Assembly: GCA_963729715.1 (NCBI GenBank) | Contig: CAVSPA010000006.1 | Location: 320,001 to 384,000, forward strand | Length of the DNA: 64,000 bases | Direction of reading: 5' to 3' | Origin: an uncultured delta proteobacterium | GTDB taxonomy: Bacteria; Desulfobacterota; Syntrophia; Syntrophales; UBA2185 | Shown here: positions 1 to 64,000 of the stretch, one piece after another | Layout of the letters: the number at the start of each line of letters is the position of its first letter | Position numbering within the stretch: the stretch's first letter is position 1 | Made by a program: the position numbers and the translations under genes | Notes under the pieces: model-generated | What the model was told of the DNA's origin: nothing | Database searches by the model: none | Seen by the model: only the letters and a program-made list of their open reading frames with translations

Positions 1-2835
1 GACGTTTCAGGCAGGATCATCTTCGGAAAGAGCTTTGATTTAAGGCATGGCGGGGAGACGCCCTTCCCAAGGGATCTGCAGGAAAGAATGGCCGCGAACG
101 ATATACTGACGAAGCATGCCAGTGCTGAAAAGAGCATTACAGGAGTCATGCTTTTTCCTGACGGACCAATGATAGTAGCGTCGCGGCCGATTTTGACGAG
201 CGAAGGGATGGGACCCATCCGCGGGACGCTGATCATGGGACGCAGCCTTGATTATTTCAGGGTAAAGCAGTTTGCCAAAATGACTAATTTGTCTCTTGTC
301 ATGCATAAGGCGGACGACGAACACATGCCTCCTGACATGAAGGCAATCAATCCGTTGTTGTCGGAGGGTAAGCCGGTCATCCTGAGGCCGCTGAACGAAG
401 ATATCATTGCCGGATACGCTCTGGTAAGAGATATCTTTGGCAAGCCTGCTCTTCTCTTGCGAGTGGATCAGCCGAGAATAATCCACAAGGAGGGACAAGC
501 CACACTACGCTATCTTCTGATCTCGCTTTTTGTCATTGCCTTTGTTTTCAGCCTTGTAACCATTGTGCTTCTCGAAAAGTCAGTCTTGCGGAGACTCACC
601 CGGCTGAGCAACGACGTCAGACAGATAGCCTCCGCCGGAAATTTTTCAAGGCGGGTCTCACCCATAGGAAGCGATGAATTGTCAAATCTTGCATGTGAAA
701 TAAATGGCATGCTCGGGAAACTCGAAGAGGCAGAAAAATTCAGGGAGGAAACAAATGAGGCGCGCTACCGCGCTGTTGTCGAAGATCAGACGGAGCTGAT
801 CTGCCGCTACCTGCCTGACGGGACGATCGCCTTTGTTAATGATGCGTGCTGCCGATATTATGATAAGGATAAGAGTAATTTCTTAGGCCTGAACTTCATT
901 TCCCTTATTCCGGAAGAATATGAAAAGTTCACTGAAAGAATAGCGTCCTTCAGCACGCAAAATCCAGTAACGAAGACGGAATATCAAATCTTGACGCCCA
1001 ACAGGGAAGTCCGATGGCAGCAATGGACGGACCGGGCGATATTTGATCAAAAAGGTCAAGTTATCGAGTTCCAATCTGTAGGACGCGATATCACCGACAT
1101 TAAACAGGCTGAGGGGGCATTGAAGCATCTTGTGGAACTGGAGAACCTTCTCACCATCATATCCACTAATTTCATAAACCTTGCTGCAGAAGACATCGAT
1201 ATCGGCATCGACCAGGCATTGCAGAAGATTGGGAGGCTGGTGGGCGCAGACAGAAGCAAAGTGTTTCTATCCATGGATGATGGCAAGACAGTATACAATA
1301 CCCATGAATGGTGTAGAGAGGGGATAGAACCACAGATTGAGGACCTGCAGGACATTTCCGTCGCCGATGTCATGCCGTGGGCCTACGATAGAATCAGGAG
1401 ACATGAAGTCCTTCATATGCCTAGTATTGCAGATCTGCCGCCGGAGGCTGATTCGGAAAGGAGAATGTTCGAGGCGCGGCGTATCCGTTCTCTTATAAGG
1501 GTGCCTATGCTATCGCGCGGATCATTGGTCGGGCTCCTGGGATTTGATTCTGTTGATGAGGAAAAGAGATGGCCGGAGGATATCATCGTCGTGCTAAAGA
1601 TAGTGAGTTCCATTTTCGTTAATGCCTTGGAGCGAAAGCGCACGGAAGAGGCGCTGCGAAAAAGCGAAAAAGGACTCCGTCAGGCTCAGAAGATGGAAGC
1701 CATCGGCACCCTGGCCGGGGGCATTGCCCATGATTTTAATAATATCCTGGGCGCTATACTCGGTCTAACGGAAATGACATTGTATGAATGCCGCGAGGCT
1801 TCACAGAAGCGACGGTTGGAACAGGTCATCAAGGCCTGTGACCGGGCCAAAAATCTGGTTAATCATATTCTTACTTTCAGCCGCCAGGGTGAGCAGGAAA
1901 GGAGGCCCGTTGATATGGGCGTCATAATCAAAGAGGCCCTCAATCTGCTGAGAGCTTCGCTTCCGTCCACGATAAGCATCTCCTCTGATATTCCATCTAA
2001 CTCGAACACTGTTTTGGCGGACCCTACGCAGCTTCACCAAATCATGATGAATTTATGCACTAATGCGGCGCATGCCATGCGAGAAAAGGGCGGAGTTATG
2101 AGCATCAGCCTTGAAGGTGTGGACATCGATTCTATGGCGCTGTCCTCCACTCCAGACCTTAAACCGGGGCCTTACGTAAGACTGCTTGTGAGCGACACAG
2201 GTCACGGCATTGCCCCAGCCGTCATAGACCGCATCTTTGATCCTTTCTTTACAACGAAAAAAACCGGGGAAGGAACGGGCTTGGGACTTTCAGTGGTGTA
2301 CGGTATTGTTAAAAGCTATGGCGGGACAATCAATGTTTATAGCGAGCCGGGGATCGGAACGACCTTCAAGGTTTATCTGCCAAAGATTGAAACCAGCACC
2401 GCTGTAGAAACCAAGTCGATAGAGCCAATCCCCGGAGGAAAGGAACATATACTCTTCGTTGATGATGAGGAGATGCTCGCTGAGACCGGAAGGGAAATGG
2501 TTCAATATCTCGGCTATACCGTGGCCGCCAGGACGAGCAGCATCGAAGCCTTGGAAGCTTTTCGTGCACAACCGGATCGATTTGATATGGTCATTACGGA
2601 CATGACGATGCCCAACATGACGGGGGTTGAGCTTGCCAGGGAAATCCATCGTGTCCGGTCGGACATCCCTATTATCATATGTACGGGCTTCAGTGAGTTT
2701 ATTAATGAAGCGGAAGCAGGAAGGCTGGGTATCCAGAAGCTTCTCATGAAACCGCTCTTCTTGAAAGACCTCGCTCTTGCAATGAGAGATATATTAGATA
2801 AAGAAAAGAACTCCGCTGAGACTGAGACCTGTTAA
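1..2835 (+). CDS. Hybrid sensor histidine kinase (periplasmic CHASE4-like, HAMP, PAS, GAF, HisKA, HATPase, receiver); 5'-truncated by window edge
   Basis: Frame is open from base 1. H-box GIAHDFNN, N-box NLCTNA, G-boxes DTGHGI and GTGLGL, receiver FVDDE...TDMTMP...KP, PAS-like YRAVVEDQTELICR, TM then HAMP. Confidence 0.92.
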   Translation, partial: DVSGRIIFGKSFDLRHGGETPFPRDLQERMAANDILTKHASAEKSITGVMLFPDGPMIVASRPILTSEGMGPIRGTLIMGRSLDYFRVKQFAKMTNLSLVMHKADDEHMPPDMKAINPLLSEGKPVILRPLNEDIIAGYALVRDIFGKPALLLRVDQPRIIHKEGQATLRYLLISLFVIAFVFSLVTIVLLEKSVLRRLTRLSNDVRQIASAGNFSRRVSPIGSDELSNLACEINGMLGKLEEAEKFREETNEARYRAVVEDQTELICRYLPDGTIAFVNDACCRYYDKDKSNFLGLNFISLIPEEYEKFTERIASFSTQNPVTKTEYQILTPNREVRWQQWTDRAIFDQKGQVIEFQSVGRDITDIKQAEGALKHLVELENLLTIISTNFINLAAEDIDIGIDQALQKIGRLVGADRSKVFLSMDDGKTVYNTHEWCREGIEPQIEDLQDISVADVMPWAYDRIRRHEVLHMPSIADLPPEADSERRMFEARRIRSLIRVPMLSRGSLVGLLGFDSVDEEKRWPEDIIVVLKIVSSIFVNALERKRTEEALRKSEKGLRQAQKMEAIGTLAGGIAHDFNNILGAILGLTEMTLYECREASQKRRLEQVIKACDRAKNLVNHILTFSRQGEQERRPVDMGVIIKEALNLLRASLPSTISISSDIPSNSNTVLADPTQLHQIMMNLCTNAAHAMREKGGVMSISLEGVDIDSMALSSTPDLKPGPYVRLLVSDTGHGIAPAVIDRIFDPFFTTKKTGEGTGLGLSVVYGIVKSYGGTINVYSEPGIGTTFKVYLPKIETSTAVETKSIEPIPGGKEHILFVDDEEMLAETGREMVQYLGYTVAARTSSIEALEAFRAQPDRFDMVITDMTMPNMTGVELAREIHRVRSDIPIIICTGFSEFINEAEAGRLGIQKLLMKPLFLKDLALAMRDILDKEKNSAETETC

Positions 2836-2909
2836 TCCTTTAGCGTAATTCATAATGACGCCGCTTCCGATTGTTTATTTTTCCTATACAGGCCCCACCT
2901 CTCGAGCTC

Positions 2910-3503
2910 CTACTCATTTTTTTTGAGAGCTTCTTCGACCGGGGTGAGACGCGACACGATACTCCGGGAAAAGATTATTGCGAGGAGTATCGAAGGAAGG
3001 ACGATGATGAACAGCGTCAGGTATATGACATGATACAGTTGATTAAGAGACTCCGTGACTTCTGCAAGCGGACGGGCCAGCCGGACGTAACCCTTGACCG
3101 CAGTGTTATCTTTGATGGGAAGGGCGACATAGAGCATACTTTCCTGAAGCGTTGCACTGAATCGCGCAGCTTTGCCATAGCCCGTTGTCGCGGCTTGCTG
3201 TATTTCGGGACGGTTCAGGTGATTATCCATTTTTGCCGCATCTGCCTGGGAATCCGATATGACCTGTCCTGACTGATCGATTAGCGTCACCCGCATGTTT
3301 GACTCTTTGGCAATTTCCGGAACATGACGTGCAATGTTTTCCTCGGGCATAAGGGTGATGATCCTTGCTATGCCTGACATTTCATTCTCGATGTTCTGAG
3401 TAACTATGTCACGGATCTTCGGGGTGAGAAAAAAGTCCAGGACGGCGACCATCAGAAAGACCAGGATCAGATACGAGGAGAATATTGCTAAGAATCGTTT
3501 CAT
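2910..3503 (-). CDS. Stand-alone PhoR-like membrane sensor domain (TM-periplasmic-TM), no kinase core
   Basis: Colinear with the N-terminus of PhoR at 24334-26097 (RVTLID..G.V..DS, MD.HLNRPEIQ.A, MLY.A.P, GY.R.ARPL.EV). Ends shortly after TM2. SD AGGGGG upstream. Confidence 0.8.
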   Translation of the reverse strand: MKRFLAIFSSYLILVFLMVAVLDFFLTPKIRDIVTQNIENEMSGIARIITLMPEENIARHVPEIAKESNMRVTLIDQSGQVISDSQADAAKMDNHLNRPEIQQAATTGYGKAARFSATLQESMLYVALPIKDNTAVKGYVRLARPLAEVTESLNQLYHVIYLTLFIIVLPSILLAIIFSRSIVSRLTPVEEALKKNE

Positions 3504-3581
3504 ATTATAACCCCCTTCAATCTAGAAGTATCTATATAATCACTATATCACCGGTGCTAATTTGGAAAGATATAAAACGAA

Positions 3582-4583
3582 CTAACTAATTGCAAGCAAA
3601 GAAAGATACAGTGCCGCTGCGATTAATCCCGATATGGGTATTGTTAAAACCCAAGCCCAGATGATATTTCCCGCAATTCCCCAACGGACGGCCGTCAATC
3701 GCTTTGTCGCTCCCACCCCCATAATTGCTCCCGTAATCGTGTGGGTCGTGCTCACAGGAATGCCTGCTAAAGAAGCGCCAATGATAGAAATGGCAGCAGC
3801 AGTTTCTGCACAGAAACCTCCCATGGGTTGAAGTTTCGTAATCTTTGTTCCCATTGTCTTAACAATCCGCCATCCCCCCGAAATTGTTCCCAATGCAATA
3901 ACCAGATAACAAACAAACTCAACCCAATAAGGGATATAAAAAGTAGAGCCCAGGTAGCCGCTGCTGAAAAGAACGACAGCAATAATTCCCATAGTCTTCT
4001 GAGCATCGTTCATACCATGGCTGATACTGAAAACAGCCGCAGAAAACAACTGGAACTTCCTGAACATACTGCCTGCACCAGCTACTGAAAAATATCGGGA
4101 GGAATTCAAGGTCAAAGTCATTAAAATTAATCCGAGGGCCAGGCCGATGAGGGGGGAAAGAATGATGAAACTCGCCGTCTTGATGATCCCCTTCCAAACC
4201 AGAACCTCTGTTCCTCCTTTCAGGAGGCCGGTTCCGATCAGGCCGCCGATGAGGGCATGGGAGGAACTGCTCGGCAGCCCCAGCCGCCAGGTAATGAGGT
4301 TCCAAATTATGGCGCCTCCTAAAGCGGAGAAAATAAGTAGGTTGTCCACAATTCGAGGACTGATAATCCCCGTACCGACAGTCTTTGCCACCTGTGCGCC
4401 AATAAAGAAGACAGCCACGAAGTTGAATAAGGCCGCCCACATAACGGCATATTGGGGACTCAGTACACGGGTCGAAACGACCGTGGCAATTGAATTTGCG
4501 GCATCATGAAAGCCGTTAATAAAATCAAAGACGAGGGCGATGAAAACGATGATAATAACGGAAATTAGGGGGTAACTATCCAT
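3582..4583 (-). CDS. pit: Inorganic phosphate transporter, PiT family
   Basis: Signatures GFHDAANSIAT, GLPSSSSH, HGMNDAQK, PVSTTH; multi-TM hydrophobic protein. Confidence 0.95.
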   Translation of the reverse strand: MDSYPLISVIIIVFIALVFDFINGFHDAANSIATVVSTRVLSPQYAVMWAALFNFVAVFFIGAQVAKTVGTGIISPRIVDNLLIFSALGGAIIWNLITWRLGLPSSSSHALIGGLIGTGLLKGGTEVLVWKGIIKTASFIILSPLIGLALGLILMTLTLNSSRYFSVAGAGSMFRKFQLFSAAVFSISHGMNDAQKTMGIIAVVLFSSGYLGSTFYIPYWVEFVCYLVIALGTISGGWRIVKTMGTKITKLQPMGGFCAETAAAISIIGASLAGIPVSTTHTITGAIMGVGATKRLTAVRWGIAGNIIWAWVLTIPISGLIAAALYLSLLAIS

Positions 4584-4981
4584 GTATTCGAGCCATCATT
4601 TCCTCTGCCATTGAGCCGTCATCAGTTGCATCAATATCACCCGTCATGCATAGGCGCGGCTCATCTATCACAGTTCTTCGCTGATAGTCAACGAGCAATC
4701 ATCACCTGAAACAGTAAAGTGCCAGAATTCATCTGGAATGGCCGTATCCCTTGATTCAGCGCAGATACTGGTCATGTTTATCATGAACTTTGATTTCGAG
4801 TTCATTGTGCAATGTTATCCCTTGCGTCCGTATCTTCAGAGTAGTTTAAAGCTATCATTATCCTCTCCCTTAATTATCATTGCCTTCCATAGACAATTCC
4901 GCCGTAGATGCTTATACTACTGGCAATGCTAAAATCTTTCCAGATTGTATTTTGCGAATTAATCAAGAGTGAGAGGTATAG

Positions 4982-5194
4982 ATGGTTATGGCATTGGTCT
5001 TAGCTGGCGAGGATAACGAGAAGAAAATCCATCTGAACTCCATCGAGATACTGGCAAGAGAACTCCACAAAGCAACAGGAGAGTTAGCTCCGATTTACAC
5101 GAGGATACTTGATGATTTGCAAAAGCAGGCGCGTGTGAAGATATTTCTGCATATCCTTGTGAGCAAGAAGGTCAAGGAGCTTATAAGGAATTGA
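4982..5194 (+). CDS. Small helical protein, DUF3562-like
   Basis: SD GAGGT before ATG. 70 aa with L...ARVK.FL.ILV.K.VKE pattern recalled for DUF3562/three-helix-bundle proteins. Confidence 0.55.
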   Translation: MVMALVLAGEDNEKKIHLNSIEILARELHKATGELAPIYTRILDDLQKQARVKIFLHILVSKKVKELIRN

Positions 5195-5285
5195 GAAGAT
5201 TCTCGGAGGGCGTGGATGTGTGGAATGATGAACCCCATAAATAAGAAGATGTAAGTAACAAGCTGGTATTCCCGAAAGGACGCTG

Positions 5286-6170
5286 ATGAAAATCAATTCT
5301 AAACATTTCCTGGTCCCGGCAGGAGAAAAAGTCAAACTCAAACGGTGGCCGACTCTGGTCAAGCCCTGCTACAAGTCAAAGGAGCACTATAAGGAAATCC
5401 TGGCTGAACACATCTCGGAACTGAGTGAGCTGCAGAGTCTGCTCTATGCTTACAATCGTTATTCGGTGCTGCTGGTTTTTCAAGGCATGGACGCCGCCGG
5501 TAAAGACAGCGCCATCAAACACGTGATGTCCGGCGTGAATCCGCAAGGCTGCGAGGTTTTCACTTTCAAGCAGCCGAGTGATGAAGACCTGAAGCACGAT
5601 TTTCTATGGCGCGCGATTTGCCGTCTGCCCGAACGCGGTCGGATCGGCATCTTCAACCGTTCCTATTACGAAGAAGTGCTGATCGTTCGTGTGCATCCGC
5701 AAATTCTTCACGACGAAGGGCTACCGGATGATTTGCCGGACGAAAAGACGATTTGGGAGGAGCGGTATCGTTCCATCGTGGACTTGGAGAAGCATCTCCA
5801 CCGCAACGGCACACGGATCGTGAAGTTCTTCCTTCACCTGTCGAAGAACGAGCAGCGAAAGCGATTCCTCGAGCGCATTGATGAGCCGGGAAAAAACTGG
5901 AAATTCAGCCTCTCGGACATTAACGAGAGGAACTACTGGAAGCATTACATGAAGGCTTATGAGGCTTGCCTTACCGCGACAAGCACCGATCACGCGCCCT
6001 GGCACGTCGTTCCCGCCGATGACAAGGAGAATGCACGGTTGATTATTTCCCAGATTTTCCTTGATGCGCTCAATGAACTTAAGATGGCATATCCCAAGAC
6101 CACCGCGAAACGTCGGCGTGAACTGAAATCTATTCGCAAACTGCTTTCAACACAAGACCATGACCAATAA
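5286..6170 (+). CDS. ppk2: Polyphosphate kinase 2, single domain (class III-like polyP:nucleotide phosphotransferase)
   Basis: Walker [10 protein letters not shown], Walker B FNRSYYE, lid K.WKFS..D..ER, W..VPAD.K. Confidence 0.93.
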
Positions 6171-6193
6171 ACAAACGTCGCCGATTTTTTTTC

Positions 6194-6499
6194 CTATCGT
6201 TCCATGCCGATATCATACCCGAGCTTTGTCTCCTTTTCTCGGAGTTTTCGGATTGCTTTCCTGAAGTGCACATACCGCCTCGCCGATTCGACTATGAGAA
6301 GGACGCCCAGGATAATAAAGACCAGCCCTGCGCAAAAATAGAAGAGACCGCTCAGAAACTTCATTACAGCGAGACCTACGGATGTGAAGGCCAGGCCTGT
6401 CTGCATGTATGAATGCATGGTCCTCTCGCGTGAGAGGAGGGTTTGTTCCTCCATGAGGAGCAGTTTGATATCGCCGTTGCTCTCCGTATCGCGCACCAT
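6194..6499 (-). CDS. DUF202 (YidH-like) small membrane protein
   Basis: LSRERTMHSYMQTGLA motif followed by two TM helices. Confidence 0.75.
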   Translation of the reverse strand: MVRDTESNGDIKLLLMEEQTLLSRERTMHSYMQTGLAFTSVGLAVMKFLSGLFYFCAGLVFIILGVLLIVESARRYVHFRKAIRKLREKETKLGYDIGMER

Positions 6500-6607
6500 C
6501 CTTTCAATTTCAGATATTTATTTCATAAAGAATAAAATCCGAAATTACCTGCCTACCGAAGCCTCGAAAGAGCGGAGTTCGGTCGGGTGAATTAGTAGAC
6601 GTTTAAC

Positions 6608-7054
6608 TCAAATTCTTTCATCAAGTTTGTTCATTAATAGGCTCGCCAGGTAAATTAAGTGTTTAGCTCCCCTCTCTTTGAGGTCTAAATTATGATGGGC
6701 CTTGGGGTTTCTTATACCAATCATGGCCCCCGCAAAAATTACCATGTATCCTTCTTGGATATTTCGCCCAGATTCAGTGGAAAGATCATCAAGAACGATT
6801 AGAGGATTACTGGGCGAAAAGGCTGTACGCATAAGCGATGCGCCGTCTAATTCTCTGTTAATCTTTCTTCTAACAATCTCTTTAACACAATTGTGCACCT
6901 CTTTTAGGGCTGCTTCAACGGCATCTGTATAATGCAAGCTTTCATAGCGACTCTTGGCCACAGAAGCTATTTTGGGATGAATGTCATCACAAAAATTATC
7001 TGGTAAAATTTCCCCCTCAATATCTCGACCAATGTCTTCTTGTTTTTCTTCCAC
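6608..7054 (-). CDS. TIGR02391 / Hypoth_Ymh family protein (HEPN-like)
   Basis: DAVEAA.K, DGASLM..AFS...P, Q.GYM..FAGAM.GIRNPKAH with RxxxxH motif; GTG start after AGGA. Confidence 0.8.
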   Translation of the reverse strand: MEEKQEDIGRDIEGEILPDNFCDDIHPKIASVAKSRYESLHYTDAVEAALKEVHNCVKEIVRRKINRELDGASLMRTAFSPSNPLIVLDDLSTESGRNIQEGYMVIFAGAMIGIRNPKAHHNLDLKERGAKHLIYLASLLMNKLDERI

Positions 7055-7092
7055 AATTCCTATGAGCGACTGCGATTTAATAATTGCCTCCT

Positions 7093-7686
7093 TTATGCCT
7101 TTTCTATACCCCTTGCGGATAAGATGACCTCTATACGGTCATGAATGGTCACCGCTGTTCTCAAAGCAAGAGCAAAGGACTTGAAAATTGCCTCTGCAAT
7201 ATGATGGTTATTCTCACCATAAAGAAGATTGATGTGCAAGGTCATTCCACTATTGTTTGAAAAAGATTCAAAAAATTTCTTTATCAGCGAGTAGTCGATT
7301 TCGCTGGCTTTATTGCTTTTGAACTTGACATTGTAAATCAGGCAGGGTCGTCCCGAAAGATCTATAACGACTTCGCACAGGCTTTCATCCATCGGAATGA
7401 CAGCAGTTCCGTAACGGGTTATCCCTTTCTTGTCACCGATAGATTCTTTAACGGCGTCGCCAAGACATATCCCAATATCCGCGATCAATCGATGATCATC
7501 TGTGTCTTTATGAACCTTGCTTCTTATGACCAGATCCATGAGAGCATGCCTCGCAAAGAGGGTAAGCATATGATCCATAAAAGGTATTGTTGTGGATATA
7601 TTGCCATTACCTGCACCATCGAGGCTTATATCTATGGAGATATTCGTCGCGGTTGTTCTCCTGTTTATTCTTGCCTTGCGCTTCAT
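7093..7686 (-). CDS. Imidazoleglycerol-phosphate dehydratase (HisB)-like protein with degenerate first metal motif
   Basis: FMDHML, GDKKGITRYG, PMDE, DLSGRP and NNHHIAEAIFK match IGPD, but DxHHxxED is replaced by DDHRLIAD. Confidence 0.85.
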   Translation of the reverse strand: MKRKARINRRTTATNISIDISLDGAGNGNISTTIPFMDHMLTLFARHALMDLVIRSKVHKDTDDHRLIADIGICLGDAVKESIGDKKGITRYGTAVIPMDESLCEVVIDLSGRPCLIYNVKFKSNKASEIDYSLIKKFFESFSNNSGMTLHINLLYGENNHHIAEAIFKSFALALRTAVTIHDRIEVILSARGIEKA

Positions 7687-8069
7687 TATCCATGTGCCTC
7701 TCGAATCAATTTATTCAATGGTTCGGGAATTATAATCTCTAACATTACATATGTTTTTTTTGACTAACACGATTTATATGAGAAATCTACTATGAATCGA
7801 CAAATCACAGCGCATGATTCAGGAAGGAGCAAGCGCTTCATCCTCCTTCCTTGTCAACGCACCTGAAAGCACCTGAAAATTGCCCGCTATCTATTGAAGT
7901 CGAGATTTTTGGGAAAAAGCTTTCCTCTCGTAATGCGCACGAGTGATCAATTGATAAGGACACATTTCATCGTTGGGAAACTATAATTGCCGAGAGGGAA
8001 ACAAGAGATGCTTTAACAGCTATGAATCACATGAAATTATATCAAAGAATCCGCAGGCCTGCCTTAATT

Positions 8070-8123
8070 GTCACAAGCTCTTAACACAACCATAATAAAA
8101 TCTTAACAAAATGCATGTACAAT
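8070..8123 (+). promoter_or_regulatory. Pho-box-like four-unit direct repeat plus -10 element
   Basis: GTCACA(8070), TTAACA(8081), ATAATA(8092), TTAACA(8103) at exact 11-bp period; TACAAT at 8118-8123. Confidence 0.7.
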
Positions 8124-8156
8124 AGTTATCTGAAAGAAGATTATCGGAGATTACAT

Positions 8157-9650
8157 ATGAGAGAGTGGATGAAAAGATTGGCTCTGCACTATGAGAGAGT
8201 AAAGTATCTGCAGCCGGAAGACAAGCTGATGATCCTTTTCGATATCGATGGCACTATCCTGGATATGCGATGCATGATTTTATATGTTCTCCAATCCTTT
8301 GACTATCACCATGGGACATGCTTCTTTGAAGGTATGAAGAGTAGCGATATTACAATTCATGAAACAGAAGTTAATAAACTTCTCGACGAGCTGGCAATTC
8401 CTATGGATCAGAGGGCCGATATTGTTGATTGGTATGAAAAGAAATTCTGGTCTAATGAGGCGATGCTTGAAGCACACAGGCCTTTCGCAGGCGTGATGGA
8501 GGTCATACGGTGGTTCCAAATGCAGCCGAACACATATGTTGGCCTGAATACAGGCAGACCGGAATATATGAGAATGGACACGCTTCGCTCACTTAACAAA
8601 ATCGGCCAAGAATACAAGGTGGAATTCAGTAACAGCCTGCTCTACATGATGAATCCATATGGATCGGACAGGGAAATTACCACCTCTAAAGTTGCGGGAA
8701 TTCTCCATTTTCAGAAATCAGGTTATCGCATATTTGCCTATATAGACAATGAACCGGAGAATTTAAAGGCTATATCCGAACTTGACCCGCGGAAACAGAT
8801 TCTCCTGCTTCATGCCAATACACTGTTTAAATCGAAGCGCAGGAAATTACCTTCCCACGCCGTGAGCGGAAAACGATACGACCTTACCGAGTTGATTTAT
8901 GAAAGAGCACTTCCGCAACACGTGCAATTTGTCTGGCACGGCGTTAATGACGAAGGAAACCTGAGACAGTTCCTTATCTCAAATATCCGCTGGGCGGAGT
9001 GCGATATTCGTCTGGACCCGAAACGGGAACACATCGTTGTTCGTGACGATTCATTCGAATCTACACCTATTCAGGAAGATGAAGTTCTTCTTCCACTAAA
9101 TGATATCTTGGACGCGTTTAAGGAGTCAAGGAAATCTATCAAACTCGATTTAAAGGAAAATGGGTTTCTCTTGAACAAGACATTGTCGCTCCTCGGAAAT
9201 CATTCTTTCGATGCTGCAGCCCTATGGTTCAACGGAAGGATTGAAGTGCTGAAGGAGGAAGGCTTTTGTAAACTGGCGGAAGCTTACCCTATGTCGATCA
9301 TACAATGCCCTATTGATTATCTTGTCCCCCTTATCTTAAGTGTTCCTAATAAAGCCTTGGCCATTCTTGATATGTTTAAAGATTGGGGGATTAACCGCTT
9401 TTCCATCAGTTGGAATACTACAAACATCAGTCATATCCTTGGTAAATTGGATAAATGGGGCTTTGATGCAAATATCTACAACGTGCCCGACCTGGGATCA
9501 TTTTTGCGAGCCGTCCTCCTCCAGCCAAAGTCAATTACATCAGATTTCAATTTTCCCAAGTGGCAATATTACGGGAGGGGATCGGGGCAGAACCAAAGAC
9601 GGCATGTATATTCGATCGCTAACATCTCTCATGGCCTTTCGTTGTCATAG
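8157..9650 (+). CDS. HAD-superfamily phosphatase fused to a menorin/DUF2181 (PLC-like/GDPD-like phosphodiesterase) domain
   Basis: HAD motifs FDIDGT, NTGR, K, IDNEPEN. C-terminal WHGVN...AECDIR...SIKLDLK...WFNG. ATG 8157 has SD GGAG (the ORF track starts at 8115). Confidence 0.72.
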   Translation: MREWMKRLALHYERVKYLQPEDKLMILFDIDGTILDMRCMILYVLQSFDYHHGTCFFEGMKSSDITIHETEVNKLLDELAIPMDQRADIVDWYEKKFWSNEAMLEAHRPFAGVMEVIRWFQMQPNTYVGLNTGRPEYMRMDTLRSLNKIGQEYKVEFSNSLLYMMNPYGSDREITTSKVAGILHFQKSGYRIFAYIDNEPENLKAISELDPRKQILLLHANTLFKSKRRKLPSHAVSGKRYDLTELIYERALPQHVQFVWHGVNDEGNLRQFLISNIRWAECDIRLDPKREHIVVRDDSFESTPIQEDEVLLPLNDILDAFKESRKSIKLDLKENGFLLNKTLSLLGNHSFDAAALWFNGRIEVLKEEGFCKLAEAYPMSIIQCPIDYLVPLILSVPNKALAILDMFKDWGINRFSISWNTTNISHILGKLDKWGFDANIYNVPDLGSFLRAVLLQPKSITSDFNFPKWQYYGRGSGQNQRRHVYSIANISHGLSLS

Positions 9651-9697
9651 CGGCATGGCGGTTGTTCACATGATAACGTAACGGCCATAAATCTTAA

Positions 9698-11044
9698 ATG
9701 GAAGCAACTAATTTGCCCCATCAAGCGCCTCGTATACCGAAGACCTTTATTCTCGATACCAACATATTGTTGCATAATCCAGAGTCGATCTTCTCATTCG
9801 AGGATAACGACGTAGTTATACCGTCTGCTGTGATCGAGGAGATTGATGACCAGAAAAAGAGACAGGATGAAATCGGCAGGAATGCACGTGTGGTCGCTCA
9901 TGAACTGGACGAATTGAGAAAAATAGGCCATCTTTCGGACGGCGTCGGGCTTCCTTCAGGAGGGAGACTTAGAATTGAGTTGAATCATCAAAAGATGCCG
10001 GATATCCTATTAGGATGGGACCCTCTAAAGAAGGACAACCGCATTCTCTCGCTTGCCTACCATCTGCGTCAAGAAACTGAAGGGGATATTCGTCTAGTCA
10101 CGAAGGATTTGGGACTTCGGATCAAAGCCGATGTTCTGCACATTCCCGCTGAGGATTTTTACAATGATAAGATCGATCACACCCGATTATATGGGGGCGC
10201 CGGAGAGTTAATCGTTACCGAGAATGAGCTGAACACCTTCTATAAGGAAAAGGCATTGATTCTCAACGGAGAACGAAGCGGATTCCCAAACCAGTTCTTC
10301 GTATTGAAGAATTCGGGGAACCCCTCTCAATCGGCATTGTGTCGCTATTTCAAGAAAACCCTATACCACCTTACTTACGGTGAAAATGTTTACTTTGGCA
10401 TCAGAGCCAAGAACAAAGAACAGAAGTTCGCCCTTGAACTGCTGATGAATGACAATATAAAGGTGGTCACTCTTGTTGGCCGGGCAGGCACGGGAAAAAC
10501 TTTGATTGCTCTCGCAACGGGATTGGAAAAAGTCCTTGAGCAGAATGTCTATACAAAGCTCCTCATTACAAGGCCTACCGTCCCGATGGGAAGCGATCTT
10601 GGATATCTGCCGGGCACCAAAGAGGAAAAATTACGTCCCTGGATGCAGCCCATTTTCGATAATCTTGAATTTCTATTCGGGAATAACCAAGAGGCCAAGG
10701 AGCCGCAAAGAATCATAGAACATTTAATGGATATTGGAATCATTGAGATGGAAGCATTAACATATATTCGGGGCAGGAGCATTCCCAAGCAGTTTATTAT
10801 CTGCGACGAAGCGCAAAATCTTACTCCCCATATGATTAAGACCTTGCTCACGCGTGTCGGGGAGGGGACAAAAATAGTTTTCACTGGGGATCTCGAACAG
10901 ATTGACCACCCCTACTTGGATGCCAGCAGTAACGGATTAACCTATGTGACAGAGAAAATGAAAACTGAAGAAATAACCGGTCACGTTATGCTGTCGAAGG
11001 GAGAAAGATCCGCTGTGGCCGAACTCGGGGCAAGACTTCTGTAG
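9698..11044 (+). CDS. PIN-PhoH fusion (PhoH2/YlaK-type RNase-ATPase)
   Basis: PIN LDTN...EEID...DN...TKD; PhoH Walker A GRAGTGKT, LGYLPG..EEK, YIRGRS, DEAQN, TGD..QID. Confidence 0.93.
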   Translation: MEATNLPHQAPRIPKTFILDTNILLHNPESIFSFEDNDVVIPSAVIEEIDDQKKRQDEIGRNARVVAHELDELRKIGHLSDGVGLPSGGRLRIELNHQKMPDILLGWDPLKKDNRILSLAYHLRQETEGDIRLVTKDLGLRIKADVLHIPAEDFYNDKIDHTRLYGGAGELIVTENELNTFYKEKALILNGERSGFPNQFFVLKNSGNPSQSALCRYFKKTLYHLTYGENVYFGIRAKNKEQKFALELLMNDNIKVVTLVGRAGTGKTLIALATGLEKVLEQNVYTKLLITRPTVPMGSDLGYLPGTKEEKLRPWMQPIFDNLEFLFGNNQEAKEPQRIIEHLMDIGIIEMEALTYIRGRSIPKQFIICDEAQNLTPHMIKTLLTRVGEGTKIVFTGDLEQIDHPYLDASSNGLTYVTEKMKTEEITGHVMLSKGERSAVAELGARLL

Positions 11045-11296
11045 ATGTTTTTTTAATAGTGATAAGACTTTCATCAAGAGGTTGGAAATGATAAAATGAA
11101 AGTATAAGAAAGCGGTGAAATTGTAGAGGCGCGGGGAGTTGACACAAGTCCGGAAAAGAAGATTGAACGATTCACAAGTGATTTTCCCACTAGTTGCAGC
11201 AGGGACAAGTGGGCAGAGTTATGTCGCCAAGATGATTTTTTCGAGATTCAATTTTGAAGACAATTGGTCGGCTCGCGTTGTAACGAATTATTAGAT

Positions 11297-12808
11297 ATGT
11301 CTGTCATTTCTGCCATCGATGTCGGGTCAAATGCTATACGGATGGCCATTGCCTCCGTAGAAGAAGAAAAAACACTTCAAATGCTATACTGTTGCCGCGA
11401 ACCAATCCGACTTGGTCAGGATGTGTTCGCCACCGGCATGATCTCAGCCGCTACCGTTCAGCGGTCCATCGAAGCCTTCAAGAGATTCCGTTCCATAATT
11501 GATCGGCATCATGTTGACCGGATCAGAGCGCTCGGAACGAGCGCCCTGCGAGAGTCCCGCAATCGATTAGAAGTCATAAATGAGATTGCCACAGCCTCCG
11601 GTATCGAGGTGACTCCCATCGGTAGTGATGAGGAGGCACGTCTTATAAGCAGAGCGGTTGAATCTAAGGTCAATCTCAAGAATAAAAACGCCGTACTTGT
11701 CGATATAGGCGGAGGCAGCGCTGAAGTCGTAGTTCTTGAAAACGGCCATGTTTCAACTACCGACAGCTTTAGAATGGGAAGCGTTCGCCTTTTGCAAATG
11801 TTCGGCAATCGAAACCAGGGAATAGAAAATTTCATCTCCCTGTCGCGTGACTATCTTAAGCCTACTGGACGTCTCATCAAGAACAGGATTGGCAGAAGTA
11901 AGATCGATCTTTGCATTGGTACAGGCGGTAACGTCGAGGTACTTGGAGAACTGAGAAAACAATTATTGGGTAAACGCAGCAATGAATTCCTGCAGGCCAA
12001 GGAGTTGAAGCAGATTTTGGCTGAATTGCAGGCCCTCAGTTATGAGGATCGCATCGTTCACCTGAAATTACGTCCCGACCGGGCAGATGTTATTTTACCT
12101 GCCGCTGTTGTTCTCGAATATTTACTTAAGCAGTTTGGCATTTCTAAAGTAATGATTCCCCACGTAAGCCTCCAGGAAGGAATCTTGGTAGAATTGGCGG
12201 AAGAAATCGACGGCCCCGATTACATTCATTTACGGAATCAGGTTCTCCAGTCAGTTCGCGTCATCGGACGAAAGTTTGACTTCGATGAAAAGCATGCTGA
12301 GACTGTAGCTGTTTTTGCAGAGCAGCTTTTTGACGCAACCGAACCCCTTCACAGACTCGACAGCAATGACCGACTGATTCTTTCTGCAACAGCCTGGCTT
12401 CACGATATCGGCCAGTTTGTGAATATCACTGATCATCACAAGCATTCTCTCTATATTATTAATGCATCGCCAATAGTGGGCCTGACGCCACCGCAAAAAA
12501 AGATCGTAGCTAACGTAGCTCGTTACCATAACAAATCATTTCCGAAGCTTCGCCATGAAAACTTTATTTCGCTGTCCGAAGCGGATCGGGAACGGGTAAA
12601 GAAACTCTCGGCTATTATTAGACTTGCTGATGCCATTGATTTTGAACATGTGGGTCGAGTCGTCAAACTGACCGCCTCCATGGCTAAGGATTATCTGATC
12701 CTTGAGCTCAACGGGTCGGGTGATCTTTCTTTAACCAAGTGGGCTTTACGAAAGCAATCCGCGTTGTTTCAGGATGTTTTCCACATGTACGTTCAGGTTA
12801 ATTCATGA
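11297..12808 (+). CDS. ppx: Exopolyphosphatase Ppx/GppA with C-terminal HD domain
   Basis: IDVGSNAIR, TSALRE, EEARL, DIGGGSAE, DRADVI, LHDIG...HHKHS...RYH...RLAD. Confidence 0.93.
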   Translation: MSVISAIDVGSNAIRMAIASVEEEKTLQMLYCCREPIRLGQDVFATGMISAATVQRSIEAFKRFRSIIDRHHVDRIRALGTSALRESRNRLEVINEIATASGIEVTPIGSDEEARLISRAVESKVNLKNKNAVLVDIGGGSAEVVVLENGHVSTTDSFRMGSVRLLQMFGNRNQGIENFISLSRDYLKPTGRLIKNRIGRSKIDLCIGTGGNVEVLGELRKQLLGKRSNEFLQAKELKQILAELQALSYEDRIVHLKLRPDRADVILPAAVVLEYLLKQFGISKVMIPHVSLQEGILVELAEEIDGPDYIHLRNQVLQSVRVIGRKFDFDEKHAETVAVFAEQLFDATEPLHRLDSNDRLILSATAWLHDIGQFVNITDHHKHSLYIINASPIVGLTPPQKKIVANVARYHNKSFPKLRHENFISLSEADRERVKKLSAIIRLADAIDFEHVGRVVKLTASMAKDYLILELNGSGDLSLTKWALRKQSALFQDVFHMYVQVNS

Positions 12809-13052
12809 TACGATATTTCCCGGAAACCGGGTGAGGGGGGGGGATAATGTCGATTTTAGCCTCGCATCATCGAGCAATAGGAAGGGTGTGGTTTCAAACA
12901 TGCCCACGAGCCATGATGCAGCGCTGAAAACAAGATTAGCCCTGGAAGTTTCAAGAGAAGACTCTGGCGCAACTTTCCAGTGAGTTTGGGGTTCACGTGT
13001 AAACCAAATTCGGAAATGGCTGCAGACAAAGAAGGCGGAGGAGCGTTCTTAG

Positions 13053-14591
13053 ATGCTTGAACAGGTTGATCTGTCGCTCAAGATACCAAAGAACGAATAC
13101 AATAAGCTTATCGAGCCGCTCGGTTACAGCCTTGTCGAACTTCAGCGACGATGCAGAGAAGCCGGGATTCCCATTGTTGTCGTTTACGAGGGTTGGGATG
13201 CCGCCGGCAAAGGCGGAAGTGTGAACCAGCTTATGCGGTTGATCGACCCGCGAGGTTTCAAGGTCTATGGGATGGAGGCGCCGGTAGAAAGCGAGCGAAT
13301 GAGGCCTCTCCTGTGGCGCTTCGCCATCCGTATGCCTCCGCGCGGTTTCATGGCAATATTCATCCGTTCCTGGTATAGCCGGGTTCTTGTCGAACGCGTC
13401 GAAGAGCTCGTATCCGAAAATGAGTGGCGCAAAGCGTACGGCGACATCAATTCCTTTGAAAGACGACTCGTTGACGACGGGACGGTAATTATAAAGTTTT
13501 GGCTTCATATCAGCACGAGGGAACAGCGCCAACGGTTGAAAGAATTGGAAAAAGATCCGTACGATTCGTGGCGGGCAAAACCTGCTAATTGGGAGAACCA
13601 CAACCAATACAAGTCTTATGTCAAGGCCGTAGAGGAGATGCTCCAGCAGACTTCGAATCCATCCGTCCCGTGGACGATCATCGAGGCCGAGGACAAATAC
13701 TTCGGGAGACTTAAAACCTACGAAACGCTCGCCCGGGTGATGGAGAGTGCGCTGACCGAGAGGGAGCGGTCGGCGAAGGTCAAAAAATCCTACGGTTTCC
13801 ACATTGACCCGAGTGCCTATCGTACCATTGTGCTGAAGAGTGAGCGTTTCCTTAAAAGTTACGACCTCACGAAGAAAATCGAAGACCGCAAGCAATACAA
13901 AGAGCAACTGGGCTCCCTCCAGTTGAAGGCCCGGCAGATTCACAACCGGCTGTTTCTCGGACATACCGCCGCAGTGGTGATTTTCGAGGGGTGGGATGCG
14001 TCGGGGAAGGGCGGCGCGATCAAGCGACTGGTTGCTCAACTCGACACACGGCGCTTCGAAGTTGTTACCACTTTCACCCCTACGAGTGAGGAGCTCGCGC
14101 AGCACTACCTTTGGAGATTCTGGAAGAACATTCCCAAGAAGGGTTTCTTAACCATCTTTGATCGAAGTTGGTACGGTCGGGTTCTCGTGGAACGCGTCGA
14201 AGGGTTATGCCCGACAGATGCTTGGCTGCGGGCTTACAAGGAAATCAATGAATTCGAGAAAATGCTGATAGATGGAAATATCCTCATCGTCAAATTTTGG
14301 CTGCAGATCGACAATGAAGAACAACTCAGAAGATTCAAGACCCGCGAGGATATTCCTTACAAGAACTGGAAGATCACTGAAGAAGACTGGCGGAACCGGG
14401 GAAAGTGGGAGGAGTATGAGATGGCCGTTGCGGATATGATTCAAAAAACATCAACCACCTACGCCCCGTGGACCGTTGTCGCCTCGAACGATAAATACTT
14501 TTCCCGGATCAAGGTGCTAGAAACGTTCATAGAAACAGTTTCCACGAAGCTCAACGGGCAGAAAGCCACAAAAAAAGCCTTGCGAAAATGA
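13053..14591 (+). CDS. pap: Two-domain PPK2, polyphosphate:AMP phosphotransferase (class II)
   Basis: Tandem PPK2 domains: EGWDAAGKG / FIRSWY and EGWDASGKG / FDRSWYGR. Confidence 0.92.
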   Translation: MLEQVDLSLKIPKNEYNKLIEPLGYSLVELQRRCREAGIPIVVVYEGWDAAGKGGSVNQLMRLIDPRGFKVYGMEAPVESERMRPLLWRFAIRMPPRGFMAIFIRSWYSRVLVERVEELVSENEWRKAYGDINSFERRLVDDGTVIIKFWLHISTREQRQRLKELEKDPYDSWRAKPANWENHNQYKSYVKAVEEMLQQTSNPSVPWTIIEAEDKYFGRLKTYETLARVMESALTERERSAKVKKSYGFHIDPSAYRTIVLKSERFLKSYDLTKKIEDRKQYKEQLGSLQLKARQIHNRLFLGHTAAVVIFEGWDASGKGGAIKRLVAQLDTRRFEVVTTFTPTSEELAQHYLWRFWKNIPKKGFLTIFDRSWYGRVLVERVEGLCPTDAWLRAYKEINEFEKMLIDGNILIVKFWLQIDNEEQLRRFKTREDIPYKNWKITEEDWRNRGKWEEYEMAVADMIQKTSTTYAPWTVVASNDKYFSRIKVLETFIETVSTKLNGQKATKKALRK

Positions 14592-14610
14592 ATCCATTCA
14601 GGAGCGAATC

Positions 14611-16818
14611 ATGACAATAGAGAAAAGACTCAAGCCGGGCGAGCAGCAACAGATAGTAAATTTCGAAGACTCCTCCCTATATATCAATCGAGAACTTTCT
14701 TGGTTGGAATTTAATCGCAGGGTGCTAGAGGAGGCTCGAGACCCGCTAACTCCCACCCTGGAAAAACTCAAGTTTGCCTCTATTTTCAGTTCGAACCTCG
14801 ATGAGTATTTCATGGTCCGGGTGGGCGGACTCTTCCGCGTCCTCGAGGCGGGCGTAGATGAAATCGATGCCAGCGGAAGAACCACCCGGCAGCAACTCGA
14901 CGAAATCGCAGAAAAAGTACGTGGTCTCGTTGTCGAACAATACAGGACGATCAGGGACGAAGTGCTGGCGCGACTCCAAAATGCAGGAGTGTACATCCAC
15001 CTAATCGAAGAACTCGATAAGAATGAGATCAGTCGGCTTGATGAATACTTTGAAGCCCAGGTATTCCCCATTCTCACGCCTCTGGCCGTTGACGCTGGAC
15101 ACCCGTTTCCGTATCTCGGAAACCTCAGGATAAATCTAATGGTTGCTTTTAAGGAAGCGAGCGGAATCAAACTTCCGCAAGCCTACGCCTTTGTTGAGGT
15201 TCCTTCCATCCTGCCGAGGCTTGTTACCATAAATAGAGACATGAAGGGATATCACTATGTCCTCCTTGAGGATCTCATCCGCAAAAACATCCAAAAGCTC
15301 TTTCCCGGTATGGATATCAAGAATGTCATTGCCTTCCGCGTGACGCGCAACCACGATTATGATCTCCACGAAGAGGACGTGATGGATCTTCTTAAATCCG
15401 TGGAGGCCGAGATCAAGGATCGCTCGAACAAGATTGCCGTCCGTCTCGAGATTGAGCCTGGCGCTCCCAAGAAGGTCATCAATCTACTCAACCGGCAGCT
15501 GGGCGTGGAGGAACGGTTTGTCTATGAAATCAATGGCCCGATCAATATCCCCGATTTTCTTTCCCTGTACGAACTGCCGCTCGATCCGTCGCATAAAGAT
15601 ACTCCCTTCAATCCCCGGATCCCGTCACAATTTGCCGCCGACAAGGATATATTTACCATCATTCGCGAGGGTGACGTGCTCCTGCACCACCCGTACGATT
15701 CGTTCGCTATGGTCATGGATTTTCTGAACACGGCGGCCGATGACCCGGATGTACTCGCCATCAAGCAGACGCTTTATCGGATCGGAAAGGACTCTCCAGT
15801 CATCGGGGCGCTGCGGCGGGCTGCCGAGAACGGTAAGCAGGTGACGGCGGTCGTGGAACTGAAGGCCCGGTTTGACGAGGAGTATAACATTGATTGGTCG
15901 AGGCACATGGAGGAATCAGGGGTTAACGCCGTCTTTGGTTTCGTTCGCTGGAAGACACACTGCAAAGCGACCCTTGTTGTGCGTCGTGAAGGGAAGCAGC
16001 TGCGGCGCTACGTCCATGTTTCGACCGGCAATTACAACGTGGTGACGGCGAAGATATACACCGATATCGGCCTCTTCACCTGCAATCCTGATTTCGGCAA
16101 CGACGTATCTGCGCTCTTCAACGTTCTTACCGGATTCAACTCCTGGACCGGCGGAGACCTGCTGACCGCCCAAACGGTAGCCTCCATGTTCCGCAAGTTC
16201 ATGATCTCTCCGGTTACAACGCAGGAGACGCTCCTCCGTCTCATCGATCGGGAGATCCAGAAATCCACCGCAAAGAGCCCGGGACGCATCATTGCCAAAA
16301 TGAACGCCCTGATAGATACAAAGGTCATTCGCAAACTATACGAAGCCTCGCGTGCAGGCGTACATATCGATCTGCTGGCGCGGGGGATTTGTTGCCTTCG
16401 CCCGGGGGTACCGGACATCAGCGAGAATATTCGGGTGATCAGTATTCTCGATCGATTTCTCGAGCATTCCCGAATTTACTACTTCCACAATGGAGGTGAT
16501 CCGGAGATTTATTCTGGGAGCGCCGATTGGATGCCGAGGAATTTTAAGAAGCGGGCCGAGATTCTCTATCCGATAGAAAATAAGGAATCCAAGGCCAGAA
16601 TTATCAACGAAATCCTCATGACGTACCTGAGTGACAACGTGAAAGCCCGTTTCCTGCTGTCAGACGGTTCGTACGTTAGACTCAAACCAAAAGATGGAGA
16701 ACGGCTGGTACGCAGTCAAAGTGAGCTTATCGCAATCGCCCGCAAAGGGGGGATAAAATCTCCACCCTACGAGGAGCTGGTTAAGAAGATCGGCAAGAAG
16801 AAGGGCATGAAGCGATAA
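14611..16818 (+). CDS. ppk1: Polyphosphate kinase 1
   Basis: NRELSWLEFN.RVL, SNLDEYFMVRV, HHPYDSF, ELKARFDE, KTHCK, GNYN, RFLEHSR, SADWM.RN. Confidence 0.97.
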   Translation: MTIEKRLKPGEQQQIVNFEDSSLYINRELSWLEFNRRVLEEARDPLTPTLEKLKFASIFSSNLDEYFMVRVGGLFRVLEAGVDEIDASGRTTRQQLDEIAEKVRGLVVEQYRTIRDEVLARLQNAGVYIHLIEELDKNEISRLDEYFEAQVFPILTPLAVDAGHPFPYLGNLRINLMVAFKEASGIKLPQAYAFVEVPSILPRLVTINRDMKGYHYVLLEDLIRKNIQKLFPGMDIKNVIAFRVTRNHDYDLHEEDVMDLLKSVEAEIKDRSNKIAVRLEIEPGAPKKVINLLNRQLGVEERFVYEINGPINIPDFLSLYELPLDPSHKDTPFNPRIPSQFAADKDIFTIIREGDVLLHHPYDSFAMVMDFLNTAADDPDVLAIKQTLYRIGKDSPVIGALRRAAENGKQVTAVVELKARFDEEYNIDWSRHMEESGVNAVFGFVRWKTHCKATLVVRREGKQLRRYVHVSTGNYNVVTAKIYTDIGLFTCNPDFGNDVSALFNVLTGFNSWTGGDLLTAQTVASMFRKFMISPVTTQETLLRLIDREIQKSTAKSPGRIIAKMNALIDTKVIRKLYEASRAGVHIDLLARGICCLRPGVPDISENIRVISILDRFLEHSRIYYFHNGGDPEIYSGSADWMPRNFKKRAEILYPIENKESKARIINEILMTYLSDNVKARFLLSDGSYVRLKPKDGERLVRSQSELIAIARKGGIKSPPYEELVKKIGKKKGMKR

Positions 16819-16841
16819 GGTTAATTTGGGAGCGAAAGAAA

Positions 16842-17438
16842 ATGCGACGTGAAAAAAGCGACGCAACGATGGCATTTGTCGTCGAGACAGCTCACACTTA
16901 CGACCCCGATCCTTCTCACAGCGAACAGGTTACGGCACTCTCACTTGCCCTCTTCGATGGGCTTCACACCCTCCATGGATACAAATCGGGTGAGCGCCGT
17001 CTCCTTGAGATCGCCTCCCGACTGCACGATATCGGCTGGTCAAGGGTTGTCTCGGGAAAGCACCACAAGTTTAGCAGCGAAATGATCCGGGAACTCGATA
17101 TTCCCGATCTTGACAACGAGGAGCGACTTGTGTGCGCGCTCATTGCCCGGTACCATACAAAGGCTCTTCCTGATCCATCCAGGCATGGTCGGTTCGCGTC
17201 ACTCGATCCGGATAAACGTAAGCTTGTTGAGTGGCTCGCGGGGATTCTTCGTGTCGCAGATGGTCTCGACTGCAACCATACGAGCCCCATCAAACGGTTA
17301 TCATGCACAGTCGGCGATGAAACGGTAACCATTCAACTTGAATGCTCGGATGGCTGCCGCTTGGAAGTTGAAAGAGCCCGTCAAAAGCAGGAGCTGCTTT
17401 TGACAAAAGCGGACAGAAAGATCGTATACCGATGCTGA
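16842..17438 (+). CDS. Stand-alone HD-domain protein resembling the Ppx C-terminal domain
   Basis: H..QV..L...LFD.L...H, LHDIG, HHK.S, ARYH.K..P, RVADGLD; parallels the C-terminus of Ppx at 11297-12808. Confidence 0.85.
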   Translation: MRREKSDATMAFVVETAHTYDPDPSHSEQVTALSLALFDGLHTLHGYKSGERRLLEIASRLHDIGWSRVVSGKHHKFSSEMIRELDIPDLDNEERLVCALIARYHTKALPDPSRHGRFASLDPDKRKLVEWLAGILRVADGLDCNHTSPIKRLSCTVGDETVTIQLECSDGCRLEVERARQKQELLLTKADRKIVYRC

Positions 17439-18166
17439 TTGCATTCATTTCCGATGTACATGGAAACATGCCTGCACTGGAGGCGGCGGTTGCCGATGCA
17501 ACGGCGCATGGCGTCGCTAGGATTATCTGTGCCGGCGATATAACGGGATACGGTCCTTTTCCGGAAGATGTCTGCCGTTTCCTCAGGAATCGGCGCATCC
17601 CCACGATAATCGGCAACTATGATCAAAAAGTGATCGATATGGTGAAGCAGGGCAAGTCCGCTGCCGAAGGAATGAAACCGAAAAAGAAAAAAATCCTTCA
17701 ATGGACCGTAGAAAATATCAGCCGTGAGACAGTACGCTATCTTTCCGGTTTGCCGGATCGCCTGAACCTGAAGCTTGCCGAAGGGCAGAGGCTCCTTGTC
17801 GTGCATGGCAGCCCCCTTTCAATTGACGACGCGATTTATCCGAGCATCACAAGGAGGGGACTGGAGGCAAAGCTTGGAGATGCACGTCCGGACATACTCG
17901 TTTGCGGGCATACGCATATCCCGTTTGTAAAACATATTCATCGAGTCCTTGTTGTAAATTGCAGCTCGACAGGACATCCGATTGACGGCGACCCGCGCCT
18001 CTCCTATGCGCTCGTAAACGCCAAACCCGGCGCCCTGCCGCGGGGACGTATCGTAAGGTTAGAGTATGACAGGGATAGGACAATCGAGGCGCTTGGCAAA
18101 ACCAGCATGCCGAAGGGACTGCAAAAGGATTTTGCAGAAGGAAATAAGAGGAGATTCCTGCAATGA
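17432..18166 (+). CDS. Calcineurin-like metallophosphoesterase (YfcE-like)
   Basis: SDVHGN, GD..GYGP, GNYD, HGSP, GHTH motifs; overlaps the upstream gene. Confidence 0.9.
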   Translation: MLIAFISDVHGNMPALEAAVADATAHGVARIICAGDITGYGPFPEDVCRFLRNRRIPTIIGNYDQKVIDMVKQGKSAAEGMKPKKKKILQWTVENISRETVRYLSGLPDRLNLKLAEGQRLLVVHGSPLSIDDAIYPSITRRGLEAKLGDARPDILVCGHTHIPFVKHIHRVLVVNCSSTGHPIDGDPRLSYALVNAKPGALPRGRIVRLEYDRDRTIEALGKTSMPKGLQKDFAEGNKRRFLQ

Positions 18167-19761
18167 TCAAGGGGAAGAAACCTGTGGAGATAGAACTGAA
18201 GCTCGTTCTCACCGGTAAGGACGCGGAGTCGGCAATTGTCGCTAAAATGCGCGAACACAATTACACAGTCACGGAACTCGACGAAGTAAGAAATGTTGAC
18301 ATCTATCTGGACACGTTTGACTGGCTGCTCATGAAGAGCAAGCTCGCGCTGCGATACCGCGTAACGGATGGTGCAGCGATGTACACAATCAAGAGCATCG
18401 AGACAATTGGAGGCGGGATCGCAAAAAGGATGGAAATGGAAGTGCCCCTCAAGGCGCCTGTCGATGCCCCAGCGGAGATTCATATAAAACAGATCACGGA
18501 ACGTATCGATCCTGTTATTTATCCACGGAAACTCCTCGAACATATTCAGATTCGCACGGCACGCCGGCGTTACCGTGTCCTTGCACCGAAAGGAACAGAA
18601 ATAGAGCTTGTCTTTGACGTTTCCAGCTTCACTTTGCTGGGCCTCTATAAGCGACAACGGGCGCAACAGCTCCAAGAGATGGAGGCGGAGATCATCGACG
18701 GTTCGGAGACCGCATTGAAGTCACTCGCGTTGCTTCTCACCCGTGAATTTCCCTATCAGCCGTCAACCGCATCGAAGCTGGAGGTTGCAATCGATCGTCT
18801 CAAGGTTGTGATCCCTTCAAAGAAGCCGCCTGAGAAACTCAGGGTTCGACTCGATGACCGTCTTGACCTTATCGTTCATAAAATTCTGCATTATCAATTT
18901 AACCGCTTTCGTGAACAAATTACCGGTGTAAAGCTTGATATAGATACGGAATTTGTGCATCAGGCTCGCGTTGCGACGCGGCGGATGCGTTCAGCTCTGC
19001 GTCTGTTTCGCTATGCGCTCCCTCACGCCACGGGCTCTTACCTTGAAGGCGAATTGAAATGGCTTGGCGAAACGTTCGGAGCTGTGCGCGATCTTGATGT
19101 TTTTCTTTTGAATCTATCCCTGTTCAGAGAGAGGATAAGATATTGTCCTGGAAAAAAGAAGAAGGTTTTTGAGGAGTGGATCGAGAAGCACCGCCGCACG
19201 CCGGTTAAAGTTCTCCAGCATGCACTTGAATCGCCTCGGTATGAAAGTTTTGAGCGGCGTCTTATTAGGTTCTTTGAAGGCCCTCTGCCCGCGCATCCAC
19301 GGGCGACGCAGGCACTGAAACTGGTGAGTGACATTGCCCCTATGATAATAACCGAAAAATTTCACAACGTCATTGAGCAGGGATGTGCCGTTCTCGAAAA
19401 CCCGAAACTTAAGGAGTTTCACCGTCTGAGAATCCAGATGAAGCGGCTCCGCTATACATGTGAATTCATGGCGCCTGCGTATGATGGCGCGCTTGACCCG
19501 TTTATTGACCGAACGGTCGAACTGCAAGACTGCCTTGGAGAGATCCAGGATACCGTTTTCACTAGGTCATTCATCGATTTCCTGCGAGATGAGTGGAAGG
19601 GGAAGATCGTTGACCCTGAGCTCTTGTTTATCTTAGGAGAGATCTATCAACTCCAAGCGGATATCGAACGAGATCGACGTGAAAGGTTTAGCAAGATATG
19701 GGAACAGTTTTCCTCCGAAGAAACGGTTGCTTTGCTTCGGGAAGCTGGCCTGTCCCCCTGA
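18163..19761 (+). CDS. CYTH + CHAD domain protein (YgiF-like triphosphatase / polyP-binding)
   Basis: EIELKL, DIYLDT, ALRYR, EMEAE (CYTH); H..RV..RR.RS, RDLDV, H.LRI..K.LRY, QD.LG..QD (CHAD); ATGA overlap. Confidence 0.9.
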   Translation: MIKGKKPVEIELKLVLTGKDAESAIVAKMREHNYTVTELDEVRNVDIYLDTFDWLLMKSKLALRYRVTDGAAMYTIKSIETIGGGIAKRMEMEVPLKAPVDAPAEIHIKQITERIDPVIYPRKLLEHIQIRTARRRYRVLAPKGTEIELVFDVSSFTLLGLYKRQRAQQLQEMEAEIIDGSETALKSLALLLTREFPYQPSTASKLEVAIDRLKVVIPSKKPPEKLRVRLDDRLDLIVHKILHYQFNRFREQITGVKLDIDTEFVHQARVATRRMRSALRLFRYALPHATGSYLEGELKWLGETFGAVRDLDVFLLNLSLFRERIRYCPGKKKKVFEEWIEKHRRTPVKVLQHALESPRYESFERRLIRFFEGPLPAHPRATQALKLVSDIAPMIITEKFHNVIEQGCAVLENPKLKEFHRLRIQMKRLRYTCEFMAPAYDGALDPFIDRTVELQDCLGEIQDTVFTRSFIDFLRDEWKGKIVDPELLFILGEIYQLQADIERDRRERFSKIWEQFSSEETVALLREAGLSP

Positions 19762-19905
19762 AACCAGTCCTGTTCTCACGGAAATATTTCAGCATAATTT
19801 TATTTCCCAGTGCAGATGACCCGCCTGCTATGGTTGTCTCACTAAAATATTTACCGTCCCGCACATCATATGCTTACGGGAGTGTTGTCAAGACTTTGAG
19901 CAAAA

Positions 19906-19959
19906 TTAGCAAAACCTTCATCATTCCTTAACGAATTTGAAACATTTTATATGTATTAT
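19906..19959 (+). promoter_or_regulatory. Pho-box-like four-unit direct repeat plus -10 element upstream of pstS
   Basis: TTAGCA(19906), TTCATC(19917), TTAACG(19928), GAAACA(19939) at 11-bp period; TATTAT at 19954-19959. Confidence 0.65.
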
Positions 19960-20111
19960 ACGGTCAAAGATAAGTTCCTTCATAATCGAAGCACCACAGA
20001 TTTATCTAATTTGATTGTAGGAGGGTCTTTTTTGCAGTCTTCGGGGCAAACGATGAAAAATATCCCCAAGAAATTTAGAAAATAAAGTAAAATTGAATGG
20101 AGGTTTCAGAA

Positions 20112-20963
20112 ATGGTAAAAAAATTGTTGGCGTTCGGTTTGATATGGCTGATTTTTGGTACAAATCTGGCAGTTGCCGCGGAAAACGTTGTCATCAAGGG
20201 ATCGACAACAGTTTTGCCCATCGCGCAGGGGGCATTGGAGGCCTACATGAAGGCGCATCCCGGAGTGAATATATCTCTTTCCGCTGGCGGCTCAGGAGAC
20301 GGGATCAAGGCCCTCATTGACAAGTCTACAGACATTGCAAACTCATCAAGAGAAATTAAGGACAGCGAAATTACCCTTGCCAAAGAGAAAGGAGTGAATC
20401 CTGTTGCTCACACGATTGCGATTGATGCGTTGACGCCTATTGTTCACCCGAAGAATAAAGTTAATGGACTGACAATTGATCAACTGAGTCAGATCTATCA
20501 GGGCAAGATCACAAACTGGAAAGAGGTCGGCGGCGAAGATCTCGCGATCATTGTTGTGTCGAGGGACAGCAGTTCAGGCACCTTTGAAGCTTGGGGACAT
20601 CTGGTTCTCCACAATGCGAAAGTGACTCCCAAGGCCCAATTACAGGCGTCAAACGGCGCAGTTGTTCAGGCGATTTCCAAGAACAGATATGCGATCGGAT
20701 ACGTGGGTATGGGTTACGTTAACAAGGCGGTTAAGGGATTGACCGTCAATGGGATTCCCGCTTCGGAAAAAACGGCCCTTTCCAAGAAGTATCCCATTGC
20801 AAGACCATTGTACATGTATACTAACGGGCAACCCGGAGGTGTTGTTGCCGACTTTATCAAGTTCGTGCTGAGTCCCGCCGGACAAAAACTGGTCGCCAAA
20901 GAGGGATTTATTCCTTTAGCGGGCGAGGCAAAAGAAAAACCGTCAAGAAAAGGCAAGAAATAA
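20112..20963 (+). CDS. pstS: Phosphate ABC transporter substrate-binding protein
   Basis: Signal peptide, GSTTV, GGSG.GI, NSSR, SR..SSGT, YPIARPLY; SD GGAGG supports ATG 20112. Confidence 0.95.
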   Translation: MVKKLLAFGLIWLIFGTNLAVAAENVVIKGSTTVLPIAQGALEAYMKAHPGVNISLSAGGSGDGIKALIDKSTDIANSSREIKDSEITLAKEKGVNPVAHTIAIDALTPIVHPKNKVNGLTIDQLSQIYQGKITNWKEVGGEDLAIIVVSRDSSSGTFEAWGHLVLHNAKVTPKAQLQASNGAVVQAISKNRYAIGYVGMGYVNKAVKGLTVNGIPASEKTALSKKYPIARPLYMYTNGQPGGVVADFIKFVLSPAGQKLVAKEGFIPLAGEAKEKPSRKGKK

Positions 20964-20970
20964 AATATCG

Positions 20971-21858
20971 ATGTCCAGACATCTCAAGGAAGCCGTCATC
21001 AAGAGTATTTTTGCGTCTTTTGCATTCGTGTCTGTTCTTACTCTGGCGCTCATCGTTGTTTTCCTTTTCCGCGAGGGGATACCTATATTCAAGGAAATTT
21101 CCGTTACCGATTTCCTATTTGGAAAGGAATGGTATCCCACGTATGATCCTCCCTCTTACGGGATATGGCCTCTGATAATTGGATCCGCGGTTGTTACCAT
21201 ATTCTCCTGTCTGATTGCCGTTCCTATGGGGGTTCTTTCCGCTGTTTACATTTCTGAAATCGCGCCCGCTTCTATCAAAGACGTTACGAAGTCGATAATA
21301 GAACTCTTGGCAGGGATTCCCTCGGTAGTCCTTGGTTTCTTCGGTATGGTCGTAGTTGCCCCCTTTCTCCAGGAAACGTTTGATCTCCCGACGGGTCTTA
21401 ACATTTTGAATGCTTCCGTAATTCTGGCGATCATGGCAATACCTACAATTTCGAGCATCTCGGAGGATGCCCTTTATGCCGTGCCCCAGGAGTTCAAGGA
21501 AGCATCGTATGCCCTTGGTGCTACGAAATACGAAACTATAACTAAGGTCATCATGCCAGCTGCGCTCTCGGGAATTTCCACGGCCGTGATCCTCGGTATG
21601 GCAAGGGCTATTGGTGAAACTATGGTTGTGCTGATGGTGGCCGGTGGCGCGGCAGCCATTCCGGAAAGTATCTTTGATTCCGTTAGACCAATGCCGGCCT
21701 CCATTGCCGCGGAGATGGGGGAGGCACCCTTCGGCAGCGGGCATTACCATGCTCTTTTTGCCACTGGTATTGTCCTATTTTTTTTAACCCTGATTTTTAA
21801 TCTCATTGCCGATTATATTTCCCAGAAATTCAAAGAAGTGGGATCAGCTACACTGTAA
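20971..21858 (+). CDS. pstC: Phosphate ABC transporter permease
   Basis: ELLAGIPSVV.G, EAS.ALGAT, RAIGETMVV. Confidence 0.95.
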   Translation: MSRHLKEAVIKSIFASFAFVSVLTLALIVVFLFREGIPIFKEISVTDFLFGKEWYPTYDPPSYGIWPLIIGSAVVTIFSCLIAVPMGVLSAVYISEIAPASIKDVTKSIIELLAGIPSVVLGFFGMVVVAPFLQETFDLPTGLNILNASVILAIMAIPTISSISEDALYAVPQEFKEASYALGATKYETITKVIMPAALSGISTAVILGMARAIGETMVVLMVAGGAAAIPESIFDSVRPMPASIAAEMGEAPFGSGHYHALFATGIVLFFLTLIFNLIADYISQKFKEVGSATL

Positions 21859-21879
21859 AGGGGAAAGGGAGTTTATCCT

Positions 21880-22758
21880 ATGCAGGATGCGCTGCAGACG
21901 TCAATGAAATTTCGATATTTCAAACAGCAGGTGTTTTTTACCGTCGTTAGCTTGTCGGCGCTGCTGATCGCGCTGGCTCTCGGCGGTCTTATTGCTTACA
22001 TCGTTGTCAATGGGATATCAGCCATCAGTTGGGATTTTCTCACGCTCCCGCCAACGGATTCCATGACAAAGGGCGGTATCATGCCTGCCATCTTAGGTAC
22101 ACTCTATCTCACGATCGGCGCAATAGCCGTTGCACTTCCTCTTGGCGTGGCTTCGGCAATCTATATCACTGAATATGCGAAACAAGGTAAATTTGTCAGG
22201 CTGGTCCGCATTGGCATAAATTGTTTAGCCGGAGTTCCTTCGGTTGTATTCGGATTGTTCGGACTCGGGTTCTTTGTTGTTTTTCTGCATTTTGGATCAT
22301 GCATTCTTTCCGGCGCGTTAACACTTGGCGTCCTCGTCCTGCCGACAATCATCGGGGCATCGGAAGAGGCCTTGAAATCAGTCCCACAAACGTTCCGGGA
22401 GGCCTCACTGTCCCTCGGGGTATCCAAATGGCAGACTATTTACAAGATTGTTTTGCCGACAGCATTGCCCGGGATACTGACAGGGTCGATCTTGGGCATC
22501 GGCAGGGCGGCAGGGGAAACAGCACCGATCATGTTTACTGCGGCGGCGTTCTTTACAGCGAAGCTGCCCGATTCCATTTTTGACGAAGTCATGGCTCTCC
22601 CCTACCACGTCTACGTACTTGCTACAGCGGGTACCCACATAGAACAGACGAGACCGATACAATATGGGACGGTGCTCGTTCTTGTTGGACTCGTTTTGGG
22701 AGTCGATCTCATTGCGATTGTCATCAGGAGTTATGTTAGGAAGAAAAAAAGGTGGTAA
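21880..22758 (+). CDS. pstA: Phosphate ABC transporter permease
   Basis: [29 protein letters not shown]. Confidence 0.95.
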
Positions 22759-23522
22759 TTGTGGAAGGCAACAGTATAATCGAATTGCGGAATGTGAATT
22801 TTTTCTACGGAAAGGTTAGGGCATTGACCGACATCACTATGGATTTTGCGAAGAACCGGGTTACCGCCCTGATAGGCCCCTCCGGCTGTGGCAAGTCCAC
22901 ACTATTGAGGCTCCTCAATCGCATGAATGATCTCATTGATGGAACCAGGGTCGAGGGAGAAATTATTTTTGAAGGCGCAAATATTTATAATCCCGATGTC
23001 GATCCCGTCGACGTCCGGAGAAAGATCGGCATGGTTTTTCAAAAGCCCAATCCGTTTCCGAAGTCGATATTCAGCAATATAGCTTATGCCCCGAGACTTG
23101 CGGGGATTAATAAGAGAAATGATCTGGAATTACTCGTTGAAGAGAGCCTGAAACAGGCAGTCCTATGGGAAGAGGTGAAAGATATTCTGGATAAATCTGC
23201 CATGACGCTCTCGGGGGGGCAGCAGCAGCGCCTGTGCATCGCCAGAGCCCTCGCTATGAAACCGGATATAGTCCTCATGGATGAACCGACATCAGCGCTC
23301 GATCCTATATCAACAGCAAAAATTGAAGAGTTGATCAACGAATTGAGGAAGAAATATACCATTATCATTGTTACACATAATATGCAGCAGGCAGCCCGCG
23401 TTTCATCGAAAGCTGGTTTCTTCTATTTAGGGAAGCTTATCGAATATAACGCCACGGAAAAAATCTTTACCAATCCGGATGTGAAACAGACGGAAGACTA
23501 TATTACAGGGAGATTTGGCTGA
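22752..23522 (+). CDS. pstB: Phosphate ABC transporter ATPase
   Basis: [45 protein letters not shown]. Confidence 0.97.
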
Positions 23523-23636
23523 TCGGGGAATTGCAAAATTTTTCCCCGGCTGCGCAAGGATGAGGCGAAATGACAGAGTAGAAATTTCCGGGAACGATAA
23601 ATTGCTGAAGATGATTTAAAGGTATGGAGATTACAG

Positions 23637-24329
23637 ATGGATGAAAAAATGCATACAAGTACCCACTACGACAAAGAGCTCCGCGAGGTCAAGGAGGGTC
23701 TCATTTATTTAGGAGCACTAGTAGAAAAGGCAATTGAACTTGCAACGGAGGCCCTTGTGGATAGGAATACAGAGCTGGCCCGCAAGGTAGTATGCGATGA
23801 TAATGTCATAGATCAGCTTGATGTGGAAATCGAGGAAAAGTGTATCCGCATGCTGGCTTTAAGGCAGCCGACAGCGAAGGACCTGAGGTTCATCACGACA
23901 GCTATTAAGATAAATGGTCATCTGGAGAGGATAGGCGACATGGCGGCAAACATCGCTGAGAAGTCGATTATCTTAAGTGAAGAGCCACCAATGAAGCCTT
24001 ATATCGATATTCCCCGGATGGCGGAGATTGCCCGTCGAATGATAAAGGAGAGCCTCGATGCCCTCGTGAAGGAGGATACTGATCTGGCGCGCAAGGTCCG
24101 GATGGAGGATGAAACTATGGATAACCTCAATGAGCAGATTTTCCGAGAACTCCTCACCTTCATGCTGGAAGATCCCAAGAAGATACACAGGGCTCTCATA
24201 ATCATGCAGATTTCCAAGAGACTCGAGCGTATATCCGATCATGCCGTGGGTATTGCAGACATGGTCATGTATATGGTGACGGGAAAAATTATTAGGCACG
24301 AATCAACCACCTGTCAGGCTTCGGAGTGA
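23637..24329 (+). CDS. phoU: Phosphate signalling protein PhoU
   Basis: RQP.A.DLR, LERIGD, LERISDHA repeats. Confidence 0.95.
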   Translation: MDEKMHTSTHYDKELREVKEGLIYLGALVEKAIELATEALVDRNTELARKVVCDDNVIDQLDVEIEEKCIRMLALRQPTAKDLRFITTAIKINGHLERIGDMAANIAEKSIILSEEPPMKPYIDIPRMAEIARRMIKESLDALVKEDTDLARKVRMEDETMDNLNEQIFRELLTFMLEDPKKIHRALIIMQISKRLERISDHAVGIADMVMYMVTGKIIRHESTTCQASE

Positions 24330-24333
24330 CCGA

Positions 24334-26097
24334 TTGAAGAACCGCCTATTATACAGGATTTCCGCCGGCTATGTCGCGCTGATACTCGTAACCGCCATAG
24401 TCATGGGATTGATGTATGCCCGGCAGATCAAGACTGAATTAATAGACGGGATTAAGAATGACCTGATTGCTCAAGCACGAATCGCCGCATTATTAGGGAT
24501 TAGCGATATAGCAAGGAACTCGTCACATCTGGCCGATATATCCCGCTCCCGTGTTACCCTGATTGATGCCACGGGCCGGGTCAAAGCGGATTCAGAGAAA
24601 GACTTGGGGCAGATGGATAGTCACCTGAACCGGCCGGAAATACAGGAAGCGAGGATCAAGGGACAGGGGGATGCTATTCGTTACAGCCGTACACTTGGTG
24701 TAGACATGCTCTACATCGCCTTTCCGGTTACAGAAGGCTCTGAAGTTACGGGTTACATACGATTTGCCCGCCCGCTATTCGAAGTTAGAAAATCCATTGA
24801 TCAGCAGTACACCTATATTTATAAGTGTCTGCTGATCGCCATCATTCCTGCCTTCATCATCGCATTTCTTTTGGCGAGAAAACTGATATCGCCAATCGAG
24901 AAAGTAATTTCATATACACACAAGGTTTGTAGCGGTGAGGCATCAGGAACACTTCTGATTGAGTCAAATGATGATGTCGGGCAACTGGAAAAAGACATCA
25001 ATCGCATGGTGCTTGAAAATCAGGAAAGGGTGAGGGTTGCCGATCAGGAGAAGGCGAAACTTGAAGCGGCCTTTGCCAGCATGACGGAGGGAGTTCTTGT
25101 AATCAACAATCAGAACCGCATCGAGTTTCTCAACAAGAGTCTGGAAACGATCCTCGGGGACGAAGGCATCACTGACATCCTGGATAAGACGCCGCTTGAG
25201 GCATTCAGGAATGTGGAGCTGCAGGATGCACTTGACTCATTCAGAGAATCCGGAGGACCTGTGTTCCGTGAGATCAGCCTCGGACAGGAAGCGCCGGTTA
25301 TCCTCGATGTCACCATATCAGCCATTCATGGACTGCCGGAAGGGAAACAAAAGACGATGATGGTATTTCACGACGTCACGCGTCTTAAGAAACTGGAAAA
25401 GATACGAGAGGACTTCGTGGCTAATGTTACCCACGAGATCAAGACACCACTTACGGCAATCATAGGATTTATTGAGACCCTTGAGGACGGCGCCATCAAT
25501 GACGAAGCAACGGCGAAAAAATTTCTTCACATAGTTTCCGAGAATGCCCATCGCCTTGGAAGGCTGGTGGATGATCTGCTGGTTCTTTCCAGCATCGAGC
25601 TGGGAGAGATGAAATTGAGGATCGAAAATATCTCCGTAGCCGATGCCATCGAGAACGTGTTGTCCATGTTCGAGACGAAAGCGGCGGATAAATCCCTCGC
25701 TATTGATAAAAATATTTCCGATAGACTCCCTTTCATCAAGGTAGACAGGGATAAATTCGCACAGATTCTTGTGAACATCCTCGATAATGCCATCAAATTT
25801 ACGCCAAGTGGCGGAAAGATTTACATTTCTGCGCGCCAAGATGAAAATGGTTTTGTGGTCATCAAAGTGATCGACACGGGGGTAGGTATACCAAAAAATG
25901 AAATTCCCAGGCTTGGAGAACGGTTCTATCGGGTGGACAAGGCACGTTCGCGGGAGTTGGGAGGCACCGGTCTGGGTTTGTCAATAGTGAAACATCTCAT
26001 GAAGGCCCATAAAGGCAGCATCGATATCGAAAGTCAGGTGGGAAGAGGTACAACGATTTCTCTCACTTTTCCCCAGAATGGGATCCCGAAAACATAA
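24334..26097 (+). CDS. phoR: Phosphate regulon sensor histidine kinase
   Basis: TM-sensor-TM-HAMP-PAS; DFVANVTHEIKTPLT, NILDNAIK, ERFYRVDKARSR..GGTGLGL; directly follows phoU; TTG start. Confidence 0.9.
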   Translation: MKNRLLYRISAGYVALILVTAIVMGLMYARQIKTELIDGIKNDLIAQARIAALLGISDIARNSSHLADISRSRVTLIDATGRVKADSEKDLGQMDSHLNRPEIQEARIKGQGDAIRYSRTLGVDMLYIAFPVTEGSEVTGYIRFARPLFEVRKSIDQQYTYIYKCLLIAIIPAFIIAFLLARKLISPIEKVISYTHKVCSGEASGTLLIESNDDVGQLEKDINRMVLENQERVRVADQEKAKLEAAFASMTEGVLVINNQNRIEFLNKSLETILGDEGITDILDKTPLEAFRNVELQDALDSFRESGGPVFREISLGQEAPVILDVTISAIHGLPEGKQKTMMVFHDVTRLKKLEKIREDFVANVTHEIKTPLTAIIGFIETLEDGAINDEATAKKFLHIVSENAHRLGRLVDDLLVLSSIELGEMKLRIENISVADAIENVLSMFETKAADKSLAIDKNISDRLPFIKVDRDKFAQILVNILDNAIKFTPSGGKIYISARQDENGFVVIKVIDTGVGIPKNEIPRLGERFYRVDKARSRELGGTGLGLSIVKHLMKAHKGSIDIESQVGRGTTISLTFPQNGIPKT

Positions 26098-26111
26098 AAA
26101 TGAGAAAAAAC

Positions 26112-26165
26112 TGAAGGGGAAAGAGTCTTTTTTACTAAAAAAATGCTCTTTTCCCTCATTTTTTT
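26112..26165 (+). terminator. Possible intrinsic terminator after phoR
   Basis: Imperfect stem GGGGAAAGAG...CTCTTTTCCC followed by a T run. Confidence 0.4.
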
Positions 26166-26186
26166 GATAAATCTGTTCAAAACGTC

Positions 26187-26214
26187 TTGACATGAGGGAA
26201 TTTGTGTATATTTT
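26187..26214 (+). promoter_or_regulatory. Putative sigma70-type promoter of groESL
   Basis: TTGACA at 26187-26192, 16-bp spacer, TATTTT. Confidence 0.5.
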
Positions 26215-26297
26215 ACAGCCAAACTGATCAACGGATATAATTCCCTGACAAAAAATATCAAAAAACATTAAAAATTAAGGAAAGGAGAGATGAGGTC

Positions 26298-26588
26298 ATG
26301 AAGATTAGGCCATTACAGGATCGCGTGATTATCAAGAGGTTAGAGGAAGAACAGAAAACAAAAGGCGGGATTATTATCCCCGACACGGCCAAGGAAAAGC
26401 CAATAGAGGGCGAGGTTGTAGCCGTAGGCAAGGGAAAGACCACAGAAGACGGTAAGCTGGTAAAGCCCGACGTCAAAGCGGGAGATAGGATTCTCTTCAG
26501 TAAGTATGCCGGTACGGAAGTCAAGATCGACGGCGTAGAACATCTCATCATGAGAGAAGACGATATATTGGGAATCATTGAAAAGTAA
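26298..26588 (+). CDS. groES: Co-chaperonin GroES
   Basis: [32 protein letters not shown]. Confidence 0.98.
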
Positions 26589-26616
26589 TAATATGATCAT
26601 AAGGAGGATATGTTAG

Positions 26617-28251
<1,635 letters not shown>

Positions 28252-28277
28252 GAGGTTCTTAATCTTATCTTATTGTG

Positions 28278-28312
28278 AAAAAGCCCCCTGTTTTACGGCA
28301 GGGGGCTTTTTT
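28278..28312 (+). terminator. Rho-independent terminator of groESL (bidirectional form)
   Basis: AAAAA-GCCCCCTG-N8-CAGGGGGC-TTTTTT. Confidence 0.9.
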
Positions 28313-28320
28313 AGTTCTGC

Positions 28321-28349
28321 TTGAAAGAGGTTAGTTTCTGTGATAGCCT
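28321..28349 (+). promoter_or_regulatory. Putative sigma70 promoter of the ileS operon
   Basis: TTGAAA-N17-TAGCCT with extended -10 TG. Confidence 0.5.
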
Positions 28350-28423
28350 CTCCGACTACCAATTTGCCCATAACTATATTAATCATATAAAATCATTGAT
28401 TATGAAGAGTTGAGGATTTCAGC

Positions 28424-31204
28424 ATGGACTATAAAGATACATTGAATCTGCCAAAAACTAGCTTTCCCATGAAGGCTAATCTTTCCCGGAAGGAACCGGA
28501 ATTGCTCAAGATGTGGGAGGATATGAACATCTATGAAAAGACCAGACAGTCCTCGAAGGGACGAAAGAAGTATATCCTTCATGACGGGCCTCCTTATGCA
28601 AACGGGAACATCCATCTCGGTACGGCGCTGAATAAGGTAATTAAGGACATGGTGATTAAATCGAAGAATATGTCCGGTTTCGACAGTGTTTACGTTCCCG
28701 GCTGGGACTGTCACGGTCTTCCCATAGAGCATCAGGTGGAGAAAGAACTGGGGGCAAAAAAGAGTGAGATGTCCCATGCTGATATAAGGAGGTTCTGCAG
28801 GGCGTTTGCAAACAGATATGTGGATATCCAGAGGGAGCAGTTCAAGCGGCTCGGGGTCTTTGGAGAATGGGAGAACCCCTACCTCACCATGTCTTACGAC
28901 TATGAAGCGGCGACTGTTGAGGAATTCGGGAAGCTCTATTTCAGCGGTGACGTCTACAGGGGGAAGAAGCCCGTATACTGGTGCGCTTCCTGCAAGACTG
29001 CCTTGGCGGAGGCTGAAGTCGAATACATGGATCATACGACGCCGTCCATTTATGTAAAATTCGTGATGATCTCGGATATATCTAAGGTCCGGCCGAAACT
29101 GGCCGGAGAAAAAGTCAGCGTCGTAATATGGACGACGACCCCCTGGACCATACCACCTAACCAGGCAATCGCCGTGCATGAGGAGTTCGTCTATGCGGCA
29201 GTCAAAGTGAATGATGAGACTCTGATACTTGCCAAGGATCTTCTGGACTATTGCATGGATGCCTTTGGCTACAAGAGTTACAGGACAATCGACGAATTTC
29301 CGGGATCGGTGCTGGAAGGCTTGAAGGCTAAGCATCCTCTGGTCGACCGCGAGAGCCTCCTGATCCTGGCTCCATTTGTCACCCTTGACGCTGGTACAGG
29401 CTGTGTGCATATCGCACCCGGGCATGGCCAGGAAGATTACGAAATAGGCGTGAAGTACGGTCTCGACAATTACGCCCCCGTTGACGATGACGGCAGATAC
29501 ACTCCGGACGTCAAGGATTTTGCCGGGCAGTTTGTCTTCGATGCCAACGAATCGGTCATTAAGAAATTGGCCGAGGTAGGTGCCCTGCTTGGCCGTGTTG
29601 ACATAGAGCACACCTATCCTCACTGCTGGCGGTGCAAGAATCCCATCATTTTTAGATCCACGGAACAATGGTTCATATCCATGGAGAAGAATAACCTGAG
29701 GCAGAAAACCCTCGAAGCTATCGAAGCCGTAGAGTGGCTGCCGGCGTGGGGTCGTGACAGGATATCCGGAATGATAGGAAATCGTCCCGACTGGTGTATC
29801 TCCCGGCAGAGATTATGGGGGGTGCCCATTACCATGTTTTTCTGCATCCATTGCAAGAGCGACCTCATGACTAAGGACATTATCGGTCACGTCGTGAAGC
29901 TGGTCAATGAATATGGCGCGGATGTGTGGTTTGAGAGAGATACGAAAGACCTGCTGCCTGCCGGAACGGTCTGCCCCGTATGCCAGAGAGACCAATTTGC
30001 AAAGGAGACGGATATACTCGATGTGTGGTTTGATTCCGGTGTGAGTCATGCCGCGGTGCTCGAAAAGCGACCTTACCTCGGCTCCCCGGCGGATATGTAC
30101 CTCGAGGGCAGCGACCAGCACAGGGGGTGGTTCCATTCCTCACTGCTCGAGTCTGTGGGAACGAGGGGACGCGCCCCCTACAGGACAGTGCTGACACACG
30201 GTTTCGTCGTCGACGGCGAGGGAAAGAAGATGTCCAAATCCATGGGCAACGTCGTAGACCCGGAGGAGATCATCGATAAGCATGGCGTTGAGATATTGAG
30301 ACTGTGGGTAGCAGCAGAAGATTATACACAGGACATAAGGATTTCCGGCGAAATCCTTGAACGCCTCGTAGAGGCCTACAGGCGCATTCGCAATACCAGT
30401 CGCTTCATTCTGGGAAATCTGTATGATTTTGACCGAACTAAAATGGTATCGTATCAGGATATGGAAGAAATCGACCGGTGGGCCCTGCACAGGCTCCAGG
30501 AAATTATCGAGCGCGTCAGGGCGGCCTACAATCAGTATCAATTTCATCATGCATTCTTTACTCTTCATAATTTCTGTACTGTTGACCTGAGCGCCCTTTA
30601 TCTGGATGTCCTGAAAGACAGACTCTATACATCCAGGGCGGGATCACGGCAGCGACGATCTGCGCAAAGCGCCATGCTCGTAATCCTTGATGCCATGACA
30701 CGCCTGCTTGCCCCCATACTTTCCTTCACTGCGGAAGAAATATGGCTGTCTTTGCCTCCTCATCAGGGCAAGGAAATGAGCGTTCATCTTACTCAATTCC
30801 CCGAAGTGAATCCGGAATATGTAAATGCGGATCTGGCCCAGAGTTGGAATAAGATGATCGCCGTTAAAGGGGAGATATCGAAGGCAATTGAGACAGCAAG
30901 GAAGAATAAGGTTGTCGGCCACTCCCTCGATGCCGGTGTGGATATCTCAGCATCAGGTGAGCTCCGCACTTTTTTGGAGACGCATCTTGAAGACTTGAAA
31001 GCACTGCTGATCATCTCCCAGATCGGTATTGTAGAAAAGGAGAGCATCAAAAGCCCTTACGTGAGCCCTGAATTTGCGGGTCTGACAATCGGGGTGAGAA
31101 AGACAAGGGGAAAGAAATGTGACCGATGCTGGGTGTACAGCGAGACAGTGGGCGTTAACGATGAACATCCGACTATCTGTGAAAGGTGTGTAGCGAACCT
31201 CTAA
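28424..31204 (+). CDS. ileS: Isoleucine--tRNA ligase (type 1)
   Basis: [13 protein letters not shown] (HIGH-like), [14 protein letters not shown]-terminal C..C zinc motifs. Confidence 0.98.
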
Positions 31205-31276
31205 GAACTATATCCCCTCTCAGTCTGTTTGTTTTCACGGGGACGTACGCAGAGGGAAGTTTCATGGAGAGATTAT

Positions 31277-31771
31277 TTGAAAAGAAAGTATCTCATTCTC
31301 TCAGCCACAGTAGCGACCGTGGTGCTTCTCGACTTCATCACCAAGGTCTACATCGACTCGCACATGTCCCTTCATGAATCGGTTGTGGTCATAGGGGGGG
31401 TTTTGAACATTACGTACGTCAGGAATCCGGGAGCGGCCTTCAGTTTTCTTGCCAGCACCTCACCGGGTTTTCGGTCCGTCTTCTTCCTCGTGGTAACGGT
31501 CTTGGCCATAATACTCGTTCTCTACTATATCGCTAGGAGCAAGACCGGAGAACCGTTCATGATTTTTGCCCTTTCCCTGATTCTGTCCGGTGCCCTGGGG
31601 AATTTTATCGACAGGGTGCGTCTGGGAGAGGTGATTGATTTCATCGATGTACATTTAAGCGCCTACCACTGGCCAGCCTTTAATGTTGCTGATTCGGCCA
31701 TAACCGTTGGAGCCTTCATTATGCTTTTTGCATTGTTTAAACGCCCAAAGGAGCATGAGAATAGCCCATGA
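31277..31771 (+). CDS. lspA: Lipoprotein signal peptidase II
   Basis: N.GAAFS, GALGN.IDR, VIDFI, FNVADS; TTG start after GGAG (the ORF track starts at 31229). Confidence 0.95.
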   Translation: MKRKYLILSATVATVVLLDFITKVYIDSHMSLHESVVVIGGVLNITYVRNPGAAFSFLASTSPGFRSVFFLVVTVLAIILVLYYIARSKTGEPFMIFALSLILSGALGNFIDRVRLGEVIDFIDVHLSAYHWPAFNVADSAITVGAFIMLFALFKRPKEHENSP

Positions 31772-33120
31772 AGCGGTTTATATCGAAGCTGTTATCTCCC
31801 CAGAGGTTTTTCATCATCAGTTTCGCCTCGCTGATATTTATAGGGGCCGTTCTCCTTTGGCTGCCTTATTCCGCTACAGGCAGACAAATAAATTTTATTG
31901 ACGCCCTCTTCACGTCTGCGTCGGCGGTTTGTGTTACGGGTCTCACCGCATTGGACATCGGCAAGGATCTATCTTTAAGCGGGCAGATTGTGACCCTGTG
32001 TCTCTTTCAGATCGGCGGGCTCGGGATTATTACATTCTCCGTCGTTCTTTTCGGGCTGATGGGGAGAGGCATTTCGTTTAAAGGTAGGGAAATTTTCCAG
32101 TCGGCATTTCTCCATACCCCGCGAAGAGATTTCTTCGTTATCATGAAATGGGTTTTCGGCCTCACCTTTATCATCGAGGCTGCGGGGACGTTTTTATTAT
32201 TTCTCCGGTTTTCACGAGATTTTTCTCCGAGCCGGGCTTTCTATCAGGCTCTGTATCATGCTGTATCCGCCTTCAATAATTGCGGACTCTCTCTCCTTCC
32301 GGACAAATTGGTGCGTTATCAGAATGATCTGATCATAAATCTCACAATCATGGCATTGATTATTTTTGGCGGGATAGGCTTTATCGTTCAGTATGAGGTC
32401 GTTTCCAAGTGGAGGGGATATCAGCAGAAGATTTCCGTACATTCAAGAATAGTTCTCTTAACCACGGCAAGTCTCATCCTCGGTGGCGCCGCATTTTTTT
32501 ATCTGTTTGAGATGAATCATATTCTCAAAGATACACCTGTAAGGACACAGCTTCTGACATCTTTTTTTCAATCGGTCGCTCCCCGTACGGGAGGGTTTAA
32601 TACGATTGACATCGGTCATTTGACAAATCCGACAATCCTTGTCCTTATTATGCTGATGTTCATAGGTGCGTCGCCCGGCTCAACGGGGGGAGGCATTAAG
32701 ACGACGAGTTTCGCACTGCTCCTTCTGATGATCTGGAATCGGCTGAAAGGACAGGAACAGGTGAATGTCTATGACAGGACCATCCCCGGTGAGGTTCTGA
32801 CACGAACTATTGCCATTATCTTCGCTTCGGCCTTTTCGGTTACTCTCATCACGTCCATTCTGCTGTTGTTAGGGGGTGCAGGGGATTTGCCTCCCGCTGA
32901 GGGCCGTCACTTCTTTGTGGAGTATCTTTTTGAAACAGTATCCGCCTTTGGCAATGTGGGGCTGTCCATGGGTATAACTCCAACCCTGAGTACAGGCCAG
33001 AAACTGGCTATCATCCTCACGATGTTTGCGGGGCGCATAGGTCCTCTCACACTCGCTTTTTCCTGGTATTCACCGAGAAAGGGTTTAACATATGCGGAAG
33101 AGTCTGTCATGGTTGGATAA
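31768..33120 (+). CDS. trkH: TrkH/KtrB potassium uptake membrane subunit
   Basis: Pore loops SAVCVTGL, SAFNNCG, RTGGF, SAFGNVGL; STGGGIK. Confidence 0.93.
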   Translation: MKRFISKLLSPQRFFIISFASLIFIGAVLLWLPYSATGRQINFIDALFTSASAVCVTGLTALDIGKDLSLSGQIVTLCLFQIGGLGIITFSVVLFGLMGRGISFKGREIFQSAFLHTPRRDFFVIMKWVFGLTFIIEAAGTFLLFLRFSRDFSPSRAFYQALYHAVSAFNNCGLSLLPDKLVRYQNDLIINLTIMALIIFGGIGFIVQYEVVSKWRGYQQKISVHSRIVLLTTASLILGGAAFFYLFEMNHILKDTPVRTQLLTSFFQSVAPRTGGFNTIDIGHLTNPTILVLIMLMFIGASPGSTGGGIKTTSFALLLLMIWNRLKGQEQVNVYDRTIPGEVLTRTIAIIFASAFSVTLITSILLLLGGAGDLPPAEGRHFFVEYLFETVSAFGNVGLSMGITPTLSTGQKLAIILTMFAGRIGPLTLAFSWYSPRKGLTYAEESVMVG

Positions 33121-33132
33121 GGAGGTTCGGTA

Positions 33133-33792
33133 ATGGCTTCAGTAACGCGGCGCGTGATTGTGGTTGGGCTCGGCATCTTTGGCTCCAATATCGTCAAAGA
33201 ATTATATGAAAATGGATTTGATGTCATTGCCGTAGATAAGGATAAGGAGGCCGTCCATCGTTTAAAAGATTTTGCCAGCAAAGCAATCGTCGCCGACGGT
33301 ACGGACAACGAGGTAATGGATCATATCGGCGTTCAGGAGGATGATGTTGCTATTATCTCCTTCGGTGAAGACCTGGCAGCGAGCACGCTCATAACACTTC
33401 ACCTGAAAAAGATGAAGGTCAAGACCATAATCGTCAAAGCCCCCAACGAAGAGCATAAACTTATTCTCGAAAAGGTTGGTGCAACTGACGTTATCATTCC
33501 TGAAAAGGAAGTTGCCAGCAAAGTTGCCAAGAGTCTGATTTCTCCGAGTGTCCTCGATTGTCTTCCCCTTTCTGAAGGCTATATGATATTTGAAATTGCG
33601 CCGCCTAATAGTTTTTTGGGGAAAAGCATTGGTGAACTTGAGTTGAGGAGCAGATATCACATCGAAGTCATCGCTGTGAAAGACGTGCTGACAGACCAGG
33701 TTCACATGGTGCCGGCCGCCAATTTTGTCCTGAAGGACGGAGAGATACTTGTAGTTATAGCTAAGGAAAAAGATATCCAGAAGATTAAATGA
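33133..33792 (+). CDS. trkA: TrkA/KtrA potassium uptake RCK subunit
   Basis: GLGIFG Rossmann motif, GA..VI.PE, C-terminal TrkA_C. Confidence 0.92.
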   Translation: MASVTRRVIVVGLGIFGSNIVKELYENGFDVIAVDKDKEAVHRLKDFASKAIVADGTDNEVMDHIGVQEDDVAIISFGEDLAASTLITLHLKKMKVKTIIVKAPNEEHKLILEKVGATDVIIPEKEVASKVAKSLISPSVLDCLPLSEGYMIFEIAPPNSFLGKSIGELELRSRYHIEVIAVKDVLTDQVHMVPAANFVLKDGEILVVIAKEKDIQKIK

Positions 33793-33835
33793 CTTACCCT
33801 TTAAGAAGGATGCCGGGTGGGAATGGAGGTTCATT

Positions 33836-34120
33836 ATGAGCGTCATCGTTGATTTTTCCATTTTCCCGATTGGTAAAGAGGAGAGCGTGAGTAAATACGC
33901 AGCACGGGCGGTTAAAATAATTAAGGATAGTGGCCTGCCTTATCACATCGGCCCGATGGGGACATCAATAGAGGGAGAATGGAATGAGGTCATTCTTGTT
34001 GTCACGCGCTGCATGGATGAGCTAAAGAAGGACTGCCCGCGGTTATACATGACCATGAAAGTGGACTGCAGGCAAAGCGAGTCCGGGCGTATGGAAAAAA
34101 AGGTGAAGAAGGTGGAATAA
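33836..34120 (+). CDS. MTH1187/YkoF-like thiamine-binding protein
   Basis: FSIFP, SVS.Y, SGL.Y...PMGT.IEG pattern. Confidence 0.85.
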   Translation: MSVIVDFSIFPIGKEESVSKYAARAVKIIKDSGLPYHIGPMGTSIEGEWNEVILVVTRCMDELKKDCPRLYMTMKVDCRQSESGRMEKKVKKVE

Positions 34121-34176
34121 GATTATTGGAGCTTCACAAAAGGGGTTTCTCGTGGCTCCTCCATTTCTATATTGCC

Positions 34177-36012
34177 TTAACTGACGATTAATGATTCCTC
34201 GGGGCAAGTCATGACCGTGTCATCCTCATTTTTAATCACTTCTGTCGCAAGGAAAGCGTTGGGCAATATATTGCTGACGTAATACCGGGCGCACGCGATC
34301 TTCCCTTTATAGAATGTTGTATCGATTGCATCGGCGGATATGTCATCGAGCTTCTTCTTCGCAATCAGTGCTTGCTCAAGCAGGCACTCGGCAACCTGGA
34401 CCTGGGAGCAGATGAACAGCGCTTTTATCGCATAAAGAGGGATGAGCGACCTTTTTTCACTCATATTGTCATACCAGGAATCATAAGTTGCTTTTACTGC
34501 CTCCAGGCACTGGTAGCCCCTGGCCAAGTTACTCATCTCTTTCTCGAAATCGGGGGCATTCCGGTTAGCGTCAATGAATTTCTTTATGGTTGCCATCCAG
34601 TTTGCAAAAGAAGAGCCTTCTTTCATACGCATCTTCCTCCCCACAAGGTCGTTTCCGTGAATAAAAGAGGTTCCTTCCCAGATCGACAGGATTTTTGAAT
34701 CCCTGAGGTATTGTTCGACCGGATATTCCTGGGTATAGCCAACCCCTCCGAGGATCTGGATTGCCTGGGAAATTATTCCGAGGCAGGCCTCACTGCCGTA
34801 ACATTTCACCATCGGGGTGAGTATTTCTGCCAACTCGCCCAGCTTCCTGGCCTTCTCTTTGTCGCTGGAGTTTGTCTGAATATCGAGATAATAGAATGCC
34901 TTGAATACCATGGCTCTGATGCCTTCGACATGCGCCTTCATATCAAGGAGCATCCTCCTGACATCTTCATGCTTAATGATTGGCACTCGCTCGGCGTTCT
35001 TCACCCCGAACGGTCTTCCCTGGATGCGCTCCGTGGCGAACTGGGATGCGAAATAGTATGCCGCAGCCGCCTGTGTGTTGGCGTTGTGACCAGTGCCTAT
35101 CCTGGATTCATTCATCATGTGAAACATCATCGCCAGACCTTGGGAATGTCCTTTTTCGTCCGGCGGCGGACCGAGGCGGATTCCGTAGCATTCGTCGTCA
35201 TCGCCGAAATTGAGGAGTGCCGTAGCCTGGGCATGGAGTCCCATCTTGTGCTCCAGGCGTGCTGTCCGGACGTCATTGGGTTTGCCAAGGGAGCCATCCG
35301 AGTTCACCCATATCTTGGGAACGATATAAAGTCCGATGCCGGATGATCCGGACGCCCCGGCATCGGGACGCGCCAGCACCATGTGTATGGTGTTTTCACA
35401 GTGGCCGCCGTCCCCGCCCGTGATGAACATCTTCGTTCCCTTGATCTTGTATAGACTGGGATCATTGGTCGGTAATGCCCTCGTCGTAATATCTCCTACG
35501 TCCGATCCGAAGTCCGGTTCGGTCAGGCACATGGTTCCTTGCCATTCACCGGTAAGCATCTTTTGCAAGAACATTGATTCATCCTTTTCTGTGCCAAAGC
35601 GCAGAATCAGATTAGCTGCACCGCTGGTCAGCTTAATGTAGGATGTCAAAGCTGGGCATGCGGCCTGGTTGATCTCAGCGATGGCCTTGTAAAGGATAAG
35701 AGGCATACCCGTGTTAAGCTTTATACATTCGCTGCTTGATCCCCATCCGTTCTGCTGAAGAAACTGGTACGCTTCCTTGAAACCTGGTGAAGGTATCACC
35801 ACACCGTTCTCAAGTTTGGCTCCCGTCTTATCTCCAGCTGTGTTTATGGGGTTCACGATCTCTCGTGCGATCTTGTAAACTTCACTCAAAACGATATCGA
35901 TATCATCAATGCCAAAATTGTTTTTGAACCGGTCGCAGGCAAATACCTCCTCTGAAGCCAGCCATTCCTTCAGAATAAATTTCAAATCTCTCAAATCGTA
36001 CTTGAATTCCAT
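34177..36012 (-). CDS. Acyl-CoA dehydrogenase (long, ~600 aa type)
   Basis: GTMCLTEP..GSD, GTKMFIT, EHKMG, MFHMMNE.R, GGVGY..EYP.EQ.LRD, IWEGT. Confidence 0.92.
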   Translation of the reverse strand: MEFKYDLRDLKFILKEWLASEEVFACDRFKNNFGIDDIDIVLSEVYKIAREIVNPINTAGDKTGAKLENGVVIPSPGFKEAYQFLQQNGWGSSSECIKLNTGMPLILYKAIAEINQAACPALTSYIKLTSGAANLILRFGTEKDESMFLQKMLTGEWQGTMCLTEPDFGSDVGDITTRALPTNDPSLYKIKGTKMFITGGDGGHCENTIHMVLARPDAGASGSSGIGLYIVPKIWVNSDGSLGKPNDVRTARLEHKMGLHAQATALLNFGDDDECYGIRLGPPPDEKGHSQGLAMMFHMMNESRIGTGHNANTQAAAAYYFASQFATERIQGRPFGVKNAERVPIIKHEDVRRMLLDMKAHVEGIRAMVFKAFYYLDIQTNSSDKEKARKLGELAEILTPMVKCYGSEACLGIISQAIQILGGVGYTQEYPVEQYLRDSKILSIWEGTSFIHGNDLVGRKMRMKEGSSFANWMATIKKFIDANRNAPDFEKEMSNLARGYQCLEAVKATYDSWYDNMSEKRSLIPLYAIKALFICSQVQVAECLLEQALIAKKKLDDISADAIDTTFYKGKIACARYYVSNILPNAFLATEVIKNEDDTVMTCPEESLIVS

Positions 36013-36044
36013 TTCTTGCTTCTCCTGTTCGGGCTGTATTTATC

Positions 36045-37202
36045 CTACACCCTATTCGGAGCATAGCCGAGAGCGGCGTTCGCCACGATCATGGTATGCA
36101 TATGGGAAGTTCCCTCGAGAGTTTCAAACTGCTTTGAATCCCGCAGGAAGCGTCCGCAGGGATATTCCTCGGAGTAGCCGTAGGAGCCGTGAAGCTTCAT
36201 GCATTCATTGGCCGCGTGAACGACGATCTTTGCCCCGTAGAGCTTGGACATCGATGTCTCCATCACATTCGGAAGGTTCTTGTCTTTCAACCAGGCCGCT
36301 TTGTACACCAGAGCCGCGAGCGACTCGTGCTCCATCTTCATTTCCGCGATCTGCTGCTGAATCAGCTGGTATCTGCCAATCTGCTTTCCGAACTGCGTTC
36401 TTTCATTTGCATATTTAATGGATTGCTCCAGAATGGCGCCGGAAAGGCCCAGGGCGCCAGCCGAACAACCCAGGCGGGTTGCGTTCAGTTGTGTCATGCA
36501 TATCTGGAATCCCTTGTTCATCTGTCCGAGAACGAGCTCCTTGGGAACCCTGACGTCCTCAAAGGCGATTTCTGCCGTATCGGAAGCCCACAATCCCACC
36601 TTGTCGTGAAGCTTCCGGCGGGTGATGCCAGGCAGGCTGTAATCCATTATGAGGCAGGTGATCCCCTTAGCGCCGGCATCTTTGTCCGTCTTCACATAAA
36701 GGAGACCATGATTGCATATGGTTCCATTGGTTATGAACATCTTGGTGCCGTTTAAGAGAAAATGATCCCCCTTATCCTGCGCGCGGCAGCGCATGCCGGC
36801 AACGTCAGAGCCGATATCGGGCTCCGTCATGGCGAAGCTCCCGATGAATTCGCCATTGACAAACCTGGGTACGTAATGTTCCTTCTGTGCTTGTGTGCCG
36901 AATTTCTGGATTGTCAACGCCGGGCCCCAGCACTGCATATTAAAGGCCATCCGCCAGGAGGTATGGATCTTTGCAACTTGTTCAATTGCCAGGGTCCCCT
37001 CGAGAAATCCCATGCCGTTGCCGCCGTATTTCTCGTCGATACAGAAACCGAAGAAACCCAGTGCCGCCATTTTTTCGAATATCTCCCTGCGCCAGTGCTG
37101 GTTCCTTTCATCTTCCTCCACATACGGCTTGATCTCATTCTCGGCGAAATTCTTTGCCATATCCTGAATCATTTGCTGTTCTTGCGTTTGTGCAAAATCC
37201 AT
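36045..37202 (-). CDS. Acyl-CoA dehydrogenase (resembles non-decarboxylating glutaryl-CoA dehydrogenase clade)
   Basis: FAMTEP..GSD, NGTKMFITN, ER.QFG, GSYGY..EYP, LEGTS. Confidence 0.9.
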   Translation of the reverse strand: MDFAQTQEQQMIQDMAKNFAENEIKPYVEEDERNQHWRREIFEKMAALGFFGFCIDEKYGGNGMGFLEGTLAIEQVAKIHTSWRMAFNMQCWGPALTIQKFGTQAQKEHYVPRFVNGEFIGSFAMTEPDIGSDVAGMRCRAQDKGDHFLLNGTKMFITNGTICNHGLLYVKTDKDAGAKGITCLIMDYSLPGITRRKLHDKVGLWASDTAEIAFEDVRVPKELVLGQMNKGFQICMTQLNATRLGCSAGALGLSGAILEQSIKYANERTQFGKQIGRYQLIQQQIAEMKMEHESLAALVYKAAWLKDKNLPNVMETSMSKLYGAKIVVHAANECMKLHGSYGYSEEYPCGRFLRDSKQFETLEGTSHMHTMIVANAALGYAPNRV

Positions 37203-37220
37203 CTTGTTCTCCTTGCTGAT

Positions 37221-38489
37221 TTATGATTTTCTCTCAACGATCATGCAGATGCCCTGTCCGCCGCCGCCGCAGATGGTCTCAAGCCCGTAACGGACACTAC
37301 GCCTCTTCATTTCATGGAGAAGCGTTGTCAATCTCATCGTGCCGGTTGCGCCTACCGGATGGCCGAGGGAAATGCCCGATCCATTCACATTCACTTTCTC
37401 TTCCATATCTTTTTCACTGAGCCCGCAGAGCCTTGCATCGGCCAAGGCCTGGACTGCAAAGGCCTCCTGCACTTCTATGAGATCTATCTGATCGATCTTC
37501 AAAGCGGCCTTACTGAGAGCCCTGGAAACGGCGACAGGCACCGCCGGATATGTCAATGTCGGATCCGTGGCGGCAATAGCACACGAACGAAAATATGCCA
37601 TCGGTTTGATACCGAGTTCTGTTGCTTTTCTTTCCGATGCGAGGACAACGACGGAGGCGCCGTCATTCTCTGAAGAGGAATTACCGGCAGTACACACCCC
37701 GTCCGGATAAACGGGCCGGAGCTTGGCAAGCTTTTCCATTGTCGTTTTGCGACGCGGTCCCTCATCTGTATTAAAAAAGATCATGTCCCCGTCTTTCCCC
37801 TTTCCGACAGGAACGGGGACTATCTCATTCGCGAATTTCCCGGCATCCCATGCCGCAATGGCTCTCTTGTGGCTGCGATACGCCCACTTGTCCGCCTCTT
37901 CACGGGTTATTTTTTCCCTCTTGGCCGCCATCTCCGCCCAGGACATCATCGAGTTCAACTCTCCGTAACGGTGGATGGGCTGAGACATCACCCTCCCACG
38001 CTGAAGCCTGTCATAGAGAGGTATCCCCCACATGGCGAGGGCGCCGTGACCTCTGGGCATGAAACCGTACTTTTCATGGCTCTTACCACCGAGACCCCAC
38101 TTGATATCACCCGGTATATAAAGTTCCGCCTGGCTCATGCTGTCCATACCGCCGGCGACGATGATTTCTGCATTTCCCGTTTGAATCTGTAAAGCACCAT
38201 AAAAGATTGATTCCAACCCAGAGCAGCAGCGACGGTCGATCACGACGCCCGGCACAGTATCCGGCCAGCCCGCATCAAGAACGGCCATCCGGGCGCCGTT
38301 GGCGCACTCTCCGTTCTGGTAGGATGTTCCCATGATCACATCATCAACCGCAGAGGCTTCGATGCCAACCCTCTTGACGACCTCGTTTAAGACTAGGCTT
38401 CCCAGCCTATAGACCGGGATATCTTTCATGGCTCCGCCGTAAGCGCCTATCGGTGTGCGGACACAGCTCAGAATAACTACATCTTCCAT
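37221..38489 (-). CDS. Thiolase (acetyl-CoA C-acyltransferase)
   Basis: RTPIG, RRCCSG, TAGNSS..NDGA, QEAFA, GHPVGATG, CGGGG. Confidence 0.93.
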   Translation of the reverse strand: MEDVVILSCVRTPIGAYGGAMKDIPVYRLGSLVLNEVVKRVGIEASAVDDVIMGTSYQNGECANGARMAVLDAGWPDTVPGVVIDRRCCSGLESIFYGALQIQTGNAEIIVAGGMDSMSQAELYIPGDIKWGLGGKSHEKYGFMPRGHGALAMWGIPLYDRLQRGRVMSQPIHRYGELNSMMSWAEMAAKREKITREEADKWAYRSHKRAIAAWDAGKFANEIVPVPVGKGKDGDMIFFNTDEGPRRKTTMEKLAKLRPVYPDGVCTAGNSSSENDGASVVVLASERKATELGIKPMAYFRSCAIAATDPTLTYPAVPVAVSRALSKAALKIDQIDLIEVQEAFAVQALADARLCGLSEKDMEEKVNVNGSGISLGHPVGATGTMRLTTLLHEMKRRSVRYGLETICGGGGQGICMIVERKS

Positions 38490-38542
38490 TTTTTTATTGC
38501 CTCGTATTTTTAGCGCCTCTCAGAAGTGAATATCCGTTCCGA

Positions 38543-40186
38543 TTATCTTCCATACAACTTCCTTAACTCCACCTTATTGATCTTCCCTACGCTGGTTCGT
38601 GGAATGGCGTCGACAAACTCATAGCGGTCGGGAATGCCGTATTTCGGGAGTTTGCCTTGCTCGGACATCTTCTTCACGTAATCCTTCATGTCTTCGCCCG
38701 TTACCTTGCTTTTGAATTCCGTTCTCAGGGTGAGAATCACAAGGGGTCTTTCCCCCCACTTGGAATCCGGTACGCCGATTACGGCGGCCTCGGAAACAGC
38801 GGGATGCATGCTGACCAGGTTCTCGAGGTCGATGGAAGAAACCCACTCTCCTCCGGTCTTGATGACGTCTTTCAGCCGGTCTGTGATCTGGACATATCCC
38901 TGGTTATCTATGTATGCCACATCACCGCTGTGGAGCCAGCCGTCCCTCCAGAGGTCTTTTGATTTCTCAGGGTCCTTGTAATAGGATGCTGTGAGCCACG
39001 GAGCTCTCATCACCAGTTCCCCGGTACTTCTACCATCGCAGGGCAGGGCTTTTCCGCTTGCATCAACGACCTGTACCTCAACCAGAGGTGCGGGGAGACC
39101 GGTCTTGACGAAGATATCAAGTTTCTTTTCTTCGTCCAGATTCAACATTGTGCTTTTGAGGCTGGCGCCCGAGATGAGGGGACAGGTCTCGGACATACCG
39201 TAGGCGGAATAGATCTGTATCCCGAGTTCCATGGCGGCCATCGCCAATGACTTGGGCAGGGCTGCGCCGCCGATGACCACCTTCCATTTCGAGAGGTCCA
39301 ATTTTTTCGCGATCGGGTTTGTGACGAGCATATGTATTATGGTAGGAATGCAGTGAGAGAAAGTGACTTTCTCACCGAGGATAAGTTTCAACAGGACCTC
39401 CGGTTCATAGCGCCCCGGATAAACCTGTTTCACGCCCAGCATGGTAGCCAGATAAGGAACGCCCCAGGCATGGACATGAAACATCGGCGTGAGTGGCATG
39501 TAGACGTCGTTTGATCTGAACCGTCCCGTCGTCTCGTAGCTGCCCACATTCACACCCATTGCCAGGGTATGCAAAACAAGCTGGCGATGGGTGAAATGCA
39601 CGCCTTTGGGATCGCCGGTAGTTCCCGTTGTGTAGAAAATCGACGCCCGCGTATTCTCATCGAGATCGGCAAAATCGTAGGATGCGGGCGCCGCCTTCAG
39701 CATCTCCTCGTATTCTGCATCGATCCCGGCCTTTGTGTCCTTCCTTACGTCATCCAAAATAAGAATGACTTTCTTTACCGTTTTGAGGTGACCTTGAATC
39801 GCTTCGAGAAGCGGAAGAAAATCCTGATTGACGAGGATGACCGAGTCCTCGGCATGGTTGATCGTGTAAGCAAGTTGCGCGGGAGAGAGCCGCCAGTTGA
39901 GGGTATGTATGACTGCACCCATCATCGGAACGGCAAAGAAGCATTCCAGGTATCGGTGGCTGTCAAAATCCAATACGCCTACGACATCGCCCTTTCCCAC
40001 CCCCAGGGCGGTAAGACCGTTGGCCAGTCTATGAACCCGCTCGTGCATGTCTTGATAGCGATACCGGACCTTATCCCTATAGACAATCTCCTGATTCTGT
40101 CCGTAGATGATGCCCGTAGCCAGAATTTTCTTGATGATGAGAGGATAATCGTAGCTTTCTCCTGCTTTGTAAATCTTCGCCTCCAT
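38543..40186 (-). CDS. Fatty acid--CoA ligase (AMP-forming)
   Basis: YTTGTTGDPKG, PMFHVHAWG, YGMSET, SGD, DRLKDVIKTGGEW, SVGK. Confidence 0.92.
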   Translation of the reverse strand: MEAKIYKAGESYDYPLIIKKILATGIIYGQNQEIVYRDKVRYRYQDMHERVHRLANGLTALGVGKGDVVGVLDFDSHRYLECFFAVPMMGAVIHTLNWRLSPAQLAYTINHAEDSVILVNQDFLPLLEAIQGHLKTVKKVILILDDVRKDTKAGIDAEYEEMLKAAPASYDFADLDENTRASIFYTTGTTGDPKGVHFTHRQLVLHTLAMGVNVGSYETTGRFRSNDVYMPLTPMFHVHAWGVPYLATMLGVKQVYPGRYEPEVLLKLILGEKVTFSHCIPTIIHMLVTNPIAKKLDLSKWKVVIGGAALPKSLAMAAMELGIQIYSAYGMSETCPLISGASLKSTMLNLDEEKKLDIFVKTGLPAPLVEVQVVDASGKALPCDGRSTGELVMRAPWLTASYYKDPEKSKDLWRDGWLHSGDVAYIDNQGYVQITDRLKDVIKTGGEWVSSIDLENLVSMHPAVSEAAVIGVPDSKWGERPLVILTLRTEFKSKVTGEDMKDYVKKMSEQGKLPKYGIPDRYEFVDAIPRTSVGKINKVELRKLYGR

Positions 40187-40364
40187 AGTATCCCTCCTTT
40201 TAATTTTGATAAGGTTCCTTTATGGGTCTGATTCTACAAGTTATGCCGGACCGGATTGCTGCAATGGTTTACTATTTTTTGTCACAGCGGGATCAGATAG
40301 AGAATGATTCCTGTACCATTTTCAAGAGCGACTTGTCAGCTATTCACATTTGCCAAAACAGGCA

Positions 40365-42461
40365 TCAATTCAAGACAATCGTGGCATCAACGGCAATCAG
40401 GGTTCCATCTTCGCGGACAATAAGAGGATTTACATCAATTTCGTGAATCCGCGGATAATGAAGGCCGATGTCGCCCACGGCGACGAGTATCGCTGCGAGT
40501 TCTTCCCTGTTAACAGGCGGTTCTCCCCTAAAGCCGGCGAATATCTTCTGTCCTCGCAAGCGCCCGATTAGCGCCAGAGCATCCTCCATGGTCAGCGGAG
40601 CTGGAGCGAAGACCGCATCACTCAATATCTCTGCCATTATACCTCCCAGCCCGAGCATGACACAGGGGCCGAAATGGAAATCCCTGACGAGTCCAACGAT
40701 GATCTCGATTTTTCCCTTAACCTGCTTATAGGCAAGGACCTGACCCGACGGGTCCATCTTCTTCTTTAGGGAATTGAAAACCTGAAGGGCAGCCCCCGGC
40801 GCTGCTATATTTAAATGCACCAAACCGAGTTCGGTCTTATGTACCTTTCCCTTTTGCAGGCCCTTCATGACAAGCGGAAAGCCGAGCCTGTCTGCGGCTT
40901 TCTTGCACTCCGCTACGTCTGAAATTATTTCCTCTTCTACAGTGGGAATTCCATGAAGCCTGAGAATAGTCTTGGAGGCATACTCGTCCAAAGGCCCAAC
41001 TGCTTCTTTTAGGACATCACAGCGCTCGTCGGGGATGCGGATAGTCTTCTCTTTTTCCGGAAGTTGTCGAGAAATCTCTGATGATCTCCGCTGATGGAAA
41101 ACAGCAGCCAGGCATTCCACGGCGCGGGATATTTCCTGGAATACAGGAATGCCAGAGGAGATAGCCTCTGCCTTAAAACGAAGGGCCTCTTCTTGTCTTC
41201 CAAGGAGCCATACGAACACAGGCTTGCCGGCCGCACGCGCCTGCTCGGCAATCTCCGTGACATTGATTCTCAACTGAAAATGTCCCGCAAAGGCGTGGAG
41301 GAAAACTGCATCGACTGCCGGATCTCCGAGTACTGCCGCAAGGGCCGTGCTGTATACATCGACGTTCGTTTCGCCCTGCTTTTCTATGGCCGGCCACAAG
41401 TCGACAGGATTCCCGACAGGCATCCAGTTGGGGAAAAGAAGCCCCAAGGCGTCTTTGGTTTCAGTGGAAAGCTCTGCTACGATCAGGTTATGCTCTTCAA
41501 TGAAGTCAGAGGCGACAATGCCGGAACCCCCACTGAACGTGAGAACAGCAATGCGACCATATCGGCCGGCCGGCCGCGGTCTTGCAGCGAGTGAACGGCA
41601 GATGTCCATCATCTGATGAAAATCTCCCGCTTCAGTCACTCCGGCCTGGGCCAAGGCGCCTGAAATGATCTTATGATTTCCGGCCATGGATGCCGTGTGG
41701 CTCATTGCCGCTTCGGCCCCTTTCCTGCTCTTCCCCCCGTGAAGGACGACAATGGGTTTTGTACTTCTCCTGCACAGTTCCATAAAGCGCCTGCCGTCGG
41801 AAAAAGACTCCAGGTAATGGCCGATGACTTCAGTATTAGTATCTTGAATCAGGTAAGACAGCAGGTCGCACTCGTTCACGTCTATCTTATTTCCTATGGA
41901 GCATACTTTACTGATGCCCATCACGCGGTGACTCATTACATCAACGAGAAAGCCGGCGGACAGCAATCCACTCTGTACCACAAGTGATACGTTTCCGGGG
42001 ATGAGGAGTCCCTGCTGCAATGAGCGTGGATCCATAAAGGAAAAAAGAAAGCCTCCGACGGCATCGACGAGACCCATGCAATTGGGCCCCCAGAGGCGGA
42101 TACCGGTTATCTTTGCTATATCCATCAGCGACTGCTGCAGCAAGCGTCCTTCCTGACCGGTTTCAGCGAACCCGCCGGATTCGATCATTACCCCCCTGAC
42201 GCCTTTCGCGGCACAATCCTCTATTACTGCCGGTACGAGTCTTGCCGGCACAAACACGATGGCCAAATCAACATGACCGGGGACGTCGTGTACGGATGGG
42301 TAACAGGCAATACCCTCAATTGCCTTATAGCTAGGATTGACAGGATAAATATTTCCCTTATAGCTCATGAGGAGATTCTTGAAGATAGCATACCCGCCTT
42401 TAAGAGTATTCGGCGTTGCACCGACAAGAGCGACGCCGTCCGGGTTAAAAAAGAAATTCAT
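40365..42461 (-). CDS. Acetate/acyl--CoA ligase (ADP-forming), fused alpha-beta subunits
   Basis: YPVNP, GGFAE, GPNCMG, GNK.D, SHTAS (phospho-His), NPVD, HKTE, EID.NP ATP-grasp. Confidence 0.9.
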   Translation of the reverse strand: MNFFFNPDGVALVGATPNTLKGGYAIFKNLLMSYKGNIYPVNPSYKAIEGIACYPSVHDVPGHVDLAIVFVPARLVPAVIEDCAAKGVRGVMIESGGFAETGQEGRLLQQSLMDIAKITGIRLWGPNCMGLVDAVGGFLFSFMDPRSLQQGLLIPGNVSLVVQSGLLSAGFLVDVMSHRVMGISKVCSIGNKIDVNECDLLSYLIQDTNTEVIGHYLESFSDGRRFMELCRRSTKPIVVLHGGKSRKGAEAAMSHTASMAGNHKIISGALAQAGVTEAGDFHQMMDICRSLAARPRPAGRYGRIAVLTFSGGSGIVASDFIEEHNLIVAELSTETKDALGLLFPNWMPVGNPVDLWPAIEKQGETNVDVYSTALAAVLGDPAVDAVFLHAFAGHFQLRINVTEIAEQARAAGKPVFVWLLGRQEEALRFKAEAISSGIPVFQEISRAVECLAAVFHQRRSSEISRQLPEKEKTIRIPDERCDVLKEAVGPLDEYASKTILRLHGIPTVEEEIISDVAECKKAADRLGFPLVMKGLQKGKVHKTELGLVHLNIAAPGAALQVFNSLKKKMDPSGQVLAYKQVKGKIEIIVGLVRDFHFGPCVMLGLGGIMAEILSDAVFAPAPLTMEDALALIGRLRGQKIFAGFRGEPPVNREELAAILVAVGDIGLHYPRIHEIDVNPLIVREDGTLIAVDATIVLN

Positions 42462-42481
42462 GGAAGCTCCTCATGAGAAAA

Positions 42482-42946
42482 TTATGGTTTGTTGACCGTA
42501 ACGTCGAGATACTTCTTTCCCCACGCCTTGCAATCTTTTTCATCAGAGAAAAAAATGTCGATGTGGTCTCCTTTGATGGCAGTACCTGTATCGTGCACCT
42601 CTCCCCAACCGTAACCAGGCACATACATCTTCGTACCGTAAGGATACCTACTGATGTCCGCTGCGATTGTCCCTTTTTTTGCCTTGGTTCCGTCAGAGGT
42701 GATACCCACCTTCTTTCTCTCTCCCTCGTGCGGTCCGTACGCATAAACCGGCGGCATCAGGAAACAGCCGTATTTGTTTTTCCAGCCCGTCGATTTCCTG
42801 CCGGCGTCATAGGCGGTCACCAGCATCTTGCGCGTTTCCGTCTTGCCATATTCACGGGGAATGGTGGCGCATCCGGAGACAAGCATGATGCATAGAATAG
42901 AAAAGCTAAGCGCAAGTAAAAAGACTCTTTGCAAATGTGGCATCAT
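42482..42946 (-). CDS. 3D-domain lipoprotein (peptidoglycan lytic/binding)
   Basis: Lipobox VSGC; VTAY, IAAD...P.GT, DTG.AIKG.HIDIF. Confidence 0.85.
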   Translation of the reverse strand: MMPHLQRVFLLALSFSILCIMLVSGCATIPREYGKTETRKMLVTAYDAGRKSTGWKNKYGCFLMPPVYAYGPHEGERKKVGITSDGTKAKKGTIAADISRYPYGTKMYVPGYGWGEVHDTGTAIKGDHIDIFFSDEKDCKAWGKKYLDVTVNKP

Positions 42947-43164
42947 GATTCTCTGAAATCTTTATGAAGTATGCGAGGAAAGCTACCATAACGACGGCCT
43001 CTATTTCAAGGCAAGTTTGAACTCAGTAGATTTCTCGCATGTCAATTGTCTGAAAACCGCTCGTCACGCCGTCGGGGCAGTTTTGACTGTTCTGACTATT
43101 ATTTGAGCGGACAAAATTGTCTGTGGTTATCCTGGATGAGTATGTTCATTAGATTTTCAAGCAT

Positions 43165-45147
43165 CTATATATCGACACGGATTGGCAATATGACGGCCGT
43201 GATGCCCTGCCACTGCAACCGCCGCTGAATTGCAAAAGCGGTTTCATTGTGGAGCACCTTCTGGAAAGGATTTTCTTCACGAAAGATCAGTTTCCCGGTG
43301 AAGACCGTCGCCCTCGGAAATTCCTTCACGAGAGTCTCGCACAGCTCCGTAGCAGTATCAGCTACGTCGGTTCCTATCCCCATTCTGTAGTCAGCAGGGA
43401 ATCCGTAGGAACGGACAAGACGGACGTATTTTGTCAGATCACCCTCTACGGATTTTTTTAAGGCATCCATTTCCGCTATGCCTTTGAATGAGCCGGAATC
43501 GATTTCTCCGACAGAGACAAAAATAAAATTCTTGTAGAGTTTGGGAAATTCACGGACGACGGAAAGCCACACATGAAGACCGAATCCGCTGTAACCCCTT
43601 ACGAGGAGTATTGCCGTGGCCTCCTTTTGATCCAGCGGCTCATTGTTAGGCTGACTGCCTTTAGGAAGTTCAGACAGAATCTCCTCGAGTTGGCGAACGC
43701 CCCTGCGGACTTTCATGTAGTGCCTACGGATCAAGTAGCACAACACGATAACCCCAGAGGTGATTACGAGGGTCAGCCAGCCGCCCTCTTCAAATTTAAT
43801 AACTACAGTAATGATGAGGATTGTGAGACAGAGGATCAAGCCCACCACATGCACAGCAATATGTCTTTTCCATGCCTTATCCTTCTCCCTGTTGCGGAAG
43901 AAAAAAGTCGCCATTCCGAACTGTGACAGTGTAAAGGTAAGAAACACGTTGATGGAGTACATTACAACGAGTGCGGAAACGGAACCGTTCGTGTACAGTA
44001 AGAGCAGAAAGGCTGCACCGCCCATCAGAAGAACGCCGTCCTGCATGGAGAGACGCTCCGATAGCGATGCAAAGCGACGAGGCAGCCAGGAATCGATGGC
44101 CATGTTTGCCATAACACTTGGTCCCCCTGCGAATCCTGACTGAGCGCCAACCATGAGCAGGGCCCCTTCGGAGAGAATCGTTATCAGCGCGATCGTTCCG
44201 CCGAGCGGCCAATTACCAAAGGTGAGATCGGCAAGTACGGCGTTCAACGTTCTGCCCTCAGCAGGCACTATTCGGTAAAGCGAATAGCAGAACAAAAGGC
44301 CTGCTGCCGTAATTGCAAGGGATGTGGCCAGGTATGCCATCGTGCGCTTGCCTGTCTGAACTTTCGGCTCACGCATCATCTGCATGGCGTTAGAAACCGC
44401 TTCGATCCCCGTATAGGTACCTCCCCCGAGAGAAAAGGCCCTGAGAAAGATGGCCAGCATGCTCACATAGCCTATGGCGGAGATATCATATCTGAAATTC
44501 GCCTCGAAAGTCCGTGCAACCGGTCCAACCTGATTGGCGTGGCTCAGGATGCCATAACCGATCAACAGAATGTGGGTTACTACAAATGTCATGAATATCG
44601 GTGCGAGGGCTGTTACGGACTCCTTCACCCCTCTTAAGTTCATGACAACAAGGAGGAGGATTAAGAACACCACGAAGATCAACTTGTATTTAAGAAATGT
44701 GACAGGTAAATAGCTGAATAGGGCATCGCCACAGGAAGCAAGAGATACGGTGATGGTCAGTACGTAATCGACGAGAAGGGCGCAACCGGATATTACCCCC
44801 GCGTTCTTACCAATCGTATGGGTGGAGACGATGTATCCGCCGCCTCCATGGGGGAAATGCTCGATGATACGTGAATAGGCGTAGGAGATGATGAAAACCG
44901 TCAATGCCGTAGCCAAGGCGAGGAATACGGCAAGGTAGGTGTGGGGACCCAGCGCCTTGAACGCCTCTTCCGGACCATACGAAGAAGAAGAAAGGCCGTC
45001 GGCTCCCAGACCGATCCATGCCAGGACGGGGATGAGAGATATCCTGTGAAATATTGAAGGCTCGTAGATATCTCGGGGCGGCCCTATCAATCCACGCCGC
45101 AACTTCCGAGCAAATTTTGTTTTATGCCCCGACTCGTCAGAGTTCAT
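43165..45147 (-). CDS. APC-superfamily permease, KimA/YdaO-like K+ transporter
   Basis: DGLSSSSYGPEE, GGGGY, LL.DYVLT, TGIEAVSN, KF.EGGW, LHN.TA tail. Confidence 0.8.
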   Translation of the reverse strand: MNSDESGHKTKFARKLRRGLIGPPRDIYEPSIFHRISLIPVLAWIGLGADGLSSSSYGPEEAFKALGPHTYLAVFLALATALTVFIISYAYSRIIEHFPHGGGGYIVSTHTIGKNAGVISGCALLVDYVLTITVSLASCGDALFSYLPVTFLKYKLIFVVFLILLLVVMNLRGVKESVTALAPIFMTFVVTHILLIGYGILSHANQVGPVARTFEANFRYDISAIGYVSMLAIFLRAFSLGGGTYTGIEAVSNAMQMMREPKVQTGKRTMAYLATSLAITAAGLLFCYSLYRIVPAEGRTLNAVLADLTFGNWPLGGTIALITILSEGALLMVGAQSGFAGGPSVMANMAIDSWLPRRFASLSERLSMQDGVLLMGGAAFLLLLYTNGSVSALVVMYSINVFLTFTLSQFGMATFFFRNREKDKAWKRHIAVHVVGLILCLTILIITVVIKFEEGGWLTLVITSGVIVLCYLIRRHYMKVRRGVRQLEEILSELPKGSQPNNEPLDQKEATAILLVRGYSGFGLHVWLSVVREFPKLYKNFIFVSVGEIDSGSFKGIAEMDALKKSVEGDLTKYVRLVRSYGFPADYRMGIGTDVADTATELCETLVKEFPRATVFTGKLIFREENPFQKVLHNETAFAIQRRLQWQGITAVILPIRVDI

Positions 45148-45210
45148 AGAGTCTTATTTGTGCCGTAGATTTATTACCCGGATATTACTTTTGGAATATG
45201 GTAAGATTAG

Positions 45211-45558
45211 TCAGGTAATCGGGTTCTCCACATGAATACCCTTACCGACCTGACCACAGAGAAAGCCGCGCTTCCCGTTAAGATGCGTACCCTGATCATC
45301 ATAGATCCTGATGGAAAAATCCTCGGTGAGAATCTTCAAGTGGAGTGATCTGCCGTCCGCGATTGTTATCTGTATGGGTTTGCAATTCGTGGGGAGATTG
45401 TCGGTGTCAGTGTCCTTGAAGGAAAGTTCATGTTTGCCGGGTTCGATTTTCAACGAAGTGGATTGTAATGAAAATACCTCTCCACCCTCGTGTCCATCGA
45501 GAATAATAATATAAGTGAAATGTCTACTGAGGTTTGTAATAGTTAATTCGGCACTCAT
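45211..45558 (-). CDS. Hypothetical protein (beta-rich, PEGA-like segment)
   Basis: 115-aa ORF directly after a consensus promoter; I.LDG...IEPGKHEL pattern. Confidence 0.65.
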   Translation of the reverse strand: MSAELTITNLSRHFTYIIILDGHEGGEVFSLQSTSLKIEPGKHELSFKDTDTDNLPTNCKPIQITIADGRSLHLKILTEDFSIRIYDDQGTHLNGKRGFLCGQVGKGIHVENPIT

Positions 45559-45566
45559 TATTTTAT

Positions 45567-45595
45567 ATTATAAAATGGGCCAGAGACGGTGTCAA
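45567..45595 (-). promoter_or_regulatory. Perfect-consensus sigma70 promoter
   Basis: Minus strand TTGACA(45595-45590)-N17-TATAAT(45572-45567), 8 nt before ATG 45558. Confidence 0.85.
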
Positions 45596-45700
45596 ATGAA
45601 AATAATGACGCGAATCCGGGTTGTCTTTTGTTGCATAGATTCACGTATACAATGCGCGTCAACCTCAACAGAAGTATTGCATATTACGGAGGGTGAATTT

Positions 45701-45988
45701 ATGAAGAAGACATTACCGTTAATTATTGTCTTGCTGTTTATATACGGTGAAGCACGCTCCTCATCCTCAGAGAGTTTACGATGCGGCAGTGGACTTGCCG
45801 CGGTAGGGGACACAAAGGTTGAGGTGATAACGAAATGCGGTAAGCCATCTTTTGGAGAAAGGACGTCGTCAAGAAGGTGTGGAATTGAGAAATCGTATTA
45901 TGATAGGGGTTCGGGCGATTTCGTTTACGTTCTGATCTTTCACGGGGGCATATTGAAATATGTGGAACAGGCTGGTCGCGGCAAGTGA
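45701..45988 (+). CDS. DUF2845-like secreted small protein
   Basis: SD GGAGG, signal peptide, SLRCG...VGD.K.EV..KCG.P. Confidence 0.7.
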   Translation: MKKTLPLIIVLLFIYGEARSSSSESLRCGSGLAAVGDTKVEVITKCGKPSFGERTSSRRCGIEKSYYDRGSGDFVYVLIFHGGILKYVEQAGRGK

Positions 45989-46138
45989 ATCGTCAATGAC
46001 TTACGGATGTCCAACTCATTCTCGCTTTGGGACCTTATCGATCGGGGAGCCTTCAGGATCCCATCTGGTATGAACTTGCTGTCAAAGAGGTTTATGGTTC
46101 TTTATCAGTTGCCAGTGCGATCTCATACATAAAATTCA

Positions 46139-46507
46139 TTATTCGGAAAGCACAAGCTGCAGCATTTTGAGTAGCTCTTCGGCCTTGAAAGGCTTGGCAA
46201 GAAAGTATTGGCCGCCTATCTTGTGGCTCTTCGGGACCTCGCTTGCCTTAACTGCGCCGGTAAGAAAAATAACAGGAATGTTAGATGTATTGGGGTCGTC
46301 TTTCATTTCATGTGCAACACTTGACCCATCCATGTCCGGCATCATCAGATCCAGTATGACTGCGTCAGGTCTTATCAGCTTGCATTTGCTCAGTCCTTCT
46401 TCTCCTGTATGCGCAGTGTACACCTCATATCCATTTGCTGTGAGCCGCAATTCCACTATTTTAACTATGTCACGATCATCATCGACAACAAGAATTATCT
46501 TTCCCAC
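46139..46507 (-). CDS. Single-domain response regulator (receiver only)
   Basis: LVVDDD, LDLMMP.MDG, FLT, KPF; GTG start after GAGGAGG. Confidence 0.9.
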   Translation of the reverse strand: MGKIILVVDDDRDIVKIVELRLTANGYEVYTAHTGEEGLSKCKLIRPDAVILDLMMPDMDGSSVAHEMKDDPNTSNIPVIFLTGAVKASEVPKSHKIGGQYFLAKPFKAEELLKMLQLVLSE

Positions 46508-46574
46508 TGTGCCTCCTCCTCAATGTTAGACATAGACAGCAGATAGCTTTTATTGGAATCCCGGACTTTATTTC

Positions 46575-46874
46575 TTAATCCTTCTTTTTTGATTCTTCTT
46601 TCATTCTGTCGAGTTCTTCCTTATACTTTTCGGCTTGGGCTCTCACCATTTCGATTTCTTCCCTTGCCTTTGCCAGACTTTCTTCCTGTTTTTGCCTTTC
46701 TTCTCTCAACTTGTCCTGAATTTCATCGAGACCGATATAAACGGCAAGTATACCGCCAAGTACAATAATGATGGGGATTCCGCCCTTCAGAATTATGACA
46801 AAATCACTCCACCAGAATATGAGACCTAAGAGTCCGATAATTACCGAAACTACACCGCCAATTAGCAATGACAT
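46575..46874 (-). CDS. Small 2-TM membrane protein with C-terminal coiled coil
   Basis: SD AGGAGGT before ATG 46874; two hydrophobic helices, then a charged helical tail. Confidence 0.8.
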   Translation of the reverse strand: MSLLIGGVVSVIIGLLGLIFWWSDFVIILKGGIPIIIVLGGILAVYIGLDEIQDKLREERQKQEESLAKAREEIEMVRAQAEKYKEELDRMKEESKKKD

Positions 46875-47339
46875 GGCCTGACCTCCTATTGTACAATTCA
46901 ACGATAATGTGCCGAGGTTGAAACAATTGCCGTAAGATGCTAATATCTGTAATATATTAAGGTGGAACATAACACAGTATTGAGGTGCAGGCAAGGTGAA
47001 AGTTAACAAATCTCAAAGGAATGTACGATTCAAGGAAGAAGATTCAGGAAAGATGGAAAATATTTCTTGACATTATCATCAAATACTTTTAGCTTTCGCG
47101 GACTATCAAAAACTGTGACGAGCAAATGAAAGAAGAATTCCTGGATCTCCTGATCGAACAGACCCGCTGTAAATACACATATTGATGCCTGCTGTGCGCC
47201 TCGTTGGGCGGGCATGCAGGCCTAATCCGAATCAACCCCAGACAGAATTAGTCCCCATAATTAAAAGCAAGAAAATAATTGTAACGTTTCCTTAATGAGA
47301 GGATTACAATGCAGCGATAAATTTATCGGGAGGTACAAC

Positions 47340-48485
47340 ATGTTAAAAAAAATAATCATCAAATCAATTTGCATTTTCTGCCTTCTTCCTGTCTTTACGG
47401 TAAACTCTTGGTCGCAGGAGCCGATTAAGATCGGCGGACTGTTCGCCGTTACCGGCCCGCCCTCATTTCTCGGTGAACCGGAACGTAATACAGCCAATAT
47501 GGTGGTGGATCAAATCAACAAGACAGGTGGCATCAAGGGGCGGAAGGTGAAACTGGTATTCTACGATACCCAGGGTGATGCCACCAAGGCAGTACAGGCA
47601 GCGACGCGACTCATCAAGGAAGACCGGGTCAGCGCCATTATCGGTCCCAGCACGACGGGCGAGACAATGGCCGTAATTCCTGTTGTCGAAAATGCGGGTA
47701 TTCCGCTGATTTCGTGCGCCGCCGGAATCAAGATTACGGAACCGGTAAAGAAATGGGTCTTTAAGACAGCCCAGAATGATTCCCTGGCAGTGGAGCGTAT
47801 CTACGATCACCTCAGAAAACGGAATCTGCATAATGTTGCCATATTCACAGTGTCCGACGGTTTCGGCGCTTCAGGCAGGGAACAGTTGAAACTTCGTGCC
47901 AAGGATTCCGGTATCACCATAGTAGCCGATGAGATATACGGGCCCAACGATACGGACATGACAGCCCAGTTGGTTAAGATACGCGGCAGCAAGGCGCAGG
48001 CCATTATTTGCTGGGGAACGAATCCTGGACCTGCTAAGGTGGCCAGAAACGCCAGGCAACTCGGGCTTAATCTGCCGCTTTATATGAGCCACGGCGTTTC
48101 CTCGAAAAAATTTATAGAACTGGCCGGAGATGCAGCGGAAGGGATAACCCTCCCGTCGGGACGTGTTATTGTTGCAAATGTGCTTCCGAAATCCGACCAG
48201 CAGAAAAAGTCACTGCTCGCTTTTGTAAACGATTACAAGAATCATTTTAAAGTGGAAGGGGATCATTTCGGTGGTCACGCATGGGATGCCATCATGCTTC
48301 TCAAGGGTGCGATTGAACGTGGAGGCGATTCGCCTGCGGCCATTCGCAATGAACTTGAAAATACACGCAATTTTAAAGGTATCGGCGGTATATTCAACTT
48401 CACTCCCCAAAACCATGCAGGTCTGACAAAGGAAGCCTTTGTTCTTGTGACGATTAAGAACAAGGGGTGGATGCTGGTAAAGTAG
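47340..48485 (+). CDS. Liv-type ABC transporter substrate-binding protein (possibly aromatic acids)
   Basis: SD GGAGG, signal peptide, IKIG...TG....GEPE, IN..GGI.G, YDT. Confidence 0.9.
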   Translation: MLKKIIIKSICIFCLLPVFTVNSWSQEPIKIGGLFAVTGPPSFLGEPERNTANMVVDQINKTGGIKGRKVKLVFYDTQGDATKAVQAATRLIKEDRVSAIIGPSTTGETMAVIPVVENAGIPLISCAAGIKITEPVKKWVFKTAQNDSLAVERIYDHLRKRNLHNVAIFTVSDGFGASGREQLKLRAKDSGITIVADEIYGPNDTDMTAQLVKIRGSKAQAIICWGTNPGPAKVARNARQLGLNLPLYMSHGVSSKKFIELAGDAAEGITLPSGRVIVANVLPKSDQQKKSLLAFVNDYKNHFKVEGDHFGGHAWDAIMLLKGAIERGGDSPAAIRNELENTRNFKGIGGIFNFTPQNHAGLTKEAFVLVTIKNKGWMLVK

Positions 48486-48524
48486 CATTTGGAATCTGGA
48501 AGATCGTCTCCTGTATAAATTACT

Positions 48525-48580
48525 GAGATTGTCATTTCGAGCCCTTCGGTTTACTCAGGGTAAACTCCGCGAGAAATCTC
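48525..48580. repeat. Short palindromic REP/MITE-like element
   Basis: GAGATTGTCATTTCGAGCCCTTCGGTTTACTCAGGGTAAACTCCGCGAGAAATCTC with nested inverted repeats (GAGATT/AATCTC, GTTTAC/GTAAAC); single copy in the window. Confidence 0.5.
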
Positions 48581-48696
48581 GCTGATTGAGGAGATGTACG
48601 GGAGCGGAACTGACGTATTGCCCGGGTATGTAATTTGAGAAGCGATTCACCAGAAGATCATATTAATGTGATTTACCATACATAAGTATTAGTTCT

Positions 48697-49581
48697 ATGG
48701 AACTTATTGAACAGTTGCTGCAATATACTCTGTCCGGACTCTCTACGGGGGCGATTTACGCCCTCATCGGGCTTGGTTTCGCCATCATCTACAATTCCAC
48801 GAGCATAATCAACTTTGCTCAGGGTGAGTTTGTGATGCTGGGCGGAATGCTGACGTTATTTTTCCACATCACTCTCGGGCTTTACCTTCCGCTTGCCGTC
48901 GTCCTTGCAATTATGGTTGCTACGGGAGTGGGCGCGTTATTTGAACTCCTCGCCATCAGCCCCCTCAAGGATGCTGAACCGATCATTCTCGTCATCATCA
49001 CCATAGGTGGAAGCATACTTATCCGTGGAGTTGCCATGCTCCTCTGGGGAAAGGATACGCATGCCCTGCCTATGTTTTCCGGAGATGAGCCGATCATCGT
49101 GATGGGTGCCGCAATAATGCCGCAGAACATTTGGATCTTTGGCGTCACGCTGATAATTATCACGGCGAACAGGCTTTTTTTCCACCACAGCATAAACGGG
49201 AAAGCGATGCGCGCCTGCTCTTTCAACAGGATAGCGTCAAGGCTTGTCGGGATCGATGTCAAGCGCATGAACCTATTCTCCTTCGTCATAAGTTCGGCCA
49301 TGGGGGCCGTAGCGGGAATCATCATCGCACCTCTTACCATGACGTCATATGATGTGGGCGTCATGCTCGGATTGAAGGGATTCTGTGCCGCCATCATCGG
49401 CGGTATGAGCGGCGGCATGGGAACGGTTGCCGGCGGTTTGATCGTAGGCGTTCTGGAGTCTCTCGGGGCGGGCTTAATATCGTCAGGTTATAAGGATGCC
49501 ATTGCCTTTATTATTCTTCTTGTCATCCTGCTGATCAGGCCTCAGGGGTTGTTCGGAAAGGGAGAAGCGGAAAGGGTATGA
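48697..49581 (+). CDS. livH: Branched-chain amino acid-type ABC permease
   Basis: GAIYALIGLG...INFAQG, GKAMRA, RPQGL.G. Confidence 0.9.
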   Translation: MELIEQLLQYTLSGLSTGAIYALIGLGFAIIYNSTSIINFAQGEFVMLGGMLTLFFHITLGLYLPLAVVLAIMVATGVGALFELLAISPLKDAEPIILVIITIGGSILIRGVAMLLWGKDTHALPMFSGDEPIIVMGAAIMPQNIWIFGVTLIIITANRLFFHHSINGKAMRACSFNRIASRLVGIDVKRMNLFSFVISSAMGAVAGIIIAPLTMTSYDVGVMLGLKGFCAAIIGGMSGGMGTVAGGLIVGVLESLGAGLISSGYKDAIAFIILLVILLIRPQGLFGKGEAERV

Positions 49582-49598
49582 AATTATCGGACGAATGA

Positions 49599-50570
49599 AT
49601 GAAACGTGAATTGATGAAATTTCTCTTATTTGCTGCCGCTATCCTCATGGCGCCGATGTTCTTCAAGGGCGGCTATATTGTGAATGTGCTGGTCTTCGTC
49701 GGCATTTACACTATTTTAGCCGTGGCTCTGAACCTGCTATTGGGGCTTGCCGGCCAAATCTCTCTCGGGCAGGCGGCATTTTTTGGACTTGGCGCTTACA
49801 TATCCGGCGTGCTCACGGCAACACATGCCGTGAATCCCTGGATGGCCATGGTTATCGCCGTCATTGCCGTGGGTGTCATAGCCTTTGTACTCGGCTTTCC
49901 CATCCTGAAGCTTAGGGGACATTACCTGGCGATGGCTACGCTCGGCATGGGGATTATCGTTTTCATCATCTTCAACGAAACTGTCGATATAACGGGCGGC
50001 CCTTCAGGACTATCGGGTATACCGAATCTCTCTATCTGCGGCATTGTCTTCAATACCGACATGAAAAATTATTATTTGGTGTGGTCGTTTGCCGTGGCCA
50101 CTATTCTTCTATCCCTCAATCTTTCCGCCTCAAGGATCGGCAGGGCTCTTCGGGCCATTCACGACTCCGAGGTGGCGGCCCGCATCCTCGGAGTGAATGT
50201 CAGACTCTTGAAAGTGCAGATTTTTACCATTTCAGCCATTTTTTCTGCCCTTGCCGGAAGTCTCTATGCCCACACAGTCCAGTTTATCTCGCCTGCATCT
50301 TTCGGGTTCAATGTTTCCATAGAACTCCTTACTATGGTGATTATCGGGGGGCTGGGCAGTATCTACGGCTCTTTTTTGGGTGCTGCTATTCTGACGTTAC
50401 TGCCGGAGCTTTTCAGGACGTTTCAGGATTATGATATTGTCGTTTACGGCATTGTTCTGATAGTAATGACCATGTTCATGCCGGGCGGCCTCGTGCGAAG
50501 CGTGCCGCTTCTGGCTAGATCCCTGTTTGGCAAGATAAGCGCCGGCCGCTCTTCTGAAAAAAGTGTTTAG
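49599..50570 (+). CDS. livM: Branched-chain amino acid-type ABC permease
   Basis: [33 protein letters not shown]. Confidence 0.9.
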
Positions 50571-50582
50571 AGGAATCGTGAC

Positions 50583-51335
50583 TTGCTTAAGATAGAAGGC
50601 ATGACAAAAATATTCGGCGGCCTCACGGCCCTGCAGGGTGTTTCTTTCTCAATTTCAGCAGGCGAGATTACCGGCATTATCGGCCCGAATGGAGCGGGCA
50701 AGACGACACTGTTTAACATTGTAACGGGTATATATTATCCGACATCCGGAAAAGTCTTCTATGACGGTAAAGATATAACCGGATTTTCCCCGGAGAAGCT
50801 TGCGAGACTCGGCTTGGTGCGCACATTTCAAGGTATTGAATTGTTCGGTCAAATGACGGTTGTGGAAAACGTCATGGTTGGTCTTCATACAAGGTCACGA
50901 AGCGGCATCATTGCTTCGGCTTTAAAATTGCCGGCCCATTTACGGGAGGAACGCCATATCAGAGAACGGGCAATGTCCTGGCTCGAATTCGCAGGCATCG
51001 CGGACATGGCTGATATGAAAGCAGCCAATTTACCGTTTGGCAAGGGGAGGCTCCTCGAGATTGCCCGCGCCATGGCCGTTGAACCTAAAATCATCCTCCT
51101 CGATGAACCGGCAGCGGGGCTCAATAGTAGGGAGACTTCCGATCTCGCCGCGCTGATTAAGAGAATAAAAGAGTCAGGAATCACAGTAGCTCTTGTGGAA
51201 CATGATATGGAACTGGTCATGGGAATCTGTAGCCGCATCGTTGTTCTCAATCTCGGGCATAAACTTGCGGAAGGGACGCCGCGACAGATTCAGGAAGATG
51301 AAAATGTAATAACGGCTTACCTCGGCGTGGGTTGA
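50583..51335 (+). CDS. livG: ABC ATPase, LivG-like
   Basis: [30 protein letters not shown]. Confidence 0.92.
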
Positions 51336-51351
51336 TGGTGGTTTGTTAATA

Positions 51352-52095
51352 ATGTTGAAAATTAAAAACGTCAATACATATTACGGTAAACTGTATGCCC
51401 TGAGAAACGTCTCCCTCCATGTCAATGCCGGAGAGATCGTCGCTCTCATCGGATCTAACGGCGCCGGGAAGACGACAATGTTAAATACAGTATCTGCTGT
51501 CACGCCTCCGGCGGACGGCGAAATATATTTTGACGGTGCGTTGATCAGTAGACTTTCTCCGGTGGCCATAGTGAAACTGGGCGTCTCCCACGTTCCCGAG
51601 GGAAGGCAGATCTTTAAGCCCCTTTCCGTTGAGGATAATCTTGAACTTGGCGCATATCTCCGCGCTGAGGCCGGAGAAAAGAAGAAAGACATAATGAAAG
51701 ATAAGGATGCGGTCTACGCGTTATTTCCGCGTCTGGGGGAGAGACGTAAACAAATTTCAGGAACCCTGTCGGGAGGGGAGCAGCAGATGTTGGCTATAGG
51801 CCGGGCGCTCATGGCGAAACCGCGGCTGCTCCTCCTTGACGAACCTGCCATGGGACTTGCTCCGCTCTTGGTGCATGAGATATTTCGGGTTATAGAGGAG
51901 CTCCGCAGGCGGCAGGGAACTTCCATACTTCTCGTGGAACAGAATGCACGGGTCGCGCTCAAGGTTGCCGATCGGGGTTATGTGCTTGAAACCGGAAAGG
52001 TGATTCTGGAAGAAACGGCTTCAGAGCTTCTGGCCAATAAGGATGTGCAGAGGGCATATCTCGGAAAAGACAGAAGGGAAATCTGGGAACGTTAG
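51352..52095 (+). CDS. livF: ABC ATPase, LivF-like
   Basis: GSNGAGKTT, VPEGR, LSGGEQQM, VEQN, AYLG. Confidence 0.92.
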   Translation: MLKIKNVNTYYGKLYALRNVSLHVNAGEIVALIGSNGAGKTTMLNTVSAVTPPADGEIYFDGALISRLSPVAIVKLGVSHVPEGRQIFKPLSVEDNLELGAYLRAEAGEKKKDIMKDKDAVYALFPRLGERRKQISGTLSGGEQQMLAIGRALMAKPRLLLLDEPAMGLAPLLVHEIFRVIEELRRRQGTSILLVEQNARVALKVADRGYVLETGKVILEETASELLANKDVQRAYLGKDRREIWER

Positions 52096-52115
52096 CAATA
52101 AAACGTGAGGTGCTT

Positions 52116-53417
52116 ATGAAAATTTGGGACGCCAAATATGAATGTATGCCACGCGAAGAGCTGGAGGAGCTTCAGCTCGAAAGACTGCAGGCAACTCTAA
52201 ACAGGGTCTACAAAAATGTGACATTCTATCATAAAATGTTTGACGACTTGGGGATCATTCCTGAGAGTATGCAGTCACTCTCAGGGTTGGTGAATATTCC
52301 GTTTACCAGCAAGGATAACTTGAGGATGAATTATCCCTACGGCATGTTTGCGGTTCCTCTTCGTGAAGTGGTGCGGGTGCATTCATCATCGGGGACTACT
52401 GAAAAACCTGTCGTCGTCGGCTATACAAGAAATGACATCAAGGCGTGGACGAACCTTGTAGCCCGCGTCATGACTGCCGCCGGAGTTACCCGCGATGACA
52501 TGGTGCAAATTACCTTCAGTTACGGTCTATATACGGGCGCCTTTGGGTTTCATTACGGGGCGGAAGCCATCGGGGCAAGTGTAATTCCCACGGGCACCGG
52601 CAACACGGAAAAGCAAATAATGATCATGCAGGACTATAGAACATCAGCTCTTATTTCCACACCGACCTATGCGATGACGCTTGCAGAGAGGATGGATTGT
52701 ATCGGCGTTGACCCAAAGAAGCTGGCATTGAGGGTCGGCCTATTCGGCGGAGAGCCTTTATCGGAAGACATGCGCAAAGAGATTGAATCGATACTGGGCA
52801 TCACTGCCACGGACAATTACGGATTATCAGAGATTATCGGTCCGGGCGTGGCAGGAGAATGCGAATACAGATGCGGCATGCACATCTTTGAAGACGCCTT
52901 CATTCCGGAGATTATTGACCCTCTCACGGGCGAACAGCTGCCAGCTGGAAGCGTCGGTGAACTTGTTCTGACAACCCTCAAGAAAGAGGCCTTTCCCATG
53001 ATCCGTTATCGCACGGGGGACATGACATCTCTTGAATACGGGGACTGCAGATGCGGGAGAACAATGGTGCGGATGAATAAGACGGCGGGGCGATCAGACG
53101 ACATGCTGATCATCAGGGGGGTTAACGTATATCCTTCGCAGATAGAGTCCGTATTGGCCGCGATTGTGGGAAAGGCGCCGCACTATCAGATTGTAGCGGA
53201 TCGGAAAGGCGCCCATGATTTTTTAGAGATTCATTTTGAGGCTGCGGAAGGGACCTTCTTTGACGAAATGAAAAGGCAAAAGGCCTTCCTAGAGATGGTG
53301 GAAAAGAGGATAAGGTCCGTCATAGGAATAAGCGCCACAGTGAAACTGGTACCGCCCAACACGATTGCCAGGCATGAAGGCAAAGCCGGGATCGTGATAG
53401 ATAGACGCAATACTTAG
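52116..53417 (+). CDS. paaK: Phenylacetate--CoA ligase family protein
   Basis: YPYGMFA, HSSSGTT, YGLSE..GPGV, IRYRTGD, GRSDDMLIIRGVNV.P. Confidence 0.9.
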   Translation: MKIWDAKYECMPREELEELQLERLQATLNRVYKNVTFYHKMFDDLGIIPESMQSLSGLVNIPFTSKDNLRMNYPYGMFAVPLREVVRVHSSSGTTEKPVVVGYTRNDIKAWTNLVARVMTAAGVTRDDMVQITFSYGLYTGAFGFHYGAEAIGASVIPTGTGNTEKQIMIMQDYRTSALISTPTYAMTLAERMDCIGVDPKKLALRVGLFGGEPLSEDMRKEIESILGITATDNYGLSEIIGPGVAGECEYRCGMHIFEDAFIPEIIDPLTGEQLPAGSVGELVLTTLKKEAFPMIRYRTGDMTSLEYGDCRCGRTMVRMNKTAGRSDDMLIIRGVNVYPSQIESVLAAIVGKAPHYQIVADRKGAHDFLEIHFEAAEGTFFDEMKRQKAFLEMVEKRIRSVIGISATVKLVPPNTIARHEGKAGIVIDRRNT

Positions 53418-53539
53418 CGTCGAAGAGTTTGTTCCAAAGTGTTGGTACTCGGCGCCGCCCGCATGGGAAGGATAAGTCACTGACTGGCCATCGGCGTTTC
53501 AGATTGCGGCCCGTTGCTTTCTTATCCATCGCTGTTCTG

Positions 53540-54424
53540 TCAAATCTGGATGTAATCTTGGGTCCTGCCGGGCTTGAGCAGGCCGATCGTGAAGTGATAC
53601 AGGGCAAATAATTCCATAGAGAATGGCAGGTATCCGAGATAGCCGAGCACGGGCATTTCAAAAATCCGGGGGAAATCGAAGAAGGGGATATAATATATCC
53701 ACTTGGGATATGAGTAAAAATTCCACATCTCCCAGAAGAACCCGCAGATGATGCACCCGACCCACAAGGATAGAAGGGGTTGCCAGTTGCCCGCAGAAAT
53801 GTACTGGAGAAGTGTGCGGTTCGTGAGCCATGCATTCAGCGGTTCGAGCATTAAATAGACCGAAAGCCAGACAAAACAAAAAAAATAAACGGGCCAGATC
53901 AACATCAACAGCAGCATAAGAAGCCCTGCTGCAAAGAGGGCAATCAATCTCACTGGAGTTACTTCAAATCGGAGCCTTAATTTAAACCCGTTGATCCACG
54001 AGAATGTGCCGGCAAGCTCGGCCGTGCCTAATACTGCGGGCATGACCGTCGAGAAGCTCAGCGAAGAAAACATAAAGAACTCAGCATCGGTGAAGTATTG
54101 CTCGCCCAGATAGTACCAGTTCTGTGTCCGCAGATTGATAATCTCAAAAAGCCACCATGCAGGCACGGAAATAAGAAAGAGCGCTGCATAGGCACCGGGA
54201 CTGCGCGTCAAGAGCGAATGGCCTTTCCGGGTGAAAACCATGGCGTCGACGGTGAGGCAGTATCCCAGCCACATGGGGAAAAAGCCCCACTGAGTGCGCA
54301 ATCCGGAAAGGGACCAGTTCAGAATCCAGAATGTGACAGCGAGTCCGGAACCGAGCCACCCGTAAAGGGGCCAGTGCCAGACACGTGATGTCAATTTCAT
54401 ATCCATCGCAAGACCAGTTTGCAA
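53540..54424 (-). CDS. Hypothetical multi-TM membrane protein
   Basis: Trp-rich TM protein with WWLFE..N...NW.Y and FWEMWN......W.Y, FEMP..GY.GY.PF; start may be ATG 54406. Confidence 0.7.
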   Translation of the reverse strand: MQTGLAMDMKLTSRVWHWPLYGWLGSGLAVTFWILNWSLSGLRTQWGFFPMWLGYCLTVDAMVFTRKGHSLLTRSPGAYAALFLISVPAWWLFEIINLRTQNWYYLGEQYFTDAEFFMFSSLSFSTVMPAVLGTAELAGTFSWINGFKLRLRFEVTPVRLIALFAAGLLMLLLMLIWPVYFFCFVWLSVYLMLEPLNAWLTNRTLLQYISAGNWQPLLSLWVGCIICGFFWEMWNFYSYPKWIYYIPFFDFPRIFEMPVLGYLGYLPFSMELFALYHFTIGLLKPGRTQDYIQI

Positions 54425-54621
54425 CTTTAAATGAAAAAGGAGAACAAACGAAAGAGAAATTATGGTGAAAAGTTCACGCCACTATCAATCTTTAAGAATT
54501 TATCCAATTTGATTTTGACTGTCAAGATGTCGCTGTTCTTTTTTGTATTTGTTGAAAAAAAAGAAAAAGTGTAATAGATATTATTCAATATTTGTCAATG
54601 TCCGAGAAAAAGGAGGAAGTC

Positions 54622-54780
54622 ATGATGAAGGAAAGGCGGTCTGGTTGCGAAGGTGAGACTGATAAGAGAATTCTTGCGAGGATGTTGCTTGATGGGGAGA
54701 TTACGGAGAAGGATTTGCAAGCCTACCTCAAGGAACTTCCTGATGTGTCCTCCTGTGCCGATGAGATAGAGATAGAGTAA
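54622..54780 (+). CDS. Small hypothetical protein
   Basis: SD AGGAGG; 52 aa with DKR....G.I...D...YL..LPDVS pattern; heads the tatD operon. Confidence 0.65.
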   Translation: MMKERRSGCEGETDKRILARMLLDGEITEKDLQAYLKELPDVSSCADEIEIE

Positions 54781-54811
54781 TCCGGCTGGTGAACATTCTA
54801 CAGGAAGGCTT

Positions 54812-55576
54812 ATGATCGCTGATTCGCATGCACATCTGGAGATGAGGGACTTCGACCGCGACAGGGCTGAAGTTATAAAAAGAGCTGAAGACGCGGGAGT
54901 TGACCTGATTGTAACGGTCGGCACGACCTTGGATGACTGCAGAAAGGCGGTTTCGATTGCCGGGAAGTTTAAGAATGTGTATGCGGCGATTGGTATACAT
55001 CCGCACGATGTTAAGGAAATTGATGATGGGACCTACGATTCTCTCAGGACGCTGGCAAAAATGGATAAGGTTGTGGCCTTCGGGGAAATCGGTCTTGATT
55101 TTTTCCGCAATCTGTCTCCGAGAGAGGCGCAGATCAGGAGGTTTGGAGAACAGCTGGAGGTAGCCGGCGAGATTGGACTACCCGTAATCATACATGATCG
55201 TGACGCCCATAAGGAAACCATAGACATGCTCGAAAGGTGGAAGCGTGAGCAAAGAGGAATCATCCACTGCTTTTCCGGCGACCAAGGGATGGCGGCGAAA
55301 TTTCTCGACATGGGTTTTCTCATTTCTATACCGGGTGCGATTACGTTCGGGAAGTCAGAAAAGCTCCGGGAGGTGGTGAAATATATCCCGGTAGCGAGTC
55401 TTCTGTTAGAGACAGATGCACCCTACATCACCCCCCATCCCCATAGGGGGAAAAGGAACGAACCTGCCTATGTTGTCCATACGGCAAGAAAGGTGGCGGA
55501 GATAAAGGGCCTGTCCCTTGAAGAATTGGCCAAGGTGACATATCAAAATACAAAGGATGTCTTTGGCATTGCATAG
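54812..55576 (+). CDS. tatD: TatD family nuclease
   Basis: DSHAH, GIHPH, GEIGLD, IHDR, IHCF, ETDAP, NEP. Confidence 0.95.
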   Translation: MIADSHAHLEMRDFDRDRAEVIKRAEDAGVDLIVTVGTTLDDCRKAVSIAGKFKNVYAAIGIHPHDVKEIDDGTYDSLRTLAKMDKVVAFGEIGLDFFRNLSPREAQIRRFGEQLEVAGEIGLPVIIHDRDAHKETIDMLERWKREQRGIIHCFSGDQGMAAKFLDMGFLISIPGAITFGKSEKLREVVKYIPVASLLLETDAPYITPHPHRGKRNEPAYVVHTARKVAEIKGLSLEELAKVTYQNTKDVFGIA

Positions 55577-55639
55577 AGAGCACAAGAATTGGTGGCCAGA
55601 CATTAGATAATCCTTTTGACAAATTCTCATATTAATCCC

Positions 55640-56302
55640 ATGAATAAAGTCATATTAGTCGTTGCCGGCGGCGAGATCAGGGACCTGGCATTCTTACGGT
55701 CAAAGATCTCCGAGTTGAAGCCTTCCGAGATAATCTGTGCAGACAGGGGTGCCGCCTATCTGCGCGCAATCGGCATGGTCCCACATGTCATAATAGGCGA
55801 TATGGACTCTATTACGCCCGGCATACTGGAGTACTTCAAGGAGCGGGGGAGCCGAATTATCAGATATCCGGAGGGAAAGAACGAAACAGATACGCAATTG
55901 GCTTTGGAATATGCTTTTGGTATTGCGCCCGATGAAATCTATGTGTTCGGCGCCTTCGGAACCAGGATTGATCACACCCTTGCCAATGTATCACTCCTCG
56001 CTCTCGGCTTGAAAAAGGGCGTGCAAATTAAATTGATCGACGAATGGTGTGAGATTTTTATTGTGAGCCACGAGTATGCCGTTGAGGGTCAACCGGGGCA
56101 GACGGTATCCCTTCTCCCTCTTTCGGATATGGTCACAGGAATAACAATTGACGGATTTGATTATCCGCTTAAGGATGGAACAATGGAGATCGGGACACCT
56201 TACGGGGTCAGCAATCGCTTAGCTGCCGCCAGCGGTATCATTTCCGTTAAAACCGGTCATCTCCTTGTAATCAGATATTTCAAGGCGGGGGCTCTACCCT
56301 GA
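55640..56302 (+). CDS. thiN: Thiamine diphosphokinase
   Basis: CAD.GA, GDMDS, K.ETD, G.R.DH, YPL, GVSN. Confidence 0.92.
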
Positions 56303-56310
56303 GGGGACAA

Positions 56311-57108
56311 ATGAAGTTAGTCCGGGTCTTAACAATCGCCGGTTCGGATTCCTGCGGCGGTGCAGGGATACAGGCGGATCTGAAGACAATCATGTCATTG
56401 GGCGGTTTGGGGATGAGCGTTATAACAGCCCTCACCGCGCAGAACACCTTTGGCATCCAGGATGTTTATGAGATCTCGCCTGAATTTGTGGAGAAGCAGT
56501 TTGCATCTGTCATGACCGATATGGGCGTTGACGCTGCCAAAACGGGGATGCTGACGAATACTGAACTATTAAAGACAGTGGCGAGTATGATCAGGAAATA
56601 CGACATTGAAAAGGTCGTCGTCGATCCGGTAATGGCGGCCAAGGGAGGGGAGACATTGATAAGAGGCGAGGCGAGGGATGCATTGATCAGGGAATTGATT
56701 CCACTGGCATTCGTCGTGACTCCGAATATACCTGAGGCAGAGGTCTTGGCTGAAATGCAAATAAACTCTGCGTCCGACATGAAAGAGGCGGCGAAGATTA
56801 TTTACGGCTTTGGTGCGAAGAATGTGGTCGTTAAAGGAGGACATCTGACAGGCGATGCTTTAGATATCCTCTATGACGGCAAGAAATTTCGCCGATATTC
56901 TTCCGAAAGAATCGATAAGATGGAAACGCACGGCACAGGGTGCACTTTTTCCGCTGCCATTGCTACCCTGTTGGCCAAGGGTGAGAGCGTATCTAAAGCA
57001 GTGGCAGGGGCAAAAACCTATATAACCCAGGCCATAAAGACTTCATACAGTACCGGCGCAGGATACAGATTGATAACGCATTTTTTTCCGGGTTCATCGG
57101 ATGAATAG
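56311..57108 (+). CDS. thiD: Hydroxymethylpyrimidine/phosphomethylpyrimidine kinase
   Basis: [37 protein letters not shown]. Confidence 0.95.
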
Positions 57109-57160
57109 AAAGACTCTCCGTCTTCCGGCGTATCAAGACAATTAAAAGGGAAGATGATCT

Positions 57161-58519
57161 TTGTTAGCTGATAGTTCCGGAAAATTCAAAGCGTCCCGCG
57201 ATACGGCGGCAAGTATTGTTCGTCGCTTGCAAGATGCTGGCCATGAAGCCTACTTCGTGGGTGGAAGCGTGCGTGATCTCCTGCGCGGCGTGGAGCCAGG
57301 AGATTATGACATTGTTACCTCGGCGCGGCCCGAGGAGGTCTGTTCGCTTTTTCCTCATACGGTGCCGGTGGGTATAAGTTTTGGCGTCGTGGTTGTGGTT
57401 GAGGAAGGCCACGGTTATGAAGTTGCCACATTTCGAGCCGAGAGCGACTATGAAGATGGACGCAGGCCTTCTCATATCGAATTCACGAGCGCACATGGGG
57501 ATGTGTGCCGCCGCGACTTCACTATCAACGCCCTGCTCATGGATCCGATGACGGGCGACGTCATCGATTATGTAGGCGGAAAGAAGGATATCGAGGACCG
57601 TGTAATCCGGACAATCGGGAATCCCGACGAGCGCTTTGCCGAAGATCATTTAAGGATGCTTCGTGCTCTTCGCTTTTCCGCCAACCTCGGGTACGCAATT
57701 GATCCCGATACTTCCCGTGCCATAAAACGACATGCTTTCGAGATAAGACGCATCAGCGCCGAGCGCATCCGAGATGAATTGACGAAGCTCTTGACGCGCG
57801 GTGGTGCGCGCCGCGGAATGGAAATGATGGCGGAAACCGATCTTCTTGCCGAAATCTTGCCCGAGGTCGATTGCCTGCGCGGTATTGAACAGCCGTCGGC
57901 ATTCCACCCGGAAGGCGATGTATGGGAACACACGCTCCGCATGCTTGACCGGCTGCCTACGGGAGACATTTCGAACGACTTGCGCCTTGTCTGGGGCGCA
58001 CTATTACACGACGTTGGCAAGGCCTGCACGGGCTCCGTTGATGATTCAGGCATTCACTTCTACGGTCATGTGCGCGAAGGCGAGAGGATTGCGGAGGCAT
58101 TGATGCGGCGCCTCAGGATCTCCCGTGCAGACATGGAGACCATTCTTAGCCTCATTCACTATCATATGCTCTTCATGAATGTCACGGATATGCGACCGAA
58201 CAGGTTAAAACGCTTCCTCAGAATGCCGGACTTCCGAATGCACCTTGAGCTTCATCGTTTGGACTGCCTTGCGAGCCATGGGTTTCTCGATAGCTATGAG
58301 TTCTGCAGGAGCAAACTTGCGGAAATGGGGGAGGATGAGCTGCGTCCTTCGAGGTTACTAACCGGAGATGATCTTGTTGCCATGGGATTTCCTCCCAGCC
58401 CTCTTTTTGGCGAGATACTTGATGCTGTTGAGGACGCGCAACTCGACGGGACGATAGTGACGTCCGACGATGCTCGCAGGCTGGTCATGGATCGCTGGGC
58501 GGATAAGTTGCCTGCATAA
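57161..58519 (+). CDS. tRNA nucleotidyltransferase (CCA/poly(A) polymerase family) with HD domain
   Basis: VGG.VRD, DYD, RRDFTINA, EDHLR, ERI..E, LHDVGK. Confidence 0.92.
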   Translation: MLADSSGKFKASRDTAASIVRRLQDAGHEAYFVGGSVRDLLRGVEPGDYDIVTSARPEEVCSLFPHTVPVGISFGVVVVVEEGHGYEVATFRAESDYEDGRRPSHIEFTSAHGDVCRRDFTINALLMDPMTGDVIDYVGGKKDIEDRVIRTIGNPDERFAEDHLRMLRALRFSANLGYAIDPDTSRAIKRHAFEIRRISAERIRDELTKLLTRGGARRGMEMMAETDLLAEILPEVDCLRGIEQPSAFHPEGDVWEHTLRMLDRLPTGDISNDLRLVWGALLHDVGKACTGSVDDSGIHFYGHVREGERIAEALMRRLRISRADMETILSLIHYHMLFMNVTDMRPNRLKRFLRMPDFRMHLELHRLDCLASHGFLDSYEFCRSKLAEMGEDELRPSRLLTGDDLVAMGFPPSPLFGEILDAVEDAQLDGTIVTSDDARRLVMDRWADKLPA

Positions 58520-58556
58520 CTTAAGACGTTTGAAAGATCGACTGACAAGTATTCCT

Positions 58557-59348
58557 ATGCATGTGGAACAAACAGAATATGCTCTAAGACTGCGATGCCG
58601 CCTGAAAGTTACTGGCGCCATTTTTTTAATGATCATGCTTTTTGCAGGCTGTGTGGGACGGCACGCCTACAGTAGTCGTCCGAAGGCTATAGAAAAGCCT
58701 CTCGCCCGTCTCGGTTATACCATTCAGGTTGGGGCCTTTTCCGATGTCGAAAATGCCGCCCGGTTGACTGAGCAACTCCAGGCCAAGGGGTTGGATGCAA
58801 CATATTTCGTGGCACGCGCAGGACTGTATAAAGTGCGGTTTGGCAATTACCCATCAAAGGCAATCGCCCGCCAAAAAGCAGAGAGCCTTAAATCTTCGGG
58901 GGCGATTGATGAATTTTATATTGTCAGCCCGGATGAATATGCCGTTGCCAAACAACAGCAGTATGGCGACGTGTATATCAGAGAGGAACTGATAAAGACA
59001 GCCGAGAGCTTCGTAGGTGTTCCATATCTCTGGGGCGGCACCTCGCCAAACACCGGATTTGACTGCAGCGGATTGTCAATGACTGTCTATCAGCTAAACG
59101 GGCTCAATCTCCCCCGGTCATCCAAGGAGCAGTACGAAGCGGGTAGCCCTGTCGGGCGGAATGACCTTATGAAAGGAGACCTTGTCTTTTTTGCCACATC
59201 CGGCAAAAACAAGGTAGCGCACGTGGGCATATATGTAGGAGATGGTCGATTTATCCATGCAGCGGGCAGAGGCAAGAATATCCGTATGGACCACTTGTCG
59301 AGCAGCTATTACAAAAAAAGGTATGTCGGTGGCAGGACATATATATGA
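58557..59348 (+). CDS. SPOR + NlpC/P60 lipoprotein (cell-wall peptidase)
   Basis: Lipobox FAGC, QVGAF...NA, PYLWGG, DCSG, GDLVFF, HVGIY, FIHA; start uncertain. Confidence 0.88.
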   Translation: MHVEQTEYALRLRCRLKVTGAIFLMIMLFAGCVGRHAYSSRPKAIEKPLARLGYTIQVGAFSDVENAARLTEQLQAKGLDATYFVARAGLYKVRFGNYPSKAIARQKAESLKSSGAIDEFYIVSPDEYAVAKQQQYGDVYIREELIKTAESFVGVPYLWGGTSPNTGFDCSGLSMTVYQLNGLNLPRSSKEQYEAGSPVGRNDLMKGDLVFFATSGKNKVAHVGIYVGDGRFIHAAGRGKNIRMDHLSSSYYKKRYVGGRTYI

Positions 59349-59528
59349 GTCTGCTGGGGCACCGCGATGGGGATTTGCGTCATCTCAAAATCTCGTTCCG
59401 TACTTGCAATTTGGTAAGAAGCAGGGGAAGATATCATATAGAATGCCGCTGCCGCTGATCAGTCAAGGCAGGGGAAAAGTATCGCTTTAACGAAAAAGTG
59501 ATGTGAAAATAAAAGGGGAAGTAGTGAC

Positions 59529-60596
59529 GTGAATATCAATAATCTGATGGTCACAGGCGGCTGCGGGTTTATCGGCAGTAACTTCATCCATTATGTGCTG
59601 AAAGAAACAAAATTTACGGGCAGAATAATTAATGTCGACAAGCTGACCTACGCAGGTAATCCTGAGAACCTGAAAGGCATAGGGGAACGATTTGGCGACA
59701 GGTACGTCTTTCAGAAGATGGACATCTGTAATGCCGATGGGATAGAGAAAATCTTTGGTGATTATGATATTGATGCCGTCTGTCATTTCGCCGCGGAGTC
59801 TCATGTAGACCGGTCGATCAAGAGGCCGGAGAGCTTTATCTACACAAATATTGTCGGAACTTTCAACCTCCTTGAGCTTGCGAGGGCCATGGCGGATAAA
59901 TTTACGCTCTTTCATCATGTAAGTACCGACGAGGTCTTTGGCAGCCTCGGTCGGCAGGGATATTTTACGGAGGAGACTTCCTACCGGCCTAACAGCCCCT
60001 ACTCGGCATCCAAAGCGGCCTCGGACCATCTGGTCCGCGCCTATCATGAAACCTACGGCCTCCCCGTTCTCATTACCAATTGTTCCAACAATTATGGTCC
60101 TTACCAGTTTCCGGAAAAGTTGATCCCTCTCATGATTATCAATGCTGTTGAGGGCAAGCCTCTGCCGGTATACGGAGATGGGCGGAACGTCAGGGACTGG
60201 CTGTATGTCAAAGATCATTGTGAGGCCATCTGGACGATCATGCAATTCGGGGAAAGGGGAGGGACGTTTAATATAGGCGGCAATTCAGAGATGGAAAACA
60301 TCGTCATCGTGGAAATGATCTGTGATATCCTTGATGAGATGCTTCCTTCCCCCGATGGGATGTCGAGGAGAAGACTGATCACCTTTGTGAAAGACAGACC
60401 GGGACACGACCGCAGGTATGCCATTGACTTTAGCAAACTGCAAAAGGAACTTAGCTGGGCTCCGCGGGAATCTTTCGCCTCGGGCATCAGGAAGACGATA
60501 ACCTGGTACCTCGAGAAGAAAGCATGGATTGAGAATATCAGGAGCGGCGAATACCAGACGTGGATTGACGAGCATTACGGAGAAGATTCCAAATAA
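59529..60596 (+). CDS. rfbB: dTDP-glucose 4,6-dehydratase
   Basis: TGGCGFIG, DKLTYAGN, AAESHVDRSI, STDEV, YSASK, RPGHD.RY. Confidence 0.96.
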   Translation: MNINNLMVTGGCGFIGSNFIHYVLKETKFTGRIINVDKLTYAGNPENLKGIGERFGDRYVFQKMDICNADGIEKIFGDYDIDAVCHFAAESHVDRSIKRPESFIYTNIVGTFNLLELARAMADKFTLFHHVSTDEVFGSLGRQGYFTEETSYRPNSPYSASKAASDHLVRAYHETYGLPVLITNCSNNYGPYQFPEKLIPLMIINAVEGKPLPVYGDGRNVRDWLYVKDHCEAIWTIMQFGERGGTFNIGGNSEMENIVIVEMICDILDEMLPSPDGMSRRRLITFVKDRPGHDRRYAIDFSKLQKELSWAPRESFASGIRKTITWYLEKKAWIENIRSGEYQTWIDEHYGEDSK

Positions 60597-60609
60597 GAAG
60601 GGGACTTGT

Positions 60610-61605
60610 ATGGACACACAGGCATGGAGTCCGGATAAACTGCTGAAGGTATCAGGGTCCTACTGGCAGTCTTTCACCCTTCACGCTGCAGTTAAACTTG
60701 GGCTATTTACTGTGTTAGGCAGCGAAGAACTTACAGCTGGGGATATTGCTCAGAGGTTAAATGCGAGGGAAAGAGGCGTTGTGATGCTGCTCAACGCCCT
60801 CGCGGCAATGAATCTTCTTGTTAAGAGAGGCGACAGATACTCCAACACACCATCCAGTACATTTTTTCTCTCCAAGAATTCCCCGGAATATATGGGCCAT
60901 ATAATCATGCATCATCACCATCTTGCTCTGTCATGGTCGAAGCTGGATGAGGCGGTAAGGACGGGTGGCCCCATGAGGGCAAGATCATCCGGGAGTGATG
61001 AAGAAGCTCGGGAAAGTTTTCTCATGGGCATGTTCAACATCGCCATGAATCTCGCTCCGCGGCTGGTCAATACAGTAGATATCTCTGGACGGCGCCGCCT
61101 GCTTGATCTTGGCGGCGGGCCCGGCACGTATGCAATCCACTTTTGCCTCAACAATCCCGGGCTCAAGGCGACCGTCTATGACCTTCCGGGAACCGCACCA
61201 TATGCCGTAAAAACAATAGAGAGGTTCGGTCTTACAGACCGCATTGATTTCGTGTCGGGCGACTACTTGAAAGAAGATATTCCTGGAAGCTATGATGTCG
61301 TCTGGCTTTCCCAAATTCTCCATTCGGAAGGCCCCGATGAGTGTCAGAAGATAATCGAGAGGGCGGCCTCCGTTCTCGAGCCTGGAGGCCTGTTGTTGAT
61401 CCATGAATTTATCCTGGGAAACTCCAAGGACACCCCCCTCCAACCCGCACTTTTTTCCCTTAATATGCTTCTCGGAACGGCAAACGGCAGATCCTACTCT
61501 GAAGGGGAAATAATGGAGATGCTTGCCCGGGCCGGGGCGAGGGAGATTAAGCGCATTCCCGCCCAATTTCCAAGTGAATCGGGGGTTATAGGCGGCGTGG
61601 TTTAA
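60610..61605 (+). CDS. SAM-dependent O-methyltransferase with dimerisation domain
   Basis: L.AAV.LG.F, LLDLGGGPG, YDLP, GD, SQILH. Confidence 0.88.
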   Translation: MDTQAWSPDKLLKVSGSYWQSFTLHAAVKLGLFTVLGSEELTAGDIAQRLNARERGVVMLLNALAAMNLLVKRGDRYSNTPSSTFFLSKNSPEYMGHIIMHHHHLALSWSKLDEAVRTGGPMRARSSGSDEEARESFLMGMFNIAMNLAPRLVNTVDISGRRRLLDLGGGPGTYAIHFCLNNPGLKATVYDLPGTAPYAVKTIERFGLTDRIDFVSGDYLKEDIPGSYDVVWLSQILHSEGPDECQKIIERAASVLEPGGLLLIHEFILGNSKDTPLQPALFSLNMLLGTANGRSYSEGEIMEMLARAGAREIKRIPAQFPSESGVIGGVV

Positions 61606-61650
61606 CTGAGATAATTGCGAATGTTTGATCAACTCCTCGTGTCCGAAGGA

Positions 61651-63714
61651 CTAATTCTTATTAACTGAGACAACTTTTACAGGACTCCGCTGCCGGATAA
61701 AATTCAAAATTTCTATAGCAACCTCCTTTGGCCTTTCAAATTGAATGGCATGGCCGCTCGCCAATGAGACCAGTCGGTTCTGATTTTGGCCGGAAAATAG
61801 ATGGCCAATGAACTGCGAAACCTTATTGTTGTCCACAATCCGATCATTTTCTGCCATTATAGCAAGCACTGGGAGGGTGTTCCGCAGTATTGCCAACCAT
61901 GAAAGCTCCTGAACCTCATCCATGATGCTTATCGTTTTTAATGTAATCATGGTTGTTTTAAGATCATCGTTGTCAATAAAGTCAAGCCATTCATCGATCA
62001 GTGTGAAATCGGTTGCTTCCATGGGAATTGGTATGCAGGCATGGTTTCGTTCGGGTTTCAGTTTGAATTCAGAAATCATATCCATAATGATTTTCTCTCC
62101 GATACTCAAAACTGACCTGAATCGCTCGTTCCAGAAGAAGCCAGGAGTTAGCAGGATAAGGCTGGAGAGCATATCTCCGAGTCTCGCTGCGGCAACAGAA
62201 GCGTATTGTGCACCCTGGCACCAGCCTGCAAGATGAACCCTCTTAAAGGACTTATTTAGGAATTCGACGTGCTTGATAACATCTTCAATGACAAGTTGAA
62301 CAGAGCCCAAGTCTCCGCGCTTGTCATTTAACCCGCAACCACGCCGGTCAGGTGCAGCAACTGTTATGTCCGGTGCTATAGAACGCAGTTGAATTGCCAG
62401 CGGCGCCTGCCAGCCAGAATGACTCATGCCCCCGTGTAAAATCAACACCACGTCTTCCCCTTCGGTTTTACCCCAAACGCGGTAATGTATTTTATATTTA
62501 TCAGACGTTTCAAGAAAATGAACTTTGGGTGCGCCGTCGTCAGTGACCATGGGCATACGGCACTGCATTCCAAATCCGATATTCCAGTTTTCAGCCGGTA
62601 TGACCTTAAGTCCCTGAACTGTTTTGAAGTAATACGGAAAGTGCAAATTCAGCAGACCATTGCGGCCGAATCTCAGCATCGGGTCCACCGGCTCCCTCTC
62701 TACCAGATAGTCGCCGAACGCCCCTTCATGAGCAATGAGACTTTCTCCGGCGGCAGATGCGGCTATAAGTGCAGCCCTTGTGAGTAACGATGTTTCGCCC
62801 ACATGGCATCCGATGATGATCGGCCAACCCAGTCTTTTCAGCTCTTCAATCAGCCCTAAAGCTCGTGTAAGACCGCCAACCCGCGATATCTTTATATTCG
62901 CTATGAATTTTCCAGGTAGATCTTTATAGAGAGATAAATCTTCCAAGGTACACAGGCTTTCATCCAAAATAACGGGCAACCCCGTAGCCGTGCTGACCTT
63001 GCTTATGTCACCGGCATTGCGTGATCCTACGGGTTCTTCTATAGCGAAGACCCGTCCATCCAGTGCCCTTATATACGCTATAGCCTCGTCACATTGATCC
63101 TTCCATAAATTATTTGCGTCAAGACGAATACGTATGTCGCTGCTGTTATGCTGAATAGATAAATCTTCAAGAATGGAAATCTTTTCAATATCGCGTTCGA
63201 GGTTATTGCCATTTAACTTAATTTTAAAATCAGAAAATCCTCGAATCAGGTATTTATCCGCCAGCGTGGTATATTTCCATTTTTTATCATCCCCCAGAAC
63301 GGCAGTGTAGCGACCACGGAGTTCAAAGCCATCGAGTCCAAGCAACCCCTCAACACTACAACCTCTCTCCCGGGAAAAAAGATCAAGCAGTGCCATTTCT
63401 ATTGCACACCATGCTGATGGGTACTTATCGATTGCCGTGCTGTTATTTTCGACCCACTGTTTCAGGTCTTCCAGTGTTTCGAAATTCACCTTCCCGGTTG
63501 AAAAATTTTCCTCTACCCATTTGACACTCGACTCGAGATCATCACCGGCCACATAGGTTCTCGGACAACCCTCACCGTATCCCTTGTTTCCATTTCTTTT
63601 TGCCTGGACCCAGACGCTTTCTCCTTCATTTCTGGTTGCCGCGGCGTGACGGATTGTTGTCTTAAATTTTACCCGCAATGCCCTCACTTGTATGTGAATT
63701 GTTTGCGTAGTCAT
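61651..63714 (-). CDS. Fusion: enolase-superfamily (MLE-subgroup) domain + alpha/beta hydrolase with Cys nucleophile
   Basis: GYGE, KIK, DAN, EEP, DES, KISRVGG; then HGG.SH, DRRG.G, GWCQG, D.IV, GH. ATG 63714 has SD GGAG (the ORF track starts at 63741). Confidence 0.82.
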   Translation of the reverse strand: MTTQTIHIQVRALRVKFKTTIRHAAATRNEGESVWVQAKRNGNKGYGEGCPRTYVAGDDLESSVKWVEENFSTGKVNFETLEDLKQWVENNSTAIDKYPSAWCAIEMALLDLFSRERGCSVEGLLGLDGFELRGRYTAVLGDDKKWKYTTLADKYLIRGFSDFKIKLNGNNLERDIEKISILEDLSIQHNSSDIRIRLDANNLWKDQCDEAIAYIRALDGRVFAIEEPVGSRNAGDISKVSTATGLPVILDESLCTLEDLSLYKDLPGKFIANIKISRVGGLTRALGLIEELKRLGWPIIIGCHVGETSLLTRAALIAASAAGESLIAHEGAFGDYLVEREPVDPMLRFGRNGLLNLHFPYYFKTVQGLKVIPAENWNIGFGMQCRMPMVTDDGAPKVHFLETSDKYKIHYRVWGKTEGEDVVLILHGGMSHSGWQAPLAIQLRSIAPDITVAAPDRRGCGLNDKRGDLGSVQLVIEDVIKHVEFLNKSFKRVHLAGWCQGAQYASVAAARLGDMLSSLILLTPGFFWNERFRSVLSIGEKIIMDMISEFKLKPERNHACIPIPMEATDFTLIDEWLDFIDNDDLKTTMITLKTISIMDEVQELSWLAILRNTLPVLAIMAENDRIVDNNKVSQFIGHLFSGQNQNRLVSLASGHAIQFERPKEVAIEILNFIRQRSPVKVVSVNKN

Positions 63715-63786
63715 ACGCTTTTCTCCATTATCCATGGCCATTTTGAAACCTTTATCTGTATCTATGATGAGAATTCCGAGTGGTAA

Positions 63787-64000
63787 TCATATTTTTTTGT
63801 CCAACACTTCCCTTACTTTTTGCGAAAGGGTATTTACACTGTACGGTTTTTGAATGAAGCCATAGCAGCCCTCTTCCATCATCCTTGTTGAACGTGCGTC
63901 TGCGCTGTATCCGCTCGAAAGGATCACCTTGATGCCGGGATCGATGGACTTGAGAGCATTGAATGTTTCCCCCCCATCCATTTCCGGCATGATCATGTCC
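63787..64000 (-). CDS. C-terminal receiver domain of a (hybrid) two-component protein; truncated by window edge
   Basis: DMIMP.MDG, LSSGY, FIQKP, V..VLD. Confidence 0.85.
   Translation of the reverse strand, partial: DMIMPEMDGGETFNALKSIDPGIKVILSSGYSADARSTRMMEEGCYGFIQKPYSVNTLSQKVREVLDKKI

Follow-up and report, generated by a model that had tools for sequence, protein, structure and literature searches.

A full-length HisB paralogue beside a polyphosphate gene cluster, predicted to be inactive, belongs to a clade with repeated loss of ligands on one metal face

The 64,000-nt stretch of Syntrophales DNA analysed here (the window; genome G000) carries, in addition to the hisB gene of its genome, a gene that we term hisB2 (7093..7686, minus strand). 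HisB2 is a full-length, 197-aa, IGPD-fold paralogue by its open reading frame, profile match and predicted structure, and is predicted to be inactive. The sequences of the hisB2 clade establish a repeated loss of motif-1 metal ligands and of the C-loop. Our tentatively preferred reading is that hisB2 is a putative dead half-site subunit that docks via Mn on canonical HisB.

The PF00475 profile assigns hisB2 a score of 192 bits, against a cut-off of 27, and the protein has the duplicated beta-beta-beta-alpha-beta-alpha fold of that family. The AlphaFold model, calculated from a 97-sequence alignment, has a pLDDT of 92.6 and a TM-score of 0.95 to IGPD 6FWH. The gene is flanked on one side by genes for PPK2, DUF202 and TIGR02391 proteins and on the other side by HAD-like, PhoH, Ppx, PPK2 and PPK1 genes, and no his gene is present among its neighbours in this phosphate/polyphosphate cluster. 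The profile score, the TM-score and the absence of a his neighbour confirm the statement in a preliminary description of the window, made from its letters, that a full-length IGPD fold is encoded here outside a his operon. A Shine-Dalgarno-like site, GAGAGG, is located upstream of the gene at 7697-7702 and is kept as well in G008, the second genome that carries hisB2. An assembly or binning artefact was considered and rejected, since both hisB copies are on contig C6, since a low-depth contig of sequencing run X4 (possibly related to the source sample) covers 7451-7678 with 0 differing letters, and since A13 and R66 are found in relatives too.

Alignment with Arabidopsis IGPD2 (At; numbering offset 8) places hisB2 residues A13, R66, A69 and K137 at the positions of At E21, H74, E77 and H145, and reveals that H39, H47, H65, R91, R113, H161, H162, E165, K169 and S190 are retained. 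The altered motifs named in the preliminary description are all present, namely TTAT (A13), DDHRLIAD (R66, A69), KKFF (K137) and SARG (A191, R192), as are the motifs that it listed as retained, RYG, SGRP and NNHHIAEAIFK. Specifically, codon 13 (7648..7650, on the minus strand like the features that follow) encodes Ala in place of the catalytic Glu (At E21, chain A); codons 58-70 (7477..7515) encode an eroded motif-1 loop and helix, VHKDTDDHRLIAD, in which the chain A' ligands At H74 and E77 are replaced by Arg and Ala; codon 137 (7276..7278) encodes Lys in place of Glu at the position of the chain A' Mn2 ligand At H145, a position occupied by K, R, G or E in the clade sequences; codons 159-169 (7180..7212) encode an intact motif 2, NNHHIAEAIFK, which together with H39 and H47 forms the retained chain-A face; and 7093..7119 encode a modified C-loop and tail (SARGIEKA), the latter apparently rearranged. 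Sequence matching the tail is found downstream of hisB2 in G008, suggesting that the native stop of the window's hisB2 was likely lost through a small deletion.

Of the residues expected of a dehydratase, the first (D/N)xHHxxE motif is broken (DDHRLIA), and the second is present together with the H47 equivalent, with H39, H161, H162 and E165 found in 7/7 clade sequences. The catalytic Glu is replaced by A13 in 7/7 clade sequences, whereas E13, and likewise H66, E69 and E137, is found in 129/129 close canonical HisBs. The fourth Mn2 ligand (At H145; Glu in the HisBs of hisB2's family) is replaced by K137. The C-loop Ser/Lys motif, STKG, reads SARG in the window, is absent from 3/5 lineages and is intact only in the P0002 lineage; the C-loop is missing in P0003, P0004/P0125 and P0005 (4/7 clade sequences). 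The GDT loop is also altered in hisB2. Among 149 distant representatives, E13 is present in 147 and H66 and E69 in 148 each; position 137 is more variable (E or H in 128, D in 16, V in 3, A in 1, Q in 1), and K or R is found there in none of the 149, with D, V, A or Q in 21. The homologues of hisB2 share its substitutions in part: A13, K60 and R66 are common to the relatives, and A69, K137 and the ARG tail occur solely in the sublineage of the window.

PMC4509728 (legend and supplement) describes an IGPD active site built from three chains, in which chain A supplies E21, H47, H55, H170, E173 and K177, chain A' supplies H73, H74, E77 and H145, and chain C supplies R99 and R121, with four protein ligands per Mn; PMC10978614 agrees with this assignment. 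H169 was treated as a chain A residue, being on the same helix as H170A and E173A; one label in the PMC4509728 supplement reads His169A'. Against this scheme, the proposed loss of metal ligands holds for three of the eight Mn ligands (At H74, E77 and H145) and fails for the other five, which are kept, and E13 does not belong among them: At E21 is described in PMC4509728 as the catalytic acid/base and not as a metal ligand.

In the same paper, At IGPD2 E21Q has no activity above background and deletion of the C-loop abolishes IGPD activity. With Ala at the E21 position in 7/7 clade sequences and E21Q abolishing activity in a homologue, hisB2 is, by established knowledge, very likely catalytically dead. 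The preliminary description had reached the same view, which is well supported inferentially by the effects of the two lesions in homologues and by the presence of a canonical hisB in the genome. Residual IGP dehydratase activity in hisB2 is accordingly most improbable: the protein keeps the fold and scores above two NCBIfam HisB equivalog cut-offs (NF002111 and NF002114), but E21Q is inactive, three Mn ligands are lost, and HHxxE is present in all 535 of the 535 IGPDs aligned in PMC7284861.

Canonical hisB, which the preliminary description had suggested seeking elsewhere in the genome, was located on the same contig, C6, 100 kb from hisB2. The host genome has two IGPD genes, both on C6, and the canonical one (G000:C6:223958-224536) encodes a protein 68% identical to hisB2. 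It is part of a cluster hisI-hisG-hisB-lipoprotein-hisA (gene names assigned from the ORF sequences); the host genome also contains HisA/HisF-family and HisD genes, and a canonical hisB partner is present in both hisB2 genomes, G000 and G008. The lipoprotein-like gene of this cluster (L035:10543-11283, on G000:C6) overlaps the canonical hisB stop and separates hisB from hisA, an arrangement seen in G000, G008, G010 and G012.

The 35 nt upstream of hisB2 (7687..7721, minus strand) correspond to the 3' end of hisG and the hisG-hisB spacer of canonical loci, marking the 5' edge of a duplicated segment and indicating that hisB2 is a segmental copy of hisB with a hisG tail. In a 46-protein tree, the seven full-length hisB2 copies form one clade (100/99) that comprises five lineages and is nested inside the hisB of the family. 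This sequence evidence establishes a single origin of the hisB2 clade by segmental copy, with the catalytic Glu lost before the lineages split. In a 30-row DNA tree, hisB2 copies lie outside the canonical hisB clade of the genus, and nucleotide identity is 73% to host hisB and up to 77% to the hisB of other genera. Since hisB2 is thus no closer to host hisB than to that of other genera and lies outside the genus clade, its origin is, as read from the trees and identities, old or lateral.

The clade is small. Protein searches returned four relatives at 79-82% identity (P0002-P0005) and a few cluster members, and the nearest relatives are named Syntrophales or Syntrophaceae in their sources. A profile search recovered these four clusters again, with scores of 390-399 bits followed by a drop to 351, with no addition among the best 120 matches, below which copies ending before about residue 160 would rank. 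Scans of genome contigs and of metagenomes returned at least 80 loci each, with best identities among the matches listed of 70% and 74%, which is the canonical range. A six-frame search of 339 genomes of the order, reading through stops, identified hisB2 in two, G000 and G008 (at least 390 bits; next match 346), and hisB2 is absent from 9/11 genus genomes searched. Second IGPD matches in 11 other genomes were examined and rejected: that in G010 is a contig-edge piece of the canonical locus, and the other ten, with scores under 300 bits, do not belong to the hisB2 clade. No independent pseudo-IGPD family with the hisB2 pattern was present among the best 150 of 8039 representatives.

Upstream of hisB2, one copy of a dispersed, non-coding element of about 120 nt (7714..7826, minus strand) is cut off at its junction with the hisG remnant; the element is absent upstream of the G008 copy of hisB2, and the upstream DNA differs between G000 and G008. 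A profile that included two of the genome's own copies gave 15 matches at E<1e-5 in that genome, and copies are present in many family genomes. Most of the 15 matches are located 40-180 nt upstream of a same-strand ORF, and many of these ORFs have, by eye, signal-peptide-like starts. The element contains an inverted pair, GATTT-N7-AAATC, and a hexamer resembling TATAAT/TAAAAT, and the last 8 nt of the window copy nearly match the hisG remnant; an Rfam search over 6000-8300 gave 0 matches. From these features, a shuffled promoter/leader and a cassette-joining site are both possible identities of the element.

The position of hisB2 in a polyphosphate island raises the possibility, narrowed here from an idea of the preliminary description, that the protein is a stand-alone trimer that binds metal (through H39/H161/E165) and phosphate or a phosphate ester (through H47, K169 and R91) in the service of that island. 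The Pi site of IGPD comprises Q51, H55, R99 and K177 in the open form (PMC4509728), to which the closed form adds R121, S199 and K201 (PMC4509728, PMC5113775 and PMC5828572). Two of the four open-form residues, H47 and K169 (At H55 and K177), are invariant in 7/7 clade sequences and speak for such a binder, as does R91 (At R99), kept in 6/7 with Leu in P0003 (G008). R113 (At R121) is kept in 6/7 and is Lys in P0005, together with S111L and P114H, and the Q51-equivalent position is Leu. The earlier claim that the phosphate residues are kept therefore stands for H47 and K169 and falls for R91, R113 and the C-loop, each of which is lost somewhere in the clade; these losses count against a phosphate binder, as does the weak affinity for Pi even of intact IGPD (Ki about 5 mM in PMC4509728). 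A basic, polyphosphate-binding surface was considered and rejected: the pI of hisB2 proteins, 8.4-9.3, is ordinary, lying within the canonical HisB range of 6.2-9.4, and negative charge is lost only in the motif-1 loop.

The genomic evidence for recruitment to the island is likewise mixed. The HAD-like gene is whole in only 2/22 family genomes, G000 and G008, and hisB2 adjoins it in both; the G008 copy occupies the corresponding site, with PPK2 on one side and the HAD-like gene on the other. However, hisB2 is on the strand opposite to the Pho genes, flanking genes at the site come and go, and G015 has a rearranged, related island, with a fragment of the HAD-like gene, from which hisB2 is absent. 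A Pho-box-like pattern has 32 matches against 26.9 expected, with none upstream of hisB2 on its strand. The suggested recruitment is a matter of position, which is the same in both genomes, and a stand-alone metal and phosphate binder is rather unlikely.

Several other features of the island were observed. The HAD-like gene (8115-9650, plus strand) encodes a 511-aa protein with a weak, below-cut-off match to Acid_phosphat_B and no NCBIfam match; its C-terminal half, which is unassigned, looks GDPD-like by eye. At 2910-3503 (minus strand) lies a gene for a 197-aa sCache sensor that stands alone, has no kinase part and has two predicted membrane segments; judged by eye, it is similar to the first, N-terminal half of a PhoR-like kinase (24334-26097) and may be a further truncated paralogue in the island. 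Downstream of hisB2 are the DUF202 and TIGR02391 (Ymh) genes (6194-7054, minus strand). At the G008 site only the DUF202 3' end is present and Ymh is absent, with a full DUF202-like match on another contig; these differences between G000 and G008 indicate that the site by hisB2 is an insertion/deletion hot spot. At the start of G008:C35 (L033:1-270), an ORF unrelated to the island interrupts the phosphate transporter gene, whose other part matches G008:C14; either the DNA is rearranged here or the contig end is chimeric.

Selection on hisB2 is relaxed yet not neutral. Between G000 and G008, the single DNA pair on which the dN/dS of hisB2 is based, dS is 0.35, dN is 0.13 and omega is 0.36, five times that of canonical hisB (0.065) and above that of every other pair among the 13 examined, the 11 others having values of 0.05-0.22. 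In a codon model, omega for hisB2 is 0.357 (95% range about 0.22-0.60), and a likelihood-ratio test rejects 1 (p=1.5e-4) and also 0.065; the neighbouring PPK2 has an omega of 0.27 in the same type of model. Polarisation with outgroups gives 0.39 and 0.28, each lineage being below 1. Since the G000 and G008 copies both carry A13, this purifying selection postdates the loss of catalysis, as expected of a conserved pseudoenzyme (omega 0.36, p=1.5e-4, one pair). A neutral pseudogene, with omega about 1 and a broken frame, is not what the window contains: its frame is open and omega is below 1. The broad, stable retention with intact frames that would mark a conserved pseudoenzyme is also not observed, hisB2 being present in 2/339 genomes, with truncated tails and a probable split copy.

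Signs of decay are present in the clade, each lineage having lost different invariant residues. The G008 copy has a 1-nt frameshift at codon 183, P0004/P0125 and P0005 stop before STKG, and P0122 (residues 1-85) and P0142 (residues 99-197), 92-93% identical to hisB2, are both listed on one 1266-nt NCBI contig and are therefore probably one broken gene, or possibly the product of a sequencing error. The gene appears to be dispensable and to be eroding lineage by lineage. It is possible, and nearly as probable as the half-site reading, that hisB2 is a slowly decaying hisB duplicate with no adaptive function, whose leftover constraint reflects folding or lag. The fivefold elevation of dN/dS, the lineage-specific lesions, the absence from most genus genomes and the differing upstream DNA all favour decay. 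Against it, two copies without the catalytic Glu still differ from each other with a dN/dS significantly below 1, the rate of change at conserved sites is one third of that at variable sites, and the G008 copy is open to codon 182 despite a dS of 0.35. The preliminary description had held that substitutions unique to this genome, under relaxed selection, would mark a decaying duplicate; the relaxed selection is observed, and the substitutions are unique in part, A13, K60 and R66 being shared with relatives and A69, K137 and the ARG tail being confined to the window's sublineage.

The losses are one-sided. Parsimony over residues 3-180 of seven sequences (P0123 and the fragments P0122 and P0142 left out) gives seven changes at the four Mn-ligand sites of the motif-1 face (A') and zero at the four of the motif-2 face (A; p=0.008). 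The contrast is the same on four tree topologies and has p=0.03-0.08 without the variable site 137; the asymmetry was seen before it was tested, and these p-values are post hoc. The rate of change is 0.32 per site at family-invariant positions (79 sites), about a third of that at variable positions (0.98; 47 sites). Relative to the other invariant sites, the A' ligands show an excess of changes (p<0.001). The zero of the A face is below the variable-site rate (p=0.001) and not significantly below the rate of other invariant sites (p about 0.1), such that fold constraint could explain the intact motif-2 face. H162 persists even though the three residues that join it in binding Mn2 belong to the partner's motif-1 face. 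For a decaying duplicate, the one-sided loss would be chance or a way of no longer disturbing the essential HisB cage, and a paralog-interference study (abstract of bioRxiv 10.1101/2025.06.13.659495) offers a mechanism through which leaving the cage could be favoured.

In the half-site reading, the intact motif-2 face of hisB2 would dock through Mn onto the motif-1 face of canonical HisB. Since two chains (A and A') must both contribute ligands to an Mn site, hisB2 alone would be expected to stay a trimer, unable to close the 24-mer; metal-free IGPDs are inactive trimers in PMC10978614 and PMC7284861. The kept face of hisB2, including H162, would then be completed solely by canonical HisB. The hybrid hisB2/HisB site would be inactive, since its catalytic Glu would have to come from the face that hisB2 supplies, and hisB2 would cap or poison HisB cages. 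It is a further and more doubtful step, about as unlikely as a phosphate binder, that hisB2 is a selected cage-capping inhibitor that stops 24-mer growth and so tunes histidine synthesis or Mn use beside the polyphosphate island. Several points weigh against the half-site reading itself: blocking step 6 of histidine synthesis would bring no obvious benefit, hisB2 is rare, one relative is probably split, hisB2 is no closer to host hisB than to that of other genera, and the constancy of motif 2 could be explained by fold constraint.

Comparison with monofunctional HisB/IGPD (PF00475; Arabidopsis IGPD2 4MU0, Acanthamoeba 6FWH and host hisB) reveals a shared fold (TM 0.95), a shared length and, relative to host hisB, 68% identity with motif 2 and the At H47, H55 and K177 equivalents intact. 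HisB2 differs in having Ala at the E21 equivalent, in having lost the H74, E77 and H145 equivalents, in its altered GDT loop and C-loop, in its location outside the his cluster, and in its dN/dS (0.36 versus 0.07). Engineered parallels are also known. In PMC4509728, At IGPD2 E21Q (4MU3/4MU4) lacks the same Glu as the hisB2 clade, and an inactive Pyrococcus delta-C-loop mutant has the same C-loop lesion as 3/5 hisB2 lineages; those mutants, however, retain the two metal faces and assemble or reassemble into 24-mers, whereas the hisB2 clade has also lost the motif-1 face. The paralog-interference work (bioRxiv 10.1101/2025.06.13.659495, abstract) concerns, like hisB2, a homo-oligomer duplicate with loss-of-function changes that affect catalysis and the last step of assembly. 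There, such changes are selected against while the paralogues heteromerise; in hisB2 they are fixed, which implies that the copy escaped, or that interference is tolerated or used.

IGPD is otherwise a near-invariant, single-copy enzyme, for which cooperative regulation has not been reported according to PMC10978614, and the open literature searched, which excludes subscription papers, yielded no paper on an IGPD pseudoenzyme and no description of such a HisB paralogue. HisB2 is an annotation trap, being above NCBIfam HisB cut-offs with the catalytic residue missing. Its general importance is limited by its narrow distribution, in a handful of visibly eroding lineages. Should hisB2 simply be in decay, it would still offer a natural example of a homo-oligomer subunit that, once duplicated, has repeatedly lost one interface. 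If the half-site reading is true, a dead half-site subunit would be the first regulator of IGPD assembly and a natural probe of the trimer-to-24-mer step.
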